Below the pieces are notes generated by a model. It saw nothing but the letters and a program-made list of their open reading frames with translations, had not been told where the DNA came from and made no database searches. 43,003 nucleotides of DNA, from the IMG/VR virus record IMGVR_UViG_3300045988_008747; one strand, given 5' to 3'. Positions within the stretch are counted from its first letter, which is position 1. Every line of letters starts with the position of its first letter. Shown one piece after another: positions 1-43,003 of this stretch. The position numbers were made by a program, and so were the translations under genes. Source of the stretch: a virus.

Positions 1-135
1 CGTGCTGCAATCGCCGCTGGACCCCGCCGTGCTGCAATTGCCGCTGGACCCCGCCGTGCTGCAATTGCCGCTGGACCCCGCCGTGCTGCAATTGCCGCTG
101 GACCCCGCCGTGCTGGAATAGCCGCTGGAAAAAGG
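1..135. repeat. Tandem 27-bp coding repeat (5 units), same array as 42697..43003
   Basis: Units cgtgctgcaat[c/t]gccgctggaccccgc at 1, 28, 55 and 82, plus a degenerate unit at 109. Confidence 0.95.
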
Positions 136-468
136 TTCTTTGCCCTTCACCCGATTAAAAACGGCATTCACTGTAGCTTTTACCAGCCCTGCAAAATTCA
201 CCTCGCCTTTCACCGTAAGCTCAGTGCAGGCCAGTTTACTGTCCTCTACGCTTTTATCCACGTTCCCGCCGCACTCGACCTCAAAAAAGCGCGGGCCATC
301 CTTCAACGGGTAGTAGTGCAGCACATCCAGCGGGTTCTCGCAAGCGTGCATACCAGCGTGGCAGCAGTCGGCCTCAGGCTCTGTGTAGGTCTTGCCCACC
401 TCATACTGCTTGCCACGGCACATCATGTTTTTGTCCATGGCCTTGTATGCAATGATCTTTTCACTCAT
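1..468 (-). CDS. N-terminal part of a repeat protein (conserved head I recall as DUF7666-like, then SSG[DN][CY]STAG nonapeptide array); the ORF leaves the window at nt 1 and is completed by 42487..43003
   Basis: ATG at 468-466 (rc) with AGGAGG 9 nt upstream. 156 sense codons stay open to nt 1: MSEKIIAYKAMDKNMMCRGKQYEVGKTYTEPEADCCHAGMHACENPLDVLHYYPLKDGPRFFEVECGG...SSGYSSTAGSSGNCSTAG. It is missing from the ORF track only because no stop lies in-window. Confidence 0.8.
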   Translation of the reverse strand, partial: MSEKIIAYKAMDKNMMCRGKQYEVGKTYTEPEADCCHAGMHACENPLDVLHYYPLKDGPRFFEVECGGNVDKSVEDSKLACTELTVKGEVNFAGLVKATVNAVFNRVKGKEPFSSGYSSTAGSSGNCSTAGSSGNCSTAGSSGNCSTAGSSGDCST

Positions 469-488
469 GGGTGGTGTCCTCCTTTCTA

Positions 489-731
489 TCAATGTCGCAG
501 CACAACATTGGACGAATGAACCAGATATGTCACGCCGTCAATCTTCACTTGCAGCTGGTCGCCCTCGTAATCGTCCCAACTGTTCAATTTCCCCTCGACA
601 ATCGTTCCGTCTGGCATTTTCAGCTGTGCCCAGCTGTATTCATAGGTCAGGTCAATAACCTGCTTATTGCATCCGGCCATCAGCAAAGCGCTTGCCAATA
701 CGGACGCTACGCCAACAATAATTTTTTTCAT
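489..731 (-). CDS. Small secreted lipoprotein (80 aa)
   Basis: MKKIIVGVASVLASALLMAGC has a signal peptide and an LMAGC lipobox. AAAGGAG RBS upstream of the ATG. Confidence 0.8.
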   Translation of the reverse strand: MKKIIVGVASVLASALLMAGCNKQVIDLTYEYSWAQLKMPDGTIVEGKLNSWDDYEGDQLQVKIDGVTYLVHSSNVVLRH

Positions 732-776
732 GCTCGTTTCTCCTTTTAATAAAATGTTTAATAAAATGTCTTCTCT

Positions 777-1265
777 TTGCTGTGCCGTCGCAGTTCTCTG
801 CGTTTCCTAGCTTCACTCTTCTCTGCCTTTGCTAAACATCGCTTCTCAAAGCCATTGCGCTACTTGACTAAGCTGGTCCTTGCCAAGCCGTTCCATCGCA
901 AATCACGGCATTTCTTCTCTCTTCCATGCCAATGCATCCGAAGCAAAACCTTGCCGCAGCGAATCGTTACGGTGCACCACTTTTCCTTCGCAAATCACAT
1001 CAGCGCTTTTCTCTGCCATTCCTTCGCGTCGCATTGCTCTGCTAGCTATGCCTCCGCCTTGCCCGTCTGTGCTTCTCAGTGCCACTGCACAGCAGTTCAC
1101 CTCATAGCCTTTGCTGTTCCGTGCCATGCTCATCATCGCCATCGCTAGGCCAGTCCACGCGCATCAATGCCCTTGCGGCTCGTAACCACTCCCAGCCTTG
1201 CCATTGCCACGCCTCGAGCTGCACCGCCTCCGCGAATCAGGGCCGTCAATGCCATGCCGTTGCTC
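777..1265 (-). pseudogene. Decayed coding region or gene remnant with no convincing intact ORF
   Basis: The minus strand is purine-rich like neighbouring genes but is broken into short frames (36 aa, 79 aa at 903..1142, and others). A degenerate direct repeat ttcc[a/t]tcgcaaatcac occurs at 891-906 and 983-998 and encodes related peptides (..AVICDG.. / ..DVICEG..) in different frames. Confidence 0.3.
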
Positions 1266-1898
1266 TCAGTCCTTCACCTCATAGGCAATGTAAGTAAACC
1301 GGCCTTTTCCGCTGTTGCGCCACTGGCCGATGCCGCGCAGAATGCCATAATCCAGCCACTCACGCACGGCCTTTTCGTGGCTGTCGTCAAGGAGGGTCAC
1401 GTCAAACTCGCAGCTGCTACCCGCCGGGATTTCCTCACTGTTGGCAAGGCTCACGCGCTCTCCCTGTGCGGTCTGGGCACGCAGCGGACGCTGGCAGTCG
1501 GTAATCTTACCGTTCACGTGAATGGGAATCATGCGGGGCTGAACGAAGATCAGGCCGTCAATGGCCTTCTTGTAAGCGGTCAGCTTGCCGCTTTCGTTCA
1601 CGGCCTTCTTCTTGCCAGCCTCGGTTTTGCCGCCGATACGGCCCAGCATACCGCAGGAGTCCTTGAAGAACCCCTTGATCTGGTAATCGTAAAAGATCGG
1701 ATTGCCGTCCGGGTCACGCGGGAAAACGGTCATGCCCTTGTCAGCTACCGCATCAGGGCCAAGAGCCGCCACTTCATCCTCGATGGTTGCAGCATCCGGC
1801 GACTTGCTGGCGATGAACTCCCGGGCAACATTGGGGTTTGCGGGCCAGGTGCCAAGCACCGGCTCAATAAACGTAGCTTTCACATGCAGTTTTTTCAT
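1266..1898 (-). CDS. Early protein of unknown function with RAMP (Csm3/Cmr4, Cas7-like) motif pattern, 210 aa
   Basis: GGAGG lies 8 nt before the ATG at 1898. Motifs: PIFYDYQIKGFFKDSCGML, EEIPAGSSCEFDVTLLD and a C-terminal glycine-rich loop LRGIGQWRNSGKGRFTY. Confidence 0.85.
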   Translation of the reverse strand: MKKLHVKATFIEPVLGTWPANPNVAREFIASKSPDAATIEDEVAALGPDAVADKGMTVFPRDPDGNPIFYDYQIKGFFKDSCGMLGRIGGKTEAGKKKAVNESGKLTAYKKAIDGLIFVQPRMIPIHVNGKITDCQRPLRAQTAQGERVSLANSEEIPAGSSCEFDVTLLDDSHEKAVREWLDYGILRGIGQWRNSGKGRFTYIAYEVKD

Positions 1899-1923
1899 CT
1901 TTGTAACCTCCAAAATATATTGC

Positions 1924-2745
1924 TTACGCTACCCCGTCCTGGTTGTGCTGCCGGGCGGCAAGCTCCATCTGCTCCACGCTCTGCCTGCGCTCCACGCTGG
2001 GCAGCATTCCCACGGCCTTGAGCTGCTCATAGATAAAACGCTGACCCGCTTCCGTCCATACGGTGGTGTTCTTGGTGTCCCACTCGCCGGTGCTCTTGTG
2101 CTGGAACGGCGTGGATTTGCGGTTTTTGGTGTAACCCTTGCCGCAATACTTGGCGTATAGCACCCACTGGCCGTCGCTGGTCTTGTACTGGATCTTCAGG
2201 CCGTGAAGGATGCTGTTGAGTTTCTCGGCGCTCAGGCCGTAATCCTTGGCAAGGCTGGTAGTGGTGCGGCAGTTCTTGCCCACGCACACCGCCCGGGCAT
2301 ACTCTGCATCCGGCTTCAGGTCGCTGTTCTCTGCCAGAAGCTGGCGGTTTGCGGCCTTGAGCTGGTCGTTCTGCTTCTGGGCAATAAGCACCGCACGGCG
2401 CATGACCGCTTCCGGGCTGTTCCACTTGGCTTCAATGGCCAGAAAATACTGCCGTGCCTGCTTGCCACGCTCGTTGCGCTGGATCATGCACAGCTCTTTG
2501 GCCATCGGGATGGTGAGTTGGTGGTCAACCTTGTTCTGACCACCGTGCTGTTTTTCGCTTCCCAAATTTGAGAAGCAAGATTCAAAGTCAACGTGCTCGG
2601 TAAAAAGACCGCCTTCGCACATCCGCTTGAACCAGTCGGCGTACTTCGTGCCGACCTGCAAAAACTCGTGCAGCTCCCGGCCGCTCACCGTGGGGCGCTC
2701 CGGGTTGTCGTAGCTGACAGGAATCAGCGATTTTAAATCATCCAT
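1924..2745 (-). CDS. ant: Phage antirepressor (AntA/AntB N-terminal domain plus KilAC C-terminal domain)
   Basis: RELHEFLQVGTKYADWFKRMCE...DFE (AntA-like) and TTTSLAKDYGLSAEKLNSILHGLKIQYK...WVLYAKY (KilAC-like). GGGAGG RBS before the ATG at 2745. Confidence 0.85.
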   Translation of the reverse strand: MDDLKSLIPVSYDNPERPTVSGRELHEFLQVGTKYADWFKRMCEGGLFTEHVDFESCFSNLGSEKQHGGQNKVDHQLTIPMAKELCMIQRNERGKQARQYFLAIEAKWNSPEAVMRRAVLIAQKQNDQLKAANRQLLAENSDLKPDAEYARAVCVGKNCRTTTSLAKDYGLSAEKLNSILHGLKIQYKTSDGQWVLYAKYCGKGYTKNRKSTPFQHKSTGEWDTKNTTVWTEAGQRFIYEQLKAVGMLPSVERRQSVEQMELAARQHNQDGVA

Positions 2746-2759
2746 GCTTTCACCTCCCA

Positions 2760-2966
2760 TCACGCCACTCCGTCACGCTGGACGGCTCGGTCGTTCTTTC
2801 GCACCGCCGCCATGCCCATGCCCATCCAGAGCAAGGTCTGCTTGTCCCGGGGATCCAACGAGTCAAACAGCTCGTTGACCAGGGCGTCCGCAGCGTGGGC
2901 TCCGTCAATGGGGATGCTGTACCGCTCTGCAGCCAGATCGGTGCGGTTCTTCTTTGCCTTTGCCAT
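2760..2966 (-). CDS. Hypothetical early protein (68 aa)
   Basis: GAAGGAG lies 8 nt before the ATG at 2966 (MAKAKKNRTDL...). Tightly packed in the operon. Confidence 0.6.
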   Translation of the reverse strand: MAKAKKNRTDLAAERYSIPIDGAHAADALVNELFDSLDPRDKQTLLWMGMGMAAVRKNDRAVQRDGVA

Positions 2967-3059
2967 AAAATCAACTCCTTCTGTGGTTGGCACCCACGAC
3001 CTTGCCCGGCTGGCTGCCGGGTGGTTTCGGCCCCTGCCACAGGGCCATCATCAGGCGGG

Positions 3060-3266
3060 TCAATGTACCATAATCTCTTCGGCAAACTTGCGGTTCTCGC
3101 CCATAAAGACCGTGTAACCGGTGGTCTCGTTTCGGAGCGTGTAACCATCGTGGTCACGCAGAAAAAGGTACTCGTTTGAGTTCCCGCTTCGGCTGAGTTC
3201 GGTGTAAGTGTAAGCCTTGCCGAGGTCTGCGATTGCAAGCGCCTTTCGAAAATTGGTCTTGGTCAT
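3060..3266 (-). CDS. Hypothetical early protein (68 aa)
   Basis: CGGAGGAA RBS. ORF MTKTNFRKALAIADLGKAYTY... Confidence 0.6.
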   Translation of the reverse strand: MTKTNFRKALAIADLGKAYTYTELSRSGNSNEYLFLRDHDGYTLRNETTGYTVFMGENRKFAEEIMVH

Positions 3267-3269
3267 CGT

Positions 3270-3515
3270 TTATTCCTCCGTTCTGCCCATGAGCTTTTCC
3301 TGCTCGTCCAGCATCTTGTAGGTGATACCGGCCTCGCGCAGCTGTGTGCCGCGCCGCTTGTCCGCCTGCAAGTTGTACAGATACCGGCGTCGGCGATACG
3401 CCACGCGGGTGGCCTTCTGGGCCAAGCGCACGTCCGGGTCATCCCGGAGCAGCGCAATTTGCTGTTCTACATCTTCGTCCGTCAGAGTGTGACGGCGGCT
3501 CTTAACTTCTTCCAT
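3270..3515 (-). CDS. Hypothetical early protein (81 aa, basic and helical)
   Basis: GGAGGG RBS. ORF MEEVKSRRHTLTDEDVEQQIALL... Confidence 0.6.
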   Translation of the reverse strand: MEEVKSRRHTLTDEDVEQQIALLRDDPDVRLAQKATRVAYRRRRYLYNLQADKRRGTQLREAGITYKMLDEQEKLMGRTEE

Positions 3516-3518
3516 CGC

Positions 3519-3698
3519 TTAGCCCTCCAACTCTTTCAGCAGAGTTTCAAGCTCTGCAATCTTCTCCTCGTAGTACATCCCGCCCTTACGGCTCCCACAG
3601 TAGCGGGAGTAGGAAATCTTCCAGCGGCGAATCTGCTCCTTGCAAGTAGCCACCGGGTCTGCTGCGGATTTGATTTGGTCGATGCTCATGCGCTCCAT
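3519..3698 (-). CDS. First early-operon protein (59 aa)
   Basis: GGAGGA lies 8 nt before the ATG at 3698 (MERMSIDQIKSAADP...). It is the first ORF downstream of the minus-strand consensus promoter. Confidence 0.55.
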   Translation of the reverse strand: MERMSIDQIKSAADPVATCKEQIRRWKISYSRYCGSRKGGMYYEEKIAELETLLKELEG

Positions 3699-3741
3699 GC
3701 TTTTATCCTCCTGTTTGCTTGCGTTTGTTGATTGCATGACA

Positions 3742-3770
3742 AGTATAAGTCATTAAACAACATTTGTCAA
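3742..3770 (-). promoter_or_regulatory. Early (lytic) sigma-70-type promoter
   Basis: On the minus strand, TTGACA (3770-3765), a 17-nt spacer and TATACT (3747-3742). Confidence 0.7.
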
Positions 3771-3803
3771 GGGTATTTTTGTTGATTTCTTAAACAAAAT
3801 TCA

Positions 3804-3832
3804 TTGACTTCCATTTTGCGCTGTGCTATAAT
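3804..3832 (+). promoter_or_regulatory. Repressor (lysogenic) sigma-70-type promoter
   Basis: TTGACT (3804-3809), a 17-nt spacer and TATAAT (3827-3832), 21 nt upstream of the XRE gene. Confidence 0.7.
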
Positions 3833-3853
3833 AAGGTCACGGAGGTGAGCTCC

Positions 3854-4234
3854 ATGACAATCGGCGAACGAGTCAAGGAACTGCGGAAGCAGGTTAACTT
3901 GACGCAGCAAGCCTTTGCAGACAGACTGAACCTCAAAAGAAATACAGTTGGCAGCTACGAAGTAAACGTAGTGGAGCCCAGCGACCGAACGATCTCTGAC
4001 ATCTGCCGCGAGTTTAACGTCAACGAGACGTGGCTGCGGACCGGTGAAGGAGAGATGTTCAACCAGATAACCCAGTCGGAGAAGCTGGCTGCTTTTCTCG
4101 CTGACATTACGGCGAACGAAGAAGACAGCTTCAAACGGCAGTTTGTGGAAGTTCTGGCCGAGCTGGAGCCCGAAGACTGGAAATTTCTTGAGCGGATGGC
4201 GAGAAAGCTGCAAAAAAAAGAGGGAAACCCGTAA
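3854..4234 (+). CDS. XRE-family HTH repressor (CI-like, no peptidase domain)
   Basis: MTIGERVKELRKQVNLTQQAFADRLNLKRNTVGSYE is a classic HTH_3 motif. GGAGG lies 8 nt before the ATG at 3854. Divergent from the early operon. Confidence 0.9.
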   Translation: MTIGERVKELRKQVNLTQQAFADRLNLKRNTVGSYEVNVVEPSDRTISDICREFNVNETWLRTGEGEMFNQITQSEKLAAFLADITANEEDSFKRQFVEVLAELEPEDWKFLERMARKLQKKEGNP

Positions 4235-4250
4235 GGGTTCCCCTTCTTTT
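4221..4250 (+). terminator. Rho-independent terminator of the repressor gene
   Basis: agggaaaccc-gtaa-gggttcccct stem-loop followed by tcttttgc. The stop codon lies in the loop. Confidence 0.7.
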
Positions 4251-4261
4251 GCTACCTTGAT

Positions 4262-4375
4262 TTATTTAATTAGCTTGCTGGCGTAAACCCAGACCAGGCG
4301 CAGCTTGTGCGGGTCTGCCTTTTCCAGCAGTTTGATAATTGCGTCAATGTAGCCTTGTCGGTCTGTGGTGTTCAT
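4262..4375 (-). CDS. Small ORF (37 aa) below the ORF-track cutoff
   Basis: GGAGGCATCAGA-ATG. MNTTDRQGYIDAIIKLLEKADPHKLRLVWVYASKLIK. Confidence 0.4.
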   Translation of the reverse strand: MNTTDRQGYIDAIIKLLEKADPHKLRLVWVYASKLIK

Positions 4376-4424
4376 TCTGATGCCTCCTATGTAATGTAAA
4401 TTTAATATGTGTGAGGTGCGTTTT

Positions 4425-4994
4425 ATGAAATGTCCCAAATGCGGAGCTGAAATTGAGAACGTAAAATTCTGCCCTGAATGTGGAGCACCTGTTGCTTCGG
4501 GTTCCGTGACAGCAGCTATCGAATCAGACGAAAAGCCTGAAAAGAAGAAAAAAGGTCACGGATGCGGATGCGCGGTCGCTGTTAGTGTTGCGCTGATCGT
4601 GTTCATCATTATGATTACCCCTTCTTCCAGCACGACAAGTTCAACATCCGGAACAAAGAGCAGCACGTCCATAAAATCGTCAATTTCTGCCGATGATGGC
4701 CTTACAATGGGGCAGAGAAACGCTTTGCGGTCTGCCGAAAACTACCTGAGTGCTGGTATGGGATTCTCTTACAGCAGCCTTGAAGGTCAGCTTGAGTATG
4801 AAGGATATTCCACAGAAGATGCTACTTATGCCGTAGATCATTGTGGTGCTGACTGGGACGAACAGGCTGCGATAAGAGCAAAAAATTATATCAATTCCAT
4901 GTCTTTCTCTCGCTCCGGTCTGATTGAACAGCTGGAGTTTGAGGGATTTAGCCAAAGCCAAGCGGAATACGGTGCCACTGCTGTGGGATATTGA
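4425..4994 (+). CDS. ltp: Ltp-family superinfection-exclusion protein: zinc ribbon, TM segment, Ser/Thr linker and two Ltp repeats
   Basis: MKCPKCGAEIENVKFCPECG, then the hydrophobic AVAVSVALIVFIIMI, then GQRNALRSAENYL...LEGQLEYEGYSTEDATYAVDHC and AIRAKNYINSMSFSRSGLIEQLEFEGFSQSQAEYG. GAGGTG RBS before the ATG at 4425. Confidence 0.85.
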   Translation: MKCPKCGAEIENVKFCPECGAPVASGSVTAAIESDEKPEKKKKGHGCGCAVAVSVALIVFIIMITPSSSTTSSTSGTKSSTSIKSSISADDGLTMGQRNALRSAENYLSAGMGFSYSSLEGQLEYEGYSTEDATYAVDHCGADWDEQAAIRAKNYINSMSFSRSGLIEQLEFEGFSQSQAEYGATAVGY

Positions 4995-5073
4995 TGTGTC
5001 AACTTGTTCACAACCATATTATAAAACCGTTGGTTGTATTTGTCAATTCCCATTCGTGCACTGTTTTCTGTGG

Positions 5074-5100
5074 AAAAATCCACTGAAAACGTGGATTTGC
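5074..5100 (-). terminator. Hairpin terminator between convergent genes
   Basis: aaatccac-tgaaaac-gtggattt. On the minus strand it is followed by a T-run (rc of gaaaaa). Confidence 0.55.
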
Positions 5101-5114
5101 GCTGACATTTCAGC

Positions 5115-5327
5115 TTATTCGCGGTTGCAAGGCTGTTGCAAATTTTGCAACAGGTCAGCGGCTACATCCCCGCCGGGTTCACCGGCGGCAGCGTGCAGCT
5201 TGTCAAGCGCGGCGATCTTGTGGGACGCGTACATCATAGCAAGGGCTTGCTGATCTGGTGTCATGCTCACATAGCAGGCCAGAGCGGCGCGGATATAGGT
5301 GCTGAAGTGCTTCATTTTGTCTTTCAT
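5115..5327 (-). CDS. Hypothetical protein (70 aa)
   Basis: GGGAGGAA RBS. MKDKMKHFSTYIRAALACYVSMTPDQQ... Confidence 0.55.
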   Translation of the reverse strand: MKDKMKHFSTYIRAALACYVSMTPDQQALAMMYASHKIAALDKLHAAAGEPGGDVAADLLQNLQQPCNRE

Positions 5328-5330
5328 GGC

Positions 5331-5441
5331 TCATTCCTCCCAGGGTGCAGGGGTGTGGTCGGTGCCGGTCAGGATGCTGGCGGGCATTCCGTCGATGATG
5401 GTCATTTCAGCTTCTTTGCCGTTTCTTTGCTCAAAATCCAT
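5331..5441 (-). CDS. Small ORF (36 aa)
   Basis: AAAGGAGAAAACAAA-ATG at 5441. MDFEQRNGKEAEMTIIDGMPASILTGTDHTPAPWEE. The longer track ORF (to 5576) would cross the promoter and terminator region. Confidence 0.45.
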   Translation of the reverse strand: MDFEQRNGKEAEMTIIDGMPASILTGTDHTPAPWEE

Positions 5442-5487
5442 TTTGTTTTCTCCTTTCTTTTGTGCACATCTACGATTTATAATCCAG

Positions 5488-5496
5488 ATTTTACCA
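5488..5496 (-). promoter_or_regulatory. Extended -10 promoter element (TGgTAAAAT) for 5441..5115
   Basis: The rc of attttacca is TGGTAAAAT, about 45 nt upstream of the ATG at 5441. The -35 is weak. Confidence 0.35.
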
Positions 5497-5535
5497 TGCG
5501 CCGTTGGAAAACAAAATACGGATAAAATTTGTCGA

Positions 5536-5567
5536 ATGGCGCAGACTTTTTCTGCGCCATTTTTTGT
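5536..5567 (+). terminator. Plus-strand intrinsic terminator or attenuator just upstream of the xre-int operon
   Basis: atggcgcag-acttttt-ctgcgccat followed by tttttt, 33 nt before the ATG at 5600. Confidence 0.6.
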
Positions 5568-5599
5568 TAAAAACACACTGGTTTTATGGGGGTGAAAGT

Positions 5600-6187
5600 A
5601 TGAGTTATTTTACGGCGAGCCAAATCGGGAAAGCGCTTGCAAAAGCACGGGTGTCTGCTGGATTGAGTCAAGTGGAGATCGCGAGACGCATCGAAAAAGG
5701 AGAGCGCACCGTGCAGAGCTGGGAAAAAGGCTGCACCAGCCCGGACAGTGACGAGATCATGGACTGGTGCACTGCGTGCGGGGTGTCACCCATCACGATT
5801 TTCATGGAAATGCTTCACCCGGATCTGTACAAAGTGCCGGATGACGGCAAGGCCGACGATGAGCTAAACGCAGAGTTTCGCCGTCTCGTGGTAAACCTGC
5901 CACCGCTGACGAAAAGGCTGCTGCTTTTTATTCTAAAGGGTCGGCACGGCAGCAGCCCGCCTGCTGTCATATCGGAGATGGCGGCAAACCTCCACTGCCC
6001 GCTCAATAACCGGGTCAGCGTATGCGGGACCATCATAGACCAGTATACCTATGCGCAGATCGCGGGCCTTGACCCATGCCCAGACGCTCCGCATCCTCCC
6101 ATTGACGACCTGAAAATCAACTACAGGGCCGGAAGGGCCGCTGCCGAAAATGGTGCCTTCGGATATATCGGGCAGAAAAAGGAGTAA
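5600..6187 (+). CDS. Second XRE-family HTH regulator (195 aa) with an uncharacterised C-terminal domain
   Basis: IGKALAKARVSAGLSQVEIARRIEKGERTVQSWEKG is an HTH_3 motif. The ATG at 5600 follows GGGGGTGA. The stop lies 3 nt before int. Confidence 0.8.
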   Translation: MSYFTASQIGKALAKARVSAGLSQVEIARRIEKGERTVQSWEKGCTSPDSDEIMDWCTACGVSPITIFMEMLHPDLYKVPDDGKADDELNAEFRRLVVNLPPLTKRLLLFILKGRHGSSPPAVISEMAANLHCPLNNRVSVCGTIIDQYTYAQIAGLDPCPDAPHPPIDDLKINYRAGRAAAENGAFGYIGQKKE

Positions 6188-6190
6188 GCC

Positions 6191-7408
6191 ATGAAATGCG
6201 TAAGGCCATGCTGCCGGAAAGAGATCCCGGATGGTGCTTCTTTTTGTCCGTGGTGCGGGAAGAAGCAGCCGGAAGCCGCCCCGCAGCAAAGAAAAAAGCG
6301 CCGCCGTCCAAAGGGCAGCGGCACAGTGTACCAGAAAAAAGACGAAGGGCGTGTCAGGTCGTGGGTCGCAAGATCTGGTCGCGGTGAGCTGATCGGCAGT
6401 TTCGAGACCTCTGCAGAAGCCGTGCTTGCGCTGGACGACTACAACGCAAAGCACACCAGCGTTGTGCGCCTGCGGTATACCTTCGGGGACGTGTACGAGA
6501 AGTGGAAGGAGCTGCACTACAAAGACATCGGTCCAAAGGGCCGAGACAGCTACGAAAGGGCCTTTGCGAAGGCCCTCGAATTACACAAACGCCCCATGCG
6601 GGAGCTTAAAACCGAGGATTATCAGGCCGTGATAACTGCCCTTGCGGACGCTGGAAAGTCCCGCAGCATGTGCGAGAAGCAGCGGCAACTGTTCAGCCAA
6701 CTGTGCAAGTGGGCCATGCAGAACGATATTATCACGATCAATTACGCCGAGGGCCTGCGCTTGCCTGCCCCATCGCCCAAGAAGGAACGCACCCTGACGG
6801 ATGACGAGTTGGGCAAGATAAAAGCCATTGCAGATGATAACAGCAAGGGAAACCGCTTCCGGCAGGTCGCGCAGCTTGCAATGGTTCTCACCTACACCGG
6901 TATGCGCATTGATGAGTTGCTTTCCATGCGCCGGGATGATGTGCACCTGAACGAAGGTTACATGATCGGCGGTGAAAAAACCGATGCAGGCCGACAGCGT
7001 GTCATTCCAATCCTTGAGCCAATACGGATGATCGTGGCTGAATGGATGCTTTGCAGCCTCGGCAGCGAATTTCTGCTGCCGACATCGACCGGCAGGAAAA
7101 AGAATGTCGATACCGTGGAGCACTCATTTCGCCGTCTGATGATCGTGCTGGGAATCAATCCGGATCCCGAAAAAGTAGACCGAAAAGACATGGGCGAGCT
7201 TATAACACCGCACTCCCTGCGCCGCACTGCGGCTACGCGGCTTGTGGAAGGAAAGGCCGAGCCGACAGCCGTGCAGGCCATCCTCGGGCACGCGGATTTC
7301 TCGACGACTGCGGATTATTACACATCTCACAATGTCGAATATCTTGCAGAAGAAATGAAAAAGTTCAAGGCAACAAGCTCCCAGAAAGCTCCCAATAAAA
7401 AGAAATAA
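6191..7408 (+). CDS. int: Tyrosine recombinase (phage integrase) with an N-terminal zinc ribbon and an AP2-like arm-binding domain
   Basis: CCRKEIPDGASFCPWCG. Catalytic signatures YTGMRIDEL (R), HSLRRTAAT (HxxR) and LGHADFSTTADYYTSH (H...Y). Confidence 0.95.
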   Translation: MKCVRPCCRKEIPDGASFCPWCGKKQPEAAPQQRKKRRRPKGSGTVYQKKDEGRVRSWVARSGRGELIGSFETSAEAVLALDDYNAKHTSVVRLRYTFGDVYEKWKELHYKDIGPKGRDSYERAFAKALELHKRPMRELKTEDYQAVITALADAGKSRSMCEKQRQLFSQLCKWAMQNDIITINYAEGLRLPAPSPKKERTLTDDELGKIKAIADDNSKGNRFRQVAQLAMVLTYTGMRIDELLSMRRDDVHLNEGYMIGGEKTDAGRQRVIPILEPIRMIVAEWMLCSLGSEFLLPTSTGRKKNVDTVEHSFRRLMIVLGINPDPEKVDRKDMGELITPHSLRRTAATRLVEGKAEPTAVQAILGHADFSTTADYYTSHNVEYLAEEMKKFKATSSQKAPNKKK

Positions 7409-7429
7409 TTCGTTAAGCCGTTTATTTTT

Positions 7430-7479
7430 ATTGCTTCCCAAGCAGAAGGCGGCGGGTTCGAGTCCCGTACCCTGCTCCA
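7430..7479 (+). other. attP-like core: copy of the anticodon arm to the 3' CCA end of a tRNA-Gly(CCC), with no 5' half
   Basis: attgc-TTCCCAA-gcaga, variable aggcg, gcggg-TTCGAGT-cccgt, acceptor 3' strand accctgc, discriminator t, then cca. It sits 22 nt after the int stop. No acceptor 5' strand or D arm lies upstream. Confidence 0.7.
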
Positions 7480-7488
7480 TATTTTAAG

Positions 7489-7556
7489 AAAAATCCCACG
7501 GTATAACGTTCAAAGCAGAGCGTAGACCGTGGGATTTTTATTTCGCTTTTTTGAAA
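7489..7556. terminator. Bidirectional hairpin terminator between int/attP and the accessory cluster
   Basis: aaaatcccacggt ... accgtgggatttt (13-bp stem, 23-nt loop), flanked by T-runs on both strands. Confidence 0.65.
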
Positions 7557-7620
7557 AAATAACGTAAAGAATTCTGAAAAATCCTTATAAACTCCCAGAT
7601 AAGCTCCCTACTGAGCATCG

Positions 7621-7956
7621 TCACTCAGACAAAGAGGCAATCTTTCGCATTACTAGCTCATACTCTTTCGGGTACACCAGCTTTATTGCCTTCATGTGCT
7701 CGTCAAGCACCTGTATCAGACCGCCAAAAGGAACAGAGCTTGCAGCCGCCACAAAGTCGCTTCGTGGTTCCGCTGCTGTGGAGTACGCCGCCGCATAAGT
7801 CGCAGGCGGCAATGCCTGAGTCTGCGTTTCAGGTGCCTGCTTTTCTTCCAGCTCGTCCCGCACAGTGCAGAGGGCGGCAAGCTTTTCCACGCTCTGCCAG
7901 TCCGTTGAACCGCATTTCAGCTTGTGAATATGGGTGTTGATCTCGTCGATGTCCAT
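7621..7956 (-). CDS. Accessory-cluster protein 7 (111 aa), unknown
   Basis: GGAGGAGGG RBS. MDIDEINTHIHKLKCGSTDWQSVEKLAAL...LIQVLDEHMKAIKLVYPKEYELVMRKI. Confidence 0.7.
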   Translation of the reverse strand: MDIDEINTHIHKLKCGSTDWQSVEKLAALCTVRDELEEKQAPETQTQALPPATYAAAYSTAAEPRSDFVAAASSVPFGGLIQVLDEHMKAIKLVYPKEYELVMRKIASLSE

Positions 7957-7974
7957 ACTTGCCGCCCTCCTCCC

Positions 7975-8376
7975 TTATGCATTGCGCAGAATGTCCGCTG
8001 CGCGCTTGTATGCATCGCGCTCTGCGCCGGTGGCTTCCTGCATCATGCCCTCGATGTCGGAGATCATGCGCTCACGGCCATCCGTGCGGGAGTAGTGCCC
8101 GCGCACATAGTGGCGGCCACGGTTGGCGTAGCTGTTGCCCCTGTTGTAACCGTTTCCGGCATCACGGCCGAAGGTTCCGCGCATATCGGCTTCCCACTCG
8201 CCTGTACGGCTGTACTCGCCGTCCTCGCAGTAGTCCTCGATGCGGTGGATGTCCAGAATGATATCCACGATCTCGCCGATCATCTCGATATCACCCGGAG
8301 AACGGTTCTTTTTGTCGGTCAGCTCCATGAGCTCGTCGCACATCTCATCCTTCAGATGATTCAGTTTATCCAGCAT
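7975..8376 (-). CDS. Accessory-cluster protein 6 (133 aa): acidic helical ends and a G/N/R/Y-rich centre
   Basis: AAAGGAG RBS. ...GRDAGNGYNRGNSYANRGRHYVRGHYSRTDGRERM... Confidence 0.7.
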   Translation of the reverse strand: MLDKLNHLKDEMCDELMELTDKKNRSPGDIEMIGEIVDIILDIHRIEDYCEDGEYSRTGEWEADMRGTFGRDAGNGYNRGNSYANRGRHYVRGHYSRTDGRERMISDIEGMMQEATGAERDAYKRAADILRNA

Positions 8377-8392
8377 GACTTTATCTCCTTTC

Positions 8393-8815
8393 TTATGCTA
8401 CCCGCTCAACGATCAGATTGCTGTTTGCAATGCTGACTGCCTGCGTACTGGTGTTTTTAACCGCCACGGTCACGCAGCAGCCGCGCGTCGCCTCGATGAA
8501 AGCGGCCACGAAAACGTTGAAGTAATTTTCGACTGCCGCCGGTGTGACAATGGCGGTTGCGCTGTTAAGTGCCTCACCGCCGACAGCCAGAGCCACGGAA
8601 ATGGGTCCCACAGTGCCGCCGGTGGGAATGGCGATATTGCCGCCAAAGCTTACCTTGAAGCGTGCTTTGCATTGATTGGTCAGACCACGCAGGGTCACGA
8701 GGCCGCTGCCCTCACGGTGCATGATGCAGGCGGGGGCTTTCACGGCGGTCTCGGTCAGGGGAAGATTTTCACCCGCCGCCACGATGGCGATGTTGGAGTT
8801 GCTAAATTCAGCCAT
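8393..8815 (-). CDS. Accessory-cluster protein 5 (140 aa): all-beta protein resembling BclA C-terminal / C1q-TNF-like jelly-roll domains
   Basis: AAAGGAG lies 8 nt before the ATG at 8815. MAEFSNSNIAIVAAGENLPL...ISVALAVGGEALNSATAIVTPAAV...VTVAVKNTSTQAVSIANSNLIVERVA. Confidence 0.75.
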   Translation of the reverse strand: MAEFSNSNIAIVAAGENLPLTETAVKAPACIMHREGSGLVTLRGLTNQCKARFKVSFGGNIAIPTGGTVGPISVALAVGGEALNSATAIVTPAAVENYFNVFVAAFIEATRGCCVTVAVKNTSTQAVSIANSNLIVERVA

Positions 8816-8833
8816 TTTATCGGCTCCTTTCAT

Positions 8834-8862
8834 AGAAAAACGCCGGGACTTTTGCCCCGGCG
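8834..8862 (-). terminator. Intrinsic terminator or attenuator inside the accessory cluster
   Basis: Minus-strand RNA CGCCGGG-GCAAAAGU-CCCGGCG followed by UUUUUC, between 8930..9706 and the RBS of 8393..8815. Confidence 0.6.
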
Positions 8863-8929
8863 CTCTGGTTTGCAAAATCAGCTCTGGGGCTGAACATTCG
8901 AGAAATCCTCGAAAGCTGCCGTTATTCGA

Positions 8930-9706
8930 TTAGGCGCAACCGTTGCAGCCGCAACCGGTGCCGCAGTTACCGTACTGGTAGGGTGCGGGTACCGAGAAAG
9001 CGGGCACAGGGCGGGGGTTGTAGTAGGCCAGCTGACCGCTCATGTAGGCCTTGAGCGTTTCGTTCTGGGCTGCCTGAGATGCCGCAAGCTGTGCTGCAAA
9101 CAGCTGCTGACCCTGCTCAGCAATCTTTGCGTCCTTTGCCTCGATGCGCTGTGCGGTCAGGGCGTCAAGGATGGCGCGGGCGTTCTGGTTCTGGTTGTCG
9201 ATGATGTCCCGGGTGGTGTTCTGCACCGTGTTCCGGGTCTCGCAGGACTGGGTGGCCAAATTGTAGTTGACGCCCTGAATGGCAGAGCGGTTCTCGCAGC
9301 AGCACTCCTGCTGCTGCATCTGCATGGCAAACAGCTGCTGCATGAACGCCGCCTGCTGGTTTGCACGGCTGATCTCTGCGGACATAAAGCCGTTATTCAC
9401 GGTCTGCTGCACGCCGTTGACAAGCTGCGCCTGCTGGTAGAAGCCATCACACATGCCGTTGTTGATACCATCCATCTTGCGCTCGACGTTGGCAAAATCG
9501 GAGGTCAGGACGTAGCCGTCCACGACACCGGAACCGGTGTTGCCATTGCCGCCCCAGTTGCCGCCCCAGCCGCCGCAGAAGGCAAACAGGAACAAGATGA
9601 TGATCCACCATGCGCCATCATTGCCAAAGCCAAAGCCGTTGCCGCCGTTGGTGTTTGCGGGCTGAACAGGCATGGTCAGAACCGCAGAATCGGAAGAAAG
9701 AGACAT
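8930..9706 (-). CDS. Accessory-cluster protein 4 (258 aa): G/N/F-rich N-terminus, one TM segment, Q/N-rich region with a CCC motif and a Cys/Gly C-terminal tail
   Basis: GAAAGGAG RBS. ...NGGNGFGFGNDGAWWIIILFLFAFCGGWGGNWGG...QQQECCCENRS...QYGNCGTGCGCNGCA. Confidence 0.8.
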   Translation of the reverse strand: MSLSSDSAVLTMPVQPANTNGGNGFGFGNDGAWWIIILFLFAFCGGWGGNWGGNGNTGSGVVDGYVLTSDFANVERKMDGINNGMCDGFYQQAQLVNGVQQTVNNGFMSAEISRANQQAAFMQQLFAMQMQQQECCCENRSAIQGVNYNLATQSCETRNTVQNTTRDIIDNQNQNARAILDALTAQRIEAKDAKIAEQGQQLFAAQLAASQAAQNETLKAYMSGQLAYYNPRPVPAFSVPAPYQYGNCGTGCGCNGCA

Positions 9707-9769
9707 TTTTGTACTCCTTTCGTTTGTTTTGAATGATTTTTATGCTTGAACCGTGGCCACGGTTACGAC

Positions 9770-9994
9770 TTAATGAAGAAACTGCTGAAACTGTTGCGCC
9801 ATCGCCTGTAATTGGTTCAGCTGGTTTTGTGACATTTTGCCGGATTGCAGCAGCTTTTGCACTTCTGCTTTTGGGTCGCCCTGAAAGTTGGCCTTGAACT
9901 GCTGGAACTGCTGCATCATCTGTCCGAACTGGCCCATAGGGCCGGACATGGTAGGCATACCGCCGCTCAGAACGTTAAAAAGAGGGTTTGCCAT
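9770..9994 (-). CDS. Accessory-cluster protein 3 (74 aa), Q/M/F-rich
   Basis: CGGAGG RBS. MANPLFNVLSGGMPTMSGPMGQFGQMMQQFQQFKANFQGDPKAEVQKLLQSGKMSQNQLNQLQAMAQQFQQFLH. Confidence 0.7.
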   Translation of the reverse strand: MANPLFNVLSGGMPTMSGPMGQFGQMMQQFQQFKANFQGDPKAEVQKLLQSGKMSQNQLNQLQAMAQQFQQFLH

Positions 9995-9996
9995 AA

Positions 9997-10446
9997 TTAC
10001 TTGACCTCCGTTTCAGGCTTTGCGGGCTCTTGCTTTTCCAGCGCCGCACAGCGGGCTGCCAGAGCGTCAAACTCTGCTCGGGTGACAAATTCCCCGCCGG
10101 GCTGCTGCGCCGTCTGAGGGGGCATTTTTGTCGCCGTGGTGCGTTCCTTGTAGTCAAAGACGCGGAGAGGCAGCGGCATCCCGCTGGCGTCGGTGCTCTT
10201 GATGTAAAAAGCGCTATTTTCGCTGTCCATCAGCAACACGCTGTTGCCTGCGGCGACCATATAGGCTTTTGCCCCCTCTTCTCCCTGTACCCAGATGATG
10301 GAGGGCGTAGCCTGTGCTGTCTGTGCTGTCGGCTGCTGCATCATGGGAGACTGATAGCCCACTCCCTGCCTGAGTTGAGTGAGGTTGTCTGGCATTGGCT
10401 GGCCGTAGTATGTTGGCATCTGATACGCATACGGATTATAAGGCAT
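9997..10446 (-). CDS. Accessory-cluster protein 2 (149 aa): P/Q/Y-rich N-terminus, beta core and helical tail
   Basis: AAGGAGGAA RBS. MPYNPYAYQMPTYYGQPMPDN...IIWVQGEEGAKAYMVAAGNSVLLMDSENSAFYIKSTD... Confidence 0.75.
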   Translation of the reverse strand: MPYNPYAYQMPTYYGQPMPDNLTQLRQGVGYQSPMMQQPTAQTAQATPSIIWVQGEEGAKAYMVAAGNSVLLMDSENSAFYIKSTDASGMPLPLRVFDYKERTTATKMPPQTAQQPGGEFVTRAEFDALAARCAALEKQEPAKPETEVK

Positions 10447-10449
10447 CGT

Positions 10450-10827
10450 TTATTCCTCCTTGTACCAGTAGTAGATCGGGCATTCCGCGCCGCTGTCCCA
10501 GCTGTCCCACCACACGCCGTCGATGACGGTCAGGACGTGGCCAGAGCAGCCCAGTACATACACGCCGCGCGGGTACTCCCGGGCAAAATCTGCCACGGTG
10601 TAACAGGTGGTGCAGTCCGCTTCCACCATGCGGCGCTTGAACCCGCGCTTTTGAAGGTACGCGCCCCATGTGCGGTTGGCGCTGGGCATATCGCCGAGGG
10701 CGTAGCCGGTGAGCGCCAGCGCAATATACGCCTGCTCCCAGCTCTGACCGGTGGCCGCAGCTACCGCCCGCACTACGCAGTCCCCGACGCTGCTGCCGTT
10801 GGGGTTTGGGTTAAACTTGTGCCACAT
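10450..10827 (-). CDS. Accessory-cluster protein 1 (125 aa): small papain-like (C39-like) cysteine peptidase candidate
   Basis: GGGAGGGGG RBS. Candidate nucleophile in SSVGDCVVRAVAAATGQSW and candidate His in GCSGHVLTVIDG. C-terminal WDSWDSG...YYWYK. Confidence 0.75.
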   Translation of the reverse strand: MWHKFNPNPNGSSVGDCVVRAVAAATGQSWEQAYIALALTGYALGDMPSANRTWGAYLQKRGFKRRMVEADCTTCYTVADFAREYPRGVYVLGCSGHVLTVIDGVWWDSWDSGAECPIYYWYKEE

Positions 10828-10963
10828 GGCACCCCCTCCCTTTGCGCTTAATTTACCTTTTTAATGGAAGCTGAGAGACAACGAACACACAACGAAAGGC
10901 AAAAACGCTTGATTAAATCTTGATTTCGGCTCGTTTAAAACTAATACAACTGATACAAAATAG

Positions 10964-10998
10964 ACAAAAAAATAAGGCATAGTCTGGTGACTATGCCT
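10964..10998 (-). terminator. Strong minus-strand intrinsic terminator upstream of the accessory cluster
   Basis: aggcatagtc-tggt-gactatgcct (10-bp perfect stem). On the minus strand it is followed by UUAUUUUUUUG. Confidence 0.7.
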
Positions 10999-11019
10999 GT
11001 ATCGCTTGTATTAGTTTTG

Positions 11020-11028
11020 TGGTATAAT
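11020..11028 (+). promoter_or_regulatory. Extended -10 promoter (TGgTATAAT) of the plus-strand cassette
   Basis: tggtataat at 11020-11028, 40 nt before the ATG at 11068. The -35 is poor. Confidence 0.5.
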
Positions 11029-11067
11029 GATGGTGTTAAAAAGAAATACAGATGGAGGAACAAAAAA

Positions 11068-11475
11068 ATGAAATACTCTTGGAATACCGCCCGCGGCGCA
11101 AAAATCGAACTCGACATTGACAAAAAAGTCATCACCGAAGAAACCCTCTGGAATGACGGAAACGAGGTTACAGTCCCTTGCCATAAGTGGCAGTACACCA
11201 TCAATTCCCTGCTGGTGAACGGGCAGGAAATGAAGGCGGGTGCCTACAAGCAGCAGATCGGCCGTTGGCCGGAGAACGTGCATTACGCATTCGGCGTGTA
11301 TGTAATGGCCAATGGAAAGAAGCAGAAAGCGCTCGTTGAGATTCCCGACGCGATCGAGAACGAGATCTACGGCGAAGAGCGGGTCTATCAGAAAGCAAAA
11401 GTCGAAAAAGAGCTTGCTGTTTGTGAAGAATACGAAAGCCATTACAATGCCGTGATGGAAATGCTGAACAAATGA
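11068..11475 (+). CDS. Plus-strand cassette protein A (135 aa), unknown
   Basis: GGAGGAACAAAAAA-ATG. MKYSWNTARGAKIELDIDKKVITEETLWNDGNEVTVPCHKWQYT... Confidence 0.75.
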   Translation: MKYSWNTARGAKIELDIDKKVITEETLWNDGNEVTVPCHKWQYTINSLLVNGQEMKAGAYKQQIGRWPENVHYAFGVYVMANGKKQKALVEIPDAIENEIYGEERVYQKAKVEKELAVCEEYESHYNAVMEMLNK

Positions 11476-11489
11476 ATTAGGAGGACAAA

Positions 11490-11990
11490 ATGGAAAACAA
11501 TACCATCCGCAATCTCGGCAAGCTCTACCGCCTGCTCGATGAAGCCTGCACGCCTGACCATGTGAATCAGGCAGACCTCGACAATGCGACACGGTTCCCG
11601 ATGCGCGGCGTGATGATGAAAATTACGCTGGCGCACAAGCTCCATAAGATAACCCCAGAGCTTGACAATGCCTGCTCCTACGTCTTGAAGGATGTAGACC
11701 TTGAGGACGTGGATACCAGCTTTGCGCTCAAAGCATTGCCGTTGCAGCAGCAGAACATGTTCCAAGTCGGGTATATGTCGCCCGATTATAAGACACTCGG
11801 CGTATCTGCCGTAAAAATCAAGGCCGCTCGAGAAAACGCCGGGCTGACCATCCGGGCGCTGGCAGAAAAGACCGGGCTGTCCACTGCAACCATCCAATAT
11901 GCGGAATCCGGGAAGGCTGTCCCGAGAGTAAACACCCTCGAAAAAATCGCAAATGCCTGCGGTGTTGCCATCGCCGACTTGCAAGGGTGA
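11490..11990 (+). CDS. Plus-strand cassette protein B (166 aa): unknown N-terminal domain plus a C-terminal XRE-type HTH
   Basis: AGGAGGACAAA-ATG. C-terminus VKIKAARENAGLTIRALAEKTGLSTATIQYAESGKAVPRVNTLEKIANACGVAIADL. Confidence 0.8.
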   Translation: MENNTIRNLGKLYRLLDEACTPDHVNQADLDNATRFPMRGVMMKITLAHKLHKITPELDNACSYVLKDVDLEDVDTSFALKALPLQQQNMFQVGYMSPDYKTLGVSAVKIKAARENAGLTIRALAEKTGLSTATIQYAESGKAVPRVNTLEKIANACGVAIADLQG

Positions 11991-12070
11991 GTGTGATATG
12001 CGGCAAGGCCTTTGAGCCTATCCATCAGAGCAACTTATCCTACAGGCACTACGGGAATATCTCAAATAAT

Positions 12071-12108
12071 AAAGCCCCCGATGCTCCAAACGGAACACCG
12101 GGGGCTTT
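12071..12108. terminator. Hairpin terminator closing the plus-strand cassette; also faces the minus-strand late operon
   Basis: aaagcccccg ... cgggggcttt (10-bp stem, 18-nt loop). The minus-strand side is followed by AUUAUUUGA. Confidence 0.55.
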
Positions 12109-12267
12109 ATGCGTCTCCCACATGGTACGCGCTATAAGTAGGCGGGCGAGAGACTGCATCATCTTAAAAGACCCGCCATGATACGCATCGTTGAGAGGCT
12201 TGACGGGTTCAGATATCCACCCTAATGCGCTTCTTCGAGAGGCCGGGTGGATTTTGTTGGTATTATT

Positions 12268-12564
12268 TTACAACACATCCAGCATTTTGTCAATGCTTTT
12301 TAGCCGGTAGCCAATCGCCGTCCGACTATAATGTGTTTGTGCTGCAATGTCCGGCAGCGGAAGCCGCTCAACGTACCGCAGTAAGGCTATCTTACGGTCA
12401 ACCCTCCCAAGCGGTGCGTTTTTGATGGCGGCGATCATCTGCTGTCGGTCAAGTCCTTGCAGCGCAGCGGGCAGCACCACACGAGCCGCCGCCACAGGCA
12501 GCACCGAGCCAGAAAGGCTGCGGCAGCTGTCCGGCGTTGCGCACCATACTGCCAATGCTGGCAA
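12268..12564 (-). CDS. Sigma-70 region-4-like HTH domain ORF (C-terminal half of a possibly split regulator)
   Basis: ...LDRQQMIAAIKNAPLGRVDRKIALLRYVERLPLPDIAAQTHYSRTAIGYRLKSIDKMLDVL. No good RBS at the annotated start. Overlaps 12449..12694 by 116 nt in another frame. Confidence 0.5.
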   Translation of the reverse strand: MPALAVWCATPDSCRSLSGSVLPVAAARVVLPAALQGLDRQQMIAAIKNAPLGRVDRKIALLRYVERLPLPDIAAQTHYSRTAIGYRLKSIDKMLDVL

Positions 12565-12694
12565 AACGGTGACAAAACGTCACCAGTTTGTTGACATTGC
12601 CGAGATAGTATGTTTTCGTGAGGCCACGAAATTGTTCTTGTGAGGCGAACATTTTGTTGGTGTCAACAAAATGCTCGTATGTAGTGCTTGCCAT
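12449..12694 (-). CDS. N-terminal half of the possibly split regulator (81 aa as read)
   Basis: AAGGAGGATATC-ATG at 12694. MASTTYEHFVDTNKMFASQEQFRGLTKTYYLGNVNKLVTFCHRFASIGSMVRNAG..., then a low-complexity out-of-context tail. Confidence 0.45.
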   Translation of the reverse strand: MASTTYEHFVDTNKMFASQEQFRGLTKTYYLGNVNKLVTFCHRFASIGSMVRNAGQLPQPFWLGAACGGGSCGAARCAART

Positions 12695-12704
12695 GATATC
12701 CTCC

Positions 12705-12929
12705 TTACTGTGTGATTTCCTCAGCGCTCGCCTTGTCCTCCGCGTCCAGCGCATCGTAGTACGCCTGTGCAAGGGCTTCCACCTCTGCAATGTCGTCCTC
12801 TGTCAGCAGACCGCTGTCCAGATGGGTGTACGCTTTGTCCAGCCAGTATTCCACGTCACGTCCAGCGGCGATTTCCCGCTTGATGGAGCGCAGTGTCAGG
12901 TCGTGCCGGGCTTTGGATTTAATTGCCAT
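12705..12929 (-). CDS. Hypothetical acidic protein (74 aa)
   Basis: AAGGAGG RBS. MAIKSKARHDLTLRSIKREIAAGRDVEYWLDKAY... Confidence 0.65.
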   Translation of the reverse strand: MAIKSKARHDLTLRSIKREIAAGRDVEYWLDKAYTHLDSGLLTEDDIAEVEALAQAYYDALDAEDKASAEEITQ

Positions 12930-12939
12930 AAGTACCTCC

Positions 12940-14931
12940 TTATGTGGTAGTCATGGACGCAATGGCGTCCTCAAGATTTTTGACGACGAGATTTACGTCC
13001 CGCTGGTAGTCCAGCTTGACCCCCGCACCGTCGCTCGCTTGAACCACGGTGTCGGGCGCGTAAGCGGTGATGGCTTTGTAGGCGGCAATCTCGGCAGGAG
13101 TGAGCGGAGTTTCGATGGGGGTGGCGAGAACGTAATAGACTTTTCCCAGCTGCTTTTTGCAAGACGCGTTGAGCTGGTCGGCAAGGTTAGCCGCTATCAG
13201 ATATAAGAACTGTCCATTTACCGTATTGTAAAACCACGATAAATTAGTAAACGTACTGGTTGCGTATATTTTTTGGCCCTGGTTATACAAGGCGATTGGC
13301 ATTCCTCTTGATACAAGATTGGCGTAGTCGCCGGCTTGAACAAACTTAACGTTTTCACCGTCAACATCGACCTTGTAAACCCTCTGCACCTTCACCCCTC
13401 TCTCCAAGTCCACCTCGTCGCAAATCCACTGCTGGCCCTGCGGGTCAGTGTAGTTGCCGCCAGAGGTGACAGGGATGCCGGGTAGGCCAGTGGGAGTGTG
13501 CAGGGTGAGGATTTGTTCACGGTAGGGGGAGTAGGCGATGGATGAATCCAACGACACCATTAGCTCACTGAAAGCTGCTTCATCCTCACATTGAATGACC
13601 ATGTACTTGGATGTGGCAGAAATTTCTACTTGTCGTTTTGAATCCGCGTTTATAGCGCTAGACGGACGAACCACAGAGCCTTTAGTGGGTAGTGCATCTA
13701 CGACCGCAACACGGAATTTAGTTCCAATTTTGTTTCTCGTAACATAGTATTTAGCTCCTGTAACCACTTGCAAAACACTTGATACATTTCCGACGGCCAA
13801 ACCAACGCTGTCTGCTACCGAGTTGATAAAATATTCTTGAAACCCCTGTTCGTAAAACAGGTTCTTCCCCGTCACCTTCACCACCACGCTCCCGCCGTCA
13901 CCAGCGCTCACGATAGGCACCGGTGCATCCGGCGTGGGTGTGCCGTCCTGCGTGCTCTTACCGTACACTGTCAGGCCGCACAGGGGCACAGGGAAAGCAT
14001 CGTCAACGGAGATAGGATTGCCTGTTTCACTGCCTGTGAGGACGTTCTGCCGGGCCTTTACTGCGCTGATAGCGTCACCTGTGGCTTTTGCGTCAGCGGC
14101 TTCGCCCTCGTGGGTGAGGGAGGTGTCCAGTGCTACGGCAGGGCCGGTCTCGCCTTTAGGGCCTTGCGGGCCGGTATTACCCTTTTCGCCCTGCGGCCCC
14201 TGTGTACCCTGCGGGCCACGCTCGCCCTGAATGCCCTGAGGACCCTGCTTGCCTTGCGGCCCAGTCTCGCCCTGTGGGCCGGTGGCTCCGGTAGCACCAG
14301 TGGGGCCTTGAGGGCCTTGCTCACCCTGCGGGCCAACCGGCCCGATGGGGCCAGTGTCGCCCTTGTCACCTTTCTCACCTTTGAAGTTCCCGCTTTCGAT
14401 GCCGTCCTTCAGCTCCTGCAGGCTGTCAGCGGCTTCCTGAGCGCTCTGGTCTGCACTGCCCGCACTGGTGGCGGCTTCACTGGCTGCCGTCTGTGCATCG
14501 GTCTTGGCCTGCTCTGCGGCGGTGGCATCGGTGTGCACGGCATCCACCAGCTGCTGCCATGCAGGGGTGCCCGGTTCCGGCGTGGTGCCATCCTCCGTGC
14601 CGCTGTTGGCGCTGACACGATACCGCAGATCTGCGCTGGTCACAGTCTTTGTGCCGTCGCTGCCCTCAAAGGTGATGCACCCATTGCCGGGCTGGGCGGT
14701 CACGCTGGCGGGCACGTCCACATAGCCGTCTACCACCAGCGAGGATGCCGGGTCTTTGCCGTTCGGCACGTGCCAGAAGCAGCGGATAGCCAGCCCTGCC
14801 CACTCGCCGGTGGCGGTGACGGCAAGGCGGTACACGCCCCGGTTCTTGGTGTAGCCAAAGCGCACCAGCTGCTCATAGCCCGGCACTTTGACGACGCCAT
14901 TGGATGCGAGAGATACGCTTTGCTCAATCAT
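12940..14931 (-). CDS. Tail fiber / receptor-binding protein: BppU-like N-terminal domain, A/T/S-rich stalk, collagen-like Gly-X-Y region and an AT-richer C-terminal head
   Basis: [58 protein letters not shown]... spans 80 residues of G-X-Y. 663 aa. Confidence 0.85.
14140..14379. repeat. Collagen-like Gly-X-Y triplet repeat (about 27 triplets) inside the fiber gene
   Basis: Residues 185-264 of the 12940..14931 product. Confidence 0.9.
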
Positions 14932-14934
14932 GCT

Positions 14935-15270
14935 TTACTCCTTGTTGATGGTAGGCTTCTTTTCTGCCAGTGCCTTTTTCATCATGCTGACAGCCCTTTC
15001 AATCACGCTGTCCAGCACTTCATCGGTGATAAAAGGCTTCAGCCAGTCCGGCAGTGCGCCGCGCAGCGCGGCAAAGACCTGTGCCTTTTTCTTTGCACCC
15101 TGACCGCTGCCCATGATGCTGTCCTCAGCGATGGTCACGAGTTCCACCGCCCACTGCTTGACGTACTGCTTGTAGCCCAGCCGGATGGCACCAACGGCCA
15201 GCGCGGCAAAGCCGATGAACATCAGTACCAGTGCGATGGGTGCGGGGATAAAATTAAACATTGCTTCCAT
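14935..15270 (-). CDS. Holin, LL-H-like (N-terminal TM helix, 111 aa)
   Basis: MEAMFNFIPAPIALVLMFIGFAALAVGAI...GSGQGAKKKAQVFAALRGALPDW... GGAAGGAG RBS. Adjacent to the lysin. Confidence 0.65.
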   Translation of the reverse strand: MEAMFNFIPAPIALVLMFIGFAALAVGAIRLGYKQYVKQWAVELVTIAEDSIMGSGQGAKKKAQVFAALRGALPDWLKPFITDEVLDSVIERAVSMMKKALAEKKPTINKE

Positions 15271-15643
15271 GTTTTGTTACTCCTTCCATGAGGTAATTAT
15301 CGATTTTTTCCTTGCTGGCCTGCATAGCGGGCACGTTGTTTCCGGTCAGCTGTGCTTCCAACAGGGCACGAACGGCTTCAAGCGTCAGGCGGTTTACTTC
15401 GTCGATTTCCCCGAAGCGGGACAAATCGCGCCCAAGCGCCAAAGAATGTTGCGCATAGCCCGTTTCTAGCGTTTGCAAGCGCTTGTCCATCTCGTCAAGC
15501 CGTTTGTTCTGCGCATCGTCGGGGGCCTGTGCATTTTTGACGTACTTGTGGATGATGTCCAGCACCTTGTCGATGGTGATGACCGCAGCGCACAGGCTGC
15601 CCAGGATGCCCAGCACCCACAGTAAAGCTTCTTTTTCGCTCAT
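15254..15643 (-). CDS. Membrane-anchored coiled-coil protein (lysis accessory or second holin candidate)
   Basis: N-terminal TM segment ALLWVLGILGSLCAAVITI followed by a helical region. Lies between the lysin and the holin. Confidence 0.6.
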   Translation of the reverse strand: MSEKEALLWVLGILGSLCAAVITIDKVLDIIHKYVKNAQAPDDAQNKRLDEMDKRLQTLETGYAQHSLALGRDLSRFGEIDEVNRLTLEAVRALLEAQLTGNNVPAMQASKEKIDNYLMEGVTKHGSNV

Positions 15644-16422
15644 TTACCCTCCCGGAGACGGGTCAGACCATTCTTGCGGATGATACGGGGGTAGTTGAGG
15701 GTGGTGACGTTGAGGTCTACGTTGCCCGTAATGCCCGGCACGCTGCCCTTGCTGGTGTGCTGGTGAGCGTTGTAGTTAAACGTCACGTTGGGCGTCTTGC
15801 CGGTGTAGTCGGCAAGCCAGACGTCCCACCGAGAGGACAGCCGAGCCATGTCCAGCTCGTACTTGTAACCGGTGTAGGTGTACAGTTGGGCGTAAAAACC
15901 CATCCGCTCCACCTGTTCCAGCGCGTAAGCGGTAAGGTTGGACAGATCAAGCGTGGACAGCTGCTTGAGCTTGTTTTCCTCCACGTCCACCGCGAGGGGC
16001 ATGGTAAGCTCCTTGCCCCGCACGGCTTCTCGCACAAGGGCCAGCTCTGCATCTGCCATCGCCTCGCTGGTGGCGTAGGTGTAGTAGTAGACGCCCACGT
16101 CCAGCCCGGCAGCCCGGGCGTTTTTGTAGTTGTCCTCAAAGGTGGGGTCGATGTACAGGCCGTCTGCCCGCTTGGAAAGCTTGCGGTTGGTGCTTACCGT
16201 CTTGAGCATCGCTCCCTTGTAGCCTGCCGCTGCCACCTGCGCCCAGTCGATCGCACCCTGATAGCGGCTCACGTCGATGTACCGGTATGGCGGGTCGCCC
16301 TCCCATCCGGTGACGGCCTCCTCAACGGGAGTCTCTCTGGGCGTTTCCGGCGCAGGACTTTCGCTGTCCCTGCCAAAGAGCGCCTTCACCAGCCAAGCCA
16401 GAAATTCCAAAAGTTTTTCCAT
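15640..16422 (-). CDS. GH25 muramidase endolysin with an N-terminal hydrophobic helix and P/E linker; no recognisable wall-binding domain
   Basis: YRYIDVSRYQGAIDWAQVAAAGYKGAMLK...GLDVGVYYYTYA...VDVEE...WLADY are GH25 motifs. CAGGAGAAG RBS. Confidence 0.9.
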   Translation of the reverse strand: MEKLLEFLAWLVKALFGRDSESPAPETPRETPVEEAVTGWEGDPPYRYIDVSRYQGAIDWAQVAAAGYKGAMLKTVSTNRKLSKRADGLYIDPTFEDNYKNARAAGLDVGVYYYTYATSEAMADAELALVREAVRGKELTMPLAVDVEENKLKQLSTLDLSNLTAYALEQVERMGFYAQLYTYTGYKYELDMARLSSRWDVWLADYTGKTPNVTFNYNAHQHTSKGSVPGITGNVDLNVTTLNYPRIIRKNGLTRLREGK

Positions 16423-16425
16423 CGC

Positions 16426-16578
16426 TTACTTCTCCTGTACAATCTCCTCAAAGCCGCTCTTGATAAGAATTGCTTTGACTTTCTCCTTCAGCAGGCGGGG
16501 GCAGCGCTTATACAGTGCCTTTGCCTCCTCCACAGTCTCAGCAGACATAATTTCCTGTGCCCACAACATCGCCATCAT
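16426..16578 (-). CDS. Small CD1375/XkdX-like protein (50 aa)
   Basis: GAAAGGA lies 8 nt before the ATG at 16578. MMAMLWAQEIMSAETVEEAKALYKRCPRLLKEKVKAILIKSGFEEIV. Confidence 0.5.
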   Translation of the reverse strand: MMAMLWAQEIMSAETVEEAKALYKRCPRLLKEKVKAILIKSGFEEIVQEK

Positions 16579-16609
16579 AAATACCATCCTTTCGATTTTT
16601 TGTGTGATT

Positions 16610-16966
16610 TTATGCATACACAATCTCGCTCATTTCAAGCAAGCATTGTTTGAGCATCTCGTTTTCTTTTTTCAGCGTCTTGCTATCTTCCTGCAGTGCC
16701 GCCACCGTCTCCGGCAGCTTATCCTTTGCTTCCTGTTTTTTGCGCTCTTCCTCCTGCGCGGCGAGCTCTTCGGCGGTGGGCGGCTGTACGATTCCATCCT
16801 CTGCGATGGCGTAGCAGTGCTCTTTATCCTCAATACGCCATCGCATACTGCCAACGCCGCAAGCAGCGTTGTGGGCGGTTACAGCGTCTGCCATAGCGGT
16901 ATATGCATCGCATTGTGCCTGCGTCATAACAGGCTTTGCAATGGTATACCCGAGTGTAATATCCAT
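16610..16966 (-). CDS. Hypothetical fiber-associated protein (118 aa, C-terminal coiled coil)
   Basis: AAGGAGG RBS. MDITLGYTIAKPVMTQAQCDAYTAMADAV... Confidence 0.65.
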   Translation of the reverse strand: MDITLGYTIAKPVMTQAQCDAYTAMADAVTAHNAACGVGSMRWRIEDKEHCYAIAEDGIVQPPTAEELAAQEEERKKQEAKDKLPETVAALQEDSKTLKKENEMLKQCLLEMSEIVYA

Positions 16967-16978
16967 GTAGGCACCTCC

Positions 16979-17824
16979 TTATTTCCAGCGCCCGATTACG
17001 ATCAAGGTACTATACGGGTCATCGTTGTATCGGTTGTAAGCACCTTTGATTTCCACTCTATCCGTTGTTTTTTTGTTAACGTAAAAGTTATTGGAATCCG
17101 TGTCACTGATTGATGAAGTTTTCATGCCAGCAACCGCATAAGTAGTATCGATAAACGGCACGGGGAACGCGAAAACATGGTAGGTGCTCCGGTCGGTCAG
17201 CTTCGCTGTATTCCAGCAGATCTGCGTGCCGTCCGAGAAACGGATATAACCGTTACCGCTGGCGGTGATCGCGGATGCCGCGCTGATCTGCTGCTGCAGC
17301 GTGGTTTGCATTGCCTTCAGCAGCGCGTCCACCTTGGTCTTGCTGTAGAAAATCACGTTGCCCTCAGAGTCGAGGATGACATCCTTGCCCACTTTTTCGG
17401 CCAGCGCGTCACCAGTAGCCTTTGCGTCAGCCGGGGCACCCTCAATGCTCAGCGTCTTGTCGGTGCTCACAATGGCCGCAGCCCTGTTCGCGCTTTCTTC
17501 AGCAGAAGCGGCAGAGCTTCCCGCGCTCTTTGCGTCTGCGGACGCTGACTGTGCGCTTTTGTCCGCGTTGGCGGCGGCAGTCTTGGACATGCTTTCGCTC
17601 TCTGCAGCTGCTGCGGCCTTTTCCGCCGCGGTGCTGGCTGCTCCGGTGGCGGTCTGAGCGGCCTGCAGGGCGGCCTGCTGCTGGCCTGTCACTTCCTCGG
17701 CGTACTGCTTAACGTACTCCATGCCCTGTGCGATGTCCTCGCGGACTTCCACGCCGCGCTCTGCGGTGCGAATCCCAGCGATTGCTTCGTCAAATGTCTT
17801 ATCCGTAAAATCACCCCTTTGCAA
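16979..17824 (-). CDS. Tail fiber protein with an A/S-rich stalk and a gp53-like C-terminal head
   Basis: Putative TTG start preceded by GAAGG. ...ASGNGYIRFSDGTQICWNTAKL...STLIVIGRWK. Confidence 0.7.
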   Translation of the reverse strand: MQRGDFTDKTFDEAIAGIRTAERGVEVREDIAQGMEYVKQYAEEVTGQQQAALQAAQTATGAASTAAEKAAAAAESESMSKTAAANADKSAQSASADAKSAGSSAASAEESANRAAAIVSTDKTLSIEGAPADAKATGDALAEKVGKDVILDSEGNVIFYSKTKVDALLKAMQTTLQQQISAASAITASGNGYIRFSDGTQICWNTAKLTDRSTYHVFAFPVPFIDTTYAVAGMKTSSISDTDSNNFYVNKKTTDRVEIKGAYNRYNDDPYSTLIVIGRWK

Positions 17825-19472
17825 CAGCGTAACCCTTCAGGGCGCGGCTCAGGTCGTAGGCGTCGCCCGCTTTCCGGGCACTCAGGGCCTGCAGGTCGCT
17901 AATGCTGGAAAACTCGACGCCAAGTGTAAACTCCTTCTTGTCCGGTGCATCCAGCGGTTCCACCAGCTTGGAGCACAAAAGCCATGTATCGACCCCGTGC
18001 GGGCCGGAATAGATGTGGGTCATCTTCCCAAATCCGATGCGACCGATATCAATGCCTGCATCCTTCAGATCCACAGCCTTCACTGTGATGCCGTCCAGAT
18101 ATCGTAGGTTGTTTGCAAGCTCTTCGTCCGCTGCATCCTGCAAAGATTGCAGCGTACTGGCCGTGCCATCAACGACGATCACGCGCGTGATGATGCCGAA
18201 AAGCTTTTGTGCTGTAAGATCGTTCGCAGTTGCCGTGATAGTTTTTGTCGTCTCCCAGATAAACCATCCGCTCGTCTGCTTGCCAACTGCAACGACCCTG
18301 GTAACGATGTCCTCGGCCTTGACGTAACTGGTCAGATCCAAAAGATTTGTTCCAAACGCAATGGGCTGCGGGTTCTTTTCGGTGATCTGGTCGAGATAAT
18401 CCAGATACCGGGTGCCGTTGCTGTGGCGCACGATCAGATACCCGCCGTACTTTTCCACCAGCTCGTCCTGCAGAGTGTCCCATGTGACACCGCTGTTTTT
18501 GCCGTCACCGAAATCATACAGTGCGTCTTGCTCCGTCACAGAAAAATCCGGGTCAACAGCCCCGTTTATGGAGACCTCATATCTTCCGTCAGACTTTTTA
18601 GTGACGGAAATCTTCGGAGCAATCGTTGCATTGCTCATGTCAAAAACTGCGCGGTTTCCGAAGTCGATCGAGTGCAAAGCGCTTTCAATTTTGGCGCTCT
18701 TAATAGAAATATCTGCTTTGTACGTTTTTCCGTTTGCCGAATACACGGCGTTCAGCATGACGGAAAATAAGTTATCTCCCGTACGGGTCACCATAATTCC
18801 GCCGTTGTATCCGCCGGAATTATAGTGGGGTTCACCGATCGCCCAGCTGAAAGATGGCGGTTTTGTGGAGTCGCCCTTAATGCCACTGAAATACGAACTT
18901 ACGATTGTTTTCCCGCTTTTCGACATCAGATGCCAATCATAAATATGATCTCCATCATCGTCATAACTCACACTACCCTGCTTGAAATAGCAGCCCGCCT
19001 GTACAGGGACAAGATAGCGCTCTCCGACGCTCACATTTCCGCAGACAAAGCTTTTGTATGCGTCCACCTGCTGGCTGTGATTTTCGCACAGGAAGGTGAG
19101 AAAATCCCGGATGGTGACATTCTTTGCCGTGTAGGGAGCCAGAGCGCTGTCATTGAGATAGGCCAGTTCTCCTTCGCAGTAGACCTTTTGCCGGAGCAGA
19201 AAATCCTGCTCGTGGCTCATGGGACGGCCTTCCCAGATGATCTCGCCGTCCTGTTCCACCGAGATGGTGGTGCGGAGTTTCTGCAGCGCCGAGTGCGCCA
19301 CGTTGCCCAGCGGGATGGTGAACTCAAATGAACCAGCTTTACCCACTTCGCGGGTCAGCGTGGGGCTGATTAGCTTTTTCGTGTCGGTAATATCGCTGAT
19401 ATCGTGGATACAGACCTTGGTTTCCCATGTGTCTACATCCGTCTGCACACCAGCATAAACTTTGTAGCTCAT
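17811..19472 (-). CDS. Tail-associated protein (Tal; prophage-tail / minor-structural-protein N-terminal type)
   Basis: 553 aa immediately after Dit. ...LISPTLTREVGKAGSFEFTIPLGN...TISVEQDGEIIWEGRPM...YCEGELAYLND. Confidence 0.8.
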   Translation of the reverse strand: MSYKVYAGVQTDVDTWETKVCIHDISDITDTKKLISPTLTREVGKAGSFEFTIPLGNVAHSALQKLRTTISVEQDGEIIWEGRPMSHEQDFLLRQKVYCEGELAYLNDSALAPYTAKNVTIRDFLTFLCENHSQQVDAYKSFVCGNVSVGERYLVPVQAGCYFKQGSVSYDDDGDHIYDWHLMSKSGKTIVSSYFSGIKGDSTKPPSFSWAIGEPHYNSGGYNGGIMVTRTGDNLFSVMLNAVYSANGKTYKADISIKSAKIESALHSIDFGNRAVFDMSNATIAPKISVTKKSDGRYEVSINGAVDPDFSVTEQDALYDFGDGKNSGVTWDTLQDELVEKYGGYLIVRHSNGTRYLDYLDQITEKNPQPIAFGTNLLDLTSYVKAEDIVTRVVAVGKQTSGWFIWETTKTITATANDLTAQKLFGIITRVIVVDGTASTLQSLQDAADEELANNLRYLDGITVKAVDLKDAGIDIGRIGFGKMTHIYSGPHGVDTWLLCSKLVEPLDAPDKKEFTLGVEFSSISDLQALSARKAGDAYDLSRALKGYAVAKG

Positions 19473-20209
19473 AGGCTTGCCCCCAAATACTTGATGCTGA
19501 TGCTGCAGTTTTCCGATGCAGCGAAAACAAGGGTGCCCACCACACCATCCGGCATGGTAAGGCCCTCGATATACTGCCAGTCGGTGGACTTGGCCAGAAT
19601 GCCTACCTCAAAGCCATTGAGGGACACCGCAATGTCGGCGGCGGTCTCGCTGCGCTTGAAGTAGATGCCGGCCGCTCTTGGTGCACCGGTGACGGTTACG
19701 GTGATGTCCTTGTTGGCTTTGAGCTGGATATCCGTATAATTGCGGATAATTGCCGTATCAAATACAAGGTCATCCCACAGCCAGTCATCAGAGCCGTCGT
19801 ACACGCTGCGCTTGAATGGATCACAGGTGCCCGTGATGGTGAATGCACTGGAAAACCTGTTGCGTGTCATAGACACGCTCCACAGCCCCTCCCAATAGAA
19901 AGACGGGTCATCGTCGAATTTGCACTGTAGCCATTTGCCATGGATGGCGTTTGCGATCTGACTGTAAAGATTCGACCAGGTCTTTTTTGGTGCCCTGCAC
20001 AGCAGCTCCATGGTGATGGTACGCTTTTTGTAGTGCGGGCGGCCATCCAGTGCATCCGTCAGGTTGAGCAGCGTATCAGAGCCGGGCACCTGCACCAGAT
20101 ACTCGTCTACCTCTGCATCGCTGATCTTTGGGCTGCCAACTTTGAGATACAGACCCCAGTCTGTCAGGGTGTGGTAATCGCCGATTTTTGCGCCCAGAAG
20201 TTTTGCCAT
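19469..20209 (-). CDS. Distal tail protein (Dit, siphovirus tail component)
   Basis: 246 aa directly after the tape measure gene (TAATG overlap). MAKLLGAKIGDYHTLTDWGLYLKVGSPKIS... Confidence 0.8.
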   Translation of the reverse strand: MAKLLGAKIGDYHTLTDWGLYLKVGSPKISDAEVDEYLVQVPGSDTLLNLTDALDGRPHYKKRTITMELLCRAPKKTWSNLYSQIANAIHGKWLQCKFDDDPSFYWEGLWSVSMTRNRFSSAFTITGTCDPFKRSVYDGSDDWLWDDLVFDTAIIRNYTDIQLKANKDITVTVTGAPRAAGIYFKRSETAADIAVSLNGFEVGILAKSTDWQYIEGLTMPDGVVGTLVFAASENCSISIKYLGASL

Positions 20210-22983
20210 TACACGCCCCTCGCTTTCCGTGTCACGGTCACACCAATGCGCGCGTCAACATTTTGTGCCATCCTGGGCGAAATAACGCCCACCAGCTCAC
20301 CGGAATCCATGACCACCTGACCCTTGCCGATGTCTGGCAGATGCTCGTCCAGCATCCCTTCAATGCGTTCCAGAATGCTGGTCTGCCGGTCAACAATGGA
20401 CTGCTGGCCGGTAACGCGGTACTGTAGGGCCGCGCGGGTGGAGAACTCGCTCAGGCTGTCGTAAACGCCGGCGTCCTCAAAGGGGCTGCGGTAGTGGCTG
20501 ACCGGGGCTTTGTTCTTCCGGCTGTTTGCCAACGCGGCAATGCCGATGCCGCCCGCGACCGCGCCCAGACCGAGAATCAGCGCAAGGATGGGGTTCGCGG
20601 CGACAAAGGAAACGATACCGCCCAGTGCGGATGTGATGCCGCTTGCCATGCCGGAAAAGCTCTGAATGATCGAGCCGATTGCGCCGCCTACGCCGCCGGA
20701 TCCGGCAAGGCCGTTGACGATCTCGCCCAGAGATTTTACTTCGGTCGTGACGCCCTTGATTGCCATGGTCACACCGTCTGCATTCTTGGTGATGCCGTTG
20801 CCGAAAATGGCCTTGACTGCATCAAAAGCATTGCTCAGACCGCCGCCGGAATAGGCTTCGTTGACAGCGCCCATGGCGTCAACAAACCACTTGGAGATCA
20901 CTTCGCGCTGACCCTGCGACACTTCGCCCCAGATCAGGTTGGTGATATCCAGCGCGATGCCGCCCCAGTCCTGATTTTTGGCGTCATTCACGATGTTTTT
21001 GATAATGCCGAAAATGCCCTTGCCGGACTCCTCGGAAGCGCCGGACAAATACTGCTCGATGCGGCTCTGCACGCCCTTGACGCTGTTGTCAATAGCGGTT
21101 GCGGTCTCTGTGGCCTTATCCTTGACGCCGTCCACATAGGTGACGACTTTCTCGTAGGTCTCCGCTGCGCCGTTGACGATGCGCTCGCCGGTCTCGGTCA
21201 CGGTGCGCTTGACGTGCTCGGAGCCGTCGGCGTAGGTCTCGGTGGCTTCCTGCACCTTGGTGGTGATGCCCGCAAAAGTGTTTTCCGCCACCTTGGTCAG
21301 GGTTCCGGTGAGCACCTTTGACATGTCATCATAGACCTTGGTGGTCTTGGTGACTACGCCGTCAACAACGGTGTTGACCTTTTTGTAGGTGGTAGCTACG
21401 CCGTTGACCATTTCCTTGCCGGTCTCGGTTGTGGTCGTGGTCACGCGGTCCTTGATCTTGCCCGCAGAGTCTTTGACCTTTTCCTGCAGGGTCTCCACAC
21501 TGGTGGTCACGGCACCCAGCGCGTTCATGGCGCTGGTCGTGACGGTGTTGGACACCGACGCAATGACCTTTTCGGTGGTGGATTTTTTTCCTGTGGATTT
21601 TTTGCCGCCGCCACCGCCTGTGGTGACGATAGAGCTGCCCCCACTGCCATTGGCTGCCGCCAGCTCTGCCTGACGCTCAGACCAGCTTTTGTTGCTGATG
21701 CCAACGCCTTTTAAGGCGTTTTGCCGCAACCTGTTACGGTTGCTCTGCCGGTTATTTGCATCCGCGTACTCTTCGTAGGTATCGAAGTCAGCCGTGGCCG
21801 CTTTTCCGAGAAAACGGTTGAGCTTATAGCTCAGCTGATCCAGCCATGTGGTGGATTTGCTCGCGAAGTCCTTGAAAGCGTTTTTTGCCGTGTTGATAGG
21901 CTCCGTCAGGCCGGTAATCGCGCCTGCGAGACCAATCCAGCCGTCCGTTTTGTAGGCTTCCTGCGCCTTTACGATCAGATCATTCAGATTTCCGATTATA
22001 ACGCCGACGCCGCTGGATAAATCGCCGGTCAGCAATCCCGCCAGCTGCTTTACATTGTCCTGCAGGGTAGACACGCGGCCATTCATGGTCTGGCTCTGGG
22101 TGTCCATGCTGCCGTAGTAGCGTCCACCTTCTTCCGACGCAGCCTGTAGGGCCTGGGTCAGAAGATCATAACTGATAGTCATTTTCTGCACTTCAGCGGT
22201 GGACTTGCCTGTGTAGTCGGCCAGCAGACCGTAAATATTGATGCCTGCATAAGCAAACTGCTTGATGTCGATTGCGGAGGCTTTGCCGACATTGGCAATC
22301 TGCTGTAAGTTGGCTGCCATACGGGACAGCTCCGCATTGCTTCCGCCTGTAGCCGATACGGCATTTCCCAATGCCATGATCGTTTTTTCAGCGTAGGTGG
22401 CGTTTTCACCTGCGCCGATCAGCAGCTGATTTGCCTGTGTAAGAGCTTCCACGCTGAACGGTGTGCGTGCTGCATCCTGCTGGATCTGGTCAATTGCCTG
22501 TTGTGCGGCTTCTGCGCTGCCTAACATATTGGTAAACCCAACGGTGTAGCTCTCGATCTGGGCGTTATAGTCAATTCCGCTCTGGATAAAGCCCTTTGCG
22601 GCACTGAGTGCAGCGGAGCCGAGCTTCGAGAAAATGCCCGCCATGACTGTGCCTTGTGCAATAGCACCGGCCAGAGACTTGCTGGACCCCGATGCGGCAT
22701 CCCCAAAGCTGTTCATGTACCCTTCCGCAGTCCTTAGCCCTTGTGCCGTGGTATTGAGTTGGGCCTGAGCTTCTTTCAGCTTCTGGGCAAATTCCTTAGT
22801 TTCTTTGGAGGCTTCCCCGGTCTCTTTCCGTGATTTCTGATAGGCTGCCGTAAGGTGAATGACCTCACTGTACAGCCGGTTATAATCCTTCATCATGGTG
22901 GAGACAGCGGTCTTAGTCTGAGACTTTGCCTCTTCCACGCCCTGCCGGTATGCGCTGTCGTCCAGCCCGAGGGTGGCGCTCAA
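20209..22983 (-). CDS. Tail tape measure protein (924 aa)
   Basis: Size, position after G/GT, helical A/G/T-rich composition and a C-terminal hydrophobic Gly-rich segment. The annotated start is TTG with a weak RBS, so the start is uncertain. Confidence 0.9.
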   Translation of the reverse strand: MSATLGLDDSAYRQGVEEAKSQTKTAVSTMMKDYNRLYSEVIHLTAAYQKSRKETGEASKETKEFAQKLKEAQAQLNTTAQGLRTAEGYMNSFGDAASGSSKSLAGAIAQGTVMAGIFSKLGSAALSAAKGFIQSGIDYNAQIESYTVGFTNMLGSAEAAQQAIDQIQQDAARTPFSVEALTQANQLLIGAGENATYAEKTIMALGNAVSATGGSNAELSRMAANLQQIANVGKASAIDIKQFAYAGINIYGLLADYTGKSTAEVQKMTISYDLLTQALQAASEEGGRYYGSMDTQSQTMNGRVSTLQDNVKQLAGLLTGDLSSGVGVIIGNLNDLIVKAQEAYKTDGWIGLAGAITGLTEPINTAKNAFKDFASKSTTWLDQLSYKLNRFLGKAATADFDTYEEYADANNRQSNRNRLRQNALKGVGISNKSWSERQAELAAANGSGGSSIVTTGGGGGKKSTGKKSTTEKVIASVSNTVTTSAMNALGAVTTSVETLQEKVKDSAGKIKDRVTTTTTETGKEMVNGVATTYKKVNTVVDGVVTKTTKVYDDMSKVLTGTLTKVAENTFAGITTKVQEATETYADGSEHVKRTVTETGERIVNGAAETYEKVVTYVDGVKDKATETATAIDNSVKGVQSRIEQYLSGASEESGKGIFGIIKNIVNDAKNQDWGGIALDITNLIWGEVSQGQREVISKWFVDAMGAVNEAYSGGGLSNAFDAVKAIFGNGITKNADGVTMAIKGVTTEVKSLGEIVNGLAGSGGVGGAIGSIIQSFSGMASGITSALGGIVSFVAANPILALILGLGAVAGGIGIAALANSRKNKAPVSHYRSPFEDAGVYDSLSEFSTRAALQYRVTGQQSIVDRQTSILERIEGMLDEHLPDIGKGQVVMDSGELVGVISPRMAQNVDARIGVTVTRKARGV

Positions 22984-22994
22984 TTCAAAAAGTT

Positions 22995-23665
22995 TCAGGT
23001 TCCATCACCCCCGTTCAAGCCATTTTTAATGCGTGCTATCACTTCATCAGCGTACGGCTGCGGCGGCTGTGGGCGGTTTTCCACAAGCCCAGCCACCATG
23101 TCATACCACCGCTCTTCTGCGCCTATAAGGTGCGCCAGAGCGTCCGTCATATACGCCCTGTAGCTGATATCGAGCTGCTCCCGTCTTGACGCAATGATGC
23201 AATGCTGCATAATGTACGGCTTACCGATCAAGTGCAGCATATCCAGCCGGATGGTGGAGGTTAAGCGCCGATATCCGTCTGCGCCAACTTCACCAACGAG
23301 GACAAAAAATCCAGCACGTCCTTATCCTCCACGGTGGCGGTGATGACCCGCAGGGTCTTGAACGGGGTCATGGTCTCAGGCTTGCCGTCCTCGTCCACAT
23401 CCGGCTCATAGAGCAAGGGCAGCAGCTTTGCAGTCGTCTCTGCGTTATCGAACAAGAGCGCCTTGCACATGGCCTTGATGTTCTTCTTGGCCTGTTCATC
23501 TTTTTTCTTTTCCAGCTCTTCCGGGGTCTCCTTGCCGGTCAGCACAGGCAGTACCTTGCGCAGCTCGTTGACTTTGGATTTCTCCAAAAGGTCGGAAACG
23601 GCGTCGGCAATCAGCCAGCAGCGGCGCAGAAATTCGGTTTCGTCCATCTGGTTCAGTGTTTTCAT
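22995..23665 (-). CDS. Tail assembly chaperone G-T fusion made by a -1 programmed frameshift
   Basis: The -1 frame is open from the slippery site at 23309-23303 through ORF 22995..23240 (VLVGEVGADGYRRLTSTIRLDMLHLIG...). Confidence 0.7.
23261..23665 (-). CDS. Tail assembly chaperone (gpG-like, 134 aa)
   Basis: AAGGAGG RBS. Acidic helical protein between the major tail and tape measure genes. Confidence 0.8.
   Translation of the reverse strand: MKTLNQMDETEFLRRCWLIADAVSDLLEKSKVNELRKVLPVLTGKETPEELEKKKDEQAKKNIKAMCKALLFDNAETTAKLLPLLYEPDVDEDGKPETMTPFKTLRVITATVEDKDVLDFLSSLVKLAQTDIGA
23303..23309 (-). promoter_or_regulatory. Slippery heptamer T_TTT_TTG for the -1 frameshift
   Basis: Minus strand reads GA T TTT TTG in the G zero frame (codon low positions 23306 and 23303 are in phase with the stop at 23261). 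Confidence 0.7.
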
Positions 23666-23677
23666 ACGGTGTCCTCC

Positions 23678-24253
23678 TTATGCTGCGGCCTTGGGGCTGT
23701 AATACCACTCCATAGGCACGGTGTCGTCGCCCATCCGGGGGCAGCCGGTCAGAGTGATGGACAAATTACCCTTGCCTTTGTCTGTGGTCTTGAGAGACAG
23801 ACCGCCGGTGGAGAGTGCATTCATCAGCTTGACGGCCACAAAGCCGCCGTCGATGGTGTCGCCGACCCACCAGATGTCCTTGAAATCGCCGGTGCTTGCT
23901 GTCGGGTCCAGCGTCATGCGGGGTGTGACCTTCTTTTCACTCACATCCGCTGCGCCAAGCGCCAGCTTGATAACATCCGTTGTGACGTTCAGGGCTGTAA
24001 AGGCCAGCGTGCAGTCGTAGTCCTCGATCTGCATCAGCTCTGCGGTGTTTTTCTGGCAGTTGTCCACATCATCTCCAAGGTCGGTGATGTTAGGCTTGCA
24101 CTCTGCCGTCACGCCGCCGGAGGTGGCGCAGATGATGTCTGCATCCTGGATCTCGGTCGCGCCGGTCGGGTCAAACTTGTTCAGCACGACGCCGGCATTG
24201 ATCTGCATGGACTCGAATGCTTTCTGTGAAATTTTGGAAAATTTTCTTGCCAT
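23678..24253 (-). CDS. Major tail protein
   Basis: AAGGAG RBS before the ATG at 24253. 191 aa, placed before G/GT. MARKFSKISQKAFESMQINAGVVLNKFDPTG... Confidence 0.8.
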   Translation of the reverse strand: MARKFSKISQKAFESMQINAGVVLNKFDPTGATEIQDADIICATSGGVTAECKPNITDLGDDVDNCQKNTAELMQIEDYDCTLAFTALNVTTDVIKLALGAADVSEKKVTPRMTLDPTASTGDFKDIWWVGDTIDGGFVAVKLMNALSTGGLSLKTTDKGKGNLSITLTGCPRMGDDTVPMEWYYSPKAAA

Positions 24254-24261
24254 ATTGCTCC

Positions 24262-24639
24262 TTACTCGCAAAATTGCGTGATTTCAAAATTGAGATATTC
24301 GCACAGATACCCTTCAGGCGGGTTGTCAAGAGGCTGCGCCCATGGGGTGCCTTTTTGCAAAAGAATAGCGCCGCCCTCACAGGAAAGCGTTTTGCTGTCC
24401 TCGAGAGCCGCGCTGATCGTATCTTCGGTTTGCAGGATGGGGGCCCTGCCGCCCTTGCTGGGGTACCACAGCCGGGCGTGGAAGGATGCCGACTCGTTCC
24501 ACCCGCCGGGGATGGTGGGCTTGTAGGTCAGATACGGCAGTTCTGCGCCGGGAGGTATGTTATCTTCCAGATAACCCGAAATGCCAAAGCCGTTGAAAAA
24601 CGTGTTCAGCGCCCGGTTGATGCTCTCAGACGGTCCCAT
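24262..24639 (-). CDS. Tail completion / tail terminator-type protein
   Basis: TGATG start-stop coupling with the upstream gene. 125 aa, placed before the major tail gene. Confidence 0.6.
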   Translation of the reverse strand: MGPSESINRALNTFFNGFGISGYLEDNIPPGAELPYLTYKPTIPGGWNESASFHARLWYPSKGGRAPILQTEDTISAALEDSKTLSCEGGAILLQKGTPWAQPLDNPPEGYLCEYLNFEITQFCE

Positions 24640-25007
24640 CAAGGCAGCACCGCCTTTTTGCACTTGACGGCCCGCAGTCCCATGCCGGATTCTGGCGGGG
24701 CTTTGCCCTCATCTGCCGCGCTGGTGATCTGGAAGGTCTGACCATCACTTACCCGCTTGATGTAGTCCGGGAAGGCCAGCGGCACACCCGTGTTAACCAG
24801 CAGCGTATAGGTGGAAGCAGTGTCAGCCTGCTCCGCCACCTGAGCTTCCACGGTGGTGTCGTGGCGCTCCACAGCCTCAAACTCGGGGCCGTCCTGCCAG
24901 CCGGACACAAAGCCGCCCACGCCGTCCGGCTCATAGTTGCGGGTCTGAAAACGGTATTTTTGGGTGAAGCTCTGCATCACGGTGGATGCAGTGAACGGAT
25001 TGACCAT
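24639..25007 (-). CDS. Head-tail joining (head closure-type) protein
   Basis: GGAGGAAAA RBS before the ATG at 25007. MVNPFTASTVMQSFTQKYRFQTRNYEPDGVGGFVSGWQDG... Confidence 0.6.
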   Translation of the reverse strand: MVNPFTASTVMQSFTQKYRFQTRNYEPDGVGGFVSGWQDGPEFEAVERHDTTVEAQVAEQADTASTYTLLVNTGVPLAFPDYIKRVSDGQTFQITSAADEGKAPPESGMGLRAVKCKKAVLP

Positions 25008-25008
25008 G

Positions 25009-25419
25009 TCACATTTTCCTCCAATGATTGATCTCGGATTTATAGCGGGTCTTGCCGTCTGCAGGCAGGCCGTCCGCGCCTGTAGCCATCGTGCCGGACC
25101 ACCCGGCAAAGGACTGGGACACATACACGCCACCGGCTGGGAGTGCCTTGTCGTATGCGTCAATCTTTTCGGCCAGCGCCACGAAGTCAGGCGGCACGCG
25201 CATAGGCTGCACCGTCCCGGTGAATGTCTCGGCGGTCAGATCGCCGTCCCCGGCTTTGTGCACGCCATTATTGAAGATGGATCCGCACACGAGGAAATAC
25301 TGCCCCGGAATTACCCCGGCGGGCACGGTGTCCGGCTCAAAGGCAAACTCCCCGGCAACGGGGTCGTCCGCCCGGTCAAAAAAATTGTGCGTGTAGACGC
25401 ACAGCTCCGGTACAGTCAT
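25009..25419 (-). CDS. Head-tail connector protein (136 aa)
   Basis: AAGGAGG RBS. Immediately downstream of the capsid gene. Confidence 0.6.
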   Translation of the reverse strand: MTVPELCVYTHNFFDRADDPVAGEFAFEPDTVPAGVIPGQYFLVCGSIFNNGVHKAGDGDLTAETFTGTVQPMRVPPDFVALAEKIDAYDKALPAGGVYVSQSFAGWSGTMATGADGLPADGKTRYKSEINHWRKM

Positions 25420-25445
25420 GAGGCGTCCTCCTTACAAAGGGGCGA

Positions 25446-26339
25446 TCACTCGCCCGGGGTAATGGTCTCGACAGCGATACCGTCCAGATACTCAGCAAAC
25501 AGGGTCACGCCCATAATGGCGTAGCTCTCGGAGGTTGCGGTGCTGTAGTTTGCCTGAGTGTGGAAGCCAATGAGGTTGCTTGCCTCGCCTGCGGTCCTGT
25601 AGACCAGACCTGCGCGGGCAAACTCGCTATCCGCAGGATCCACATAGTACATGACGATGTTGTCTACCGGGGTGGCAATAACCTTTCCCTTCGCGATCTC
25701 ACCGTCGGATAGCAGGAAGATGGTGTTGTAGCCCATGAAGTCCTTGATGTACTGGAAGCCGAACTGGTTCTGCACGGTGATATTGGCATTGCCCAGATAG
25801 TCGTACACGTCCATCACGTTGACAAAGCCAACAACGCCGGTCACGGTGCGATGCATGGTCTTGAACTTGTTCTCGACCGCGCCCTTGGCATGTGCCAGCG
25901 CCATCTGGAAGGTCTTGGGAGTGCCCTTCAGGGTGCCGGTGTTCAGGAACTTGTAGAACTTATCCGTTACCAGAGCGGTCAGGTCGTACAGGAACTCATC
26001 ATCGGTCTTCTGCACGGCGACATCGTAGCCGTAATTCTGGATCGCCTCAAGGGTGACAGACTTGCCGTACTTGTCGATGGTGATCTTGCCGTACTCCTTC
26101 TCCTTGACGGTGTACTTGCTGAACGGGATCTCTTCGCCCTCGCCCACGGTGCCGCTCTGCAGGGTGCCCTGTGCATACTTGCTTTTGAGCACGGTGCCAG
26201 GCTGCATCCGGATAGGGCGCATGATGCCCAGAATGGTGCGCAGATGGTCCCAGTTGCGCTGGAAACGGGTCACAAAGTCGATTTCACGCGCGGCTACGGT
26301 GATATCGGTGGTCATGGTGATATTTTCTTTTGCTGCCAT
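25446..26339 (-). CDS. Major capsid protein
   Basis: 297 aa directly after the scaffold gene. GAAAGGA RBS. Confidence 0.85.
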   Translation of the reverse strand: MAAKENITMTTDITVAAREIDFVTRFQRNWDHLRTILGIMRPIRMQPGTVLKSKYAQGTLQSGTVGEGEEIPFSKYTVKEKEYGKITIDKYGKSVTLEAIQNYGYDVAVQKTDDEFLYDLTALVTDKFYKFLNTGTLKGTPKTFQMALAHAKGAVENKFKTMHRTVTGVVGFVNVMDVYDYLGNANITVQNQFGFQYIKDFMGYNTIFLLSDGEIAKGKVIATPVDNIVMYYVDPADSEFARAGLVYRTAGEASNLIGFHTQANYSTATSESYAIMGVTLFAEYLDGIAVETITPGE

Positions 26340-26342
26340 GTA

Positions 26343-26930
26343 TTAGTCCTTTCCGCCGCCTGTAAACAGGTCGGCATTTGCAGCAATCGCAGCCTGGCGT
26401 TCGCCAGCGTCCTTGATTGCAAAAATTTGCTCTTTGGTCATTTTGGAGCCGGTGTTGGTGGGCGGGGCGTCCACCTTTGCGCCGGTGGTGGTCGTAGTGC
26501 CTACGAAGTCGCCCCAATCAGCTTTCAGGCTGTCGGTGTGCTTCTTGGCGTCCTTGACGTTGCCCTTTTCGTCCAGCTCCAACTTGTCGATGTCTTCGCC
26601 GGACAGCCGCACGACCCGATCAGCATACTTGTCCAGCACCCCGGCGGCCTTCAGCAGCTCCCGGAACTTGGCTTCCTTGGCTGCGTGGGTGTCCTTTTGG
26701 GTCTGCTGGGCCTTGTAGTCGGTCAGCGCCTGTTCAGCGGCCTGCTTGCCGCCGTTGGCTGCGTCCCGGTCCTTTTCGGCTTGTGTGCGGGCTGTTTTTT
26801 CTGCATCCAACTGGTCTTTGAGTTCGTCCGTCTCCTTGTGCAGGGCGTCCAGAATGGCCTTGGCCTTGTCATCGTTGGAGGTTTCGGGGTTCTCCAGAAT
26901 CGTGCGGATGTCAGCTCTTTTGAGTGCCAT
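26343..26930 (-). CDS. Scaffolding protein
   Basis: 195 aa, charged and helical (K/E/D/A-rich). Lies upstream of the capsid gene. Confidence 0.8.
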   Translation of the reverse strand: MALKRADIRTILENPETSNDDKAKAILDALHKETDELKDQLDAEKTARTQAEKDRDAANGGKQAAEQALTDYKAQQTQKDTHAAKEAKFRELLKAAGVLDKYADRVVRLSGEDIDKLELDEKGNVKDAKKHTDSLKADWGDFVGTTTTTGAKVDAPPTNTGSKMTKEQIFAIKDAGERQAAIAANADLFTGGGKD

Positions 26931-27005
26931 GTGATAGTCCTTTCTGCCCTTGCTCGGGCTGCCATGCTTGGCAATAAGGTTTATTTGCCGGACGTGCTGC
27001 CGGTG

Positions 27006-27082
27006 TGGTGCCGCCTGTGGGGCTTGAACCCACGGCCCCCGGATTACAAATCCGGCGCTCTGGCCGACTGAGCTAAAGCGGC
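27006..27082 (-). tRNA. tRNA-Thr (anticodon UGU), CCA encoded
   Basis: GCCGCTT-TA-GCTC-AGTCGGCCA-GAGC-G-CCGGA-TTTGTAA-TCCGG-GGGCC-GTGGG-TTCAAGC-CCCAC-AGGCGGC-A-CCA. All four arms pair canonically. Confidence 0.9.
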
Positions 27083-27083
27083 A

Positions 27084-27116
27084 TAAAAAAGCGGCTGACG
27101 CTGTGCGCCAACCGCT
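27084..27116 (-). terminator. Strand-specific intrinsic terminator inside the head module
   Basis: On minus-strand RNA, a 12-bp stem (two G.U pairs that would be C.A mismatches on the plus strand), a 3-nt loop, then UUUUUU. It abuts the tRNA-Thr 5' end. Confidence 0.7.
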
Positions 27117-27122
27117 GAGTAT

Positions 27123-27338
27123 TTAGTTTTTGCGTGCAACTTTGGTGATACATTCGACCGCCCAAAACTTCGCTTCCTGTAATTTTGTCATACACAGACT
27201 TTTTTCTCGGCTTTCAGGAAGTGCGTCAAGCTGCGTTGCAAGCTCAAGGAAAAGGTCTTCTGCCTCACAGTGCGCAGTTTTCACATCATCGGGCAGGAAC
27301 TTTTCTTTTGGTGTTTTGAACATTTTCTCCAAATTCAT
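27123..27338 (-). CDS. AT-richer moron (71 aa, helical), unknown
   Basis: AAGGAG RBS. MNLEKMFKTPKEKFLPDDVKTAHCEAEDLFLELATQLDALPESREKSLCMTKLQEAKFWAVECITKVARKN. Followed by its own terminator. Confidence 0.7.
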   Translation of the reverse strand: MNLEKMFKTPKEKFLPDDVKTAHCEAEDLFLELATQLDALPESREKSLCMTKLQEAKFWAVECITKVARKN

Positions 27339-27341
27339 GAA

Positions 27342-27794
27342 TTACAGCTCCTTGTTTCCTTCTTTCATTGCGATCTCTCGCAGTTCGTCAATGTGATCTT
27401 CCACCGCCGGGCGCAGGAACGGGCGGGCTTTCATGCCCCGGGTAAAGTGCCACTTGCCGTTGAAGTCTTTCCAGACCCACGGCGTTTTGCGTCCGTTTCC
27501 CTTCTCGGCAAAGATGCCCGTGCCCAGCTCCACATAGACGCTGTAAAACAGGTTGCTGCCGATGGTCACGGTCTTTTTGGCGAGGTCGATGGCAAAGGTC
27601 AGGCTCTGCTTGAGCGCGCCGCCCACGTAGCCCTCAATGCCCGTACTGTCTGCCGTGCCGGTAGGCACAAGCAGCTGGGCGTAGTCCTGCACCTTCATGC
27701 CCCAGATGGTCAGCACCCGCTCCGCCCACGAGTCCAGCGCCTCATGCAGCTGCGGGGTGTTGTCGGTAAATTTGATGTCGTAGTTAAAGTTCAT
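27342..27794 (-). CDS. HK97 gp10-family protein
   Basis: ...AQLLVPTGTADSTG...YSVYVELGTG...MKARPFLRPAVEDH. Confidence 0.75.
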   Translation of the reverse strand: MNFNYDIKFTDNTPQLHEALDSWAERVLTIWGMKVQDYAQLLVPTGTADSTGIEGYVGGALKQSLTFAIDLAKKTVTIGSNLFYSVYVELGTGIFAEKGNGRKTPWVWKDFNGKWHFTRGMKARPFLRPAVEDHIDELREIAMKEGNKEL

Positions 27795-27797
27795 GGT

Positions 27798-28211
27798 TTA
27801 CTTGCCTGTCCACGCCTTTTTCAGACGCTTATACAGTTCTCCGGTTTCTTCCCATTCTGCAGGCCAGTCACGCCGGGCGTATCTGTTTATGGCAAGCAGT
27901 ACAGACTGCGTTGCTTGCTGTCCGGTTTTACCGCTTAAATCGCCGCCAAACGCTTCCACAAGCGCACGGGAACTTTCTGTGCTATTTATAACATGTCGCA
28001 CACGTTCTGCTGCTGCAGCAGCTTGCTTTGCAGCGTTTTCGCCCGCCCTGGCAATGGTCGCCGGATTTTTGGAGGAAGCGATCACATCGTCCAATGCCGC
28101 GTTTGTCGTAGCCCGGATATCTTTAGCCCATGCGATCTGTTTTTCGCTGCCTTTCAGCGTTGCCATACCGCCGCCCGCTTTCGCAGAGCTGCCCGAACCT
28201 CGTTTACTCAC
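27798..28211 (-). CDS. Unknown protein (137 aa) carrying the N-terminal tag MSKRGSGSS
   Basis: GTG start with GAAAGGAGG upstream. MSKRGSGSSAKAGGGMATLKGSEKQIAWAKDIRA... Confidence 0.7.
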   Translation of the reverse strand: MSKRGSGSSAKAGGGMATLKGSEKQIAWAKDIRATTNAALDDVIASSKNPATIARAGENAAKQAAAAAERVRHVINSTESSRALVEAFGGDLSGKTGQQATQSVLLAINRYARRDWPAEWEETGELYKRLKKAWTGK

Positions 28212-28827
28212 GGTAGTGCCTCCTTTCGTATTGAAATGGCTTGATTTTGGTCACGTTCCAGTCAAATTCCGCAGGGCATTTGCCATACCACAAAATCCCG
28301 CTTGGTTGCAGCACTTCCAGCGCCTTGCGGCAGTGTTTGGCAAAGCACTCTGCTTCGTATGGGTCAGATTGTGTGCCGTGGCTCGAAATGCTCACGATGG
28401 CGTTTCTAGGCTCTCCGTCAAAGCACCAGTCATAGCTTTGCTCACCGCACCAGCAGAGCGTTGGAATGACGTTGATGCCGTGCGCCTGCCAGTATGCCGC
28501 AAGCCAGTGCTTTTTGTAGTGCATGAAAAGCTGCACCGCAAGCGGCATATCGCTGTAAAGCGAAAAATCCGGCGAACATACCGCTCCGAACTGCTGCAAA
28601 AGCGGGATATACTTGTCCGGGTTGTTCCAGAACCGTTCAAACTGGTAATCGTCCTTGTAAAAATGCACGCCTTTTGTGGCCTTGTCTTTGGCTGTCAACG
28701 CATAATTGACCGGGATCCATTCCAGCTTGTCAATGCGGATGTCCGTTTCCGGCTTGATTTCAGGGATGCCATACTTGCCCACGCCCGGAAAAATCATTTT
28801 CTCGGTGTTTTCCATCGGCAGAATCAC
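28204..28827 (-). CDS. DUF4417-like protein (207 aa)
   Basis: GTG start with GGAGGG 7 nt upstream. ...GVHFYKDDYQFERFWNNPDKYIPLLQQFGAVCSPDFSLYSDMPLAVQLFMHYKKHWLAAYWQAHGINVIPT... matches my recollection of the DUF4417 motif pattern. Confidence 0.7.
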   Translation of the reverse strand: MILPMENTEKMIFPGVGKYGIPEIKPETDIRIDKLEWIPVNYALTAKDKATKGVHFYKDDYQFERFWNNPDKYIPLLQQFGAVCSPDFSLYSDMPLAVQLFMHYKKHWLAAYWQAHGINVIPTLCWCGEQSYDWCFDGEPRNAIVSISSHGTQSDPYEAECFAKHCRKALEVLQPSGILWYGKCPAEFDWNVTKIKPFQYERRHYRE

Positions 28828-28841
28828 GGTTCATCCCTCCA

Positions 28842-29354
28842 TTATCGCTTAAACCAGTTATCCACTTTCTTTTGCAGACGCTTTTGTGCTCGCTTGTAGG
28901 TAGAACTTGTAATTTCACGTTGCTCACGATTTGGATTGTAGTGCTCACGGAAATACTTTTTTGCTTTTTCTCGCTCGACGTTTTCTGGGCTCCACTTCGG
29001 ATTGTCCGAGCCGAGTTCTTTAAGCATCCGCTTAACGATATAATTCGTCTGCTTATCCGTAAAGTCCGGGTTGATGTCATTGAAAACCGCGATTTTTGAA
29101 ATTTGGTATTCCATTCCGTCAACAAAAACATTAGACTTTGCAAGTTTTTCCGAAGTGTCATAGATTGTCCCATAGGCCCTTTGGGCTTGTTCTGCTTGCA
29201 TTTTATAAAAGTCCGTTTCACGAAACAGAGCTTCCACTTGGTTGATTTCTTTTGATTCCCGTGCCGTAAATCCCGAAATTCGCATGGAGCTACCAGAGCC
29301 ACGTTTACTCATAACCTTGCCCCCCCTACCAGACGAACGTCCTCCTCCAGACAT
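28842..29354 (-). CDS. Unknown AT-richer protein (170 aa) with a G/R/S-rich N-terminus that contains the same MSKRGSGSS tag (internal ATG at 29312)
   Basis: AAAGGAGAAATAGTT-ATG at 29354. MSGGGRSSGRGGKVMSKRGSGSSMRISGFTARE... Confidence 0.65.
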   Translation of the reverse strand: MSGGGRSSGRGGKVMSKRGSGSSMRISGFTARESKEINQVEALFRETDFYKMQAEQAQRAYGTIYDTSEKLAKSNVFVDGMEYQISKIAVFNDINPDFTDKQTNYIVKRMLKELGSDNPKWSPENVEREKAKKYFREHYNPNREQREITSSTYKRAQKRLQKKVDNWFKR

Positions 29355-29356
29355 AA

Positions 29357-30382
29357 CTATTTCTCCTTTCTCCGTTTTCTCTCTTCCGCCCACCACATCT
29401 GTTCGGCTTCTTTTCCGCCCTTGGATTTATACCACTCGGTGTAATCCATGACGGGGGTGGTCTCTTTGGTCACATTGTCCCGCTGCATGGCGTTCTGCCG
29501 GGGATACTTGCCCAGCGCAGAGGACAGAACACAACGGCAGTGGTAGACCATCTCCGGCGCTGCGTTTGGGTCTCCGGGGCGCTGAATCTCGTAGCCCATG
29601 ACCTTGAACGGCTCGTCAAGCTCTGCTGTCTGCTGGTCAAGCAGTCGGTGCATTTCACGGGTTCGATAGTCGTGGGTGGAGTTCCAGCGCTTTTTGACCT
29701 CGATGCCCAAAGCCTGAGCGTTGCGCATCTGCTGCAAAGCTCCGGCGTTCTGGGCGCTGGTAAGGGCTGTGATGGCGTTGTTCATGGCCCAGTGTATCTC
29801 CGTGTCTGCCATGCCGTTGACGGCCTGCACGGCGATGTCGTGGACGCTCTTGCCCTGCACGATGCCCTGCATGACGTAGCGGTTGAATACCTTTGCATCA
29901 TAGGTGCGGTTGCTCTCGCTCTTGATGCGCTTGTTTGGCACCATGCGGGGGTTCTCCTTCAGCAGGAGCTTGACCGCTTCGGTGTTGTACAGGGTCAGTC
30001 CAAACGTCACGCCTGCGGCCTGTTCCAGCTCGTAGAAAGCCCAGTTTGCGCCGAAGGAAAAGATATTGTACTGCTCGTCCCGGGCCAGCTTGTAGGCCGT
30101 CTGTTGGGCTGTGGTGCAGGTCTGCGTGATGCCGTCCAGCTTCTGACGCATCAAATCGGACTGAAAGACTTGATTTTGCAGCCAGATGCGGTAATCGTCC
30201 TCTGTAATCTCGCCTGCATCCAGCTGCACCCGCTTGCGCTCGTCCAGCGCTTTGTACTTTGCCAGAAAATCGGTCAGCTGCTTCTGCATCTCCCGGCGGG
30301 CAGTGCCGTACACCCGGAGGATACGGCGGCGCAGACGGTTCAGCTGGCGGGTAGAGATGCGGTCACGGTCGGTCTGTTTCAT
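29357..30382 (-). CDS. Minor head protein, SPP1 gp7 / Mu F family
   Basis: ...KKRWNSTHDYRTREMHRLLDQQTAELDEPFKVMGYEIQRPGDPNAAPEMVYHCRCVL. Confidence 0.85.
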   Translation of the reverse strand: MKQTDRDRISTRQLNRLRRRILRVYGTARREMQKQLTDFLAKYKALDERKRVQLDAGEITEDDYRIWLQNQVFQSDLMRQKLDGITQTCTTAQQTAYKLARDEQYNIFSFGANWAFYELEQAAGVTFGLTLYNTEAVKLLLKENPRMVPNKRIKSESNRTYDAKVFNRYVMQGIVQGKSVHDIAVQAVNGMADTEIHWAMNNAITALTSAQNAGALQQMRNAQALGIEVKKRWNSTHDYRTREMHRLLDQQTAELDEPFKVMGYEIQRPGDPNAAPEMVYHCRCVLSSALGKYPRQNAMQRDNVTKETTPVMDYTEWYKSKGGKEAEQMWWAEERKRRKEK

Positions 30383-31166
30383 GGCTGTTCAGATACTCCA
30401 CAATGGCACGTTCCCGGGCGGACAGCTCCCATTTTGTAGCCGCAGCGCTCTCAGCCGCAGCGCTCTCAGCCGCAGCGCTCTCAGCCGCAGCGCGATCAGA
30501 CAAAATCAGCCCGCCGCCAAATATGGTTTTCCTGGTGGAGCGTTGTGCATCCAGCGCATAAATCGGAGCGCAGTCCTTTTTGTGAATTTTGAAATCCACA
30601 CCGTAATGGCTGTATCGTTGAAGCAATGCAGCCGTCACAATATGATCTGGGTATTTATACTTTGGCAGCTGCACCGTTTTGGTGCGTCGCAGGCGTTCCA
30701 CCTCATCGTTTACCAGCTTCGTCAGGCGAGGTTCTGTCTGCGCTATGATGTCCCCGCCGTAGCTTGTCACAAAACTTGTTCTGACGATTGCACCGTTTTC
30801 GTACTCGATATTACAGCCGCAAATGATATGGTTCATCCGCATATTATTTGCCCTTCCAGAAAACGCTGTCAAAGATGGAGCGAATAGGAAGAACGGAATG
30901 CCACGATCGAGATAGAACCCGCAGATTCGGGACAGGATTGAAAACGGCGGGTTGTCCAGAACGACAGCGCCCTCCGGGTAATCGAAATTCTCATAATCGC
31001 CGCCGGGATAAAATGGCCGCACAATTTTGGCCGGGTCGATGCCGTACTCCTTGCAAGCCCAGTCCCGGATGACCGCGTACACGCTGGGCGGTGTATAGCA
31101 ATCGTCCGTGGTCTTTTTGGGCTTGAACTTTTCCACGAACTCATCATATGTTTCGCCTGCTGCCAT
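30363..31166 (-). CDS. DNA N6-adenine methyltransferase candidate (DNPPF motif) with an AAESA repeat linker
   Basis: ...DDCYTPPSVYAVIRDW...GAVVLDNPPFSILS... GAGGAGG RBS before the ATG at 31166. Confidence 0.7.
   Translation of the reverse strand: MAAGETYDEFVEKFKPKKTTDDCYTPPSVYAVIRDWACKEYGIDPAKIVRPFYPGGDYENFDYPEGAVVLDNPPFSILSRICGFYLDRGIPFFLFAPSLTAFSGRANNMRMNHIICGCNIEYENGAIVRTSFVTSYGGDIIAQTEPRLTKLVNDEVERLRRTKTVQLPKYKYPDHIVTAALLQRYSHYGVDFKIHKKDCAPIYALDAQRSTRKTIFGGGLILSDRAAAESAAAESAAAESAAATKWELSARERAIVEYLNSHETDRP
30439..30494. repeat. 15-bp tandem repeat (gccgcagcgctctca, 3.7 copies) encoding (AAESA)n
   Basis: Direct reading of 30439-30494. Confidence 0.9.
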
Positions 31167-32544
31167 CTTCGTCCTCCTCATCCTCGTCCACAGTCTCCCG
31201 TGTTTCGCTCTCAGCCATCAGCGCGGCCTTGGCCTGCTCCTTTTGTTCCGGGGTCAGGTTGGGCAGCAGGTCGATTGCCATGTCCTGCCCGATAATGGCG
31301 GCCTCGGAAATCACCATGCTGACCTGTTCGGCCGTGTTGGTGATCTTGCTGCGGTTGAATGCTGGCATAGCGTTTTCAAAGCCAGCCAGTGCGCAGATCT
31401 GCCGGATGAACGGCTTGACCTGTGCCTCGAAGTCGTCTGCGTTCTGGTTCAGCGGTTCATAGGCTGCATCCAGATGGTCGTTTGTGCTGTCCGCGCTGAC
31501 ACAGTGCACGTCCAGCCCGCCGAAGTCCTCATAGACCCGGGTGTGGAGCAACTCCAGCAGAGTCTGCCGGGCCGCTACAGGGATCTCGGTGGTGTAGGGG
31601 GTGATCTTGCCGCCCTCGCTGGTGTCTGCGCCTGCAATGTGGTACAGATTCAGCTTGACGAGGTACTCCACGAGTTCATCATCGGTCATTCCGTTGAAGT
31701 TCTCGCACAGCCAGTAGATCTGCGCGCAGTCCTGCAGGTCATTGCAGAAGCCGGACATCACCAGATCGGTGTTGTCAATGTAGGCTTTCAGCCCCACAAG
31801 GGTGCTCTGGTGCAGGTCGGAGCCCCACAGCGGCACAATGGGAAGAGCGCTGTAGTTTTCGCCCTCCACGCTTTCCAGCCCGCCGCCGGGTGTGGTGACA
31901 GTCACGCTCTTGTATGCCTGCTTCGGCGTTGTCTCCTGCATCACATTGCCGATTTTGCTTTCCGTGTACTCGGTAAAGCCGTCCAGCTCGTACAGGATAT
32001 AATGCATATCCGTGTCAGGGTTCAGCCGCCAGAAGCGCACGCCTGCCTGCAAAAGACCAGTCTTTTCATCGTACAGGGGAGCAAACTCGGTCAGCTTGAA
32101 AACCACCAGATGGTCGCTGTTCCAGAAGCCAAAGCTCTCGCCGTGGATCAGGGCGAAATATCCGGCTTTCTGGATCTGCTCGTCGAAGTTCTGCCCCAGA
32201 CTTTCCTTGTCCACGCCATCGTCCGCAAAGACCACGCCATTGCCGAGGGAGTAGGTCGCCCGCTGCTTGTTGAGCCGCCGGAAAAGATTGCTCTTGACCA
32301 TATCGGGGCGCGGGGTGTCCTGCCTGGTGTTTTTGGATAGGCGTTTCAGCATCAAAGCGTAAGCCTGCGCAAAGCGCTCAGCTCCCGGGTTTTTCTGGGC
32401 ATCGTACAGGTCTGCGTCCAGCGCCATCTTGTACGGTCCGGAAGCGCAGTGCTGCTGCACGAACTGCCGGATGAAATCGGGCTGTTCGCCGGCGGCTTGC
32501 GCCTGCTGGAAGGTCTGGAATGTGTATACAGTGCTCAAAATCAA
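31144..32544 (-). CDS. Portal protein (SPP1 gp6-like)
   Basis: 466 aa immediately after terL. The annotated start is TTG overlapping the terL stop, so the exact start is uncertain (a second TTG lies at 32538). Confidence 0.85.
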   Translation of the reverse strand: MILSTVYTFQTFQQAQAAGEQPDFIRQFVQQHCASGPYKMALDADLYDAQKNPGAERFAQAYALMLKRLSKNTRQDTPRPDMVKSNLFRRLNKQRATYSLGNGVVFADDGVDKESLGQNFDEQIQKAGYFALIHGESFGFWNSDHLVVFKLTEFAPLYDEKTGLLQAGVRFWRLNPDTDMHYILYELDGFTEYTESKIGNVMQETTPKQAYKSVTVTTPGGGLESVEGENYSALPIVPLWGSDLHQSTLVGLKAYIDNTDLVMSGFCNDLQDCAQIYWLCENFNGMTDDELVEYLVKLNLYHIAGADTSEGGKITPYTTEIPVAARQTLLELLHTRVYEDFGGLDVHCVSADSTNDHLDAAYEPLNQNADDFEAQVKPFIRQICALAGFENAMPAFNRSKITNTAEQVSMVISEAAIIGQDMAIDLLPNLTPEQKEQAKAALMAESETRETVDEDEEDEDGSRRNI

Positions 32545-33788
32545 TCCCTCAGTTTCACAAGGCGCTTTGTGCGCACGAAATAGCGGATAGCGTCCATGCA
32601 GTGGTCGTTGACCTTCAGCACGGTGTCGTCTTTATCTGGATCCCAAGCGTACACGCCGAACTCTTCCAGCGTGTGCTTGCAGTCTCTGTAAATCTTCAGC
32701 CGCCCGGTCTGCAGCATGGTCTGCACGTCCAGAATGCCGCTCAGAACGTCATTGTTTGCGGGGGTCTGAGTAAAGCCATTCTTGCGCAGTTCCGTAATCA
32801 GAGGCAGGGCAGAGGGGTCCACGATGATCCGTTCCGGCTTGAGACCGCCCAACCACGCCTTGAGGTCTGTAACGTACTCGCCCACGGTCTTTTGCCGCTT
32901 CTGTTCGCGGCCGCTGTAGTAGTATTCCCGGGTGACGATCCAGCAGTCTGCATCTGCCTGCTTCTGGAACAGCAAAAAAACTGTTGCGTTCTGGGTTCCA
33001 AAGTCGCAAGCCACATAGACGCTCTTTGGTGACAGCTCCGGCAGCTTATCAACGACGTGCTTCTTGCGGTCGAACATGTCATATACAAGGCCCTCGGCCA
33101 CCGTCCACAGGCCCAGAATGAAGCGCTGGTAGAAAACGCCGCTGTACTGGCTGCGGTAGCGCTCTTTGATGTCCTCGGCAAGTGACAGATTGTCGTCCAT
33201 CGTGAAATGTAGATACATCATCTTGCGGGAGCGGCATTTCCGCACCCACTCGAGATAAAACCAGTGTTGCGGGCTGCCCGGGTTGCAGTTGAACCAGAAC
33301 TTTGAACCGGTGACAGAGCAACGGGCTGTGGCCTGATTGACGAAGCTCTGCGGCATCAGGGCCACCTCGTCGAAGAACGCGCCCGCAAGGGTGATGCCCT
33401 GGATCAGGTCTTGACTGCTCTCGTCTTTGCCGCCGAAAAAGTAAAACTCGTTGGTTCTGCCGCCCTTGCTGACGGTCATGCAGTTTTCTGCCCGATGCTC
33501 CTTGACGTTGTAACCACGGGCTGCAAGCTGCTGCTTGAGCGTTCCCAGCACGTTGCGCCGGAAGCTGGCGATGGTCTTGCCACACATGGCAAACTGCTGG
33601 CCGCTGTAGCAGGTCATAGCCCACTGGACGAAAGAGAAGCTCATGGCAAAGGTCTTGCCCGAACGAATAGCGCCATCGGCAATGATGCCGTTGTAGCCGC
33701 TGTATGCGCTTTGCGGTGTCCACCAGCAAAGAACCATCTTTTGCCGCTGGCTGAGGGCTTTCCAGCGAAAACCGTTACTTTTCCGCAT
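32541..33788 (-). CDS. terL: Terminase large subunit
   Basis: Walker A in GIIADGAIRSGKTFAMS. 415 aa from the ATG at 33788, with a GGAGGAAGAGG RBS. Confidence 0.9.
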   Translation of the reverse strand: MRKSNGFRWKALSQRQKMVLCWWTPQSAYSGYNGIIADGAIRSGKTFAMSFSFVQWAMTCYSGQQFAMCGKTIASFRRNVLGTLKQQLAARGYNVKEHRAENCMTVSKGGRTNEFYFFGGKDESSQDLIQGITLAGAFFDEVALMPQSFVNQATARCSVTGSKFWFNCNPGSPQHWFYLEWVRKCRSRKMMYLHFTMDDNLSLAEDIKERYRSQYSGVFYQRFILGLWTVAEGLVYDMFDRKKHVVDKLPELSPKSVYVACDFGTQNATVFLLFQKQADADCWIVTREYYYSGREQKRQKTVGEYVTDLKAWLGGLKPERIIVDPSALPLITELRKNGFTQTPANNDVLSGILDVQTMLQTGRLKIYRDCKHTLEEFGVYAWDPDKDDTVLKVNDHCMDAIRYFVRTKRLVKLRD

Positions 33789-34242
33789 GGTCGTCCTCTT
33801 CCTCCGGCAGCATCTCCACGTCATCCGGCGGGCTGATGTCTGCGGCAGCACTCAGAGCCTCAAGCAGGCCATCGTCTGGGGCTTCTATGCTGCTCTGGTC
33901 TCCCAGCATAGCAAACTTGTCCACGATGGTTCCAAACGCCGTGGACAGCTGCGGCAGCGTTGCCTCTGCGATCTTGTCCGGGTCTGCCATCGCCTGAAGG
34001 TACAGCCCGAGAAGGTCCTGTGCTTCCCCGCGCTTGCTGCCTAAGTAGGAAAGCATGTCCTGCGTGTTCTGCTCTTTTTTTAAGGCGCACAAATCCGCGC
34101 ACTTGGGATTATCTTTCACGATTTTCCGCACAGTGCTTTCTGCCACGTCGTTCAGTTTGGCGGTTCTGGTGTAGCTCTGCAGCTGAACATAGTCAGCAAT
34201 GATCTTCTTTTTTTGTCTGTCTGTCAGCCGCCTTGCGCCCAC
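33775..34242 (-). CDS. terS: Terminase small subunit (HTH type)
   Basis: GTG at 34242 after GAGAGG. MGARRLTDRQKKKIIADYVQLQSYTRTAKLNDVAESTVRKIV... with an acidic C-terminus. The longer track ORF would overlap the tRNA-like element. Confidence 0.75.
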   Translation of the reverse strand: MGARRLTDRQKKKIIADYVQLQSYTRTAKLNDVAESTVRKIVKDNPKCADLCALKKEQNTQDMLSYLGSKRGEAQDLLGLYLQAMADPDKIAEATLPQLSTAFGTIVDKFAMLGDQSSIEAPDDGLLEALSAAADISPPDDVEMLPEEEDDHAEK

Positions 34243-34312
34243 CGCCACCACCTCTCTAAACTCATGCAAAAGAAAAACCGCCCGGAAATCCGAACGGTCA
34301 AAATATCGAATG

Positions 34313-34448
34313 TGCCGCCAGCTGGGTTTGAACCAGCACCCATGGAATGGATGCGCGCAGTGGTTGGCTGTGCAGTGATGTTCCCGTGGTGTCACCAACG
34401 TTGTCCCGCCTTAAATGGGCGGCGCTCTTCCAATTGAGCTATGACGGC
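34313..34448 (-). tRNA. Noncanonical tRNA-Lys(UUU)-like element with A33 and a 68-nt insertion at the variable-loop position
   Basis: GCCGTCA/TGGCGGC acceptor, TAGCTCAATTGGAAGAGC D arm, CCGCC-CATTTAA-GGCGG anticodon arm, a 68-nt insert, then the GCTGG-TTCAAAC-CCAGC T arm. Confidence 0.4.
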
Positions 34449-34570
34449 ATATAAGCAGCGCCCGTGCATTCAGTGTGTTGGACATGCGTCAAACGGTGGG
34501 CGCTGCTGCATCCGGAACTTTCGCGGCCGGATGCCCCGCTATTGCGCCGCCCCCTCATAGGGCACGCAAG
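34449..34570 (-). ncRNA. Structured spacer between tRNA-Trp and the Lys-like element
   Basis: Perfect 8-bp stem GCATCCGG/CCGGATGC (11-nt loop) and perfect 10-bp stem AGCAGCGCCC/GGGCGCTGCT enclosing a GTTTGAC-GCAT-GTCCAAC hairpin. Confidence 0.3.
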
Positions 34571-34643
34571 CACTCCCGGCAGGGCTCGAACCTGCAACAT
34601 GCGGTTTTGGAGACCGCCGCTCTACCGCTTGAGCTACCGGAGT
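34571..34643 (-). tRNA. tRNA-Trp (anticodon CCA), CCA not encoded
   Basis: ACTCCGG-TA-GCTC-AAGCGGTA-GAGC-G-GCGGT-CTCCAAA-ACCGC-ATGTT-GCAGG-TTCGAGC-CCTGC-CGGGAGT-G. One G.G mismatch in the acceptor stem. Confidence 0.85.
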
Positions 34644-34648
34644 ATAAA

Positions 34649-34718
34649 AGCCGCCCTTGGAATCGAACCAGCCGTGTCTACACACACGCGCCGCGCTCCA
34701 AATTGCGCTCAGGCGGCC
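34649..34718 (-). tRNA. Degenerate tRNA-like element (anticodon-position stem closes a 6-nt loop; weak T stem)
   Basis: GGCCGCC/GGCGGCT acceptor (G1.U72), GCGC/GCGC D stem, CGTGT-GTGTAG-ACACG, T loop TTCGATT with only 3 Watson-Crick stem pairs. It lies 5 nt upstream of tRNA-Trp. Confidence 0.35.
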
Positions 34719-34720
34719 AT

Positions 34721-34752
34721 ATAAAAACAGCTCCGGTTCGCCGCCGGGGCTG
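34721..34752 (-). terminator. Intrinsic terminator inside the late-operon leader
   Basis: Minus-strand RNA CAGCCCCGG-CGGCGAA-CCGGAGCUG (one C.A mismatch) followed by UUUUUAU. Confidence 0.5.
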
Positions 34753-34758
34753 TTGGTT

Positions 34759-34864
34759 GGCGCACATCCTGTCAGGAAAGCTACACCTTGGCAAGGATTC
34801 TAAGGCCTTTTCTTGGCACGGGAGGTTGCACGTGCGGCCTTGCGGGTCGTCTAGTCCATGCGCC
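34759..34864 (-). ncRNA. Structured about 106-nt RNA element closed by GGCGCA/TGCGCC
   Basis: Nested stems AAGGCC/GGCCUU and GCACG/CGUGC present the loop UGCAACCUCC (anti-Shine-Dalgarno-like CCUCC). There is no ORF with an RBS. Confidence 0.3.
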
Positions 34865-34870
34865 ATACGG

Positions 34871-34941
34871 TGCGATACGGCGGAATCGAACCGCCTCCTG
34901 TCTCTCATGAGCGGCAGGCTGCCTTTGTGTCAGTGTATCGC
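34871..34941 (-). tRNA. tRNA-like element with perfect acceptor and T arms but a 9-position central hairpin in place of an anticodon arm
   Basis: GCGATAC/GTATCGC acceptor, GGCGG-TTCGATT-CCGCC T arm. The centre is CCTGCCGCT-CATG-AGAGACAGG (7 Watson-Crick pairs plus 2 mismatches). CUCAUGA is embedded but not closed by a 5-bp stem. Confidence 0.35.
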
Positions 34942-35125
34942 ATAGAAGCAGCCCGCGAAACGTGAAGAGAGCAAAGCCCGGTACCTGCAAGCAGAAAAGG
35001 AGGAAAATGCCAAGAAGGGACACGTTTCGGAGGCTGCGTGCATCGGTTTGCCTTTTGGCTTTTCCGATGATACAATTTTACACCATGTAATAGTGAAACC
35101 GCAATGTAATGACAGTGCAATGTTT

Positions 35126-35581
35126 TTAAAGGCTCAGTTCCTCCATTGCTTTGCGCCGCAAGACATAGACCATGCGCAGAGAATAATTCATATCTTTTGC
35201 GACCCTGTCCCACGTAAGGCAATCGAGATAGTACTTGTACAGCACCGTGTATGCTTTCTCGTTCTGGATCTGGGCGAGCGCGTTTCTGATCTCGAGGAAT
35301 AGCCTGTCACAGACCGCTCTTTGCTCATAAGCGCGGCGCTCCGCTTCCTCCTCGCGTTCCACCGCCCGGGCAAGGCTCTGTCCATCTTTGCTGCCGCCGG
35401 GGGCCGCGCTGAGGCTCTGGGTAATGTGCCGGGTGGCCTCCTGTGCTTCGGCCAGACGGTCAGACAGCAAGTAGTATCTTTTCTCTGCTTCGCGGTAGCG
35501 GTTCAGCCACGCCTTAACAGTGCGGAAATCGGTTTTGTCCGGCTTCGTCGTGTCGGTGTCAGGTATCCATGTGCGGGTCAT
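35126..35581 (-). CDS. Late-gene transcriptional regulator with a sigma-70 region-4-like HTH (ArpU/RinA/DUF1492-type by position)
   Basis: AAAGGAG RBS before the ATG at 35581. C-terminus NEKAYTVLYKYYLDCLTWDRVAKDMNYSLRMVYVLRRKAMEEL. It is the last gene before the terS leader. Confidence 0.7.
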   Translation of the reverse strand: MTRTWIPDTDTTKPDKTDFRTVKAWLNRYREAEKRYYLLSDRLAEAQEATRHITQSLSAAPGGSKDGQSLARAVEREEEAERRAYEQRAVCDRLFLEIRNALAQIQNEKAYTVLYKYYLDCLTWDRVAKDMNYSLRMVYVLRRKAMEELSL

Positions 35582-35858
35582 TGTTGCTCCTTTCTTCAAA
35601 ATCGTTGCAATATTCGGGCGGATTTATGTATCCTTCGTCTTTGTCACTTCTCCGGCAGATATAGTGATATCCGGATTCTGACGCCCCAAATTTTTGATTT
35701 AAGAAAACGCACCGGTCGCAAAGGCAAGGTTTGTTGCGGTTGCGCCACCGCTTGAAATATTCAATTGGGTTGCCATCGCTAAGAACAAACCAGATGAAAA
35801 ATCCTGCAAGTGTTGCCATGAACAGCGTGCTTGCAACTTCAAATAGCATATCAAGCAT
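35559..35858 (-). CDS. Membrane protein with a Cys-rich C-terminal domain (99 aa)
   Basis: GGGGAG RBS. MLDMLFEVASTLFMATLAGFFIWFVL...CLCDRCVF...YICRR. Confidence 0.55.
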   Translation of the reverse strand: MLDMLFEVASTLFMATLAGFFIWFVLSDGNPIEYFKRWRNRNKPCLCDRCVFLNQKFGASESGYHYICRRSDKDEGYINPPEYCNDFEERSNNDPHMDT

Positions 35859-35859
35859 T

Positions 35860-36231
35860 TTACTCCCCCATTTCTTCAATCTCGATTTCTACCCTCGGAT
35901 TCTTTCGGTCAAGCTCCACCCGGCTGCCATCGTGGGCGGCAACAATTTTGCTGTTGTCGTCCTCCAGCACGCGGGCTTTTACCAGAATGTCAGTGGTCGC
36001 CTCAATGAGGTTTGCCAGATCGACCCGGCGGGCGGTCTTCATGTAGTATACGCACCTCACGTTCACGCGGGCAGAAATGGGGCTGTGCGGCCTTTTGATT
36101 TGCCGCAGGCAGTCCGTCTCATAATCCACGTAAGCCTTGCTAGGGGCCACAAAGCGCCCGCCTGAGCGGCTTTTGAGGATGCGGGCAGAGTTTTTCTTGG
36201 TGCGCGGGTCGCCGTAGAGGGTCAGCTTCAT
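35860..36231 (-). CDS. rusA: RusA-family Holliday junction resolvase
   Basis: MKLTLYGDPRTKKNS...VDLANLIEATTDILVKARVLEDDNSKIV. GAAGGAG RBS before the ATG at 36231. Confidence 0.85.
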   Translation of the reverse strand: MKLTLYGDPRTKKNSARILKSRSGGRFVAPSKAYVDYETDCLRQIKRPHSPISARVNVRCVYYMKTARRVDLANLIEATTDILVKARVLEDDNSKIVAAHDGSRVELDRKNPRVEIEIEEMGE

Positions 36232-36617
36232 GATACGTGCTCCTTCAGCCACTCGATGCTCATGTCGTGGTCGATAAACATGAGCGTCAGCCAACGGTCG
36301 CAGGCAAGCCCCATGTAGGTGTAAATCAGCTCCATATCATCCTCGGAGAAATCGGTATCCAGAAAAGCATTGATGCCATCCCTCATGTATTTGTGGAACT
36401 TTCGATTTCTCCACTCCTGTGAATATGGCGCGGTTTTAAATGCCGCCCGTGAAAGCCACTCCAGCACTTTGGCCTTGATGGCATCTTCCGTTCCGATGTT
36501 TTCCAGAATAATATACTGGTTTGTCCTCGGATGGACAATAAGCTCGTTCCGGTCAGTAATATAACTTCCCGGAAAGCACCTCTGGAGCTTGGCAATTGAT
36601 TTTTCAATGTCGGTCAT
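36228..36617 (-). CDS. Hypothetical protein (129 aa)
   Basis: ATGA coupling with the upstream gene. MTDIEKSIAKLQRCFPGSYITDRNELIVHPR... Confidence 0.6.
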   Translation of the reverse strand: MTDIEKSIAKLQRCFPGSYITDRNELIVHPRTNQYIILENIGTEDAIKAKVLEWLSRAAFKTAPYSQEWRNRKFHKYMRDGINAFLDTDFSEDDMELIYTYMGLACDRWLTLMFIDHDMSIEWLKEHVS

Positions 36618-37102
36618 TTTTTCATCATCCCTTCCATTGCCAGCTGCTCGCACTGCTTTTCAGCTTCCCGGCGCTGCTGGTCATACTCAAACAGCATATC
36701 TGCGTACTCATTGCCTACCCGGCGGATGGCCGTTTCCAGCATCTCCGTCACAAGGTCGCGGTACTTGCCCTCACCTTTGCGACTGTTCCGGGCGGCTTCC
36801 CGGGCTTCCCACAGGTCTGTCAGCTTGTCCCGCTTGTCAGCGTTGATCTCGCCGTAGCCGTAGGCATCCTGGATCTGCTCCATGCTATCCCAGCCTTCCA
36901 GTTCAGCAAAGGGGTCAGCTTCAGCCTTTGCCATGCTGCGGGATTTGGTCTTTTTCTTGACGTACCGGGTCAGACCGTCCTGCATCACGGCGCGGGCATC
37001 GTCCATCGCTTTGCGGACAGCCTTGACCTCCCGCTCTCTTTTGAGCTGGTCTGGCTGGCTGGCCCATTCGGCCATCAGCTCGGATTTCGTTTTCGGTTTC
37101 AT
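36614..37102 (-). CDS. Hypothetical charged helical protein (162 aa)
   Basis: GGAGGAAG RBS before the ATG at 37102. Confidence 0.65.
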   Translation of the reverse strand: MKPKTKSELMAEWASQPDQLKREREVKAVRKAMDDARAVMQDGLTRYVKKKTKSRSMAKAEADPFAELEGWDSMEQIQDAYGYGEINADKRDKLTDLWEAREAARNSRKGEGKYRDLVTEMLETAIRRVGNEYADMLFEYDQQRREAEKQCEQLAMEGMMKK

Positions 37103-37280
37103 GTTCTTCCTCCGTTTTCACAGCTTCCCGAATGCGCAGTCTGGCAAGCTCAGCTTTCGCATACCACAGCTGCCAATTGCCAAACCATCCCTTGTGGAGC
37201 AGTTTCCCGCCATAATAAACAAGTTCCTGCCCCATCAGGTGGTCGAGAGAGACGATGTAAGCGCCGGGCTTGTACCTCAT
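36921..37280 (-). CDS. Hypothetical ORF (119 aa) whose last 60 codons overlap 36614..37102
   Basis: GGGGGTGAG RBS before the ATG at 37280. MRYKPGAYIVSLDHLMGQELVYYGGKLLHKGWFGNWQLWYAKAELARLRI... The tail is R/G/P-rich and probably not genuine. Confidence 0.35.
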   Translation of the reverse strand: MRYKPGAYIVSLDHLMGQELVYYGGKLLHKGWFGNWQLWYAKAELARLRIREAVKTEEEHETENEIRADGRMGQPARPAQKRAGGQGCPQSDGRCPRRDAGRSDPVRQEKDQIPQHGKG

Positions 37281-37284
37281 TTGC

Positions 37285-37389
37285 TCACCCCCATTGTTCG
37301 GACATGGCCTTTGCAACGCCCGGAAACGTTTTGGCCCGAAACGCCTTGCACACTTCCTGCGATTCCTCGCAGGCAACCAACACTTTCAC
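37285..37389 (-). pseudogene. 34-codon minigene that looks like the fused N- and C-termini of a deleted DNA (cytosine) methyltransferase-like gene
   Basis: GTG at 37389 overlaps the upstream stop as GTGA; GGGAGGAAG RBS. MKVLVACEESQEVCKAFRA|KTFPGVAKAMSEQWG. Confidence 0.4.
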
Positions 37390-37577
37390 CGTTTTCTTCC
37401 TCCCATCCAAAATTCCTGATTAAATGCGTTCTTGCTGATGCGTTCCGCCGCATGCTTGGTTTCTGTATATGCACGTTGCTCCTTCAGCTGACGCTTGTAC
37501 TCGGCGTACCGTGGGCAGCTGTCGTGGCAGATCAGGTGCCGGTCGGAGCAGTGAAAGCAGGGATCAACAACCTTCAT
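37386..37577 (-). CDS. Small Cys/His-rich (zinc-binding-like) protein (63 aa)
   Basis: GGAAGGAG RBS. MKVVDPCFHCSDRHLICHDSCPRYAEYKRQ... Confidence 0.6.
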   Translation of the reverse strand: MKVVDPCFHCSDRHLICHDSCPRYAEYKRQLKEQRAYTETKHAAERISKNAFNQEFWMGGRKR

Positions 37578-38143
37578 CCTTCAATCTCCTTCCTTGGCGG
37601 CTCACTCGCCCGCAGCCTTGCAGCTTCACGCGGGGCAGTAGTGATATCGGCCTGCGCCTGCTTCAAAAATTCGGCACGGCGGTATGTAAGGTCTGGCATT
37701 TCAGCCAGCGCTGCAAGCCCTCCAACGCTCCCGGCATAGGATTTTGCCGCCGGGGGGAGTTTGTCATACAGGGCTTTCAGCTCTTTCTGCCCGTCACTAC
37801 GCAGAAGCCCGCCCTTTTCGTCAATGCCGGTCACCATCGGGAACTTACGCCAGCTCAAAAATGTCTGTGCCTTGCGTGCCGCTACAGCCAGAGCTTCCCA
37901 TTCAGCGGACGGATCAAGACACTGGGAAAGCTGTTTGAAGATGTCGGCCACCGTGACCGGATAAACGCATACTCGGTTCGCCGCCAGAAAAGCCCGCTTG
38001 ACAGTATCGCCGTCATAATCGCCAAACTGGTACGCCCACACGTCAATGGTGGTTTCCATCTCCTCGTCGGTCAGAGGCTTTGCCCCAAGCTTATACAGCG
38101 TGAAATTCATTCGGATCAGCTTTGCCACGTCCTCCCGTGTCAT
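37574..38143 (-). CDS. Replication accessory protein, G39P-like helicase-loader candidate
   Basis: ...EEMETTIDVWAYQFGDYDGDTVKRAFLAANRVCVYPVTVADI... Directly downstream of the DnaD-type organizer. Confidence 0.55.
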   Translation of the reverse strand: MTREDVAKLIRMNFTLYKLGAKPLTDEEMETTIDVWAYQFGDYDGDTVKRAFLAANRVCVYPVTVADIFKQLSQCLDPSAEWEALAVAARKAQTFLSWRKFPMVTGIDEKGGLLRSDGQKELKALYDKLPPAAKSYAGSVGGLAALAEMPDLTYRRAEFLKQAQADITTAPREAARLRASEPPRKEIEG

Positions 38144-38925
38144 GTTTCAAACCCTCTTTCTCGATCCATTTTTGCCAGCACCCGGGCAAGCTGGTCGTCT
38201 ACGGTCTCGGTTGGCTGCTTGACTCGCGGTCTGGCTTGTCGGCTTTGTTCGTTGGCTTCCACGTCTCCCGGCGTGCGCAGGCCGTCCCGTTTCCAGCCGG
38301 ACAATATGCCGTTGATGTAGTTCCACGACCGCTTCCCGGCTTCTGTGGCCTTGTCAATCGCCAACAAGATCATCTCTGTGCTGTACTCCTGCCTCCACTT
38401 CTGCAGCTTGTCCAGTGCAGAGCGCGGGAAGTCCCCAACGGCCTGCTGATAATGCTGGACGATCTTGGAAAGTTCTACGTCAACGGCGGCTTTGGCGGAG
38501 CTATTATATATATCCCCGTTAGGGGATATAACAGTACCAGTAACAGTTCCAGTACCAGTAACAGTTCCAGTACCAGTAACAGTTCCAGTACCAGTAACAG
38601 TATCATTATAGTTACCACTTGCTTGCACTTGGTAGCATGTGCTAGCATTTGCTGAACTTGCTTTCATTTGAGCAGCACGGGCTTTTCCGGCTTCACGGCG
38701 CTTTTGCTTGACGTTCTCGTACTTTTCTGCAGCCGAATCCACGCCATTGCACATGAACCGGAAATTTCCACGCATTCCACGGTCGGAAAATGTTGGTTTT
38801 TCGCCTGTTCGGACGTACTTTGCCAAAGCCCGCATTAGCTGTCCTACTTCGGCATCCGTGTACTCTTCCAGCGCGTCGAACCAATCCAGATACGCAACAA
38901 ACGACTTTTTTTCTTCTTTTGCCAC
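38140..38925 (-). CDS. Replisome organizer with a DnaD-type C-terminal domain and an internal (TGTGTV)n repeat
   Basis: GTG start after AAGGAGGTG. ...EMILLAIDKATEAGKRSWNYINGILSGWKRDGLRT. Confidence 0.8.
   Translation of the reverse strand: MAKEEKKSFVAYLDWFDALEEYTDAEVGQLMRALAKYVRTGEKPTFSDRGMRGNFRFMCNGVDSAAEKYENVKQKRREAGKARAAQMKASSANASTCYQVQASGNYNDTVTGTGTVTGTGTVTGTGTVTGTVISPNGDIYNSSAKAAVDVELSKIVQHYQQAVGDFPRSALDKLQKWRQEYSTEMILLAIDKATEAGKRSWNYINGILSGWKRDGLRTPGDVEANEQSRQARPRVKQPTETVDDQLARVLAKMDRERGFET
38531..38601. repeat. 18-bp tandem repeat (acagttccagtaccagta, about 4 copies); replication-origin iteron candidate
   Basis: Direct reading. Flanked by the AT-rich tract attatatatatc at 38503-38514. 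Confidence 0.85.
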
Positions 38926-38976
38926 TTGCTCACCTCCTTTGCACGCCCGTATAGCCGGATAGCACAGCTTGCAAGA

Positions 38977-39507
38977 TCAGAAGGGAAGATCTTCTGCGTC
39001 TTCGTTGATGGGGTCATACTCGGTAGATGGAGCCGGTTCTGGCGCGGCAGTGCTGTGCGGTGCGTAATCCGCAAGCGTTTCATCGGGGTACATCTGCGCG
39101 CCCTGCAGGCCTGCCGGTTCTGCTGCCGGTTCTGCAGGTTCCAGCGGCGGGCCGGGCTGCGCCATAAGGTCAATCATCTGTTGCAGCCAACGGAATGTCA
39201 CCAGCCCACCGGGCTGAATATCATCCGCATCCACGTCGTAATAGATCTTGCCGTTATACTCCCGCTCTTTCAGCTTCTGGGCAAAAATCGTAACCTGATC
39301 GCCTTTCTGCAGCATGCCGTCCCACTGGTCGATGCCGTGCCAGAGGTTAACACCCACAAAGAAACTCTGCCATTTTCCGGTTTCATCCTGTGTGCGGCTG
39401 GCTTTCAGGTCAAACTTCAGCACCCGCTTCTGCCCGGCATCTCGAAGTACCGGGTCTTTGGCGATCTCACCGTGCAGCATGATGCCGTTCTTGGTCTGGA
39501 CGATCAT
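38977..39507 (-). CDS. ssb: Single-stranded DNA-binding protein
   Basis: OB-fold-like N-terminus, P/A-rich linker and an acidic tip ending EDAEDLPF. ATGA coupling with recT. Confidence 0.85.
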   Translation of the reverse strand: MIVQTKNGIMLHGEIAKDPVLRDAGQKRVLKFDLKASRTQDETGKWQSFFVGVNLWHGIDQWDGMLQKGDQVTIFAQKLKEREYNGKIYYDVDADDIQPGGLVTFRWLQQMIDLMAQPGPPLEPAEPAAEPAGLQGAQMYPDETLADYAPHSTAAPEPAPSTEYDPINEDAEDLPF

Positions 39508-40358
39508 GCATCATCACCGCCAAACGGATCATCGACGTTTTCCTCTGCAGAGGGTGCATCCGGGGCAGGGATCAGGGTGCCTGCCGTCTTGCGGTGACGG
39601 TGGGAACCTGCGTAAGGATCCAGCACCGGCAGCTCTTCAGGCGGCACATCACGAGCGGTGCTTTCGACATCCACACGCACCTCACTCTCATCGTACAGAG
39701 CGCCAAAGGTAGACGGGAACGCTTCACGAAGGGCGTGCACCAGCGCCACCTTGCGGATCATGGTCGCTTTTTTGCCGTTCCAAAGGGATTTGCCGGTGTC
39801 GTATTCACTGAGCTTGACTTCCTCGTAGCTGGCACGGGTGCGGTCCTTGCGGTAGACCTTTGCCCAGCCGCCGAGAAGGGTCTCGCCGCTGTCTCCATCA
39901 TAGACGATGGAACCCTCACGGTTCAGCAGCTGGCCATCTGCGGTCAGGACGATCACGCCAGCTTCAAAGCCGTCAAAGTTGGGGTTGCGCTCGGCCATCT
40001 GCAGATAACAGTTCTTGCCCAGCACGATGGTGCTGGCGGTGTCCTCGTTCTTGTTGTCGTAGTGGATCAGATAGGCTTCCTTGGTGAAGGGGTTCAGCTT
40101 GTACTGCTTGCAGGTCTCCAGAAAGATTTTGCATTCAGCATCGGTGGCTTTGTCGCAAATAAAACGTCGTACTTCGTCAAAACTGACGACGAGGTGCTGG
40201 CCATCAGCAGCAGTGATCTCCACCGGAACGGACGGAGATGCGGCCTGCATAGCAGTGCTGCCTGCACGGTTGGCGTTCTGAACGGAACGGTTTGCCAGAG
40301 CCTGTGCATTGGAAACGGACGAAGTAGGCGCGGGTGCGCCGGGACGAGTAAGTGCCAT
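39504..40358 (-). CDS. recT: RecT/Bet-family single-strand annealing recombinase
   Basis: ...CDKATDAECKIFLETCKQYKLNPFTKEAYLIHY...KKATMIRKVALVHALREAFP. Confidence 0.85.
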   Translation of the reverse strand: MALTRPGAPAPTSSVSNAQALANRSVQNANRAGSTAMQAASPSVPVEITAADGQHLVVSFDEVRRFICDKATDAECKIFLETCKQYKLNPFTKEAYLIHYDNKNEDTASTIVLGKNCYLQMAERNPNFDGFEAGVIVLTADGQLLNREGSIVYDGDSGETLLGGWAKVYRKDRTRASYEEVKLSEYDTGKSLWNGKKATMIRKVALVHALREAFPSTFGALYDESEVRVDVESTARDVPPEELPVLDPYAGSHRHRKTAGTLIPAPDAPSAEENVDDPFGGDDA

Positions 40359-40376
40359 AAGTAAATACCTCCAAAA

Positions 40377-41306
40377 TTATTTGATAGAACCATAGCGGAA
40401 ACCGCGCTCTGCGGCTCCCTGCTTGAACCATGCGATGTCCTCGCGGGTGAACTCTACCCAGAAACGATACTGCTTGCGGGCAGGAGCTGCCGGCTTTGCA
40501 GGCTCTGCAAATTTCTGAAGCATGCTGAAATCCAACCTGCCATCCGGCGTAATGGCTGCATTGGCCTGCGCCGTTTGAGCCGCTTCTGTGGCGATCTGGC
40601 GTTCTTCATCGGTCGGAGGGATAATGACCGGAGCGGTGGCCTGCGCCCGCTCTGCGGCCATTCTCTCGGCTTCTGCGCGGCGCTGTGCGTCCCTGGCATT
40701 CTGGCGGCGGCTATGCTCCACAAGGGCAGCGTTCAGATTCAGTTCACGCAGATACTCCGTGGTGCAAGCCTCTGCGTCCTCTCCGCAGGTCTCCCGGATC
40801 AGACGCAGCTCCTCCCGCCGGGTCTCCACGCTCTTGCGCAGCTCCCGGCTGGCCTTTGCCAGATCATAGGTCTTGTTGAGCCACTGCGGCATCAGCAGGC
40901 GGTCAAAGGGGATAAGCTCCCGCAGTTCTCCGATGCAGTCGGCATAGACAGCTCGCAGCGCATCCTGCTTGTCCTGCCGCTCGGCTTCCTCCACAGCCTT
41001 GACCTGAGCATCGATTGCGCCGGATACAGCCTTACACTGACCCTGCATCTGCTTGGCACTCTGCAAGAACTCTTCCAACGGCTTCATGTAAAAGGCCTTT
41101 GCACTGCGGGCAGCATCCGAGAGCTGCTTGTCCAGCTTGTTCACGGCGGCGCGGTCGGCCTTGGCATCCTTGATGGTTTCCGGGGTGTAGACGCGGCCGG
41201 TGTAGGTGGCCAGCATCTCGGTCAGATTCTGCTGCACCTCGGCTTCGTTCCACCGGATCGCGGGCAGCTCCGGGTGCTCCACCCGGACGGTCAATTCTTC
41301 TTGCAT
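40377..41306 (-). CDS. DUF1351-like protein (commonly partnered with RecT)
   Basis: 309 aa. ...PAIRWNEAEVQQNLTEMLATYTGRVYTPETIKDAKADRAAVNKLDKQLSDARRS-type N-terminus. Lies upstream of recT. Confidence 0.65.
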   Translation of the reverse strand: MQEELTVRVEHPELPAIRWNEAEVQQNLTEMLATYTGRVYTPETIKDAKADRAAVNKLDKQLSDAARSAKAFYMKPLEEFLQSAKQMQGQCKAVSGAIDAQVKAVEEAERQDKQDALRAVYADCIGELRELIPFDRLLMPQWLNKTYDLAKASRELRKSVETRREELRLIRETCGEDAEACTTEYLRELNLNAALVEHSRRQNARDAQRRAEAERMAAERAQATAPVIIPPTDEERQIATEAAQTAQANAAITPDGRLDFSMLQKFAEPAKPAAPARKQYRFWVEFTREDIAWFKQGAAERGFRYGSIK

Positions 41307-41312
41307 AAATAT

Positions 41313-41504
41313 TCACCACCTCTGATAAACTCTCTCACCATCGTTGTTATATACGATGTAGGTATTGCGGGGATAGCCTTGCGCGTGTTCCTTTTCGGAC
41401 AGTGCATCCGCCTGTCGGATCAGCTCTCCCACTGTCTGCGCAGAGCGCTTCTCTAAAAGTTTCGGCGGGTTTTCAAGCCCGTCATAGATCTGCATAAGCG
41501 CCAC
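41313..41504 (-). CDS. Hypothetical protein (63 aa)
   Basis: GGAGG lies 8 nt before the GTG at 41504. (M)ALMQIYDGLENPPKLLEKRSAQTVGELIRQ... Confidence 0.45.
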   Translation of the reverse strand: MALMQIYDGLENPPKLLEKRSAQTVGELIRQADALSEKEHAQGYPRNTYIVYNNDGERVYQRW

Positions 41505-41557
41505 TTGTAAAACCTCCTGTTTTGTGTTATTTTTGTGGTGATGGGCGGCGAGACTCA

Positions 41558-41656
41558 TCACTCTTTGGGCTTGTCCGTGTTGGCGCACGGGCAGGCTCTT
41601 CTTTTTTTTGCGTCATACACGGTGTACCACATGACATGGTGGACAGTGTCAGGCAT
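41558..41656 (-). CDS. Tiny ORF (32 aa)
   Basis: The ATG overlaps the end of the upstream gene. MPDTVHHVMWYTVYDAKKRRACPCANTDKPKE. Confidence 0.25.
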   Translation of the reverse strand: MPDTVHHVMWYTVYDAKKRRACPCANTDKPKE

Positions 41657-41858
41657 ACGTGATCTCCCCGGACTCCTCTTGCAGCATCTCCCGCACGTTG
41701 TCCATTTCTTCGGCGCACATCTCCCAGACGTTTGCCCGCGCGGAGTATTCGGCCCGGACAACAATGTCGTCTGAGGCTTCGGCTTCTCGCCTGCAGCGTT
41801 CGGCAAGCCGCGTGTAGGATTTGACTTTGCCCTCAACGTACTCTTTGGCCGTCATCAT
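41649..41858 (-). CDS. Hypothetical protein (69 aa)
   Basis: AGGAG lies 8 nt before the ATG at 41858. MMTAKEYVEGKVKSYTRLAERCRREAEASDDIVV... Confidence 0.6.
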   Translation of the reverse strand: MMTAKEYVEGKVKSYTRLAERCRREAEASDDIVVRAEYSARANVWEMCAEEMDNVREMLQEESGEITYA

Positions 41859-42139
41859 GCCCCACGCTCCTGATTCTCCGGGTATTCCGGGTTGCGGGCG
41901 TGATTGCGGTCGATCTTGCCGTAGGGCCGCCCGGCAGCCTTTGCCTCCTGCTCCTGGGCTTTGCGGCCCAGGAGCATAAAAAGCACGGCCGCCAGCACCA
42001 GCACCATGGCCATCACAAACTGCCCGTCTGTGATGGGTGCCCCCACCTGTGCGTTGCCCTCCAGCCCCATGCCGTACAGCAGGCCCAAGCAGCCGCAGCC
42101 AGCGGCCAGGATGTGCAAAACAGTGGATTTGATCTTCAT
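41855..42139 (-). CDS. Two-TM membrane protein (94 aa)
   Basis: AAAGGAGG RBS. MKIKSTVLHILAAGCGCLGLLYGMG...FVMAMVLVLAAVLFMLLG. Confidence 0.65.
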   Translation of the reverse strand: MKIKSTVLHILAAGCGCLGLLYGMGLEGNAQVGAPITDGQFVMAMVLVLAAVLFMLLGRKAQEQEAKAAGRPYGKIDRNHARNPEYPENQERGA

Positions 42140-42372
42140 TTGGGATCCTCCTTTGTGTAAACCTTTTCAAGTTTGTAAAAGTCCTTCACCCACGCCATAA
42201 ATCCGGCGCGGGAAATCAGCGGGGCAGCGCTTTTGGTGTCAATAGACGGCACCGCCCATGCCGGGAAGCTGCCGGACTGAATCATGCCAGTAAAAATTGG
42301 CTCGCTCACCGAAATGTTGTTATCACGCATGATCTGGCAGCACTCTGCAATTCCCATGCTCGGCTTCATCAC
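42136..42372 (-). CDS. Hypothetical protein (78 aa)
   Basis: AAGGAGGG upstream. MMKPSMGIAECCQIMRDNNISVSEPIFTGMIQSG... Confidence 0.55.
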   Translation of the reverse strand: MMKPSMGIAECCQIMRDNNISVSEPIFTGMIQSGSFPAWAVPSIDTKSAAPLISRAGFMAWVKDFYKLEKVYTKEDPK

Positions 42373-42490
42373 TGCCGCATCCCTCCTTTTTTTCTCTCAG
42401 CTTCCGCTTCATCTGGATATGCTCCAACTGTTCCGGCTGCCTTGCATCCCAGCGCTGTTCAAGCCAGCGCTTGCTGTAATGCTTCCTCAT
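42323..42490 (-). CDS. Small basic ORF (55 aa), below the track cutoff
   Basis: ATGA overlap with the stop of the repeat gene. MRKHYSKRWLEQRWDARQPEQLEHIQMKRKLREKKEG... The 3' end overlaps the next gene. Confidence 0.3.
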   Translation of the reverse strand: MRKHYSKRWLEQRWDARQPEQLEHIQMKRKLREKKEGCGSDEAEHGNCRVLPDHA

Positions 42491-43003
42491 GGCTCGGCCT
42501 CCACAAACTCCCCGTTTTTGAGGGTATAGTAGACTTTTTCTCTGATGGCAGAGCCATCCACGCGGGCCATTTTGGCGCAGATCATGTGGCCGTCATCGTC
42601 GTACTCAGTCAGCACCAGATAGCAGCCCAGTGCGCCACACGCCTTACCGAAAGCACCGTTTACAACGGCAATGCTATCTTTTCCGTCTACTTTTGCGCTG
42701 CAATAATCCCCAGTGGCTGCCGCCGTGCTGTAATCGCCGCTGGACCCCGCCGTGCTGTAATTGCCGCTGGACCCCGCCGTGCTGTAATCGCCGCTGGACA
42801 CCGCCATGCTGTAATCGCCGCTGGACCCCGCCGTGCTGCAATCGCCGCTGGACCCCGCCGTGCTGCAATTGCCACTGGACCCCGCCGTGCTGTAATCGCC
42901 GCTGGACCCCGCCGTGCTGCAATCGCCGCTGGACCCCGCCGTGCTGCAATTGCCGCTGGACCCCGCCGTGCTGCAATTGCCGCTGGACCCCGCCGTGCTG
43001 CAA
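42487..43003 (-). CDS. C-terminal part of the repeat protein begun at 468..1 (nonapeptide array plus C-terminal globular domain)
   Basis: The frame is open from nt 43003: ...CSTAGSSGNCSTAGSSGDCSTAGSSGDYSTAG...SSGDYSTAAATGDYCSAKVDGKDSIAVVNGAFGKACGALGCYLVLTEYDDDGHMICAKMARVDGSAIREKVYYTLKNGEFVEAEP*. The track's ATG at 42807 is internal. Confidence 0.8.
   Translation of the reverse strand, partial: CSTAGSSGNCSTAGSSGNCSTAGSSGDCSTAGSSGDYSTAGSSGNCSTAGSSGDCSTAGSSGDYSMAVSSGDYSTAGSSGNYSTAGSSGDYSTAAATGDYCSAKVDGKDSIAVVNGAFGKACGALGCYLVLTEYDDDGHMICAKMARVDGSAIREKVYYTLKNGEFVEAEP
42697..43003. repeat. Tandem 27-bp coding repeat (about 11.4 units), continuous with 1..135
   Basis: Period of 27 confirmed by gctgga at 42901 and 42928. 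Units are identical apart from a few positions. Confidence 0.95.

Follow-up and report, generated by a model that had tools for sequence, protein, structure and literature searches.

The closest described relative of the locus studied here is VIPR (Viral Interference Programmable Repeat), a system reported in two bioRxiv preprints of April-June 2026 (10.64898/2026.04.26.720920, 10.64898/2026.04.26.720927). Vipr is an ancestral RAMP protein with a single RRM, found mainly in phages and prophages and accompanied by long flanking intergenic regions. The vrRNAs of the system are made of tandem YNNGG pentamers, with NNNGG, YNNNG and NNNNG as variants, and staggered arrays as well as arrays interspersed with ribozymes are also known (10.64898/2026.04.26.720920, 10.64898/2026.04.26.720927). 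Vipr forms a filament with one protomer per repeat, wound into a right-handed helix in which each turn comprises six subunits; the GGY bases are sequestered between thumb and G-loop, and the recognition of double-stranded DNA falls to the NN bases, which pair with a skip of one base in a triplex R-loop (10.64898/2026.04.26.720920, 10.64898/2026.04.26.720927). VIPR silences competing phages, and its natural targets are satellites and the lysis-lysogeny regulators of prophages. Seven types are distinguished, most of them with an accessory gene, vap; type II is exemplified by Escherichia phage SUSP1 and a P. fulva prophage, with a structure deposited as PDB 36pp (10.64898/2026.04.26.720920, 10.64898/2026.04.26.720927). 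In the SUSP1 protein, W178 and R179 hold G2 and Y3, and H17 and D177 read G1 (10.64898/2026.04.26.720927). The system, a minimal form of RNA-guided DNA recognition, has been proposed to predate CRISPR (10.64898/2026.04.26.720920, 10.64898/2026.04.26.720927). A second point of reference is provided by the orphan viral cas genes that Katz et al. described as anti-CRISPRs: these encode close homologues of host Cas proteins, detected by tblastn at E ≤ 1e-4, which enter host complexes (10.1101/2023.06.24.545427).

Here, we analysed a stretch of 43,003 nucleotides of viral DNA (IMG/VR record IMGVR_UViG_3300045988_008747; hereafter, the window), and we argue, with a probability of roughly 0.78, that one of its early loci is a VIPR system composed of a Vipr-type ancestral RAMP and an adjacent vrRNA array. 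We established the RAMP fold, the lattice of the array, the tight linkage of gene and array, the pattern of anchor and variable positions and the correspondence between the G-loops.

Firstly, we assessed the protein. The vipr-like gene lies on the minus strand (1266..1898), with an ATG at 1898, a TGA stop codon at 1268-1266 and a GGAGG sequence 8 nt 5' of the ATG. Its 210-aa product had been taken for a small RAMP or Cas7-like protein in a prediction made from the sequence alone (the original prediction), on the strength of three segments, PIFYDYQIKGFFKDSCGML, EEIPAGSSCEFDVTLLD and LDYGILRGIGQWRNSGKGRFTY. All three are present in the protein and fall on the best-conserved columns of an alignment of 74 family sequences, whose representatives share 41-59% identity with the window protein; G76, K79, R137, S154, G189 and G199 are invariant in this alignment, and E155, G160, Q192, W193, R194, N195 and F201 are conserved in at least 90% of the sequences. 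The AlphaFold (AF2) model of the protein (pLDDT 92.9, pTM 0.88) shows a single RRM core with a thumb hairpin and a glycine-rich loop: strand beta1 is accompanied by a three-helix bundle (residues 22-52), a helix (71-85) and a long thumb hairpin (133-157), and the C-terminal part comprises a helix (172-188), the G-rich loop carrying QWRN (189-200) and a strand (201-207). Searched against the PDB with Foldseek, the model gave 212 matches at E ≤ 1e-3, and the best 50 were Cas7-family subunits only (type VII Cas7, Csm3, Cas7-11, Cmr4 and Csf2; TM about 0.5-0.6, E from 1e-10 to 1e-6), with sequence identities of 9-16%, about 12%. The family profile, compared with PDB sequences, matched type VII Cas7 (E = 1.4e-5), Csm4 (E = 1e-3) and, weakly, Cmr4, and all these matches span the C-terminal strand, helix and glycine-rich loop. 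The predicted structure and the profile matches thus indicate that the protein has a RAMP, Cas7-like backbone fold, with a resemblance beyond chance, as had been proposed.

Of the comparisons suggested at that time, with RAMP and Cas7 profiles and with structures, the Foldseek search on the AlphaFold model agreed with the prediction, but the Pfam RAMP profiles were left unmatched. The 210-aa protein has no match in Pfam, NCBIfam or PADLOC at E ≤ 10, nor in PHROGs; the RAMP and Cas7 models of Pfam are matched by none of the 74 family members at E ≤ 1, and their comparison with Pfam and PHROGs yielded nothing consistent. A search of the PDB with the single sequence of the window protein matched no Cas protein, and an alignment with an approximate Csm3 sequence covered 15 columns only (E = 0.08) and was discarded. 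A viral protein in BFVD that is 69% identical to the window protein carries the automatic name 'Cas system-associated RAMP superfamily protein'.

Secondly, we analysed the DNA adjoining the gene. The gene had been described as solitary; this does not hold, since an array of pentamers of ~490 nt starts 8 nt after its stop codon, directly downstream (~771..1258, minus strand). This vrRNA-like array is non-coding, purine-rich and unstructured, and it contains ~94 units of the form r-G-Y-N-N, arranged in ~14 blocks of about six units. On its lattice one G occurs per 5.15 nt, with five 5-nt units and one 6-nt unit per 31 nt; both the 31-nt profile and the segmentation into units reveal that each block opens with the 6-nt unit, GYNNNG, and continues with GY. 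Over the whole 43-kb window, the periodic score exceeds 0.06 at ~676-1325 only.

The same organization was found in a survey of the neighbourhoods of 78 related prophage loci, mostly in Faecalibacterium, Oscillospiraceae, Ruminococcaceae and Lachnospiraceae MAGs. Most of them have a gene-free gap of 200-1000 nt adjoining the vipr-like gene, with a sense strand that is rich in purines (A 0.31, C 0.20, G 0.34, T 0.16). The gaps are devoid of 3-nt periodicity and have instead a strong periodicity of ~5 nt, with a spectral peak at 5.15 nt (FWHM 5.11-5.19); taken individually, the arrays have spectral periods of 5.06-5.20 nt and form continuous stretches of 160-1060 nt. The autocorrelation of G is 0.28 at lag 62 and 0.15 at lag 124, compared with 0.25 at both lags for a regular 5,5,5,5,5,6 model, versus 0.03 and 0.004 for a random succession of 5- and 6-nt spacings, and phase coherence extends to ~200 nt. 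The 6-nt units read G-Y-A-A-N-G followed by G-Y, and are spaced 5-7 units apart, most often 6. A simple or recent tandem duplication as the origin of the arrays was ruled out, because TRF detected no tandem array in them and only 33 of 3570 pairs of arrays show BLAST similarity, a sign of fast sequence drift. This drift is unevenly distributed within the unit: in 60 HSPs between related arrays, the substitution rate is 0.066 at the G and 0.084 at the Y, versus 0.19-0.21 at the other three positions. Intrinsic terminators at the 3' ends of the arrays, which locus L081 had suggested, proved not to be general (4/83, against a background of 7.6%). Clustering of the neighbouring proteins over the ~77-78 loci revealed no protein family conserved beside the gene and no conserved vap gene.

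Thirdly, we assessed how tightly array and gene are linked. An array adjoins the vipr-like gene in 71 of 74 related loci, and is co-oriented with it throughout. Among 84 array segments, 58 lie directly downstream of the gene and 17 directly upstream, some loci having arrays on both sides, and the G-rich strand is the sense strand of the gene in all 84. The linkage extends to distant homologues. In Hydrogenobaculum phage 1, a 740-nt region lies 3' of the gene for a homologue that is 26% identical; C makes up 8% and G 37% of this region, and its spectrum peaks at 5.22 nt with a height reached by none of 300 shuffled sequences. Arrays flank the gene of the very divergent member P0317 on either side, and a divergent homologue (P0304, locus L080) has no adjoining array. 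We also carried out the reverse search, in which IMG/VR was scanned for 15 phased G's with no use of protein information. It returned 80 loci, 51 of them with a coherent array, and the vipr-like gene lies at a distance of at most 1.5 kb in 33 of these 51, co-oriented in every one of the 33. The association between gene and array is ancient and conserved across phyla.

At 90% identity the family falls into at least 8000 clusters (1704 at 50%), nearly all of unnamed proteins from gut metagenomes and phage contigs. Two members, P0140 and P0212, are natural head-to-tail tandem doublets of the RAMP protein. The model of a doublet (pTM 0.81) aligns over both of its domains with gRAMP/Cas7-11 and type III-D fusions (500-590 columns, E ~1e-13), with a TMq of 0.35-0.42 versus 0.25-0.29 for single subunits; this modelled packing, like that of consecutive Cas7 domains, is consistent with head-to-tail polymerization. 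C-terminal additions of a DNA-binding type occur in P0295 (an HhH resembling the RNAP alpha-CTD) and in P0135 (a basic tail). Sequences in which the RAMP seemed to be fused to a PLD nuclease, a DEDD exonuclease, a Pif1 helicase or an amidohydrolase were rejected, each joining an N-terminally truncated RAMP to a truncated partner; given their differing junctions, the short contigs and the truncations, they are probably chimeras or decayed prophages.

The connection with VIPR surfaced only through a PDB match of a second family. Our searches of the literature for solitary, orphan or viral Cas7 proteins, or for a periodicity of 5 nt, had found no such system, and the profile of the window protein's family does not match 36pp among PDB sequences at E ≤ 10. 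The coherent arrays without a recognizable copy of the gene are flanked by a second set of mutually homologous proteins (A4) of ~200-250 aa, whose C-terminal end is likewise a RAMP-like G-loop, AGRLIGIGDFRP..G.YGRF. The A4 profile matches PDB 36pp, 'SUSP1 Vipr protein', with E = 1.4e-27. By hhalign, A4 is related to the window protein's family with E = 1.6e-4 (probability 51%, 133 columns), and the window protein's family to SUSP1 Vipr with E = 6.4e-4 (probability 28%, 42 columns in the G-loop and C-terminal third), a similarity that is no stronger than that to Cas7 or Csm4. The statement of the original prediction that no system of this kind had been described is therefore outdated, VIPR having since been reported (10.64898/2026.04.26.720920, 10.64898/2026.04.26.720927).

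The alignment of the two proteins places W178/R179 of SUSP1 Vipr on the invariant W193/R194 of the window protein's family. In contrast to this conserved pair, the residues that read G1 are replaced, D177 by the invariant Q192 and H17 by T/S17, and the thumb arginine of SUSP1 (R138) has no aligned counterpart. On sequence grounds, the replacement of the G1-reading residues by T/S17 and Q192 agrees with a repeat that has lost its first conserved G. We suggest, as a tentative proposal somewhat less probable than its converse, that this very abundant clade from phages of gut Clostridia is a VIPR variant with a code of its own, in which each pentamer has one anchored G and three programmable bases, and the 31-nt block of a continuous staggered array makes exactly one helical turn. 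The lattice with its 6-nt units may correspond to the 'staggered arrays' mentioned in the preprints. Should this variant code prove true, both the pairing rule and the processing of the RNA would differ from those of the published type II, with its GGY/NN repeat, its 1-nt skip and its capping by a tail.

The genomic context is that of an early gene. The window is the genome of a temperate siphophage, with genes for a repressor, Ant, RecT, SSB, a DnaD-like protein and TerL. A promoter scan revealed a putative early lytic promoter, TTGACA-17-TATACT, on the minus strand (3770-3742; 11/12 matches), divergent from the gene of a CI-like repressor on the plus strand (3845-4234). Downstream of this promoter lie four small ORFs, the gene of the antirepressor Ant (1924-2763) and then, directly 3' of Ant in the early lytic operon, the vipr-like gene; the position beside the antirepressor among early genes is thus as originally described. 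No convincing terminator was found from the promoter down to position 489, and this candidate promoter most likely transcribes an operon that includes both the vipr-like gene and the array. Both ends of the window lie within one 27-nt tandem repeat, implying that the genome is circular or permuted and hence that the operon runs on into DUF1351, RecT, SSB, the DnaD-like organiser, RusA, the late activator and TerL. Iterons inside the DnaD-like gene (38520-38621) mark the likely origin of replication.

Taken with the solved SUSP1 system as a guide, these observations suggest how the locus would work. The 490-nt array would be co-transcribed with the vipr-like gene from the early promoter and would supply the vrRNA, on which protomers would polymerize head-to-tail, each pentamer taking one protomer and each helical turn about six. 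A protomer would lock the conserved G and the next pyrimidine through its thumb and through W193/R194 of its G-loop, leaving the variable bases exposed. These bases would then read the double-stranded DNA of a competing phage or prophage by gapped base pairing, with transcription blocked as the outcome. It is by analogy that we infer the formation of an RNP, the cutting of the RNA into ~31-nt units, the targeting of DNA and the nature of the biological target. Against the VIPR reading stand the weak direct similarity to SUSP1 Vipr, the unaligned thumb arginine, the failure to detect a 3' tail, a conserved vap gene or terminators marking the array ends, the array-less homologue P0304 and the null result of the target search given below.

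A VIPR-type filament might also be assembled on the array RNA while silencing takes a route other than the published one, either through another pairing rule or through an action in cis, in which the filament would, for example, autoregulate the early operon, set its timing or protect a length of untranslated RNA. We regard this as unlikely, but several features of the locus lend themselves to it: there are three hypervariable positions per pentamer and not two, the residues reading G1 are replaced, the array lies within a polycistronic early operon without terminators of its own, and arrays are found either 5' or 3' of the gene. An action in cis, for its part, is hard to reconcile with strict anchors beside fast-drifting variable positions, a pattern predicted for a programmable guide and not for a cis site, and arrays of up to 1 kb would be costly for autoregulation alone. 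The search for targets bears on both sides of this question. With the window array and with all 192 arrays, native unit orders gave the same result as shuffled ones for skips of 0-3 in 1.8 Mb of phage and prophage DNA, matches being exact over 6, 8, 10 or 12 units or reaching at least 18 of 20 bases over 10 units. That no targets were found under the published rule would suit a different route, but the power of this search was low, given a small database, vrRNA boundaries that were not fixed and exact or near-exact matching.

Much less probable, and not supported, is the idea put forward in the original prediction, that the protein is a phage mimic of Cas7 which enters, poisons or caps the type III, I or IV filaments of the host and so acts as an anti-CRISPR. 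It draws on the proximity of the RAMP fold to Csm3 and type VII Cas7 and on the place of the gene in the early operon beside Ant, a typical site for anti-defence genes, and viral Cas homologues that form a defective Cascade are known (10.1101/2023.06.24.545427). The window is free of any CRISPR system of its own, as predicted: no CRISPR array or CRISPR-like repeats were found in it, and none of its 65 predicted proteins matched a Cas model. The family is, however, an ancient one, about 12% identical to any Cas7 and not a recent capture from a host, and its 74 members have no Pfam RAMP or Cas7 match. It also possesses its own cis-linked and co-oriented array, with a period of 5.15 nt and not the 6 nt of Cas7, in an architecture that is that of VIPR, and phages of unrelated phyla carry this module too. 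The other suggestion made at the time, that the protein might bind RNA for another purpose, comes nearer the truth.

We find it scarcely credible that the periodic element acts as double-stranded DNA, a lattice for a DNA-coating protein at a centromere, silencer or origin: its period of 5.15-5.17 nt does equal half the helical repeat of B-DNA (10.3 bp / 2), coherent in phase over 200 bp, and P0295 and P0135 do carry additions of a DNA-binding type, but the G strand is the sense strand of the gene in 84/84 arrays, 5' or 3' alike, the strand-specific depletion of C and U (C down to 8% in the thermophile) speaks for a molecule that is single-stranded, the homologue of solved structure binds its repeat as RNA with a six-subunit turn that accounts for the 31-nt block, and the likely origin lies elsewhere, at the iterons. 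A reading of the array as folded RNA was rejected, its predicted structure being not above that of shuffled sequence (z = -0.7) and Rfam giving no match, hammerhead ribozymes included; no structured 3' tail was detected on it either.

A system of this kind has already been described, as VIPR, and what marks the present clade is the single-G anchor with matched residue changes, the three variable bases, the 31-nt blocks and the doublets. The clade is a large and uncurated one, in prophages of dominant Clostridia of the human gut (Faecalibacterium, Oscillospiraceae), and is missing from Pfam, PHROGs, NCBIfam and PADLOC. Its lone anchor G, together with the replaced G1-reading residues, amounts to a natural experiment in the reading of the code, with possibly three programmable bases per protomer. 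The tandem-fused Vipr doublets parallel the route from Cas7 to Cas7-11. If the variable bases could be decoded, the arrays, with ~100 units per phage, would map the conflicts of phage against phage in the gut.

Compared with known systems, the locus has likenesses at several levels. In the binding of trp leader RNA by TRAP, each subunit of an oligomeric protein recognizes one short, conserved motif on an RNA that is otherwise unstructured, with spacers of 2-3 nt; TRAP is a closed 11-mer ring and functions in attenuation. The likeness lies in the reading of one motif per subunit, whereas the fold is unrelated and TRAP does not target DNA. With the orphan viral cas genes, the locus shares a cas-like phage gene without an array of CRISPR type or a cas operon, in an early, anti-defence position, and it differs from them in the deep divergence of its family and in what would be, by analogy with VIPR, an RNA partner of its own. 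Cas7-family subunits have in common with the window protein the RRM palm, the thumb hairpin, the C-terminal glycine-rich loop and a length of ~200 aa; they are its best structural matches, and the doublets of its family resemble consecutive Cas7 domains of gRAMP. In contrast to Cas7 loci, that of the window lacks a CRISPR array, Cas5, Cas6, Cas10 and Cas11, its array has a period of 5.15 nt versus 6 nt, the base bound would by analogy be recognized in a sequence-specific manner, and no curated Cas or RAMP profile matches the family.

VIPR itself remains the closest counterpart. The preprints describe for type II a GGY-NN repeat and discrete vrRNAs of ~100 nt, with 9-16 repeats and a pseudoknotted 3' tail, whereas the repeat of the window has one conserved G and three variable positions, and its arrays are continuous, with an extra G every sixth unit. 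The window clade also has no conserved vap gene, a gene that is typical of VIPR but not universal. Against these differences, both systems are encoded by phages or prophages and consist of a ~20-kDa protein with a single RRM, a thumb, a G-loop and a helical bundle, and neither comes with a CRISPR array or cas genes. In both, the gene is flanked, upstream and/or downstream, by long intergenic stretches of tandem pentamers in which the G/Y anchors are conserved and other positions are hypervariable, and the unit of the window, r-G-Y-N-N, equals YNNNG, one of the repeat variants listed in the published text. The Trp-Arg pair of the G-loop is kept in the window protein, and the six-unit block of the window array equals the six-subunit helical repeat of the VIPR binary filament.

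The G lattice, the spacing of G residues at about 5.15 nt that marks the array of the vipr-like gene, led us to a second Vipr family, which was found because its arrays carry this same lattice and was detected solely through it. The genes of this second family are located on higher-GC viral contigs (L113:748-1455, L151:9243-9995, L153:4188-4790, L120:865-1575 and L141:5620-6300), and the SUSP1 Vipr, whose structure has been solved, is a close relative of them (E=1e-27). No partner gene was recognised at the lattice-positive loci L084, L085, L094, L116, L117 and L150; L117 derives from a giant-virus MAG and the L150 array extends over ∼3.7 kb.

No periodic array adjoins the gene of P0304, a divergent member of the vipr-like family carried on a 254-kb contig (L080), where the flanking gaps measure only 124-164 nt; P0304 is encoded either by an orphan Vipr-like gene or by one whose array is located elsewhere. 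In L081, which belongs to a divergent lineage, the arrays (2280-2960 and 3885-4560) are T-rich instead of A-rich and keep the G lattice. Each of them ends in a clear intrinsic terminator, whereas the arrays of the Clostridia phages are read through. Within the array of the window itself, a 40-nt direct repeat (891-930 and 983-1022, 78% identity) recurs at a distance of 92 nt, which is close to the length of three 31-nt blocks and may therefore be the trace of a block-wise duplication.

A 27-nt tandem repeat of at least 15 copies on the minus strand (1-492 and 42487-43003) spans both ends of the window, indicating that the genome is circular or permuted and that the assembly was broken within the repeat. 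It translates as the nonapeptide SSGNCSTAG; the N-terminal part of the repeat protein begins at ∼467, and its C-terminal part matches a PHROGs family of unknown function (phrog_27197). Five 18-nt iterons (CAGTACCAGTAACAGTTC; 38520-38621), lying within the gene for a DnaD-like replisome organiser (38140-38925), are probably the replication origin of the phage. ARAGORN called two minus-strand tRNA genes, tRNA-Thr(TGT) at 27006-27082 and tRNA-Trp(CCA) at 34570-34643; a third, 136-nt tRNA-like match on the same strand (34313-34448), returned by Rfam and not called by ARAGORN, could correspond to a tRNA that has degenerated or been interrupted.

Some homologues of the vipr-like protein are extended or fused. 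P0127, P0295 and P0135 are full-length Vipr-like proteins followed at the C terminus by a Big_2 Ig-like domain, an HhH domain resembling the RNA polymerase alpha-CTD and a lysine/arginine-rich tail, respectively. The metagenomic proteins P0140 (458 aa) and P0212 (432 aa) each contain two complete Vipr-like domains and are natural tandem fusions. In the model of the tandem fusion (pTM 0.81), both domains align with the fused Cas7 domains of gRAMP/Cas7-11 and of type III-D proteins; these fusions may parallel the evolution of Cas7-11.

What the first reader, a model, noticed from the sequence alone, without database searches (positions are those of the whole stretch)
27798..29354. Identical N-terminal peptide MSKRGSGSS on two otherwise unrelated proteins flanking a DUF4417-like gene, conserved despite synonymous divergence
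The product of 27798..28211 starts (GTG) AGT AAA CGA GGT TCG GGC AGC TCT. The product of 28842..29354 contains ATG AGT AAA CGT GGC TCT GGT AGC TCC at 29312-29286. Both encode the same nine residues, M-S-K-R-G-S-G-S-S, yet they differ at 5 synonymous third positions. The peptide itself is therefore under selection and is not a recent DNA duplication. After the tag the proteins diverge completely. The second protein also has an upstream G/R/S-rich extension (MSGGGRSSGRGGKV) and an alternative start. The three genes (tagged protein, DUF4417-like, tagged protein) are wedged between the gp7-like minor head protein and the gp10-like protein. In that location, phages often encode proteins packaged into capsids and injected. 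The shared tag could be a capsid-targeting, processing or ejection signal that marks cargo proteins. I am not aware of this motif being described.
Basis: seen in the sequence. Interest (0 to 1): 0.65.

Follow-up and report, generated by a model that had tools for sequence, protein, structure and literature searches.

The report
Shared leader peptide on swappable phage proteins
Two unrelated small proteins flanking a DUF4417 gene in this gut phage begin with the same 15-residue leader, which is a local version of a widespread, apparently undescribed N-terminal tag ("GGRG leader") that marks interchangeable, very basic effector and toxin proteins next to DUF4417 in phages of Firmicutes and Actinobacteria, and probably addresses them to shared phage machinery such as the capsid.

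Summary
M/V-SKRGSGSS occurs exactly twice in the window, with 5 synonymous differences.

- **What the tag is.** It is the core of a disordered 15-residue leader, M-SKRGSGSS-[AT]RA[GS][GS]G. The leader sits on the conserved side of two cassette slots, one after MuF and one overlapping the DUF4417 stop codon.
- **Recurrence.** In at least 119 related viral contigs, 184 copies all lie at ORF N-termini. They sit on at least 12 unrelated cargo families, and the same families occur in either slot.
- **Wider class.** The tag grades into a broader leader: MSGGGRSSGRGG, MGGRGSGSG, MGGRGASSG, MGGRGGAGG. In many Firmicutes phages this leader follows a bL27/Prp-type propeptide (MxxNLQFF|GGRG).
- **Link to DUF4417.** 73 of 76 DUF4417-anchored loci have an adjacent leader gene. 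So do 5 of 5 actinophages examined, where the cargo includes ADP-ribosyltransferase and Tox-PL1 toxins followed by small acidic genes, one of them annotated as an immunity protein.
- **Cargo properties.** Leader proteins are about 140 aa, 95-100% have pI above 9, and most have basic C-terminal tails.

The best reading is an address tag for virion-delivered effectors, analogous to the T4 capsid-targeting sequence. Virion presence is untested, and one shallow proteome did not detect such a protein. The role of DUF4417 is unknown. No paper describing the leader was found.

The parts
28167..28211 (-). Leader of gene A: (GTG)M-SKRGSGSS-AKAGGG, 15 codons. Its first codons overlap the DUF4417 stop codon (GTGAGTAA).
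   Evidence: Homology with relatives that carry a different cargo ends at about codon 14.
28219..28226 (-). Shine-Dalgarno AAAGGAGG, 7 nt upstream of the GTG start of gene A.
   Evidence: Read. The same arrangement is conserved in 71 unique slot-2 sequences.
27798..28211 (-). Gene A (137 aa): leader, then the conserved G-[ST]-E-K-Q-[IV]-x-W-A motif, then a basic tail ...KRLKKAWTGK. This is the cargo in slot 2.
   Evidence: All 12 family members hit PHROG 16123 and 11 hit PHROG 6775, both of unknown function. No Pfam or NCBIfam hit.
28204..28827 (-). DUF4417 gene (207 aa), the conserved partner between the two cassette slots.
   Evidence: Pfam PF14386, 2e-53. The AF2 model has pLDDT 89.8 and an alpha/beta fold. 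There is no significant PDB fold match; the best is E 0.04, with weak TIM-barrel-like hits. Invariant HF..DD, PDFS and CFDG motifs.
28842..29354 (-). Gene C (170 aa from ATG 29354; 156 aa from ATG 29312): tandem leaders followed by an all-alpha cargo domain. This is the cargo in slot 1.
   Evidence: In the AF2 model residues 1-22 are disordered and the rest is helical. No PDB fold match.
29286..29312 (-). Second copy of the tag, ATG AGT AAA CGT GGC TCT GGT AGC TCC (MSKRGSGSS), with its own possible start.
   Evidence: It is an isolated 26-28 nt island of 92-96% identity to relatives that carry a different cargo.
29313..29354 (-). Alternative leader variant MSGGGRSSGRGGKV, fused upstream of the tag. 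It is probably a recombination product of the two leader types.
   Evidence: The same variant occurs alone on homologues (MSGGGR[AS]SGR[AG]G...).
28851..28964 (-). Conserved C-terminal module of gene C: A-K-K-YFREHYNPNREQREITSSTYKRAQKRLQKKVDNWF.
   Evidence: Invariant columns in A3. The same module closes many otherwise different MGGRG-leader proteins.
29357..30382 (-). MuF / SPP1 gp7-like minor head protein with polybasic C-terminus ...EERKRRKEK. It forms the conserved upstream flank of slot 1.
   Evidence: Pfam PF04233, 6e-15. Homology with relatives runs up to 5 nt before its stop codon.

Best explanation
**What it is.** The nine shared residues are the core of a 15-residue, intrinsically disordered N-terminal leader, M-SKRGSGSS-[A/T]RA[G/S][G/S]G. 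The leader belongs to the conserved framework of two gene-cassette slots, one on each side of a DUF4417 gene. The variable part that is exchanged between phages begins right after the leader and ends at the stop codon. It is a lineage-specific version of a widespread 'x-x-R-G-[SGA]-[GS]-[SG]' (GGRG) leader found on small, very basic phage proteins that usually end in a basic or aromatic tail.

**How I think it works.**
- The leader is an address tag with a defined free N-terminus. That N-terminus is made by removal of Met, or in relatives by host Prp cutting an MxxNLQFF propeptide.
- One shared phage machinery recognises the tag on a changing repertoire of effectors.
- Most likely the tagged proteins are loaded into the procapsid, lie with the DNA, and enter the next cell with it. 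This is how T4 internal proteins behave, which share only a capsid-targeting sequence.
- DUF4417 is the conserved partner, either as loader or processing enzyme or as a co-delivered enzyme.

**Shown:**
- recurrence of the tag;
- peptide-level selection;
- cassette boundaries;
- linkage to DUF4417;
- the basic character of the cargo;
- toxin cargo in relatives.

**Inferred:**
- recognition of the tag by a machinery;
- capsid loading and injection.

**Confidence split.** About 0.75 for 'address tag on swappable effectors'. About 0.4-0.45 for capsid delivery specifically.
For: **1. Recurrence at N-termini.**
- A DNA-pattern scan of viral contigs gave at least 119 loci and 184 tag copies.
- Every copy sits directly after an ATG or GTG.
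- In 596 Gb of genome contigs, 21 of 23 pattern hits were out-of-ORF noise. The 2 real hits were Clostridia MAGs.

**2. Peptide-level selection.**
- Codons vary freely, including six-fold switches, while residues 1-8 stay fixed. Residues 9-14, which were not part of the search pattern, stay about 90% conserved.
- The same holds for GGRG leaders.

**3. Cassettes.**
- There are at least 12 unrelated cargo families, and the same family occurs in either slot.
- Homology breakpoints fall at leader codon ~14 and at the cargo stop codon.

**4. Interchangeable leader variants.**
- Within single protein families the leader may be MSKRGSGSS, MSGGGRASGR.. or MGGRGGAGG.
- Likewise M|GGRGASSG alternates with MxxNLQFF|GGRGASSG. 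Two processing routes therefore converge on one mature N-terminus.
- The bL27 propeptide was verified. Prp cleavage of 80alpha capsid and scaffold proteins is from PMC5744158.

**5. Linkage to DUF4417.**
- 73 of 76 DUF4417-anchored loci have an adjacent leader gene.
- 80 of 120 leader-anchored loci have DUF4417 directly upstream or within about 1 kb.
- So do 5 of 5 actinophages, Streptococcus phages A25 and Str01, Dorea phage DO134P1 and Roseburia phage Jekyll.
- DUF4417 is in 492 of 50,697 phage records but only 5 of 72,556 plasmid records.

**6. Cargo character.**
- All 87 unique SKRG-tagged proteins have pI above 9 (median 9.9, against 5.7 for other ORFs). 63% have at least 4 K/R in the last 8 residues, against 1.8%.
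- Across 266 unique leader proteins, 95% have pI above 9.
- The leader is disordered in the AF2 model.

**7. Effector and toxin cargo in relatives.**
- Tox-PL1/Gln_amidase, 1e-13.
- ADPrib_exo_Tox, 4e-21.
- HExxH peptidases.
- Small acidic downstream genes, one annotated as an immunity protein.
- The same toxin domains are known as MuF fusions predicted to be head-packaged (PMC3482391; PMC9503650).

**8. Position.** The genes lie inside or just upstream of the packaging/head module.

**9. [quoted passage not shown]
Against: - No direct evidence that any leader protein is in a virion. The Str01 virion proteome does not list APZ81907, although it lists only 12 proteins.
- Profile search of the gene C family found only small stand-alone proteins and no MuF, portal or polyvalent fusions.
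- MuF proteins with C-terminal extensions in related phages lack the leader at the junction. The single MuF-leader-cargo fusion (L098) may be a frameshift or an assembly error.
- In one phage group leader genes sit after the endolysin gene, without DUF4417, a typical moron position.
- Capsid targeting does not explain why DUF4417 is the constant neighbour.
- No binding partner has been identified.
- Many of the loci counted are close relatives, so the counts overstate independent events.
Confidence: 0.45

Rival explanations
1. The leader is the recognition or substrate peptide of the DUF4417 enzyme, following leader-peptide logic as in RiPP precursors. DUF4417 would modify, process or conjugate the free N-terminus of each neighbouring protein, for example onto DNA or another protein. 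Capsid loading would not be the point.
For: - Very tight reciprocal gene linkage with overlapping, translationally coupled starts across two phyla.
- DUF4417 has invariant acidic and polar motifs typical of an enzyme.
- It is fused to ParB-like NTPase domains and lies under annotated DNA methylases in phages (bioRxiv 10.1101/2025.10.10.680097).
- The requirement for a precisely defined free N-terminus suits chemistry at that end.
- Leader subtype tracks DUF4417 subtype in both slots: the 207-aa type goes with MSKRG, the 212-aa type with MSGGGR.
Against: - Leader genes exist without DUF4417: 31 of 120 leader-anchored loci with at least 900 nt of upstream flank, mostly after the endolysin gene.
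- The DUF4417 model matches no known peptide-modifying or transferase fold.
- The co-variation can be explained by physical linkage.
- No chemistry can be proposed from the data.
Confidence: 0.2
2. The leader is simply a flexible, basic Gly/Ser/Arg tail that binds nucleic acid, like histone H4/H2A or ribosomal-protein tails. It would be intrinsic to the function of these small DNA- or RNA-binding proteins and would not be a sorting signal.
For: - It contains RG/RGG-type motifs.
- It is disordered.
- All carriers are strongly basic with polybasic C-termini.
Against: - A generic binding tail would not need an exact N-terminal register preserved by two different processing routes.
- It would not need near-invariant sequence over 8-15 residues across unrelated folds.
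- Enzymatic toxins (ART, Tox-PL1, HExxH) and some acidic cargo (pI 5.3-5.6) carry it too.
Confidence: 0.15
3. The leader mimics the N-terminus of ribosomal protein bL27, either propeptide plus mature tail or the mature tail alone. It would direct the proteins to Prp or to the ribosome, for example to occupy the bL27 tail site or to titrate Prp.
For: - bL27 of Firmicutes is MLxLNLQFF|ASKKGV[GS]S[ST]KNG.
- Relatives carry MxxNLQFF|GGRGGSSG.
- The window tag aligns as MSKRGSGSS against ASKKGVGST: 5 identical and 2 conservative of 9.
Against: - The resemblance was noticed post hoc in low-complexity sequence.
- Other Prp-cleaved phage proteins have no bL27-like mature end (PMC5744158).
- Actinophages use the leader although, from memory, their hosts lack the bL27 extension and Prp.
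- The diversity of cargo is hard to reconcile with a single ribosomal site.
Confidence: 0.07
4. The conserved sequence is only a DNA-level recombination linker. It would be a short homology block at gene boundaries that lets phages swap cassettes, and the peptide would have no function.
For: - Breakpoints of homology coincide with the leader. In slot 1 the tag is an isolated 26-28 nt island of identity.
- Cassettes move between slots and phages.
- The window's tandem leader looks like a recombination joint.
Against: - Synonymous sites vary freely while the amino acids are fixed, including 2-nt codon-family switches.
- The two copies in one genome differ at 5 of 9 codons.
- Leader variants with no DNA similarity (MGGRGG, NLQFF-GGRG) occupy the same position in distant phyla.
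- A boundary role is therefore real, but secondary to peptide-level selection.
Confidence: 0.05
5. Chance similarity of two low-complexity N-termini.
For: The peptide is rich in G, S and R.
Against: - The expected count of this 8-mer is 2e-6, and 0.75% of shuffles share any 8-mer.
- 184 further copies were found, all at N-termini.
Confidence: 0.005

Closest known systems
T4-type capsid targeting sequence (CTS) of internal proteins IPI/IPII/IPIII and Alt
   Same: - A short conserved N-terminal peptide is the only thing shared by a hypervariable set of small, basic, DNA-embedded, host-directed proteins.
- The loci are polymorphic between related phages (PMC3012670).
   Different: - No sequence similarity.
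- T4 CTS peptides are cut off by the gp21 prohead protease and bind the gp22 scaffolding core. This phage has no prohead protease gene in the head module and uses an SPP1-like MuF/scaffold/MCP set.
- Virion location is unproven here.
- There is a constant DUF4417 partner, which T4 lacks.
MuF (SPP1 gp7 / Mu F) polymorphic toxins and polyvalent proteins
   Same: - The same kinds of effector (Alt/VIP2 ARTs, Tox-PL1) occur, with small downstream genes like immunity genes, encoded next to portal, terminase or MuF.
- Polymorphic C-terminal cargo sits behind a constant N-terminal module (PMC5576092; PMC3482391; PMC5512222; PMC9503650).
   Different: - The constant module here is a 9-20 residue disordered leader, not a folded MuF domain.
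- The cargo genes are separate ORFs.
- MuF extensions in related phages lack the leader.
- The conserved neighbour is DUF4417.
Prp-cleaved N-terminal motif shared by bL27 and Staphylococcus phage 80alpha capsid, scaffold and other phage proteins
   Same: - An N-terminal peptide is shared by non-homologous phage proteins.
- Relatives of the window's proteins carry the same MxxNLQFF propeptide directly before the GGRG leader.
   Different: - The window's two proteins have no NLQFF propeptide.
- The conserved element here is what remains after cleavage, whereas in 80alpha the conserved element is what is removed.
Encapsulin cargo-loading (targeting) peptides
   Same: Short Gly/Ser-rich disordered peptides direct unrelated cargo into an HK97-fold shell (from my own knowledge).
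   Different: - Those peptides are usually C-terminal with a GSL-type hydrophobic motif.
- No sequence similarity.
- No evidence here of binding to the capsid protein.
Conserved demarcation motifs of polymorphic toxins (VENN in CdiA, PxxxxDPxGL in Rhs)
   Same: A short conserved peptide marks the boundary between a constant part and a recombining variable toxin cassette (from my own knowledge).
   Different: - Those motifs lie inside very large secreted proteins.
- Here the constant part is only the leader itself.

Membership tests
T4 capsid targeting sequence / internal proteins | N-terminal 10-19 residue peptide ending in a prohead-protease (gp21) site, with a prohead protease encoded by the phage | tested here: not met
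   No sequence resemblance. The gene order is portal - phrog_21498 - MuF - C - DUF4417 - A - gp10-like - Acb2-like - scaffold - MCP, with no protease gene.
T4 capsid targeting sequence / internal proteins | Tagged proteins are present inside the capsid and injected | not testable with these tools
   The only related proteome (Str01, 12 proteins) does not list the leader protein.
T4 capsid targeting sequence / internal proteins | Hypervariable, basic cargo sharing only the tag | tested here: met
   At least 12 families. All SKRG-tagged proteins have pI above 9.
MuF polymorphic toxins | Toxin or cargo domain fused C-terminally to a MuF domain in one polypeptide | tested here: not met
   The cargo genes are separate ORFs with their own SD and start. 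Only one fused example was found (L098). The profile search found no MuF fusions.
MuF polymorphic toxins | Recognisable toxin domain followed by a small immunity gene | tested here: inconclusive
   Met in actinophage members of the leader class. The window's genes A and C have no recognisable domain and no obvious immunity gene.
Prp/bL27-type cleaved N-terminal motif | M-x(2-6)-[ND]-L-Q-[FLH]-F immediately before the mature N-terminus | tested here: not met
   Absent from both window proteins. Present in at least 120 related leader genes.
DUF4417 (Pfam PF14386), middle gene | Full-length match above the gathering score | tested here: met
   181 bits against a cutoff of 28.9, covering profile positions 4-182 of 183.
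'GGRG leader' class (defined here) | x-x-R-G-[SGA]-[GS]-[SG] at the mature N-terminus of a small basic protein adjacent to DUF4417 | tested here: met
   Both window proteins fit. Homologues of each carry MGGRGG or MSGGGR variants at the aligned position.
RiPP-type leader peptide with modifying enzyme | Partner enzyme of a known RiPP-modifying or leader-recognition (RRE) fold | tested here: not met
   The DUF4417 model has no significant PDB match. A weak MbnB/TIM-barrel hit at E 0.4 is not evidence.

The most novel reading that the evidence does not exclude
DUF4417 plus GGRG-leader proteins form a previously unrecognised effector-handling system of tailed phages that spans phyla.
- A defined free N-terminus is produced by MetAP, by host Prp, or by removal of a 55-75 residue pro-domain.
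- The TIM-barrel-like DUF4417 enzyme recognises or chemically uses that N-terminus to load a rapidly exchanged arsenal of toxins and anti-defence proteins onto the DNA or into the capsid.
- The arsenal is then delivered into the next cell.
Probability: 0.3. Interest if true: 0.85.

Novelty: new variant of a known kind. Interest (0 to 1): 0.7.

Why it matters
**If the leader is a delivery or handling tag:**
- It gives a simple sequence rule for finding phage proteins that act at the moment of DNA entry, such as toxins and anti-defence factors. This would apply to thousands of gut, streptococcal and actinobacterial phages, most of whose such proteins are now labelled 'hypothetical'.
- It would give a function to DUF4417, present in 492 of 50,697 deposited phage genomes.
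- It could provide a portable tag for loading foreign proteins into siphophage particles, as the T4 CTS does for T4.

**Independent of mechanism:**
- Many GenBank start codons for these genes appear to be set too far downstream. This is seen in A25_23, STR01_54, and gp2 of AN9 and PackMan.
- The locus is a clear example of cassette exchange with exact boundaries.

Tried and rejected
- **Known domains in genes A and C.** Pfam, NCBIfam and PHROG searches gave nothing informative. The same was true for 10 SKRG-tagged cargo families and for further leader proteins.
- **tblastn of A and C against 50,697 phage genomes.** No match.
- **Fold searches.** DUF4417 has no significant PDB match, only weak TIM-barrel-like, TGT, EAL and PdxJ hits at E >= 0.04. 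A DpdA/TGT-like DNA base-exchange role (suggested by the ParB fusions) therefore stays a guess. Gene C has no match. DUF4417 also has no sequence relative in the PDB.
- **Leader as the MuF-cargo linker of polyvalent proteins.** Rejected. Long MuF proteins in related phages lack it, and the gene C profile finds no fusions.
- **The 55-75 residue pro-domain before GGRG as ubiquitin-like (it ends ..RLDGG).** No Pfam support, so dropped.
- **RNA-level explanation (SD-like G-rich codons after the start).** Rejected, because codons vary freely.
- **Ntox24 for the A25_23-like family.** Only E 0.02-0.04, so not claimed.
- **JAB/Cap3-like hit for an MGGRGGSGS protein.** Only E 0.06-0.08, so not claimed.
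- **Literature.** No phage paper contains 'MGGRG'. Only four papers mention DUF4417, none with a function.
Full report
**1. The observation**

All genes discussed are on the minus strand. Gene A (27798..28211) starts GTG AGT AAA CGA GGT TCG GGC AGC TCT. Gene C (28842..29354) contains ATG AGT AAA CGT GGC TCT GGT AGC TCC at 29312..29286. Both encode (M)SKRGSGSS and differ at five synonymous third positions.

The motif occurs exactly twice in the six-frame translation of the window. Only 0.75% of 2000 shuffles of the window's proteins share any 8-mer between two proteins, and the expected count of this 8-mer from composition is 2e-6. BLASTP aligns the two proteins only over the tag.

Gene A's GTG has AAAGGAGG 7 nt upstream and overlaps the stop of the preceding gene (GTGAGTAA), so the tag is its true N-terminus. 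Gene C has two plausible starts:
- ATG 29354 (SD AAAGGAG), which gives MSGGGRSSGRGGKV-MSKRGSGSS.
- ATG 29312, which gives MSKRGSGSS directly. Many homologues begin this way.

The middle gene is DUF4417 (Pfam 2e-53). The flanks are MuF/gp7-like and HK97-gp10-like genes.

**2. Recurrence and selection**

These hold 184 copies, every one directly after an ATG or GTG start. As a control, the same pattern in 596 Gb of bacterial and archaeal genomes gave 23 hits. Of these, 21 are out-of-frame noise and 2 are real tags in uncultured Clostridia MAGs. The host is therefore probably a gut Clostridia member. The only near-identical public records are unannotated human-faecal phage contigs.

Across 130 unique DNA versions, codons vary freely. 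Examples are CGA/CGT/CGC/AGA for Arg and TCT/TCG/TCA/AGC for Ser. Meanwhile the residues are fixed. Positions 9-14, which were not part of any search pattern, are about 90% conserved as [AT]-R-A-[GS]-[GS]-G. The unit under selection is thus a peptide of about 15 residues, not a DNA repeat. In the AlphaFold model of gene C the first 22 residues (both leaders) are disordered and the rest is an all-alpha domain.

**3. Anatomy: two cassette slots around DUF4417**

- Slot 1 begins with ATG at the end of MuF.
- Slot 2 begins with GTG overlapping the DUF4417 stop.
- Each slot has its own preferred codon set.
- Behind the leader there are at least 12 unrelated protein families, and the same family can occupy either slot.

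Pairwise DNA comparison of the window with relatives carrying other cargo shows these blocks of homology:
- up to the end of MuF;
- an isolated 26-28 nt island of 92-96% identity that is the slot-1 tag itself;
- from the slot-1 stop codon through DUF4417 to about codon 14 of the slot-2 leader;
- again from the slot-2 stop codon onward.

The exchanged unit is therefore 'cargo minus leader', and the leader belongs to the constant framework. The window's tandem leader on gene C looks like a joint between the two leader types.

**4. The tag is one variant of a much wider leader**

Homologues of both window proteins carry MSGGGR[AS]SGR[AG]G.. or MGGRGGAGG at the aligned position.

Loci collected through DUF4417 alone, without reference to the tag, show a continuum of leaders: MSKRGSGSS, MSKRGSGSGS, MSGGGRSSGRGG, MGGRGSGSGRGG, MGGRGASSG, MGGRGGAGGG. 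Of 76 such loci, 73 have a leader gene directly next to DUF4417.

In all of them the motif forms the N-terminus M-x(1-4)-NLQFF-GGRG[GSA][SG][SG] of a small protein. Of these 120, 56 have DUF4417 ending at the leader gene's start and 24 more have it within about 1 kb.

MxxNLQFF is the propeptide of Firmicutes ribosomal protein bL27 (verified). The host protease Prp removes it, and Prp also trims the capsid and scaffold proteins of phage 80alpha (PMC5744158).

Within a single protein family, near-identical orthologues begin either M|GGRGASSG or MxxNLQFF|GGRGASSG. Two processing routes therefore give the same mature N-terminus, which argues that a free, exactly registered N-terminus matters.

A third arrangement, a 55-75 residue pro-domain ending ..L(D)GGRG, follows DUF4417 in Streptococcus phage IPP54 and in an Enterocloster bolteae 44-kb 'plasmid'.

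The pairing also holds in Actinobacteria phages. In 5 of 5 examined (Equemioh13, AN9, PackMan, OhShagHennessy, Gordonia Remus), the gene overlapping the DUF4417 3' end starts MGGRG.. or MGRGR... In AN9 and PackMan the leader lies in frame upstream of the annotated start; A25_23 and STR01_54 show the same mis-annotation.

DUF4417 occurs in 492 of 50,697 phage records and in only 5 of 72,556 plasmid records.

**5. What the tagged proteins are**

| Set | Number | Median length | pI | C-terminal tail |
|---|---|---|---|---|
| SKRG-tagged proteins | 87 unique | not computed | all above 9; median 9.9, against 5.7 for other ORFs | 63% have at least 4 K/R in the last 8 residues, against 1.8% |
| All leader proteins | 266 unique | 138 aa | 95% above 9 | most end in a poly-K/R tail or a basic-aromatic motif |

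One of these C-terminal motifs, REITSSTYxRAQxRLxKxVxxWFGRGM, closes gene C and many otherwise different MGGRG proteins.

Genes A and C have no recognisable domain or fold. In the wider class the cargo includes:
- an ADP-ribosyltransferase (Gordonia phage Remus gp2, 4e-21);
- a papain-fold Tox-PL1 glutamine deamidase (Equemioh13 gp3, 1e-13);
- HExxH peptidases.

In the actinophages a small acidic gene follows, annotated in one case as an immunity protein. The same toxin domains are known as C-terminal fusions to MuF and are thought to be packaged in phage heads (PMC3482391; PMC5512222; PMC9503650).

**6. Mechanism**

*Shown:* there is a conserved, disordered, N-terminal peptide under purifying selection. 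It is part of the constant frame of recombining cassettes. It is interchangeable among variants and is tightly linked to DUF4417. It sits on uniformly basic small proteins and, in relatives, on toxins.

*Inferred:* it is an address tag read by a shared phage machinery. The reading I favour (about 0.4-0.45) is loading into the procapsid and co-delivery with the DNA, as for T4 internal proteins. [quoted passage not shown]

Points in favour:
- late or packaging-module position;
- basic, DNA-compatible cargo;
- toxins followed by immunity-like genes that lack any other trafficking domain;
- Prp-type processing shared with capsid proteins;
- the phage-specific distribution of DUF4417.

Points against:
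- there is no virion evidence;
- the shallow Str01 proteome does not list the protein;
- no MuF fusions of the gene C family were found;
- MuF extensions lack the leader;
- some leader genes lie after the endolysin gene, without DUF4417.

Rival explanations:
- The leader is the recognition or substrate peptide of the DUF4417 enzyme (0.2).
- It is a generic nucleic-acid-binding tail (0.15).
- It mimics bL27 (0.07).
- It is a purely DNA-level recombination linker (0.05; contradicted by codon data, although the boundary role is real).
- It is chance (below 0.01).

DUF4417 itself remains unexplained. Its confident model (pLDDT 89.8) has no significant PDB match.

**7. Comparison with known systems and novelty**

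The leader works like the T4 CTS and like the constant trafficking module of polymorphic toxins, but it is a member of neither:
- it has no sequence similarity to either;
- the phage has no prohead protease;
- there is no folded MuF module in the cargo proteins;
- the window copies have no NLQFF propeptide.

I found no paper that mentions the leader and none that assigns a function to DUF4417. I file it as a new variant of a known kind: a shared targeting or handling peptide on polymorphic phage effectors. The DUF4417 link and the convergent N-terminal processing are new elements.

**8. Caveats**

- Many counted loci are close relatives from one large gut dataset.
- My ORF and start calls are heuristic.
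- The statements that MetAP removes Met before Gly or Ser, and that Actinobacteria lack Prp, rest on general knowledge and were not tested here.

Noticed in passing
window 27123..27338 (-): A 71-aa gene with an Acb2/Tad1 hairpin domain (Pfam 9e-11), which is like an anti-CBASS/anti-Thoeris sponge. It lies in a third variable slot between the gp10-like gene and the scaffold gene. Relatives carry unrelated genes there: a lipoprotein-like gene, 87-113 aa proteins, and a putative HNH-like protein.
   Followed up: partly
window 27006..27082 (-) and 34570..34643 (-): tRNA-Thr(tgt) sits between the Acb2-like gene and the scaffold gene, inside the head module. tRNA-Trp(cca) lies further upstream.
   Followed up: no
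window 1..129 and 42720..43003: Both ends of the window carry the same 27-bp tandem repeat, 4.8 and 10.5 copies. The window is probably a circularly closed or permuted whole phage genome cut inside this array.
   Followed up: no
window 30363..31181 (-), repeat at 30438..30493: The gene between portal and MuF (PHROG 21498, unknown function) contains a perfect 15-bp x 3.7 repeat encoding (AAAES)n. In relatives this position holds small unrelated ORFs of 53-71 aa.
   Followed up: no
window 27342..27794 (-): An HK97-gp10-like / tail-completion (Neck1) gene lies upstream of the scaffold and major capsid genes. This is an unusual order for a head-tail joining gene.
   Followed up: no
L151:358-384 (Streptococcus phage A25), L356 (Str01), L358 (AN9), L359 (PackMan): The deposited start codons of the genes after DUF4417 lie downstream of an in-frame MGGRG.. 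start that follows a stop codon or overlaps DUF4417. The leader is therefore missing from the database proteins.
   Followed up: partly
L098 (IMGVR_UViG_3300045988; 488-aa ORF): This is the single case where MuF runs in frame into ..KENAERRTQR-MSKRGSGSS-cargo. There is no DUF4417 and no slot 2 in that locus. It may be a real fusion or a frameshift or assembly error.
   Followed up: partly
window 28851..28964 (-); P0250, P0258, P0266, P0280, P0283 and others: A nearly invariant C-terminal module, YFREHYNPNREQREITSSTYKRAQ..L...V..WF(GRGM), closes many different MGGRG-leader proteins. Other leader families share further C-terminal motifs, namely GKxYYRxxKxSxxWR, RKGWKG(H) and xWYNxxxK. Their function is unknown.
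   Followed up: partly
L155:4563-5309 (Streptococcus phage IPP54 gp32), L357:4116-4898 (Enterocloster bolteae 44-kb plasmid): After ParB-DUF4417 or DUF4417 comes a 248-260 aa protein. In it a 55-75 residue N-terminal domain ending ..NFTLGGG / ..YMRLDGG precedes RGA.., which suggests a cleavable pro-domain. A ubiquitin-like reading found no Pfam support.
   Followed up: partly
L239, L322, L300, L281: NLQFF-GGRG leader proteins of 214-232 aa carry an HExxH motif (HEMGHALT, HELGHKLT, HEAGHLIT). They are probably zinc metallopeptidases, and two of them are acidic (pI 5.6).
   Followed up: no
L004, L006, L059: The identical cargo-DUF4417-cargo module, including the same RBS and leader DNA, sits upstream of the small terminase gene in a different phage backbone. 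The module therefore moves as a unit between phage types.
   Followed up: partly

What the first reader, a model, noticed from the sequence alone, without database searches (positions are those of the whole stretch)
34243..35125. Late-operon leader: about 650 nt of tRNA and tRNA-like modules and structured RNA, interrupted by an intrinsic terminator (lambda 6S/tR'-like layout)
No credible ORF lies between the late regulator gene (35126..35581) and terS (start 34242). Reading the minus strand, the order is as follows. First comes tRNA-like element 1 (34941-34871), then a 106-nt structured element (34864-34759), then a GC-rich hairpin plus U5 (34752-34721). Next are tRNA-like element 2 (34718-34649), 5 nt later a canonical tRNA-Trp(CCA) (34643-34571), then a 122-nt spacer with 8- and 10-bp perfect stems, and then a Lys(UUU)-like element with a large insertion (34448-34313). 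TerS follows. A promoter-proximal structured RNA ending at a terminator just upstream of the packaging genes resembles the lambda PR'-6S-tR' arrangement. This suggests that late expression is controlled by antitermination, or by RNA processing at tRNA-like sites, rather than by simple activation.
Basis: partly seen in the sequence, partly recalled or inferred. Interest (0 to 1): 0.75.

Follow-up and report, generated by a model that had tools for sequence, protein, structure and literature searches.

The report
Phage late-operon leader packed with tRNA mimics
The 880 non-coding bases between a gut phage's late-gene regulator and its DNA-packaging genes are a conserved leader RNA ending in a terminator, and swappable RNA cassettes have been inserted into it: one real tRNA, three tRNA look-alikes and a previously undescribed folded RNA.

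Summary
On the minus strand of 34243-35125 there is no gene. There is a real tRNA-Trp(CCA), a tRNA-Lys(UUU)-like gene with A33 and a 65-nt variable-arm insert, two anticodon-less tRNA-like elements, a 108-nt structured RNA ('S') and a terminator-like hairpin (T1).

About 250 related gut-phage loci show that the core is promoter, two hairpins, T2-type terminator, then terS. This core is conserved even where the regulator is only 38-45% identical. The tRNA-like elements, S and the tRNAs are exchangeable cassettes inserted into that leader. S is a four-way-junction RNA family with strong covariation and no Rfam match. It is always preceded by a tRNA-like module, of which there are at least 10 types, each carrying the RNase P determinants A(-2), U(-1) and R73-C74-C75.

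Best reading: a late-operon leader that is cut at the tRNA-like sites, and whose late genes depend on read-through of the terminators. The lambda 6S/tR' analogy fits the layout, but the regulator is sigma-region-4-like, not Q-like. No transcript data exist. I rate this a new variant of a known kind.

The parts
35126..35581 (-). Late regulator gene (151 aa), LtrB/DUF1492 family, with a sigma-region-4-like C-terminal domain.
   Evidence: Pfam DUF1492, 27.7 bits against a cut-off of 21.5. PHROG 36 and 248 are transcriptional regulators; PHROG 79, labelled 'Q-like', matches weakly. The AlphaFold2 model (pLDDT 78) has a C-terminal domain that matches ECF sigma -35-binding domains, TM 0.6-0.74.
35067..35104 (-). 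Putative late promoter: -35-like TTGCGG (35104-35099), an 18-nt spacer, -10 TAAAAT (35080-35075), and a second -10-like hexamer TATCAT (35072-35067). Inferred, not mapped.
   Evidence: Read from the sequence. The -10 is near-consensus and conserved in all clades (TGcTAAAAT, TGcTATAAT), often as tandem hexamers.
35041..35069 (-). Leader hairpin hp1 (CAUCGG...CCGAUG, with an inner GCC/GGC stem).
   Evidence: Predicted by folding. Conserved, with replacement of both arms (AAGCGG/CCGCUU) in the L001 type.
34942..35037 (-). Leader hairpin hp2 (16 bp, variable loop) plus the UUCUAU junction (34947-34942).
   Evidence: z = -3.4. Across 24 distinct sequences, 95.8% of cells are paired and 6 pairs change on both sides; the covariation score for the whole hp1/hp2 structure is 0.287 against at most 0.116 for slid controls.
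34868..34941 (-). E1: an anticodon-less tRNA-like element. It has a 7-bp acceptor stem, a 3-bp D-like stem, a 9-bp arm with a CAUG tetraloop, a canonical T arm, discriminator A and an encoded CCG.
   Evidence: Acceptor and T-arm covariation across 26 module variants: 94.2% paired, 10 of 12 pairs covary.
34757..34864 (-). S: a 108-nt four-way-junction RNA (P1 7 bp, P2, P3/P3a with an AACCUCC loop, P4 5 bp/P4a). It belongs to a new family.
   Evidence: 61 distinct sequences in size classes from 107 to 150 nt. Covariance model R1 finds it at 139.4 bits. 98.6% of cells are paired and 16 of 28 pairs covary. No Rfam match.
34719..34752 (-). T1: an intrinsic-terminator-like hairpin plus UUUUUAUAU. 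It is the 3' end of the E1-S cassette.
   Evidence: Every S copy is followed within 4-12 nt by a hairpin plus U-run of varying sequence.
34649..34718 (-). E2: a second tRNA-like element, with an acceptor stem, a D arm, a 5-bp arm with a 6-nt loop, and a degenerate T stem around a canonical T loop.
   Evidence: Precisely absent in L030, L031, L043 and L057. In distant clades it occupies the first slot and ends A-CCA.
34570..34643 (-). tRNA-Trp(CCA), canonical, with A1-U72 and G73.
   Evidence: ARAGORN and Rfam at 59.8 bits. Present in 79 of 83 loci.
34449..34569 (-). SP: a three-hairpin spacer (34569-34542, 34534-34508, 34507-34454). The third hairpin, with loop motif GUCCAACACACUGAAUGCAC at 34483-34464, corresponds to hairpin B of the ancestral leader.
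   Evidence: Predicted by folding, z = -2.5. Compensatory pairs. The loop motif is shared with the clade at about 40% regulator identity.
34313..34448 (-). LysL: a tRNA-Lys(UUU)-like gene with the invariant anticodon loop CAUUUAA (A33) and a 65-nt variable-arm insertion.
   Evidence: Rfam tRNA 47.1 bits. Compensatory changes in the anticodon, T and acceptor stems. Four different insertion versions. Precisely absent in about 30 of 80 close relatives.
34268..34299 (-). T2: an intrinsic-terminator-like hairpin (10 bp) plus UUUUUCUUUU. This is the conserved leader terminator abutting terS.
   Evidence: The same terminator family lies about 210-245 nt after the regulator stop in about 80 of 85 distant loci.
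33775..34256 (-). The terS ribosome-binding site (AGAGAGGUGG, 34256-34247) and the terS ORF (GTG at 34242). terL and the portal gene follow.
27006..27115 (-). Related element outside the finding: tRNA-Thr(UGU) with an encoded ACCA, directly preceded by a strong terminator-like hairpin and UUUUUUAU, inside the late operon.

Best explanation
The region is the transcribed, non-coding leader of the late operon (packaging, morphogenesis, lysis) of a temperate phage of human-gut Bacillota.

The ancestral core is an LtrB-type late promoter, two 5' hairpins, an intrinsic terminator (T2), and the terS ribosome-binding site directly after it. Exchangeable RNA cassettes have been recombined into this leader. 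In this phage they are E1 + S + T1, then E2, then tRNA-Trp, then the Lys-like tRNA.

Each tRNA or tRNA-like module is built as an RNase P substrate. A stable hairpin comes first, then UU-N-UAU, then G1 of a 7-bp acceptor stem, a T arm and, in the first-position modules and tRNA-Thr, R73-CC. The leader is therefore cut into discrete stable RNAs: the 5' leader fragment, the tRNA-like RNAs, S, tRNA-Trp and LysL.

The cassette RNAs and all late genes lie downstream of terminator-like hairpins. Their expression therefore depends on read-through of T1 and T2, either because the terminators are leaky or because late transcription complexes resist termination.

Shown here: the elements themselves, their conservation and covariation, their cassette behaviour, the absence of genes, and the absence of promoter space after T2.

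Inferred: the promoter position, RNase P cleavage, termination and read-through, and any function of S, E1, E2 and LysL.
For: 1. Non-coding: no genes are called and no protein families match.

2. Conserved core: the first ~108 nt after the regulator stop are 73-81% identical in clades whose regulator is 54-87% identical.
- hp2 covaries.
- A T2-type terminator lies ~210-245 nt after the regulator stop and ~25-35 nt before terS in ~80 of 85 distant loci, including the 38-45% clade.
- Only ~25 nt, including the ribosome-binding site, separate the T2 U-run from the terS GTG.

3. Cassettes:
- Precise presence or absence of LysL (q676-815), E2 (q408-476) and E1-S-T1 (q185-394) among phages with 93-100% identical regulators.
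- Junction repeats GCUG(C)UU-N-UAU.
- At least 10 different tRNA-like modules in the slot between hp2 and S.

4. RNase P design:
- All first-slot modules start after ...CUAU and end N73-CC(A/G).
- Acceptor and T stems are kept through compensatory change, while the central domains are unrelated.
- U(-1), A(-2) and R73C74C75 are the known bacterial RNase P contacts (PMC4919922).
- Late-transcript processing is documented for Ltr-controlled phages phi11 and 80alpha (PMC3753634).

5. S is a real structured RNA. LysL is under purifying selection on its tRNA stems.

6. A third terminator-plus-tRNA unit lies inside the late operon at 27115-27006.
Against: - There are no transcript data of any kind. 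The promoter, the transcription start, termination at T1 and T2, and all cleavage sites are predictions.
- T1 and T2 are only moderately stable (-11.4 and -11.8 kcal/mol) and may be weak terminators or simply 3'-protective hairpins.
- E1 and E2 are not significant tRNA matches on their own (E 0.29 and 1.5).
- The alignment behind one search was filtered for complementarity, and the alignment behind one search was fitted to the model, so both overstate pairing.
- LtrB-family regulators are described as plain activators, with the terminator upstream of the terS promoter (PMC3753634). This differs from the layout inferred here.
- A processing role does not explain why the first-slot module is so diverse, why S is conserved, or why LysL keeps an invariant A33 anticodon loop.
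Confidence: 0.55

Rival explanations
1. Q-like antitermination proper. The near-consensus (often extended) -10 promoter fires constitutively and makes a short leader RNA of about 175 nt that ends at T2, like lambda 6S RNA. The DUF1492/sigma-4-like protein binds next to the promoter and converts RNA polymerase to a terminator-resistant form that reads through T1, T2 and the terminator at 27115.
For: - The layout of promoter, two hairpins, terminator and terS is conserved at a fixed distance across deep clades.
- The -10 elements TGcTAAAAT and TGcTATAAT need little help from a -35 element, and the -10-like hexamers occur in tandem.
- There are terminators within the late operon.
- The regulator matches PHROG 79, labelled 'anti-termination protein Q-like', weakly (E 2.8e-5).
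- The published Pcad read-through assay does not by itself separate activation from antitermination (PMC3753634).
Against: - The regulator's fold matches sigma region 4 and not any Q structure.
- For the RinA family, and by reporter assays for LtrB, the proteins are reported as activators of a terS promoter (PMC3753634).
- The second -10-like hexamer lies 1-2 nt after the first, which is not the lambda or phage-82 spacing.
- The PHROG label is only an annotation.
Confidence: 0.2
2. Anti-defence tRNA mimics. The cassettes are the payload. The anticodon-less, CCA-ended tRNA-likes and the A33 tRNA-Lys(UUU) mimic with its giant variable arm act as decoys, inhibitors or nuclease-resistant substitutes against host tRNA-targeting defence nucleases. 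tRNA-Trp and tRNA-Thr, and the tRNA-Met and tRNA-Lys found in relatives, replenish cleaved host tRNAs. The leader is simply where late-timed expression is available.
For: - Cassette turnover at one slot is extreme among near-identical phages, with at least 10 module types. This is typical of arms-race loci.
- LysL keeps an invariant CAUUUAA loop across about 245 copies found in the fetched loci (some contigs were fetched more than once) and four insertion versions. The canonical phage tRNA-Lys next to it has CUUUUAA.
- Phage tRNAs with anticodon-arm changes are known to escape PrrC, VapC and PARIS (PMC10264068, PMC12409363).
- PARIS AriB targets Lys(UUU) and Thr(UGU), the two anticodons carried here (PMC12409363).
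Against: - No defence system or host is identified.
- E1 and E2 have no conserved anticodon-like loop to mimic.
- A decoy function is untested.
- The diversity could equally reflect weak constraint on everything except the RNase P determinants.
Confidence: 0.2
3. An ordinary phage tRNA island with decaying pseudogenes. E1, E2 and LysL are degenerating tRNA genes, S and the spacers are junk, and the hairpins are ordinary gene terminators with no regulatory role.
For: - Phage tRNA clusters are common.
- E1 and E2 fail tRNA thresholds, and ARAGORN misses LysL.
- Cassettes are gained and lost freely.
Against: - Acceptor and T stems, S, hp2 and the spacer hairpins are all maintained by compensatory substitutions.
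- The encoded CC(A/G) tails and UAU leaders are kept.
- The S family spans at least 8 size classes with a common fold.
- The terminator-before-terS design is conserved far beyond the clade that carries tRNAs.
Confidence: 0.1
4. S is a cis-acting sensor, such as a riboswitch or a protein- or tRNA-binding aptamer, that decides whether T1 terminates and so gates the downstream tRNAs and late genes.
For: - S always lies 4-12 nt upstream of a terminator.
- It has invariant junction and loop nucleotides (GRCGCAUGG, AACCUCC, AAUCC/GGAU) typical of a binding pocket.
Against: - No alternative (antiterminator) pairing between S and T1 was found, and the T1 sequences are unrelated between S classes.
- Simple-form relatives lack S yet keep the leader terminator.
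Confidence: 0.1

Closest known systems
Lambda PR'-6S RNA-tR' late leader with Q antitermination
   Same: A regulator gene lies directly upstream. The late promoter is followed by a short structured leader that ends in an intrinsic terminator just before the first late gene. There are further terminators inside the late operon.
   Different: The regulator is a sigma-region-4-like LtrB/DUF1492 protein, not a Q protein. No qut or pause element with lambda spacing was found. The leader carries tRNA and tRNA-like cassettes. Neither termination nor antitermination is demonstrated.
Ltr superfamily late activators (RinA, ArpU, LtrA, LtrB = DUF1492) of Gram-positive phages (PMC3753634)
   Same: The gene position immediately upstream of terS, the DUF1492 domain, direct repeats just after the regulator stop, and a single late operon. 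Late-transcript processing is known for phi11 and 80alpha.
   Different: [quoted passage not shown] Here the terminators lie between the only plausible promoter and terS, and ~860 nt of RNA genes intervene.
Phage leader RNAs matured by RNase P (P1/P7 C4 antisense RNA, listed as a substrate in PMC4919922; P4 CI RNA, from my own knowledge) and tRNA-like processing signals (MALAT1 mascRNA, plant mitochondrial t-elements; PMC4919922)
   Same: Small RNAs are embedded in an operon leader and released at tRNA-like acceptor structures. The tRNA-like elements lack a decoding anticodon.
   Different: No target complementarity for S beyond 5 bp to the terS ribosome-binding site. There are several tandem modules. 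The modules carry full T loops and encoded CCA or CCG.
Phage tRNA clusters with extra stable RNAs (T4 tRNA region with species 1 and 2 RNAs; from my own knowledge) and nuclease-evading phage tRNAs (PMC10264068, PMC12409363)
   Same: tRNA genes are co-transcribed with unexplained tRNA-like stable RNAs. [quoted passage not shown]
   Different: The position inside the late-operon leader. The A33 with a 45-85-nt variable arm in LysL is not a described escape change.
Theta (minimal HDV-like) ribozymes next to gut-phage tRNAs (PMC10879173)
   Same: Gut Caudoviricetes, with structured RNA directly flanking viral tRNAs, including suppressor tRNAs in relatives.
   Different: There are no HDV-family Rfam hits even at E up to 10. 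The closing stem of S joins its two ends, which is incompatible with the nested double pseudoknot.
HK022 put RNA (from my own knowledge)
   Same: Two conserved stem-loops lie directly downstream of a promoter and upstream of terminators.
   Different: No sequence or structure model was available to compare, and a cis-antitermination activity is untested.

Membership tests
Canonical tRNA (Rfam RF00005 / ARAGORN) | Score at or above the gathering threshold with a full cloverleaf. | tested here: met
   tRNA-Trp scores 59.8 bits and is also called by ARAGORN. LysL scores 47.1 bits against a threshold of 29. E1 and E2 do not reach it: their best matches are tRNA-Sec at 21.2 and 18.4 bits against a gathering score of 47.
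Canonical tRNA (Rfam RF00005 / ARAGORN) | A 7-nt anticodon loop with U33 and a variable region of 4-21 nt. | tested here: not met
   LysL has the loop CAUUUAA (A33), invariant in every copy found, and a 65-nt variable region. E1 has a 9-bp arm with a tetraloop, and E2 has a 6-nt loop of variable sequence. tRNA-Trp meets the feature.
Bacterial RNase P substrate | A coaxial acceptor (7 bp) plus T stem (5 bp), U(-1) and A(-2) in the leader, and R73-C74-C75. | tested here: met
   This is a sequence-level test only. UAU|G precedes E1, Trp, LysL, Thr and the cassettes in relatives. E1 ends A-CCG and relatives end A-CCA. The determinants are taken from PMC4919922. Cleavage itself could not be tested.
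Lambda-type Q antitermination module | An intrinsic terminator between the late promoter and the first late gene. | tested here: met
   Met by prediction only. T2 lies at 34299-34268 and T1 at 34752-34719, and there is no promoter space after T2. The position is conserved in about 80 of 85 relatives.
Lambda-type Q antitermination module | A Q-family antiterminator protein encoded upstream. | tested here: not met
   The protein is DUF1492 with a sigma-region-4-like fold. There are no Q structures among the Foldseek PDB matches. The only hint is a weak match to a PHROG labelled 'Q-like'.
Lambda-type Q antitermination module | A sigma-dependent promoter-proximal pause element (a -10-like element in the initially transcribed region) and a short terminated leader RNA in vivo. 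| tested here: inconclusive
   A second -10-like hexamer lies 1-2 nt after the -10 in most clades, but the spacing differs from lambda and phage 82. RNA 3' ends cannot be tested with these tools.
Ltr (RinA/ArpU/LtrB) late-activator system | An Ltr-family gene immediately upstream of terS in the same orientation, carrying a DUF1492 or Sigma70_r4 domain. | tested here: met
   (relatives hit PF07374 and PF04545). The family definition is from PMC3753634.
Ltr (RinA/ArpU/LtrB) late-activator system | A terminator between ltr and the terS promoter, with the promoter adjacent to terS. | tested here: not met
   The regulator stop codon is followed directly by the promoter-like region. The terminators lie downstream of it, and T2 abuts the terS ribosome-binding site. 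This rests on the inferred promoter.
HDV-like theta ribozyme next to a tRNA | A nested double-pseudoknot fold starting within 5 nt of the tRNA end. | tested here: not met
   There are no HDV-family hits at E up to 10. I inspected the spacer after tRNA-Trp and the S element by hand: the spacer has no P2 5' strand, and S is closed by its own two ends.
Known Rfam family for the S element | Any match to the 4227 covariance models. | tested here: not met
   No hit for S in the window or in five other size classes at permissive thresholds.

The most novel reading that the evidence does not exclude
The late leader is a diversifying expression platform for tRNA mimics. The anticodon-less, CCA-ended tRNA-likes and the tRNA-Lys(UUU) mimic with A33 and a giant variable arm would be decoys or resistant substitutes directed against host tRNA-targeting defence nucleases. 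S would be a new regulatory or structural RNA released from them by RNase P. The fast cassette turnover at a fixed slot would then record a phage-host arms race fought with RNA.
Probability: 0.2. Interest if true: 0.85.

Novelty: new variant of a known kind. Interest (0 to 1): 0.62.

Why it matters
If the reading is right, a large group of abundant human-gut temperate phages controls and processes its late transcript in a way not described for Ltr-regulated phages. That way is a conserved leader ending in a terminator directly at terS, used as a landing pad for RNA cassettes.

The analysis yields three concrete, testable objects:
- A new four-way-junction RNA family (S), backed by strong covariation.
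- A family of CCA- or CCG-ended, anticodon-less tRNA-like RNAs that look like purpose-built RNase P substrates.
- A conserved tRNA-Lys(UUU) variant with A33 and a giant variable arm.

It also makes directly testable whether LtrB-type 'activators' work together with, or by, terminator read-through. The same applies to whether phage tRNA mimics serve processing or counter-defence.

Tried and rejected
- Protein-coding reading: rejected. No genes are called on 10 contigs, there are no PHROG hits, and cassette indels and RNA covariation argue against it.
- tmRNA and two-piece tmRNA: ARAGORN finds none.
- Known RNA families for S, the spacers and the leader: none in Rfam at permissive thresholds, in the window or in eight relatives.
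- HDV-like theta ribozymes after the tRNAs: rejected (plus hand inspection of the folds).
- Stop-codon recoding linked to the CUA variants of the Trp tRNA in L049 and L053: nothing visible within 3 kb on either side. Whole contigs were not examined.
- LysL in cellular genomes: all 22 pattern hits in 185,579 species genomes were chance matches.
- Searching for distant loci with a regulator alignment returned only the same close relatives. Single distant proteins as queries worked.
- Q-like fold for the regulator: not found.
- S loop AACCUCC pairing with the terS ribosome-binding site: only 5 bp, not convincing. In large S variants the motif pairs with GGAGG inside S itself.
- An antiterminator alternative between S or hairpin B and T1 or T2: none found by inspection.
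- The small ORF in the longer cassette version: no PHROG match. Pfam was not successfully run (searches failed).
Full report
**What is in the sequence**

All elements below are read on the minus strand, the sense strand of the flanking genes. The region lies between a 151-aa regulator (35581-35126) and terS, terL and the portal gene.
- The regulator is Pfam DUF1492 at 27.7 bits, and it matches PHROG regulator families.
- ARAGORN and Rfam confirm tRNA-Trp(CCA) at 34643-34570.
- Rfam also calls a tRNA at 34448-34313 (47.1 bits). It has a perfect D arm, an anticodon arm CCGCC-CAUUUAA-GGCGG, a T arm and a 65-nt insertion in the variable region. I call this element LysL.
Each nevertheless has a 7-bp acceptor stem and a GGUUCGAUUCC T loop.
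- That T-loop motif occurs 6 times in the window against 0.25 expected, and 4 of the 6 lie here.
- The hairpin plus U5 at 34752-34721 (T1) is found by two scans.
It lies about 25 nt before the terS GTG and directly before its ribosome-binding site.
- No gene is called here on ten metagenome contigs, and the longest ORFs have no PHROG match.

**The region is a mosaic of cassettes**

Eighty IMG/VR relatives with 93-100% identical regulators differ by precise presence or absence of modules:
- LysL is missing in about 30.
- E2 is missing in 4.
- E1 + S + T1 is missing in L041.
- Sixteen carry, after LysL, an extra block of about 400 nt. It holds a 75-aa ORF, a terminator and a canonical tRNA-Met(CAU) or tRNA-Lys(UUU).
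- One has a tRNA-Thr(UGU).

Every module is preceded by a hairpin whose 3' arm ends GCUG(C)UU, followed by N-UAU. These repeated junctions are the likely recombination points.

**The conserved core**

I collected more distant loci using regulator homologues at 38-87% identity.
- The first ~108 nt after the regulator stop are conserved in clades whose regulator is 54-87% identical. They hold a near-consensus -10 element and hairpin hp1.
- hp2 is supported by covariation. 95.8% of its cells are paired and 6 pairs change on both sides. For the whole hp1/hp2 structure, 0 of 500 shuffles reach the observed score, and the covariation score is 0.287 against at most 0.116 for slid controls.
- The simplest relatives read: promoter, hp1, hp2, terminator, ribosome-binding site, terS.
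- A strict terminator scan finds a T2-type hairpin (GCCGUUCGGAUCUUCCGGGCGGC plus U-run) ~210-245 nt after the regulator stop in ~80 of 85 distant loci, including the 38-45% clade. It lies ~25-35 nt before terS.
- The loop of that clade's second leader hairpin (CCAACAGCCUGAAUGUAC) recurs in the third hairpin of the window's 122-nt spacer (34483-34464).

So the window's leader is the ancestral leader of about 220 nt, stretched to ~860 nt by insertions. Because no promoter fits between T2 and terS, late transcription must cross T2, and here also T1. A third terminator-plus-tRNA unit (27115-27006, tRNA-Thr) lies inside the late operon.

**The '106-nt structured element' is a new RNA family (S)**
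- Anchored on GRCGCAUGG ... AAUCC ... GGAUGUGCGYCAA, I found 61 distinct sequences in size classes from 107 to 150 nt.
- Independent folds agree on a four-way junction.
- A covariance model built from the 108-nt class alone recovers the other classes except the 134-nt one. It finds nothing in simple-form loci.
- On that alignment 98.6% of cells pair. Sixteen of 28 pairs change on both sides. All six P3 pairs covary. The covariation score is 0.321 against at most 0.10 for slid controls. One caveat applies: the alignment was fitted to the model.
- P1 (7 bp) stacks on P4 (5 bp). This is the cloverleaf topology and the 12-bp geometry of a tRNA acceptor plus T stem. That resemblance is my inference only.
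- No Rfam family matches S in six variants.
- S is always followed within 4-12 nt by a terminator of varying sequence.

**The slot in front of S**

Between hp2 and S there is always a tRNA-like module, in at least 10 unrelated versions:
- E1-type variants that share only GCGA...UCGC at the base of the acceptor stem;
- E2;
- an Rfam-positive element with a 3-nt 'anticodon' loop (39.7 bits);
- near-tRNAs;
- a fourth version of LysL.

All begin right after ...CUAU and end N73-CC(A/G). Acceptor and T stems are kept by compensatory change: 94.2% paired, 10 of 12 pairs covary. These rows were pre-filtered for complementarity, which inflates the figure. U(-1), A(-2) and R73-C74-C75 are the contacts of bacterial RNase P (PMC4919922). 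The same UAU|G context precedes tRNA-Trp, LysL, tRNA-Thr and S itself. E1's central arm is a 9-bp hairpin with a tetraloop, so it cannot decode.

**LysL**
- Its loop CAUUUAA (A33) is invariant in every copy found. The canonical tRNA-Lys in the same arrays has CUUUUAA.
- Its stems show compensatory changes.
- The variable arm exists in four versions sharing a basal CACCAC/GUGGGUG stem.
- It is absent from 185,579 species genomes at the pattern used.

**The regulator**

The AlphaFold2 model (pLDDT 78) shows two long helices plus a C-terminal domain. That domain matches ECF sigma -35-binding domains (TM 0.6-0.74). No Q protein appears among the matches. DUF1492 is LtrB of the Ltr superfamily, which was shown by reporter assays to be the only phage factor needed for terS transcription. 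In the staphylococcal phages, however, the terminator lies upstream of the terS promoter (PMC3753634). The nearest cultured relatives by terL are Streptococcus and Clostridium phages, so the host is a Bacillota.

**Verdict**

Antitermination is not shown, and the regulator is not Q-like. The processing alternative is the better supported of the two mechanisms. The most likely picture (confidence 0.55) is an Ltr-driven late leader that serves as a landing pad for RNase P-delimited RNA cassettes, with downstream expression depending on terminator read-through. Three things remain unexplained: the function of S, the extreme diversity of the first-slot module, and the invariant A33 loop of LysL. 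They keep open a counter-defence (tRNA mimic) reading.

Noticed in passing
L049 3944-4019 and L053 3933-4008 (relatives; equivalent to window 34570-34643): In two relatives the tRNA at the Trp position has anticodon CUA instead of CCA, a single C35-to-U change, which makes it an amber suppressor. No TAG-interrupted genes are visible within 3 kb on either side. Whole contigs were not examined.
   Followed up: partly
L015 4272-4704 (also L023, L025, L027, L030, L031 and others); inserted where window 34313/34312 is: Sixteen close relatives carry an extra cassette of about 400 nt after LysL. It holds a ribosome-binding site and a 75-aa ORF (MFERLKELICDM...), a terminator and a canonical tRNA-Met(CAU) or tRNA-Lys(UUU). 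The ORF has no PHROG match.
   Followed up: partly
window 27006-27115 (-): tRNA-Thr(UGU) with an encoded ACCA lies inside the structural-gene block. It is directly preceded by the strongest terminator-like hairpin on this strand (-18.7 kcal/mol) plus UUUUUUAU. Its acceptor and D arm (GCCGCUUUAGCUCAGUCGGCCAGAGC) are almost identical to those of the tRNA-Met and tRNA-Lys cassettes of relatives. This suggests that new specificities arise by swapping the anticodon arm on one scaffold.
   Followed up: partly
window 7430-7482 (+), next to ORF 6191-7408 (+): A tRNA 3' fragment (T arm GGGUUCGAGUCCC, acceptor 3' strand, UCCA) lies just after a 405-aa ORF and just before a bidirectional terminator (7485-7543). 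It is probably the attP core of an integrase that targets a host tRNA gene. The ORF was not checked against protein families. The fragment could identify the host.
   Followed up: no
window 35067-35080 (-); L337, L326, L366, L323 at about 50-70 nt after the regulator stop: The leader promoter has two adjacent -10-like hexamers in most clades, for example TAAAAT-U-TAAAAT, TATAAT-C-TAAACT and, in the window, TAAAAT-UG-TATCAT. The first is often in an extended TGn context. Their meaning is unknown: alternative starts or a pause signal.
   Followed up: no
L403 and L409, about 3133-3225 (relatives): After the leader terminator these relatives carry a truncated tRNA-like element. It has an acceptor stem, a D arm and a hairpin but no T arm, and it ends in a U-run just before the terS ribosome-binding site.
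   Followed up: no
window 34864-34757 (-), loop 34827-34821: The S element exposes an anti-Shine-Dalgarno-like AACCUCC motif in the P3a loop. In the larger S variants the same motif pairs with a GGAGG inside S, as a possible pseudoknot or helix.
   Followed up: partly
window 34571-34565 (-) versus L030 3962-3975: The Trp tRNA of relatives is followed by an encoded CCA (G73-CCA-UCUGCG). In the window this has been lost (G73-CUUGCG), so the window's tRNA-Trp would need the CCA-adding enzyme.
   Followed up: no
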